Assembly: GCA_047617785.1 (NCBI GenBank)
Contig: JBLGBK010000016.1
Span: 1-11,770 of the forward strand
Direction of reading: 5' to 3'
Source: Colwellia polaris
GTDB lineage: Archaea; Nanohalarchaeota; Nanosalinia; Nanosalinales; Nanosalinaceae
Length of the DNA: 11,770 bases
Under the pieces are notes generated by a model. It did not search any database and had not been told where the DNA came from. It saw only the letters and a program-made list of their open reading frames with translations. The stretch's first letter is position 1, and each line of letters begins with the position of its first letter. This document shows, piece after piece, positions 1 through 11,770 of the stretch. Both the position numbers and the translations under genes were made by a program.

Positions 1-34
1 AAACCTAATTTATAAAATTTCACATTCAAACCCC

Positions 35-40
35 TTTATA
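35..40 (+). promoter_or_regulatory. Putative archaeal TATA box for the rpl18e operon
   Basis: TTTATA at 35-40 in an AT-rich stretch (a second candidate, TTTATAAA, at 9-16). A Shine-Dalgarno-like GAGGTG at 67-72 precedes ATG 84. Confidence 0.45.
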
Positions 41-83
41 CCGAAAAGTGGCGTTTTTGACGCCGCGAGGTGTAACACTATTT

Positions 84-434
84 ATGGACAAGAAAGCTAA
101 CCCTACAAACCCTGTCCTGCGTGAGACTATCGAAACTCTCGAAGAGCAGGACGCAAACATCTGGAAAGATGTAGCTGACAACCTTGGAAAAGTAAATCGA
201 CAGAGACCTGAAGTTAACCTTTCAGATATTGAAAGAGTAACTGAAGAAGGTGACACAGTAGTCGTACCCGGAAAGGTTCTTGGTTCAGGATTTCTGAACA
301 AAGAGGTTGAAGTTGCAGCTTTCAAGGCTTCTAAAAATGCTAAAAACAAGATTAACGAAAAAGGAGAGTTCAAGTTTATCAGAGATCTCCTTGATGAAAA
401 CCCTGAAGGTTCAGAGGTGAAAATTGTAAAATGA
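84..434 (+). CDS. rpl18e: 50S ribosomal protein L18e (eL18)
   Basis: Motifs TNPVL, IWKDVA, EVNLSDI, TVVVPGKVLGSG, VAAFKAS and NPEGSEVKI. Start moved from 48 to ATG 84 because GAGGTG (67-72) precedes it; 116 aa. Confidence 0.95.
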   Translation: MDKKANPTNPVLRETIETLEEQDANIWKDVADNLGKVNRQRPEVNLSDIERVTEEGDTVVVPGKVLGSGFLNKEVEVAAFKASKNAKNKINEKGEFKFIRDLLDENPEGSEVKIVK

Positions 435-865
435 GCGAAGTAACAGTAATTGACGGCGAGAACAAGATTCTTGGACGACTTGCTTCAGAAGTAGCACGAC
501 GTGTAAAGGACGGAGAGGAAGTCCACATTGTCAACAGCGAGAAAGCAGTTGTCTCAGGAGACAAAAAAGAAGTTCTTGCAGACTACAAACAGAAGTTTGA
601 CCGTGGACGAAGAGACCGCGGACCCTATTTCCAAAAGAGACCCGACAAGATCCTGAAGCGCACAGTCAAGAACATGCTTCCGGACGGACCTGACGGAAGA
701 GAACTCAGATCCAACTACAGAACCTACCTACAAGTACCTGACAGATTTGACGAGGTACAAGATGTAGACGTTAAGGAAGGAGACGACTTGAGAAATAGAA
801 ACTACGTAACACTTACCGAGATCTCAGAACACATCGGTTCAGATTTCAGAGGTGAACAGAACTAA
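431..865 (+). CDS. rpl13: 50S ribosomal protein L13 (uL13)
   Basis: Motifs VIDGENKILGRLAS, IVNSEKAVVSG and GPYFQKRPDKILKRTVKNMLP. ATGA overlap with rpl18e; SD GAGGTGA at 414-420. Confidence 0.96.
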   Translation: MSEVTVIDGENKILGRLASEVARRVKDGEEVHIVNSEKAVVSGDKKEVLADYKQKFDRGRRDRGPYFQKRPDKILKRTVKNMLPDGPDGRELRSNYRTYLQVPDRFDEVQDVDVKEGDDLRNRNYVTLTEISEHIGSDFRGEQN

Positions 866-1275
866 TGAGCAACGAAGCAGTACACGCATCAGGAAAACGA
901 AAGACAGCAAAGGCACGAGCAACAATCAACGACGGAGATGGAGAGCTCCGAATCAACTCCCGGCCTCTTCACGTACAGGAAGAAATGGTTCAGCAGAGAG
1001 TCAAAGAACCTCTCACCATCGCAGGCGAAGAAGTCTACGGCGACCTCACAATTGAGGTCAACGCCAACGGTGGCGGAGTACAGGGACAGGCAGAAGCCAT
1101 GCGAATGGCAGTAGCCCGTGCACTAGTAGAATGGACTGACAGCGACGAGCTTGAAAGAGAGTTCAGAGAATACGATAGAAACATGATAGTCGAAGACCCT
1201 CGAAGAACCGAGACCAGAAAACCAAGCCAGTCGAGCAAAGGAGCCCGACACAAACAGCAGAAGTCTTACAGGTAA
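865..1275 (+). CDS. rps9: 30S ribosomal protein S9 (uS9)
   Basis: Motifs GKRKTAKARA, GGGVQGQAEA.R.AVARAL, DPRRTE and C-terminal QKSYR. TAATG overlap with rpl13; SD GAGGTGA at 849-855. Confidence 0.96.
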   Translation: MSNEAVHASGKRKTAKARATINDGDGELRINSRPLHVQEEMVQQRVKEPLTIAGEEVYGDLTIEVNANGGGVQGQAEAMRMAVARALVEWTDSDELEREFREYDRNMIVEDPRRTETRKPSQSSKGARHKQQKSYR

Positions 1276-1283
1276 AAAGTACA

Positions 1284-1481
1284 ATGGAATTTCCAGTACG
1301 CTGCATGAGCTGCGGACAGGTCATCGGCGACAAGTGGGACGAATACCAGGAACGAGTTGAAGACGGCGAGGAACAAGGAGAAGTACTTGACAGCCTTAAC
1401 GTTGACAAGTACTGTTGCCGTACAATCTTCCTCACTCACGTTGACTACGCAGACGAAGTAGCCGAGCACAAGATCGCATAA
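1284..1481 (+). CDS. rpoN: DNA-directed RNA polymerase subunit N (Rpo10)
   Basis: PVRCMSCG and VLDSL...YCCR zinc-binding motifs; 65 aa; canonical position after S9. Confidence 0.96.
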   Translation: MEFPVRCMSCGQVIGDKWDEYQERVEDGEEQGEVLDSLNVDKYCCRTIFLTHVDYADEVAEHKIA

Positions 1482-1498
1482 GAAGGCGCTCAAACAAC

Positions 1499-1520
1499 TT
1501 TTTTCTTTTTTTATTTCTTC
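1499..1520 (+). terminator. Oligo-T archaeal terminator of the ribosomal protein/rpoN operon
   Basis: TTTTTTCTTTTTTTATTTCTTC starting 17 nt after the rpoN stop. Confidence 0.65.
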
Positions 1521-1550
1521 TCAAAGGATTTCTTAATCTAGAACAAATTT

Positions 1551-2720
1551 CTAATTCTCAGTCACGCCAAGGTCTTCTTCTTTCAACCATTTAGAATAGC
1601 CAAGTAGTCCAAATGTACATAGACCTGTGTATAAGAATCCTGCTGATAAACCTTGTTTGAAGGAGTCTGTGTAAATTGAGACTCCCAGAACTATAGCGTA
1701 TAAGATTAGTTTTCCTATGTTCAGGAATATGTCGCGTAAAGCGTAGAATTCCAGTATGTCTTCATCTTCAGCTATATCCGCGTATATAGAGTAAAGCGGC
1801 ACGTAATAGACCATGAATGCTAGACCTGCAAAGAACGAAAGCATTACTACATGCGTTGTTGTAGCCACCATTGTACGTGCAAAGTGCGCCAGCGTTATAG
1901 CGAGTAGTCCAGCTACTATCATCTTCAGACGGCCGTATTTCTGAGATAGTTTACCCGTAATTAAAGCCATCAGTACTGCTCCAATACCTTCTACTGTTCG
2001 TGCTCCCCCTGCGCTTACCTCACCTCCAATAACTAAGAATACAAACAGCGGGAAAAGATAAACTGCCGCTCCTATGTCTGCACCACGTAGAAGGAACAAT
2101 CCTGCGAACTTTCTGTGTTCTTTGTCCCATATATCCTTTACACTATAATCTAGAGGGTCACGATGGTCACCAGACATCAGTAGCGGGATTATAGAAAGTA
2201 CCAGAAATACAAGTGCGACAGATACAAGCATTGGAAAGCCGAAAGTAGCCATTATGACGCCACCGGTTAGAGGTGCTATAGCGCCAGCTAAACGCGGCAA
2301 CCCAATCATTTTACCTGATTCATCGCTTCTTTCACCGTCGCTTGAATCTACCGCGAACTCAGAGTTAAGCGAAAGCCAGTGAAGCGCCTGTGCTACAGCG
2401 TAAACAACTGCTACAGATACAGCTATAGTAGGTGTTATATCATAGAAACGTAAAAGCACAAAAGCAGGTATATAAAAAGCGTAACTTGCTATCAAGCCGT
2501 GTTTAAAACCTATCCGAGATATTAGAAATGAAAGCGGAACAACACTGATAGCAAACGCCGAAGCCAGTACTATGAGATACATAAATGCTAAATTGTACGA
2601 AAGCCCTGCTGAGACGATCTGTATCGGTATGAATATACCGATCAGAGACACCACAAATCTTTGGAGGAACTCGTATAAGTATATCTGGTCTACTTCTTTT
2701 CTATGCAGGAACTGTAGCAT
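1551..2720 (-). CDS. Major facilitator superfamily transporter, substrate unknown
   Basis: 389 aa with about 12 hydrophobic segments in two halves. Motif-A-like loops LISRIGFK and GKLSQKYGRLK; GAIAPLTGG after TM5. Confidence 0.85.
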   Translation of the reverse strand: MLQFLHRKEVDQIYLYEFLQRFVVSLIGIFIPIQIVSAGLSYNLAFMYLIVLASAFAISVVPLSFLISRIGFKHGLIASYAFYIPAFVLLRFYDITPTIAVSVAVVYAVAQALHWLSLNSEFAVDSSDGERSDESGKMIGLPRLAGAIAPLTGGVIMATFGFPMLVSVALVFLVLSIIPLLMSGDHRDPLDYSVKDIWDKEHRKFAGLFLLRGADIGAAVYLFPLFVFLVIGGEVSAGGARTVEGIGAVLMALITGKLSQKYGRLKMIVAGLLAITLAHFARTMVATTTHVVMLSFFAGLAFMVYYVPLYSIYADIAEDEDILEFYALRDIFLNIGKLILYAIVLGVSIYTDSFKQGLSAGFLYTGLCTFGLLGYSKWLKEEDLGVTEN

Positions 2721-2761
2721 CTATAGCTTGTATTAAGGGAGCTGGAGTTAAAAAATATTGT

Positions 2762-3139
2762 TTAGTTCAGTATCTTCCTCAAGGCTGGTTCGATCTGCCG
2801 TAGATTGGGCGCCAATTCCAGTTCTTGTAACTCATCTTTCGCCACCCATTTCAGGTCGGAGAACTTTTCCTCCTCTAGAGAAGGTGACTCCTCTGTAGAA
2901 GCAATGTAGCCGTGCCACATGTAGAGATCACCATCCTTCATGAACTCTCCTGTGTAGAAAGGTTTCTCCAGTTCAACTTCAATACCTATCTCTTCTTCTG
3001 CTTCACGTACTGCTGCTTGGGTCGGCGATTCATCGTTTTCAACTTTACCACCAGGTACTTCCCAGTATTCCTCTTTGCTTCGATAGATAAGAAGTACTTT
3101 GCCGCCCTCAACTATCAGATTTCCTGCTAGTTCGATCAT
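2762..3139 (-). CDS. NUDIX hydrolase (MutT-like)
   Basis: Full Nudix box GKVENDESPTQAAVREAEEEIGI, preceded by WEVPG. Start revised to ATG 3139 (MIELAGNLIV), with a TTAATA TATA candidate about 27-32 nt upstream; 125 aa. Confidence 0.9.
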   Translation of the reverse strand: MIELAGNLIVEGGKVLLIYRSKEEYWEVPGGKVENDESPTQAAVREAEEEIGIEVELEKPFYTGEFMKDGDLYMWHGYIASTEESPSLEEEKFSDLKWVAKDELQELELAPNLRQIEPALRKILN

Positions 3140-3200
3140 ACGAAAGCAAATAGTAGAACCATGATTATTAATCCTACAGTTTCTTCCCGTGTATTGTATC

Positions 3201-3216
3201 AAAAAGAGAAGAAAAA
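3201..3216 (-). terminator. Oligo-T terminator downstream of the HIT gene
   Basis: Minus strand reads TTTTTCTTCTCTTTTT, starting 16 nt past the HIT stop. Confidence 0.5.
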
Positions 3217-3232
3217 TTAGTTAGCGAGGTTT

Positions 3233-3637
3233 TTACTCGAGTCCTTCGCGTAGCTCTTCTGCGATTGCTTCGCCTTCTTCCAGTTCACTTCGGTTGTACG
3301 TAATGTCAAGTTCGTTGCCATCGTAGATCGGTGTGACGTGGAAGTGTAGATGAAATACCTCTTGTCCTGCCTTCTCACCGTTATTCTGTGCGATGTTTAC
3401 ACCCTCTGCACCAAACTTCTCTTTTACAGCGTTTGAAACCTTGACAAGCGGCTTCCACATGTAGCTCATGTTTTCTGCTTCATGGATATCATCGACGTGT
3501 TCCTTAGGTACTACAAGCGTGTGGCCTTTGGATACCGGATGCGCGTCCAGGAATGCGACCACTTTGTCATCTTCGTAGACTTTGTGTCCTGGTAGTTCTC
3601 CGTCGATTATCTGGCAGAATATACAGTCATCAGTCAT
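3233..3637 (-). CDS. HIT family (Hint/PKCI-like) nucleotide hydrolase
   Basis: N-terminal DCIFC, AFLDAHPVSKGHTLVVPKEH, and histidine triad GQEVFHLHFHV. Confidence 0.93.
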   Translation of the reverse strand: MTDDCIFCQIIDGELPGHKVYEDDKVVAFLDAHPVSKGHTLVVPKEHVDDIHEAENMSYMWKPLVKVSNAVKEKFGAEGVNIAQNNGEKAGQEVFHLHFHVTPIYDGNELDITYNRSELEEGEAIAEELREGLE

Positions 3638-3652
3638 ATATTTTTCACTCTT

Positions 3653-4252
3653 TTAGTCTATTTTCTGTCTTTTTTTGTCTCTCTGATTTAGTGCTTGATC
3701 TATGGACTGATCTTTAGTCTGTTCAGCGGAGTCGATGATTTCGTTGACTCTTTTGTTGCCGCTGTACTCCGGTCGTAGTTCTCCACGGAATACATCTTCG
3801 AGTTCGCTCCACTGTTCGTCCTGGATCATTTCCTGTACTCTTTCCTGCTTCAGAGTGTCAACAAGTTCTTCCTGGTCCATGTCTTCGATTTCTTTGACGA
3901 TTCCCCGGTCTTCCATCAGTTCTTGTTTACGTTTAATCGCGATGAACCCGTCGATTACGCGTAGGGCATCCATTACCTGTGCGTGTTCGTTATGGAAGAT
4001 GCTCATTTCGTCTTCAATAGATGCTATTTCTTCTGCAAGCTCTTCTTTCAGTAGTTGTTCGTCTGTTTCCTGCAGTCTCTGGAACTTGGCTCTGCGGTCT
4101 TCTGCCAGTCCTTCATGTTTATCTCGTTTTAGTTCCAGGTCAGCTCTAAGGTTGGATCTTTCTTCTTTCAGTTCATCTAGATCCATGTCGTTGATGCTGA
4201 TCTGGTCGTCGTGTGTGAATTTGTCTACTATTCGGCTTAATACACTTACCAT
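3653..4252 (-). CDS. All-helical coiled-coil protein, possibly ESCRT-III/PspA/Snf7-like
   Basis: 199 aa, acidic. Amphipathic N-terminus MVSVLSRIVDKF, two long heptad helices, then shorter helices. The CDS is well supported; the family assignment is inference. Confidence 0.6.
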   Translation of the reverse strand: MVSVLSRIVDKFTHDDQISINDMDLDELKEERSNLRADLELKRDKHEGLAEDRRAKFQRLQETDEQLLKEELAEEIASIEDEMSIFHNEHAQVMDALRVIDGFIAIKRKQELMEDRGIVKEIEDMDQEELVDTLKQERVQEMIQDEQWSELEDVFRGELRPEYSGNKRVNEIIDSAEQTKDQSIDQALNQRDKKRQKID

Positions 4253-4281
4253 AATAACTACAGTTATACACGTGTACCCGG

Positions 4282-4295
4282 TTAAAAGCTTTCCT
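4282..4295 (-). promoter_or_regulatory. Putative BRE/TATA promoter for the 3653-4252 gene
   Basis: Minus strand reads AGGAAAGCTTTTAA, with TTTTAA about 30 nt before the ATG. Confidence 0.5.
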
Positions 4296-4606
4296 CAAGC
4301 GTATGTCTGTCTGTAGACATTTAGTTTGTACTTCAGGCGTTTGAAACATTCTTGGGCTTCATCCCCGACGTGGAAGAAAATTCGTTTCCAACCCGCATCT
4401 GTCTTCACCTTGATGTTCGGGTATACTGATCCGTCGTCGTACTCTAGTTCTTTGATATCGGAGAAATGTACTTCGTCTAGGAGCTTTCTTTCGCTGAAGC
4501 TGTTTTTGATCCTTCCCCATTCCTCATCATTATTTTTTCTGCGTTCAACATGAGTATCTGTCAGAGCTACCTCGCCAAGATCTGACTTGAATTTTTCTAC
4601 GCTCAT
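4295..4606 (-). CDS. Hypothetical protein, possible PH-like fold
   Basis: 103 aa. Pattern of short beta strands (GEVALTDTHV, VHFSDIKELEY, IKVKT, RIFF) ending in one helix (EAQECFKRLK). Fold is inferred. Confidence 0.6.
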   Translation of the reverse strand: MSVEKFKSDLGEVALTDTHVERRKNNDEEWGRIKNSFSERKLLDEVHFSDIKELEYDDGSVYPNIKVKTDAGWKRIFFHVGDEAQECFKRLKYKLNVYRQTYA

Positions 4607-4728
4607 AACCAGTATTTTTTGGCTGCGACTGTTAACTGTAACGGGAGGTAGTTGACATGATAAACGGAAAACCTAGAACATGTTTAAAAGTATTAACCTC
4701 TCCTGTATTGACACAGGTTAATGGAAAT

Positions 4729-4803
<75 letters not shown>

Positions 4804-4837
4804 CTTTTCCTGTACTATTATTTTTCTGGACTTTCTA

Positions 4838-5230
4838 TTAGTTCCTACAGACCTCTGTTGCCTCATCTCCTCCTAGCGATAGTATGAGCTGATCTCCAGA
4901 GTCTACATCAGGAACCTGAAGTTGAACGGTTTCTCTTGAGTCAACCACTTCTTGCGTCCATACGGGATTATCAACAGGTCTATTGTTTATGAATACATTC
5001 ACCTCTGAGGAGTTGAACGCCGCATCATTTGTGTTTCTTATACTATAGTGATATTCTGTGCCCTGCTGCCAGCAGCTTTCAAATTTTACATCGAGAGCTG
5101 TCTCAAAATTCGATATTTCATCCGTATTTGGCGTGGCTGTATTAACATAGAAATAAACTGTGCCTGTAGCTGTTACTGTAAGTGAGATTAAAAGCACAAC
5201 TGCAACTACTGGCGTTATTCCTTTCTTCAT
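4838..5230 (-). CDS. Archaeal type IV pilin-like protein (class III signal peptide)
   Basis: MKKG/ITPVVAVVLLISLTV matches the PibD/FlaK cleavage motif plus hydrophobic helix. Small beta-rich head with two Cys. CGAAAG-TATAAA promoter candidate about 26-37 nt upstream. Confidence 0.85.
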   Translation of the reverse strand: MKKGITPVVAVVLLISLTVTATGTVYFYVNTATPNTDEISNFETALDVKFESCWQQGTEYHYSIRNTNDAAFNSSEVNVFINNRPVDNPVWTQEVVDSRETVQLQVPDVDSGDQLILSLGGDEATEVCRN

Positions 5231-5323
5231 AACTGAATTATTATGCTAAACACGTTTTATACTTTCGACTTTTTTTGAATAGATTCCCGTGCTTTAATAA
5301 TACCTGTTTAAGAACTATCAAAC

Positions 5324-5845
5324 ATGCCAGAAGACAGTATTGACTGGGCAAACCTTGACCAGGGTGAGAAAATCCTCTGGAAAGGCCAGCCACGGATGAA
5401 AAGCATTTTACCTGCTTTAGTTATCGGCATCCCTCTATCTCTGGTAGGAGTAGGTCTTCTGATAATTATAGGCGCCTATCTTCAGATTCAGAACACTAGT
5501 TTCCTTGTAACTAATCAGGGCTTATATAAGAAGACAGGAATTCTCTCAAGAAACGTCCAGAAAATTGGTTTCGACAAGGTCCAGAATATTTCATTCAGCC
5601 AGGGAATATTTGGAAGCCAGTTCGACTACGGCAATATCGAAATTAGTACCGCTGGCGGACAGGGCGTAGAGATGCGTTTCAACAGCATCAATAGACCGAG
5701 AGAAGTAGAAAACATTATCAACAAGAACCTTGACCACTCCTCGGAAAGCCGACAGACCGAAAGAGCTCAGAGAAGCAGCGATCAAGTTGTAGAAGAGCTA
5801 CAGGAGATCAGAAAGTTGTTAAAGAGTATAGATCAGAAACTATAG
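5324..5845 (+). CDS. Membrane protein with bacterial PH domain (bPH_2/DUF304, YdbS-like)
   Basis: GEKILWKGQP, a hydrophobic hairpin, FLVTNQGL..KTGILSR, I.FDKVQNISFSQG, YGNIEISTAG, and a C-terminal short coiled coil EELQEIRKLLKSI. Confidence 0.85.
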   Translation: MPEDSIDWANLDQGEKILWKGQPRMKSILPALVIGIPLSLVGVGLLIIIGAYLQIQNTSFLVTNQGLYKKTGILSRNVQKIGFDKVQNISFSQGIFGSQFDYGNIEISTAGGQGVEMRFNSINRPREVENIINKNLDHSSESRQTERAQRSSDQVVEELQEIRKLLKSIDQKL

Positions 5846-6550
5846 ATCTTTCTCTCCTGTATACTCTCCTTTTTCTCTTCTGAAATCTTCTTCATCCATT
5901 TCCTCATGTACATGCGCGACTAGTCCGGGTGTCCGAGCGATTATAAAGAAGCCTTTTCCAAGCTCGGGAGGCCATTCCAGATCACTCATAACAGCTGCGA
6001 TCGCACCATCCACGTTCATAACAAGGTCGACCTTGCGCTCCGCGAAGACTTCTCTGATTTCTTGCATCTTATCCACACTTGGGCCTGCCAAACCCAGCCC
6101 TTCTGCTTTGTTCAGAATCTTTGATGCACGCGGATCCTCACCTGTATAGACTTTATGACCTAGACCCGGTATTTTCTCACCAGCTCCAAGCTTGTTATCA
6201 ACTATTGTCTCAGCAGTATCCTCAGATTGCAGTAATTCCATAGCTTCTTCGATCGCACCACCGTGTTTATCGCCTAGAGCCATTACTCCTGCAGCTACAG
6301 AAGTGTTCATATCGTTTCCTCCACTTTGAACTGTCCGTGCAGAAACCGTTGATGGATTTCCGACTCCATGATCTATTGATGACGATAGTATCGTATTGAA
6401 TATTTCTGATTCCTCTTCAGTCGGCTCCTTACCTTTGAGAAGAACCCATATAGCGTCCGGAAAGCTCATTTCCATTACTTCTTCCAACGGTTTTCCTCTT
6501 ATTACAGCATCTTCGCCTGAGGAAGCGATGTCTGTTTTCCATTCGGTCAT
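5840..6550 (-). CDS. ccl: Citryl-CoA lyase (short citrate synthase-family protein, CCL/ACL C-terminal type)
   Basis: 236 aa from ATG 6550 (MTEWKTDI), much shorter than a citrate synthase. Motifs W.T.I, IRG..L, DHG..PS, HGGA, IPGLGH, DPR, NVDGA and RTPGLVAH. Confidence 0.82.
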   Translation of the reverse strand: MTEWKTDIASSGEDAVIRGKPLEEVMEMSFPDAIWVLLKGKEPTEEESEIFNTILSSSIDHGVGNPSTVSARTVQSGGNDMNTSVAAGVMALGDKHGGAIEEAMELLQSEDTAETIVDNKLGAGEKIPGLGHKVYTGEDPRASKILNKAEGLGLAGPSVDKMQEIREVFAERKVDLVMNVDGAIAAVMSDLEWPPELGKGFFIIARTPGLVAHVHEEMDEEDFRREKGEYTGEKDL

Positions 6551-6603
6551 ATGAATATAATTCGGCCGGAGATTCAAAAGCTATTGCGGTAAAAGTCTTT
6601 TCC

Positions 6604-7137
6604 ATGTACCGCAGAATATTGGCAGCGATTGCAGCTGGAGCGGTTTTAGTTTCAGGAATAACAGGTTTTGCTCTATTGGAGCATAGAACTAACATGGAAG
6701 ATTTGAACAGGATGGTTCTAAGCGCTGATGAGCTAGGTGAAGATTTTGAACTGACTCACGAAACTATATCTAACACCACTAATTACGAAAACTCCAGTAT
6801 AGAAATGCGCGTGGATAGAAGATTTGTAGATAATAAGAGCACAGTAATTCTCAGCTCAGCCACTGTTTACAGCTCAAAAAGCGCTGCAGGAAGCGTTCGC
6901 ACAGATTTTATAGATCATACAGCTGATAACGTAACTAGCGCTGATTTCGGAAACGGAAATATAGTCAAGATACATCAGCGCACATTGTTCAAAGATGTTG
7001 TCTATTACTACAATCAGAAAGGCAATTTAATTTACTTTGTAAGCGTTGCAAGTTATTCAGGCTATGAGGATGGAAAAGCTGAAGAATTAATGAAGAAAAT
7101 GAATCCAGAAAACCTTTTAACCAGATTTATCAGCTAG
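6604..7137 (+). CDS. Hypothetical secreted or membrane-anchored protein
   Basis: 177 aa with a basic N-terminus plus hydrophobic stretch (MYRRILAAIAAGAVLVSGITGFALL). The rest is alpha/beta-patterned with several N-x-S/T sequons. Confidence 0.65.
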   Translation: MYRRILAAIAAGAVLVSGITGFALLEHRTNMEDLNRMVLSADELGEDFELTHETISNTTNYENSSIEMRVDRRFVDNKSTVILSSATVYSSKSAAGSVRTDFIDHTADNVTSADFGNGNIVKIHQRTLFKDVVYYYNQKGNLIYFVSVASYSGYEDGKAEELMKKMNPENLLTRFIS

Positions 7138-7518
7138 CTATACATTATCTATAGCTTTCGTTAAACCTTCCTTTATCTCTATAGCCACTTCTTCCAGTTC
7201 ATCATTGTCAGTCAATTCGAGAAGTTTCTCAGGGTTTACTGCTGAAACATAGACGTTTCCTTCTTCTTTGTAAACTATCACATTACAAGGCAGAAGTAGG
7301 CCAAGCTCTGTTTCTTCCTGAAGTGCTTCGTATGCGTGTGACGGGCTGCAGGCGCCTAGTATAGTGTACTCCTGGAATTCTACATCCAATTTTTTCTCAA
7401 GCTTCTCCTGTATATTTATCTCAGTGAGTACGCCAAAATCTTGCTTACCGAGTTCTTGCTCAGTCTTTTCAATTGCCTCCCCAAAATTGAGTTCCGTCTC
7501 TCTAGTCATGCTGTACAT
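7138..7518 (-). CDS. DUF302 domain protein
   Basis: FGVLTEINIQ, YTILGAC.P..A and GLLLPCNVIVY are characteristic of DUF302; 126 aa. TTATAA lies about 26-31 nt upstream. Confidence 0.88.
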   Translation of the reverse strand: MYSMTRETELNFGEAIEKTEQELGKQDFGVLTEINIQEKLEKKLDVEFQEYTILGACSPSHAYEALQEETELGLLLPCNVIVYKEEGNVYVSAVNPEKLLELTDNDELEEVAIEIKEGLTKAIDNV

Positions 7519-7559
7519 AGATCATAATTATTTCCGGAGAGAATTATAAGGTGCGGATA

Positions 7560-8450
7560 TCAAAGCAGTTCCTGTAGCTTGTCGCCGATTTCATGATGTA
7601 CATCTACTACATGTGCACCGGCGTCACGCAGCTTCTTCTCCTTGTGCGACGGTTTTCCTCTTTCTCCACGTATGATTGCTCCTGCGTGTCCGTACTGCTG
7701 CGAAGGCATGTCTTCGGTGAATTGTCCCGCTATGAACGCGATCAATGGTTTGGAGAACCCTCCTGATTCAAGGAATTCTGCTGCTTTTTCTTCATATGTT
7801 CCCCCAAGTTCTCCGTATATTACTACTGCTTCTGTCTGGTCGTCTTCTTCGAACATTTTCAGCGCATCCTCGAATGTTGTTCCGGCGATGACGTCACCTC
7901 CGAGACCTGCTGCGGTTGATACGCCGTAACCTGCCTGGCGTACGACCCATGCAGTTTCTGTTGTCATTCCTCCAGATTTGGATATTATTCCCACTTTTCC
8001 TGGTTTGTAGACTTTTCCCGGTTCGTTTCCTCCTATAGGCCCGAGCTTCGCCTCTCCTGGAGTTATTATTCCTACTGAAGTTGGCCCTACCATCGTTGCG
8101 TTTTCCTGCTGTACCTTCTGGTATACTTGCCATGCGTCTTTAGTCGGTATTCTTTCTGTTATGACATTGAGTGTTTTTATGCCGTTTTCCAGTGCTTCGA
8201 ATATTGCGTCTTTGGCTGCGAAAGGAGGCACGTATATCAGCGAGGCATTGATTTCTGGATGTTCTCCAAGAGCTTCTGCGACCGTGTCATAGACTGGAAC
8301 ACTCTCGACCTCCTGTCCTCCTTTGCCAGGAGTTACCCCTGCAATAACGTCGGTTCCGTATTCGATCATCTCCGGTACTTTTTCACTAGCCTCCCTCCCC
8401 GTAATTCCTTGTACCAGCACTTTCGTATCTCCATCTACCAGTATTGACAT
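7560..8450 (-). CDS. ccsB: Succinyl-CoA synthetase alpha (SucD)-family protein, most likely citryl-CoA synthetase small subunit
   Basis: CoA-binding VQGITG and AGVTPGKGG; phospho-His GHAGA. Has GPTSVG and SKSGGMTTE (ACL/CCS-like) instead of SucD GPNCPG and SRSGTLTYE. SD AGGTGA upstream. Family is certain; substrate is inferred. Confidence 0.8.
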   Translation of the reverse strand: MSILVDGDTKVLVQGITGREASEKVPEMIEYGTDVIAGVTPGKGGQEVESVPVYDTVAEALGEHPEINASLIYVPPFAAKDAIFEALENGIKTLNVITERIPTKDAWQVYQKVQQENATMVGPTSVGIITPGEAKLGPIGGNEPGKVYKPGKVGIISKSGGMTTETAWVVRQAGYGVSTAAGLGGDVIAGTTFEDALKMFEEDDQTEAVVIYGELGGTYEEKAAEFLESGGFSKPLIAFIAGQFTEDMPSQQYGHAGAIIRGERGKPSHKEKKLRDAGAHVVDVHHEIGDKLQELL

Positions 8451-9071
8451 CTAGTCATTCACCTTTTGAAGCGCTTTGGAGACGTTCTCATAATCCAGTT
8501 TTTCTATCTGTAAACCTTCAGTGCTCGATCCGAAAGTATGGAATTCTTTAACCCATACAAAGTCCATACCGGTTTTTTCAGCTGCTTTATCTCTGTCAAC
8601 GTAGTTTCCGAAGTAGACAAAGTTCTCTGCCGGTTCTTCACGTTCTTGGAGAAACGCCTTGAATATCTTAGCATCAGGTTTTTCCACACCTACTTCAGCC
8701 GAGACTTTGAAACCTCTGTAACCTATGCCTGCTTCCTCAAAGTTCTGTTTGTAGAACTTCTTGGCCTCCTTGCTGTTGTCGCTTATGAAGCCCACCGGCC
8801 CATATTCCTCGTTTATCTCCTTTACTTCAGGCAGGATCTTCCGTTTCAGATAATTTGATTTCCATTCAAGATAGGACTGCGTAATATCTTCTGCATTTCC
8901 GTTAAGGTTGTTTTCCTGCAGCCATTTATCCACCTGTTCTGGTACATAGATGTTGTATTTGTTGATATCCATCTCTGGAGCATTTTCTACATGCTGCTGT
9001 ATTATTTCGTTTATCTTGCTGTGTGAAGGTACAAGCGTGTCTCCTATATCGAATACTGGTATCTTAGTCAA
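8451..9071 (-). CDS. HAD-superfamily hydrolase (subfamily IA-like), paralogue 2
   Basis: Motifs FDIGDTL, ISDN, KPD..IF and GNYVDRD. TTG start with AGGTGA SD (9081-9086), overlapping the upstream HAD gene by 8 bp. Confidence 0.85.
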   Translation of the reverse strand: MTKIPVFDIGDTLVPSHSKINEIIQQHVENAPEMDINKYNIYVPEQVDKWLQENNLNGNAEDITQSYLEWKSNYLKRKILPEVKEINEEYGPVGFISDNSKEAKKFYKQNFEEAGIGYRGFKVSAEVGVEKPDAKIFKAFLQEREEPAENFVYFGNYVDRDKAAEKTGMDFVWVKEFHTFGSSTEGLQIEKLDYENVSKALQKVND

Positions 9072-9711
9072 GGTTCTGTATCACCTGTTTGAGCTGTCTA
9101 AAATTGAGTTGATTGATTCTAGGTCCCTCAAAACTGGAGTTTACGGTATCAAACTGCGTTGTCCATATAAACTGCATTCCTGCGTCAAGTGCTCCTGCAT
9201 CCCGGTTCGCATCGTTGCCTATGTAGACGAAATCTTCTGCGCTTTCACTTCTCTGCTCTACAAACGAGTTAAATATCTGCGGATCTGGTTTCTCAACCCC
9301 TACTTCGTCTGATACAACGATTTTATCGTAGTCAACGTTATGTCTGTCGAGCTTTGCTTCCAGAAGATGTTTGGCTCTGACGGTGTTATCGCTTATTATA
9401 CCTATAGTTCCAAACTTGCGGTTGCATCGTGCTAGGATATCAAATACGTTATTTTCAATCAATAGATCTTCGAAAGCATCAAGATAGCGGTGTCTGCAGG
9501 TGTGTGCTATTTCTTCTGGATCTCCCGTTAGTTCATATTTTCTAAGGTATTCCTCGATCTCTGTAGGATCGTACATCATAAACTTGTCCGGATCAAATTC
9601 GTGGACTGGTTCATGGTTGCGCTGACGTAGTTCATCCTCTATAACATGCTCTACAAATCTTCGTGAGGGTACTAGTGTATCTCCTATATCAAATACAGGT
9701 ATTCTGCTCAT
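9064..9711 (-). CDS. HAD-superfamily hydrolase (subfamily IA-like), paralogue 1
   Basis: Motifs FDIGDTL, ISDN, KPDPQIF and GNDANRD. TAATG overlap with the upstream ligase gene and a GGAGG SD. Confidence 0.87.
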   Translation of the reverse strand: MSRIPVFDIGDTLVPSRRFVEHVIEDELRQRNHEPVHEFDPDKFMMYDPTEIEEYLRKYELTGDPEEIAHTCRHRYLDAFEDLLIENNVFDILARCNRKFGTIGIISDNTVRAKHLLEAKLDRHNVDYDKIVVSDEVGVEKPDPQIFNSFVEQRSESAEDFVYIGNDANRDAGALDAGMQFIWTTQFDTVNSSFEGPRINQLNFRQLKQVIQNLD

Positions 9712-10853
9712 TATTCCTCCTCCGTGTATTCTTCAACCAGCTCCATCAAGTCTTCTGCGCTTTCCGTCATTGGTTTATCGTTTCTAAACAGCTGCATGTT
9801 AAGATCGAGTTTTTCTTTCTTTTCGCGTAACATTTCGAACGCTTTATCTGCGTTCGGTCCATCGCGCCGAATAACAATTGGGTAATCAGGCTCAACTTCT
9901 TCTAGTGCTTTTACGAATCCCTTCATAGTTCTGTAGATATCGGTGTTGTTTGCTGTACCTCCTACATGCCAGAGACCGTTCAATCCTGGTTTACTCATGA
10001 TAACCTTGCTGAGTCTGTAGACTTTCTCTGTCGGCGGATTGCCGCCGTATTCAGTATAGTTTGCTGGTTTGCCTCCGTACTCGATCAGTGCATCCATGTT
10101 TGTTAGGCTGGCTCCTCCTCCAGCCAACATCATGCCTATATCGCCGTCTAGTTCTGTGTATTTACCTGCTACGCCCCTGTGGTCGTCTTCATCTATTTTC
10201 TCGGCTTCAAGTTCTCTTTCTGTTTTTTGCTCCCCTGTCGCTGTTCTTTCCGGGAATTCCCTATCGTGCCTGTAAGCTGCATCATCCTCCAAATCCATCA
10301 TAGCGTCGAGAACCACGTAATCTTCTTCTGTTTCCGCAAGAGGATTGATTTCCAGCAGTCTTGCATCTTCTTCTAGAAATGCTTTAAACAGTTTCTGTAG
10401 CGTGCTGCCGAGCCCAATTATCTTTTTACCTTCGAAACCTTGTTCTTTAAGAAACTGGCGAAATCTGAAACTTGATCCGTCTTTCAATACAAGTTTACTG
10501 GCTTCTCTATCTTCAATACCTGTTCCTCCTTCGCTTGAGAAAATCATAACCGGATTACGTGTATCTGTGTCGTACATAAAAGATACATAGTATTCTCCTT
10601 CAAAATCTAGTTTTTTCTCTACCAGAACTTCTTCAGGTTCGACGCCTTTGAACTCTGCACCCATCATCTCATGTTTCAGTGCTTCTGCCTCCTCCACATT
10701 TTTCGCAAACTGAATCGCATCCATTTCCATTCTATTGTTTGCCAGTATCTGTGCCTTAACGACATATTCTTGCGCAGAGTCTAGTTGCTGCGAGGGCGTC
10801 TTCAAGCCATGTTTTTGCAGAATCTGTTTGGCTTCGTGTTCGTGGAGTTTCAT
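9711..10853 (-). CDS. ccsA: Succinyl-CoA synthetase beta (SucC)/ATP-citrate lyase-family ATP-grasp protein, most likely citryl-CoA synthetase large subunit
   Basis: MKLHEHEAK, VVKAQ, EGG.GIE, LLEINPL and LDA mark the ATP-grasp part. The C-terminal domain has AGGGAS, ANYTEYGGNP, GGTANNTD and RRDGPN, matching ACL citrate-binding motifs rather than SucC NGAGL, NFLDVGG, GGI.RCD and RL.GTN. Confidence 0.82.
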   Translation of the reverse strand: MKLHEHEAKQILQKHGLKTPSQQLDSAQEYVVKAQILANNRMEMDAIQFAKNVEEAEALKHEMMGAEFKGVEPEEVLVEKKLDFEGEYYVSFMYDTDTRNPVMIFSSEGGTGIEDREASKLVLKDGSSFRFRQFLKEQGFEGKKIIGLGSTLQKLFKAFLEEDARLLEINPLAETEEDYVVLDAMMDLEDDAAYRHDREFPERTATGEQKTERELEAEKIDEDDHRGVAGKYTELDGDIGMMLAGGGASLTNMDALIEYGGKPANYTEYGGNPPTEKVYRLSKVIMSKPGLNGLWHVGGTANNTDIYRTMKGFVKALEEVEPDYPIVIRRDGPNADKAFEMLREKKEKLDLNMQLFRNDKPMTESAEDLMELVEEYTEEE

Positions 10854-10881
10854 AAGATGCAGGGCTCTGGGTTAAGTTTGT

Positions 10882-11427
10882 TTATCGGCCGTTATAAGAT
10901 GCATCATATTCTAGAACGCCTTCATCAATATCAAGAAATACTCCCGAGGTTCTGCCCTCTTCAATATTCCAGAAGATTTTGGCATCTGAGAAATAATTCT
11001 TAGCAAATTCTTCTGCTACACTTTGCTTGGCCCCCTCCTCGATTAACTCATCTAATTCTCGTTCTTCGTCTATAAAGTATTCAGAAACGGTGGAGCTGTA
11101 ATCAATTCCCGCAATCATAATCTCAGAATTTCCATAGTCGATTCCATCTATGTCTAGCATAGTGTTGAACTCTGATAGATATTCAGCGAGTTCAGTGGCG
11201 TCCTTGTCTGCAGTTTTAACGTGAGCTGCATAACCCACTTCGGAAGAAGAATCATAGACTGCTAATCCCAGGCATTTGCTTAGGCCTACTATAGCAAGTT
11301 CGCCAGAGTCTGCTCTTGCCATATCGTCATTAATACCCGATATTTCTGTTCTTTGATTGTCCTCAGAAACTAGATCTTGATCCCAGCTTAATGAATCATT
11401 TTCAAGATCTTCTTTAATCGTACTCAT
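10882..11427 (-). CDS. CheD-like (Cys/His) deamidase-fold protein
   Basis: GLSKCLGLAVYDSSSEVGYAAHV parallels CheD LGSCV..ALYD....GG.AH, with a later IMIAG. Very acidic; no che genes nearby in the window. Confidence 0.6.
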   Translation of the reverse strand: MSTIKEDLENDSLSWDQDLVSEDNQRTEISGINDDMARADSGELAIVGLSKCLGLAVYDSSSEVGYAAHVKTADKDATELAEYLSEFNTMLDIDGIDYGNSEIMIAGIDYSSTVSEYFIDEERELDELIEEGAKQSVAEEFAKNYFSDAKIFWNIEEGRTSGVFLDIDEGVLEYDASYNGR

Positions 11428-11597
11428 ACGTATATATGGAAGTGTAAGGAAAATCTTAATAAACGTTAGAGACGAGCCTATAAGGCAAAATAAGACAAGT
11501 AGCCTATTTTCAGAGATAGTTTTATGCTACTATATGTAGTCGAACAGTTCTTTTGAATCGAAATAAAGAGTTTATGAGTCGAGGACATATTTTCGAT

Positions 11598-11770
11598 ATG
11601 GTAGAAAAACAGGGTAGAGGAGAAATTAGGAGTTCAGTAGGGGCGTTTATCTTAAGCCTTATAACTGGTGCTCTAAGTATCTATGCCGGAGCTTATATCG
11701 TATTTGGTTCGGCAAGCATAAGTACTGCTATCCTCGTTGCATTGATTGGTTCTGCAGTCTGGGGAGTAGT
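11598..11770 (+). CDS. Membrane protein, truncated at the window end
   Basis: Not in the ORF track. ATG 11598 opens MVEKQGRGEIRSSVGAFILSLITGALSIYAGAYIVFGSASISTAILVALIGSAVWGV, open to the edge with two hydrophobic segments. TTTATG TATA candidate at 11571-11576. Confidence 0.75.
   Translation, partial: MVEKQGRGEIRSSVGAFILSLITGALSIYAGAYIVFGSASISTAILVALIGSAVWGV

Follow-up and report, generated by a model that had tools for sequence, protein, structure and literature searches.

The window, by which we mean the whole 11,770-nucleotide stretch of DNA analysed, carries on its minus strand candidate genes for a citryl-CoA synthetase (CCS) and a citryl-CoA lyase (CCL). A ccsA-type gene for the synthetase large subunit (380 aa, 9711..10853), with ATP-grasp and ACL-type citrate-binding domains, is followed by two HAD-family hydrolase-like genes, gene 1 (215 aa, 9064..9711; Pfam HAD_2, 48.6 bits) and gene 2 (206 aa with a TTG start, 8451..9071; HAD_2, 25.4 bits), and by a ccsB-type gene for the small subunit (296 aa, 7560..8450), with CoA-binding and phospho-histidine (GHAGA) domains. 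A DUF302 protein gene (126 aa, 7138..7518; Pfam DUF302, 83.9 bits) lies 3' of ccsB, and the lyase gene ccl (236 aa, 5840..6550) closes the series. The ccsB-DUF302-ccl run is broken in this genome by a 177-aa ORF with a hydrophobic N-terminus, located on the plus strand between the DUF302 gene and ccl (6604..7137); this ORF has no Pfam or NCBIfam match and no BLASTP match in 10 relatives. Among these 10 relatives, a DUF302 gene between ccsB and ccl was observed only in the two that belong to the same genus. The original prediction described the span as a three-gene system; the three genes are present, but the four further genes inside it went unmentioned. The synthetase and lyase ORFs are not due to chance, because all three have Pfam or NCBIfam domain matches, and their best named homologues come from Candidatus Nanosalina, Nanohalobium, Nanohalovita and Nanohalococcus, in agreement with the predicted nanohaloarchaeal origin.

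The large subunit matches Pfam ATP-grasp_2 (102.3 bits) and, over its C-terminal half, Citrate_bind (84.8 bits; cut-off 26.8), of which it is the sole match in the genome; Ligase_CoA is absent from its five Pfam matches. Its top solved-structure match is 6hxq_B, the large subunit of the Hydrogenobacter thermophilus citryl-CoA synthetase (227.6 bits), followed at a distance by the ACL beta chain 6hxj_A (139.4 bits) and the best SucC, 3ufx_B (131.3 bits). The beta-type motifs AGGGAS, NYTEYGGNP, GGTANNTD and RRDGPN, on which the assignment was originally based, all occur in the translation, and alignment with 6hxq_B revealed that GGTANNT is identical in H. thermophilus CcsA and that the surrounding motifs are near-identical.

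The small (alpha) subunit, the sole Ligase_CoA match in the genome (59.4 bits, next to CoA_binding at 81.7 bits), contains both GPTSVG and SKSGGM as predicted, and its ORF stops after the GHAGA histidine region, so that no lyase domain is fused to it. With the CcsB chain 6hxq_A it has in common VGPTSxG, SKSGGxTT, a 4-residue insertion and a 2-residue insertion, none of which is found in the archaeal SucD 2yv2. By total score, however, 2yv2 is its top solved match (290.7 bits against 252.7 bits for CcsB), and some database names call homologues 'succinyl-CoA synthetase beta subunit', as might be expected if an ordinary SucCD and a truncated citrate synthase had been left as relics of a lost TCA cycle. 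We regard such an origin as extremely improbable. Both curated cut-offs are missed, that of the NCBIfam SucC model for the large subunit (197.2 vs 375.55) and that of the SucD model TIGR01019 for the small one (310.7 vs 353.2); on the latter model three true SucD proteins of the same phylum reach 397-401 bits, about 90 bits more, whereas 14 alpha subunits of the organism's own family score 294-322 bits. Moreover, the large subunit ends in Citrate_bind where a SucC-like protein would show a Ligase_CoA match. Finally, Citrate_bind is retained in 44 of the 49 other genomes of the family, which speaks against decay; none of 20 genomes sampled from the phylum's other four families had it.

Phylogenetic trees (quick searches under LG+G4 with SH-aLRT support only, and with no named anchor sequence from H. 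thermophilus, Chlorobium or a malate thiokinase) likewise place both subunits outside the SucC/SucD-type rows. In the CcsA tree, 14 nanohaloarchaeal rows form a single group (100) that is sister (91) to 53 CPR/DPANN rows within a 74-row group (95), and eight SucC-motif rows belong to a nine-row group split from the nanohaloarchaeal side by a branch with support of 100. In the alpha tree, rooted with two SucD proteins from the same phylum, the nanohaloarchaeal rows fall within a 69-row group (95) whose alpha genes adjoin CcsA-type genes. The original view of a split ACL-type CCS plus CCL, as opposed to SucCD, is thus upheld by domains, family cut-offs, solved-structure matches, indels and trees alike.

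The lyase exceeds the cut-off of NCBIfam NF004869, citryl-CoA lyase (233.3 bits; cut-off 212), and is the sole Citrate_synt match in the genome. This Pfam match covers only profile positions 139-352 of 357, and the protein is a short citrate-synthase fold without the N-terminal part of citrate synthase. Its top solved-structure match is H. thermophilus Ccl (6hxp_A, 183.2 bits; the next reaches 85.6 bits), and its residues H105, H141, R150, D190 and R215 do not vary across an alignment of 57 rows. Translation from the ATG at 6550 gives 236 aa, and from a TTG further upstream, at 6577, it would give 245 aa (5840-6577); with three broken copies left out, 30 homologues in relatives span 232-243 aa and one ORF call has 291 aa. 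This ATG lies 1,009 bases past the alpha gene, in accordance with the separate CCL-type gene predicted about 1 kb downstream on the same strand.

The ligase and lyase might instead use another hydroxy-acid (for instance 2-methylcitrate, homocitrate, citramalate or malate) and form a different acyl-CoA-forming cleavage system. The CcsA-like superfamily is indeed diverse, including groups with NYCEIGG and NFCDTSG motifs (150 representatives, 77 loci), and 31 of the 77 loci have no lyase within the stretch covered. Nevertheless, with GGTANNT exactly as in the H. thermophilus enzyme and its flanking motifs near-identical, with a lyase above the curated cut-off, and with the partners of the methylcitrate, lysine and glyoxylate pathways all missing from the window, a substrate other than citrate seems quite unlikely.

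The two HAD-like genes are paralogous (36% identity, E 2e-50) and tightly packed between the synthetase genes: the ATG of gene 1 overlaps the ccsA stop (TAATG), and the stop of gene 2 abuts the ccsB ATG (TAGATG). In gene 1, motif I reads FDIGDT, with the second Asp replaced by Gly; its predicted structure (pLDDT 91.3) is closest in fold to YfnB, PH1655 and NANP, and no specific NCBIfam cut-off was reached. One or two HAD genes occupy the ccsA-ccsB gap in 25 of 30 relatives from the same family, but in none of 77 loci outside Nanohaloarchaea. They are translationally coupled into the synthetase operon and probably have a role accessory to it. This phosphatase-like pair between two synthetase subunit genes is the one feature of the locus that we did not find in print.

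CcsA/CcsB and Ccl of H. thermophilus were reportedly shown by Aoshima in 2004, in a biochemical characterisation, to cleave citrate in two steps for the reductive TCA cycle. The nanohaloarchaeal system is likewise made up of three separate polypeptides whose domains follow the same order, and it has CcsB indels and motifs as well as the CcsA GGTANNT in common with this enzyme pair (6hxq, 6hxp). In contrast, it is not surrounded by a reductive TCA cycle, and it belongs to a fermentative symbiont, not an autotroph; its proteins are acidic (pI 4.6-4.8), its alpha subunit has 296 aa where the solved chain has 353 residues, and one or two HAD-like genes separate ccsA from ccsB. The AclB/AclA enzyme of Chlorobium limicola (6hxj) has the same chemistry and homologous domains, with scores of 139.4 bits for the large subunit, 182.7 for alpha and 83.2 for the lyase part, but its lyase domain is fused to alpha (617 aa). 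SucCD shares the superfamily, the two-subunit layout and the phospho-histidine motif, and differs in lacking the citrate-binding-type C-terminal domain of the large subunit and the CcsB-type indels of the small one.

The nearest non-nanohaloarchaeal relatives of the window CcsA are found in CPR/Patescibacteria and other DPANN, the 53 sister rows including Magasanikbacteria, Saccharibacteria, Woesearchaeota and Nanobdellati. The uncharacterised ccsA-ccsB-ccl trios of CPR/DPANN are noted in a preprint (bioRxiv 10.1101/2022.10.25.513756); they have the same gene order and likewise occur in reduced genomes. Outside Nanohaloarchaea the complete trio occurs in 46 of 77 loci, many of the 77 being truncated by contig ends; among our nanohaloarchaeal relatives the three genes occur together in 10 of 10 genomes of a first set and 19 of 20 of a further set. 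In some CPR loci the space between ccsA and ccsB is taken up instead by a short hydrophobic ORF (about 140 aa).

Based on these sequence comparisons, the locus very probably encodes a Hydrogenobacter-type two-enzyme system for ATP-dependent citrate cleavage, most likely run towards cleavage of citrate from the host or the brine. By homology, the ATP-grasp domain of CcsA would bind ATP, and the conserved CcsB histidine (GHAGA) would relay the phosphoryl group to a citrate molecule sitting in the citrate-binding domain of CcsA. CcsB-bound CoA would then displace phosphate to yield citryl-CoA, which the separate Ccl would split into acetyl-CoA and oxaloacetate using a citrate-synthase-type His/His/Asp/Arg set.

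The expectation that a full TCA cycle would be lacking is borne out by the genome (787 kb), where CCS/CCL stand without any other TCA or reductive-TCA enzyme, within the limits of a draft that is 96.6% complete. Profiles for aconitase, Iso_dh (IDH), Ldh_1_N (MDH-type), POR_N (PFOR/OGOR), PEPcase, PEPcase_2, PEPCK_ATP, PEPCK_GTP and Biotin_carb_C have no match in it. SDH was not found, FAD_binding_2 having matched only lipoamide dehydrogenase over its first 36 profile positions, and the sole Lyase_1 match is argininosuccinate lyase. A cluster on contig C2 encodes a malic enzyme, a 678-aa protein of the ADP-forming acetyl-CoA synthetase type and PDH E1a/E1b/E2/E3; a class-I aminotransferase is also present. 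No further TCA-type enzyme and no C3-carboxylating one was found, and therefore citrate cleavage appears the more coherent direction. The suggestion that scavenged citrate is cleaved thus fits the inventory better than the opposite direction, although direction and substrate are still inferred. Weighing against it, no citrate carrier of the CitMHS, 2HCT, DASS or TctA types was found among all 40 ORFs with at least six predicted membrane spans; TctA, proposed for citrate uptake (PMC10266531), is missing here but present in 14 of 16 relatives.

The opposite direction, in which acetyl-CoA, oxaloacetate, ADP and Pi would give citrate and ATP by substrate-level phosphorylation, suits a fermentative organism that obtains acetyl-CoA from PDH. 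Reactions of the ACL type operate near equilibrium, and the ACL of Desulfobacter postgatei runs in the ATP-yielding, citrate-forming direction. For citryl-CoA synthesis, a value of -5.9 kJ/mol is given in the available part of the preprint (bioRxiv 10.1101/2022.10.25.513756). We nonetheless consider this direction unlikely: the genome inventory revealed no way of making oxaloacetate from C3 compounds, leaving aspartate transamination as the only possible supply; the citrate formed would lead nowhere, since aconitase and IDH were not found; and the ADP-forming acetyl-CoA synthetase already gives one ATP per acetyl-CoA without using oxaloacetate.

The citrate-cleaving system is already described for Nanohaloarchaea, and our identification is the same as that in the prior literature, CCS and CCL being named as their only TCA-type enzymes in the accessible parts of two reports (PMC4766312, 2016; bioRxiv 10.1101/2022.10.25.513756, 2022). 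The latter, in the part available, credits Haloarchaea with every reductive TCA enzyme but a citrate-cleaving one and puts forward syntrophic carbon fixation, in which cleavage by the symbiont would close a reductive TCA cycle that it runs jointly with its haloarchaeal host. The present inventory agrees on the symbiont side. However, such a cycle requires citrate, oxaloacetate and carbon derived from acetyl-CoA to be exchanged in both directions, and carriers for this were not found here; the window has no bearing on host metabolism, and gene retention is explicable without the cycle. We therefore hold it to be very unlikely.

For citrate cleavage within the symbiont, the substrate would be taken from its haloarchaeal host or from the surrounding brine. 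The acetyl-CoA produced would serve as substrate for the ADP-forming acetyl-CoA synthetase, and oxaloacetate could be converted to aspartate by the class-I aminotransferase or to pyruvate by malic enzyme. By simple arithmetic, with oxaloacetate decarboxylated and oxidised through PDH, citrate would give two acetate and two CO2 with a net gain of one ATP and one NADH. If the system indeed runs towards cleavage, no source of oxaloacetate other than CCS/CCL would be visible in the genome.

The source genome of the window is a 787-kb draft in 22 contigs, 96.55% complete, and the window spans its contig C16 in full. In the window, ccsA, encoding the large subunit of citryl-CoA synthetase (CCS; positions 9711-10853, minus strand, 380 aa; ATP-grasp_2 and Citrate_bind), is followed on the same strand by HAD gene 1 (9064-9711, 215 aa, Pfam HAD_2), its paralogue HAD gene 2 (8451-9071, 206 aa, also HAD_2), and ccsB, encoding the small or alpha subunit (7560-8450, 296 aa; CoA_binding and Ligase_CoA). 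These four genes are tightly packed and operon-like: the ccsA stop overlaps the start of HAD gene 1 in TAATG, with GGAGGAGG before it, and the stop of HAD gene 2 abuts the ccsB start in TAGATG. Further downstream lie a DUF302 ORF (7138-7518, minus strand, 126 aa), a 177-aa ORF on the plus strand (6604-7137), and the gene of citryl-CoA lyase (CCL), ccl (5840-6577, minus strand), which encodes 245 aa, or 236 aa if translation starts with ATG at 6550, and matches NF004869. CTTATAA-like boxes, read by eye and without a control, occur upstream of ccsA and of the DUF302 gene. An acidic 181-aa protein without family is encoded directly upstream of ccsA (10882-11427, minus strand, gap of 28 bases); it has weak homologues at the same position in the same-genus relative G001 and in a further genome, G010. 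The remainder of the window encodes ribosomal proteins L18e/L15-type, L13, and S9 (48-1275, plus strand) and, on the minus strand, an MFS transporter (1551-2720), a NUDIX hydrolase (2762-3202), a HIT protein (3233-3637), and a pilin-like protein whose N-terminus is of the archaellin/type IV pilin kind (4838-5230); two ORFs without family also lie within 48-5230.

The domain content of the large subunit consists of ATP-grasp_2 at residues 2-173 (102.3 bits) and Citrate_bind at residues 216-364 (84.8 bits against a cut-off of 26.8), and Ligase_CoA is absent from its five listed Pfam families. Its best solved relative is the large subunit of the Hydrogenobacter thermophilus CCS (6hxq_B, 227.6 bits); the corresponding scores were 139.4 bits with ACL beta and 131.3 bits with the best SucC (3ufx_B). 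The citrate-site motifs were compared with the solved CcsA alignment only, and in this pairwise alignment the GGTANNT stretch of the window protein is identical in 6hxq_B. The best 120 of 6,730 CcsA homologues are 69-100% identical, and those with an organism name are all nanohaloarchaeal.

The small subunit, in which both CoA_binding and Ligase_CoA are present in a stand-alone protein encoded with ccsA, has a higher total score with the archaeal SucD 2yv2 (290.7 bits) than with the solved CcsB 6hxq_A (252.7 bits). Nevertheless, a SucC/SucD identity was rejected because both subunits failed the curated NCBIfam cut-offs, CcsA with 197.2 bits against 375.55 for TIGR01016 (SucC) and CcsB with 310.7 bits against 353.2 for TIGR01019 (SucD). 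Moreover, VGPTSxG and SKSGGxTT (VGPTSVG and SKSGGMTT in the window), as well as a four-residue (IGGN) and a two-residue insertion, are common to the window CcsB and 6hxq_A and absent from 2yv2. The stretch G254-H255-A256-G257 is invariant in 36 aligned rows. In the two-subunit ATP-citrate lyase AclAB, the lyase domain is located at the C-terminus of the alpha subunit, whereas in the window none is fused: the alpha subunit ends after Ligase_CoA at 296 aa and the lyase has a gene of its own 1 kb downstream, so an AclAB-type enzyme was rejected as well. This lyase clears the curated CCL model NF004869 (233.3 bits against a cut-off of 212), and its best solved match is the H. thermophilus lyase 6hxp_A (183.2 bits, the next match scoring 85.6). 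It matches only positions 139-352 of the 357 in the Citrate_synt profile, the N-terminal part of the fold being missing. Residues H105, H141, R150, D190, and R215 (numbering of the 245-aa form), which we take to be the equivalents of the catalytic His/His/Asp/Arg of pig citrate synthase, are invariant in 57 aligned rows. CcsA, CcsB, and Ccl are each the sole member of their family in the genome.

Phylogenetic analysis places both subunits in the same way. The CcsA tree (107 rows; IQ-TREE quick search, LG+G4, SH-aLRT only) was built without CcsA-type ORFs shorter than 340 aa, and 19 of the 150 homologue representatives were picked by hand. Its 14 nanohaloarchaeal rows form one group (SH-aLRT 100), sister (91) to 53 rows of CPR bacteria and DPANN archaea within a group of 74 rows (95). 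A branch with support of 100 parts the nanohaloarchaeal side from a nine-row SucC-type group, made up of eight rows with SucC motifs plus a SucC-like second copy at locus L136. In the alpha tree (80 rows, rooted with two SucD from this phylum), alphas from Nanohaloarchaea belong to a group of 69 rows (95) of alphas encoded beside CcsA-type genes, with the SucD rows and an eight-row group lacking a lyase outside it; neither tree includes named Hydrogenobacter, Chlorobium, or malate-thiokinase anchors. A scan of 26 genomes with TIGR01019 also gave two classes, SucD at 396.6-401.4 bits in three genomes without Citrate_bind, and 14 alphas of the window's family, that of the window included, at 293.9-322.4 bits. 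Since both trees and these score classes set the subunits apart from SucC and SucD, a position inside true SucCD clades, the outcome that would have spoken against the original prediction, was seen in neither tree. In a nanohaloarchaeon belonging to a different family (L139, G022:C2:94340-95182), the reading of the true SucD crosses one in-frame TGA.

The split CCS plus CCL that had been proposed from the sequence is thus upheld by the domain and family models, the best solved matches, the CcsB insertions and deletions, and the trees, and every motif quoted for it was found in the window translations. As read from its sequence, the window carries a real, intact, and conserved CCS plus CCL system.

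Conservation is a matter of the family. Among 70 genomes from the phylum, 45 gave a Citrate_bind match: this one and 44 of the 49 others in the window's family, the five without it being 75-89% complete; the 20 genomes from the four remaining families gave none. All three genes occur together in 29 of the 30 relatives from the family with fetched loci, the sole exception being G041, with no ccl within the 6.2 kb of sequence examined. Two ccl copies appear broken, one of 154 aa in G014 (L027) and one split into ORFs of 115 and 131 aa in G058 (L177); these are possibly pseudogenes or assembly errors. Outside Nanohaloarchaea, 77 loci were found with the CcsA profile, many of them cut by contig ends; the motif pattern of this locus search leaves out the NFTDIGG variant. 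They come mainly from Magasanikbacteria, Saccharibacteria, other CPR, Woesearchaeota, and Nanobdellati, and contain a CcsA-type ORF in 76 cases, an alpha subunit in 66, and a lyase in 46, the genes usually directly adjoining in the order ccsA-ccsB-ccl. Six CPR loci (L064, L068, L069, L075, L084, and L094) have, between or beside the synthetase genes, a hydrophobic ORF some 130-140 aa long whose N-terminus resembles MFEKIKMYF.NSPRRIG.VWF.

The nanohaloarchaeal loci are distinguished by the HAD genes. A member of this HAD family occupies the ccsA-ccsB gap in 25 of the 30 relatives (L019-L026 and L166-L184), two of these having two copies like the window; among the remaining relatives, G014 has a divergent HAD-like ORF at that site and four have none. 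No HAD gene occurs between ccsA and ccsB in any of the 77 loci outside Nanohaloarchaea. The family has 71 detectable members, of which those with an organism name are all nanohaloarchaeal, and the two window copies are paralogues with 36% identity. Judging by the TAATG and TAGATG junctions, they are predicted to be translationally coupled to the synthetase genes.

The fold of the HAD protein is confirmed by Pfam HAD_2 and by a structural model (pLDDT 91.3) with an ordinary C1-capped HAD-IA fold, for which the top Foldseek matches were YfnB, PH1655, and NANP; in the protein atlas it falls only into generic HAD clusters. Motif I of canonical HAD phosphatases is DxDxT, its second Asp serving as the general acid/base. 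In the window family this motif reads D-x-G-D-T (F-D-I-G-D-T), with D8, G10, D11, and T12 invariant in 54 members, and the nucleophile Asp, the Ser/Asp of motif II, the Lys, and the last Asp are retained. A canonical HAD phosphatase was thus rejected, the second Asp of motif I being replaced by Gly. Speculatively, the protein may act on an acyl-phosphate or a phospho-enzyme intermediate, a role proposed because the general acid is missing and for no other reason. A search for fusion proteins longer than the window HAD and related to it found none, which is weak evidence. One database protein (P0133, 561 aa, a singleton) is a fusion of CcsA and HAD, with ATP-grasp_2 and Citrate_bind followed by HAD_2 (43.4 bits). 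Its HAD part is short and cap-less, again has Gly at the +2 position of motif I (FDFGHT), and shows no significant BLASTP similarity to the window HAD; this fusion hints that the link between CCS and HAD is not accidental.

The direction in which the system works was considered against the gene content of the genome. Profile searches of the 96.6%-complete draft gave no match for aconitase, isocitrate dehydrogenase (Iso_dh), an LDH/MDH-type dehydrogenase, pyruvate/2-oxoglutarate:ferredoxin oxidoreductase (POR_N), PEPcase, PEPcase_2, both PEPCK types, or biotin carboxylase (Biotin_carb_C), and the succinate-dehydrogenase flavoprotein model (FAD_binding_2) reached only the N-terminus of lipoamide dehydrogenase. 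The expected absence of a full TCA cycle is borne out by this inventory, and a reductive TCA cycle was rejected, as its required enzymes were not matched in the draft. The single Lyase_1 match, considered as a fumarase, passes the argH model (289.4 against 279.5 bits) and is an argininosuccinate lyase (C11:9253-10503, L138); Lyase_1 was found in none of six other genomes of the same family searched. [quoted passage not shown] Elsewhere on this contig (C2:96303-99084, L051), a class-I aminotransferase gene lies between those of prephenate dehydrogenase and prephenate dehydratase, a trio corresponding to the terminal Phe and Tyr steps in an otherwise biosynthesis-poor genome.

By predicted gene content, apart from citrate cleavage and the transamination of aspartate, oxaloacetate would have no visible source, and cleavage would be the one visible fate of citrate; for this reason we infer that citrate cleavage is the working direction. 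The oxaloacetate formed would be converted to aspartate, or to pyruvate via malic enzyme, an enzyme with an oxaloacetate-decarboxylating side activity, and the acetyl-CoA would yield acetate and ATP; on paper, the gain would be one ATP per citrate. Counting against cleavage is the missing citrate carrier: no recognised one was found among all 40 ORFs of the genome with at least six predicted spans. TctA-family transporters are carried by 14 of 16 related genomes and were found neither in this genome nor in G001, and a tblastn search of this genome with TctA from two relatives gave only a 51-residue, fragment-like match (C1:119206-119352). The reverse, ATP-yielding direction would offer no gain over the acetyl-CoA synthetase and no oxaloacetate supply.

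Various parts of this picture have been described before. The synthetase of 'Ca. Haloredivivus' was reported to be 35% identical to the H. thermophilus CCS, and it was suggested that acetyl-CoA and oxaloacetate are regenerated by CCS and CCL acting in concert with malic enzyme (PMC4766312). A preprint describes CCS and CCL in Nanohaloarchaea, other DPANN, and CPR as proteins mis-annotated as SCS or CS and monophyletic with CCS and CCL, and, stating that these are the only rTCA enzymes of Nanohaloarchaea, proposes an rTCA shared with the host (bioRxiv 10.1101/2022.10.25.513756). The genes of PDH, AcdA, and malic enzyme and their clustering have been described (PMC10266531, PMC9765267; the clustering of malic enzyme, acdA, and pdh in PMC9765267), and citrate uptake of the TctA type was proposed (PMC10266531). 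Thus, both the presence of CCS and CCL in Nanohaloarchaea and their stand-alone status are already published, and the original prediction was correct yet known, since these accounts report the nanohaloarchaeal enzymes. The HAD insertion is the part of the locus not found in print: as far as the literature on nanohaloarchaeal CCS was searched, it holds no account of HAD genes at the ccsA-ccsB site.

Nanohaloarchaea live in obligate partnership with haloarchaea and have hardly any central metabolism. The main question about them is which host metabolites are taken and where ATP and building blocks come from, and a citrate-cleaving system that is conserved and stands alone offers one of only a few concrete leads on it. 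What the window contributes is one more member and a fuller argument from genome context, not a discovery. We consider it rather improbable, taken as a whole, that the CCS of this family has gained a lineage-specific third component, a non-canonical HAD with the Asp nucleophile and Gly in place of the Asp+2 acid that acts on citryl-phosphate or a phospho-enzyme or binds the synthetase, in a system that is also the single gateway from host citrate to oxaloacetate and aspartate plus extra ATP. Should the HAD protein be an accessory factor of an ATP-citrate-lyase-type enzyme, this would be new enzymology. If cleavage proceeds as proposed here, citrate would serve the symbiosis as a currency, and oxaloacetate would come from no other source, an idea already in print.
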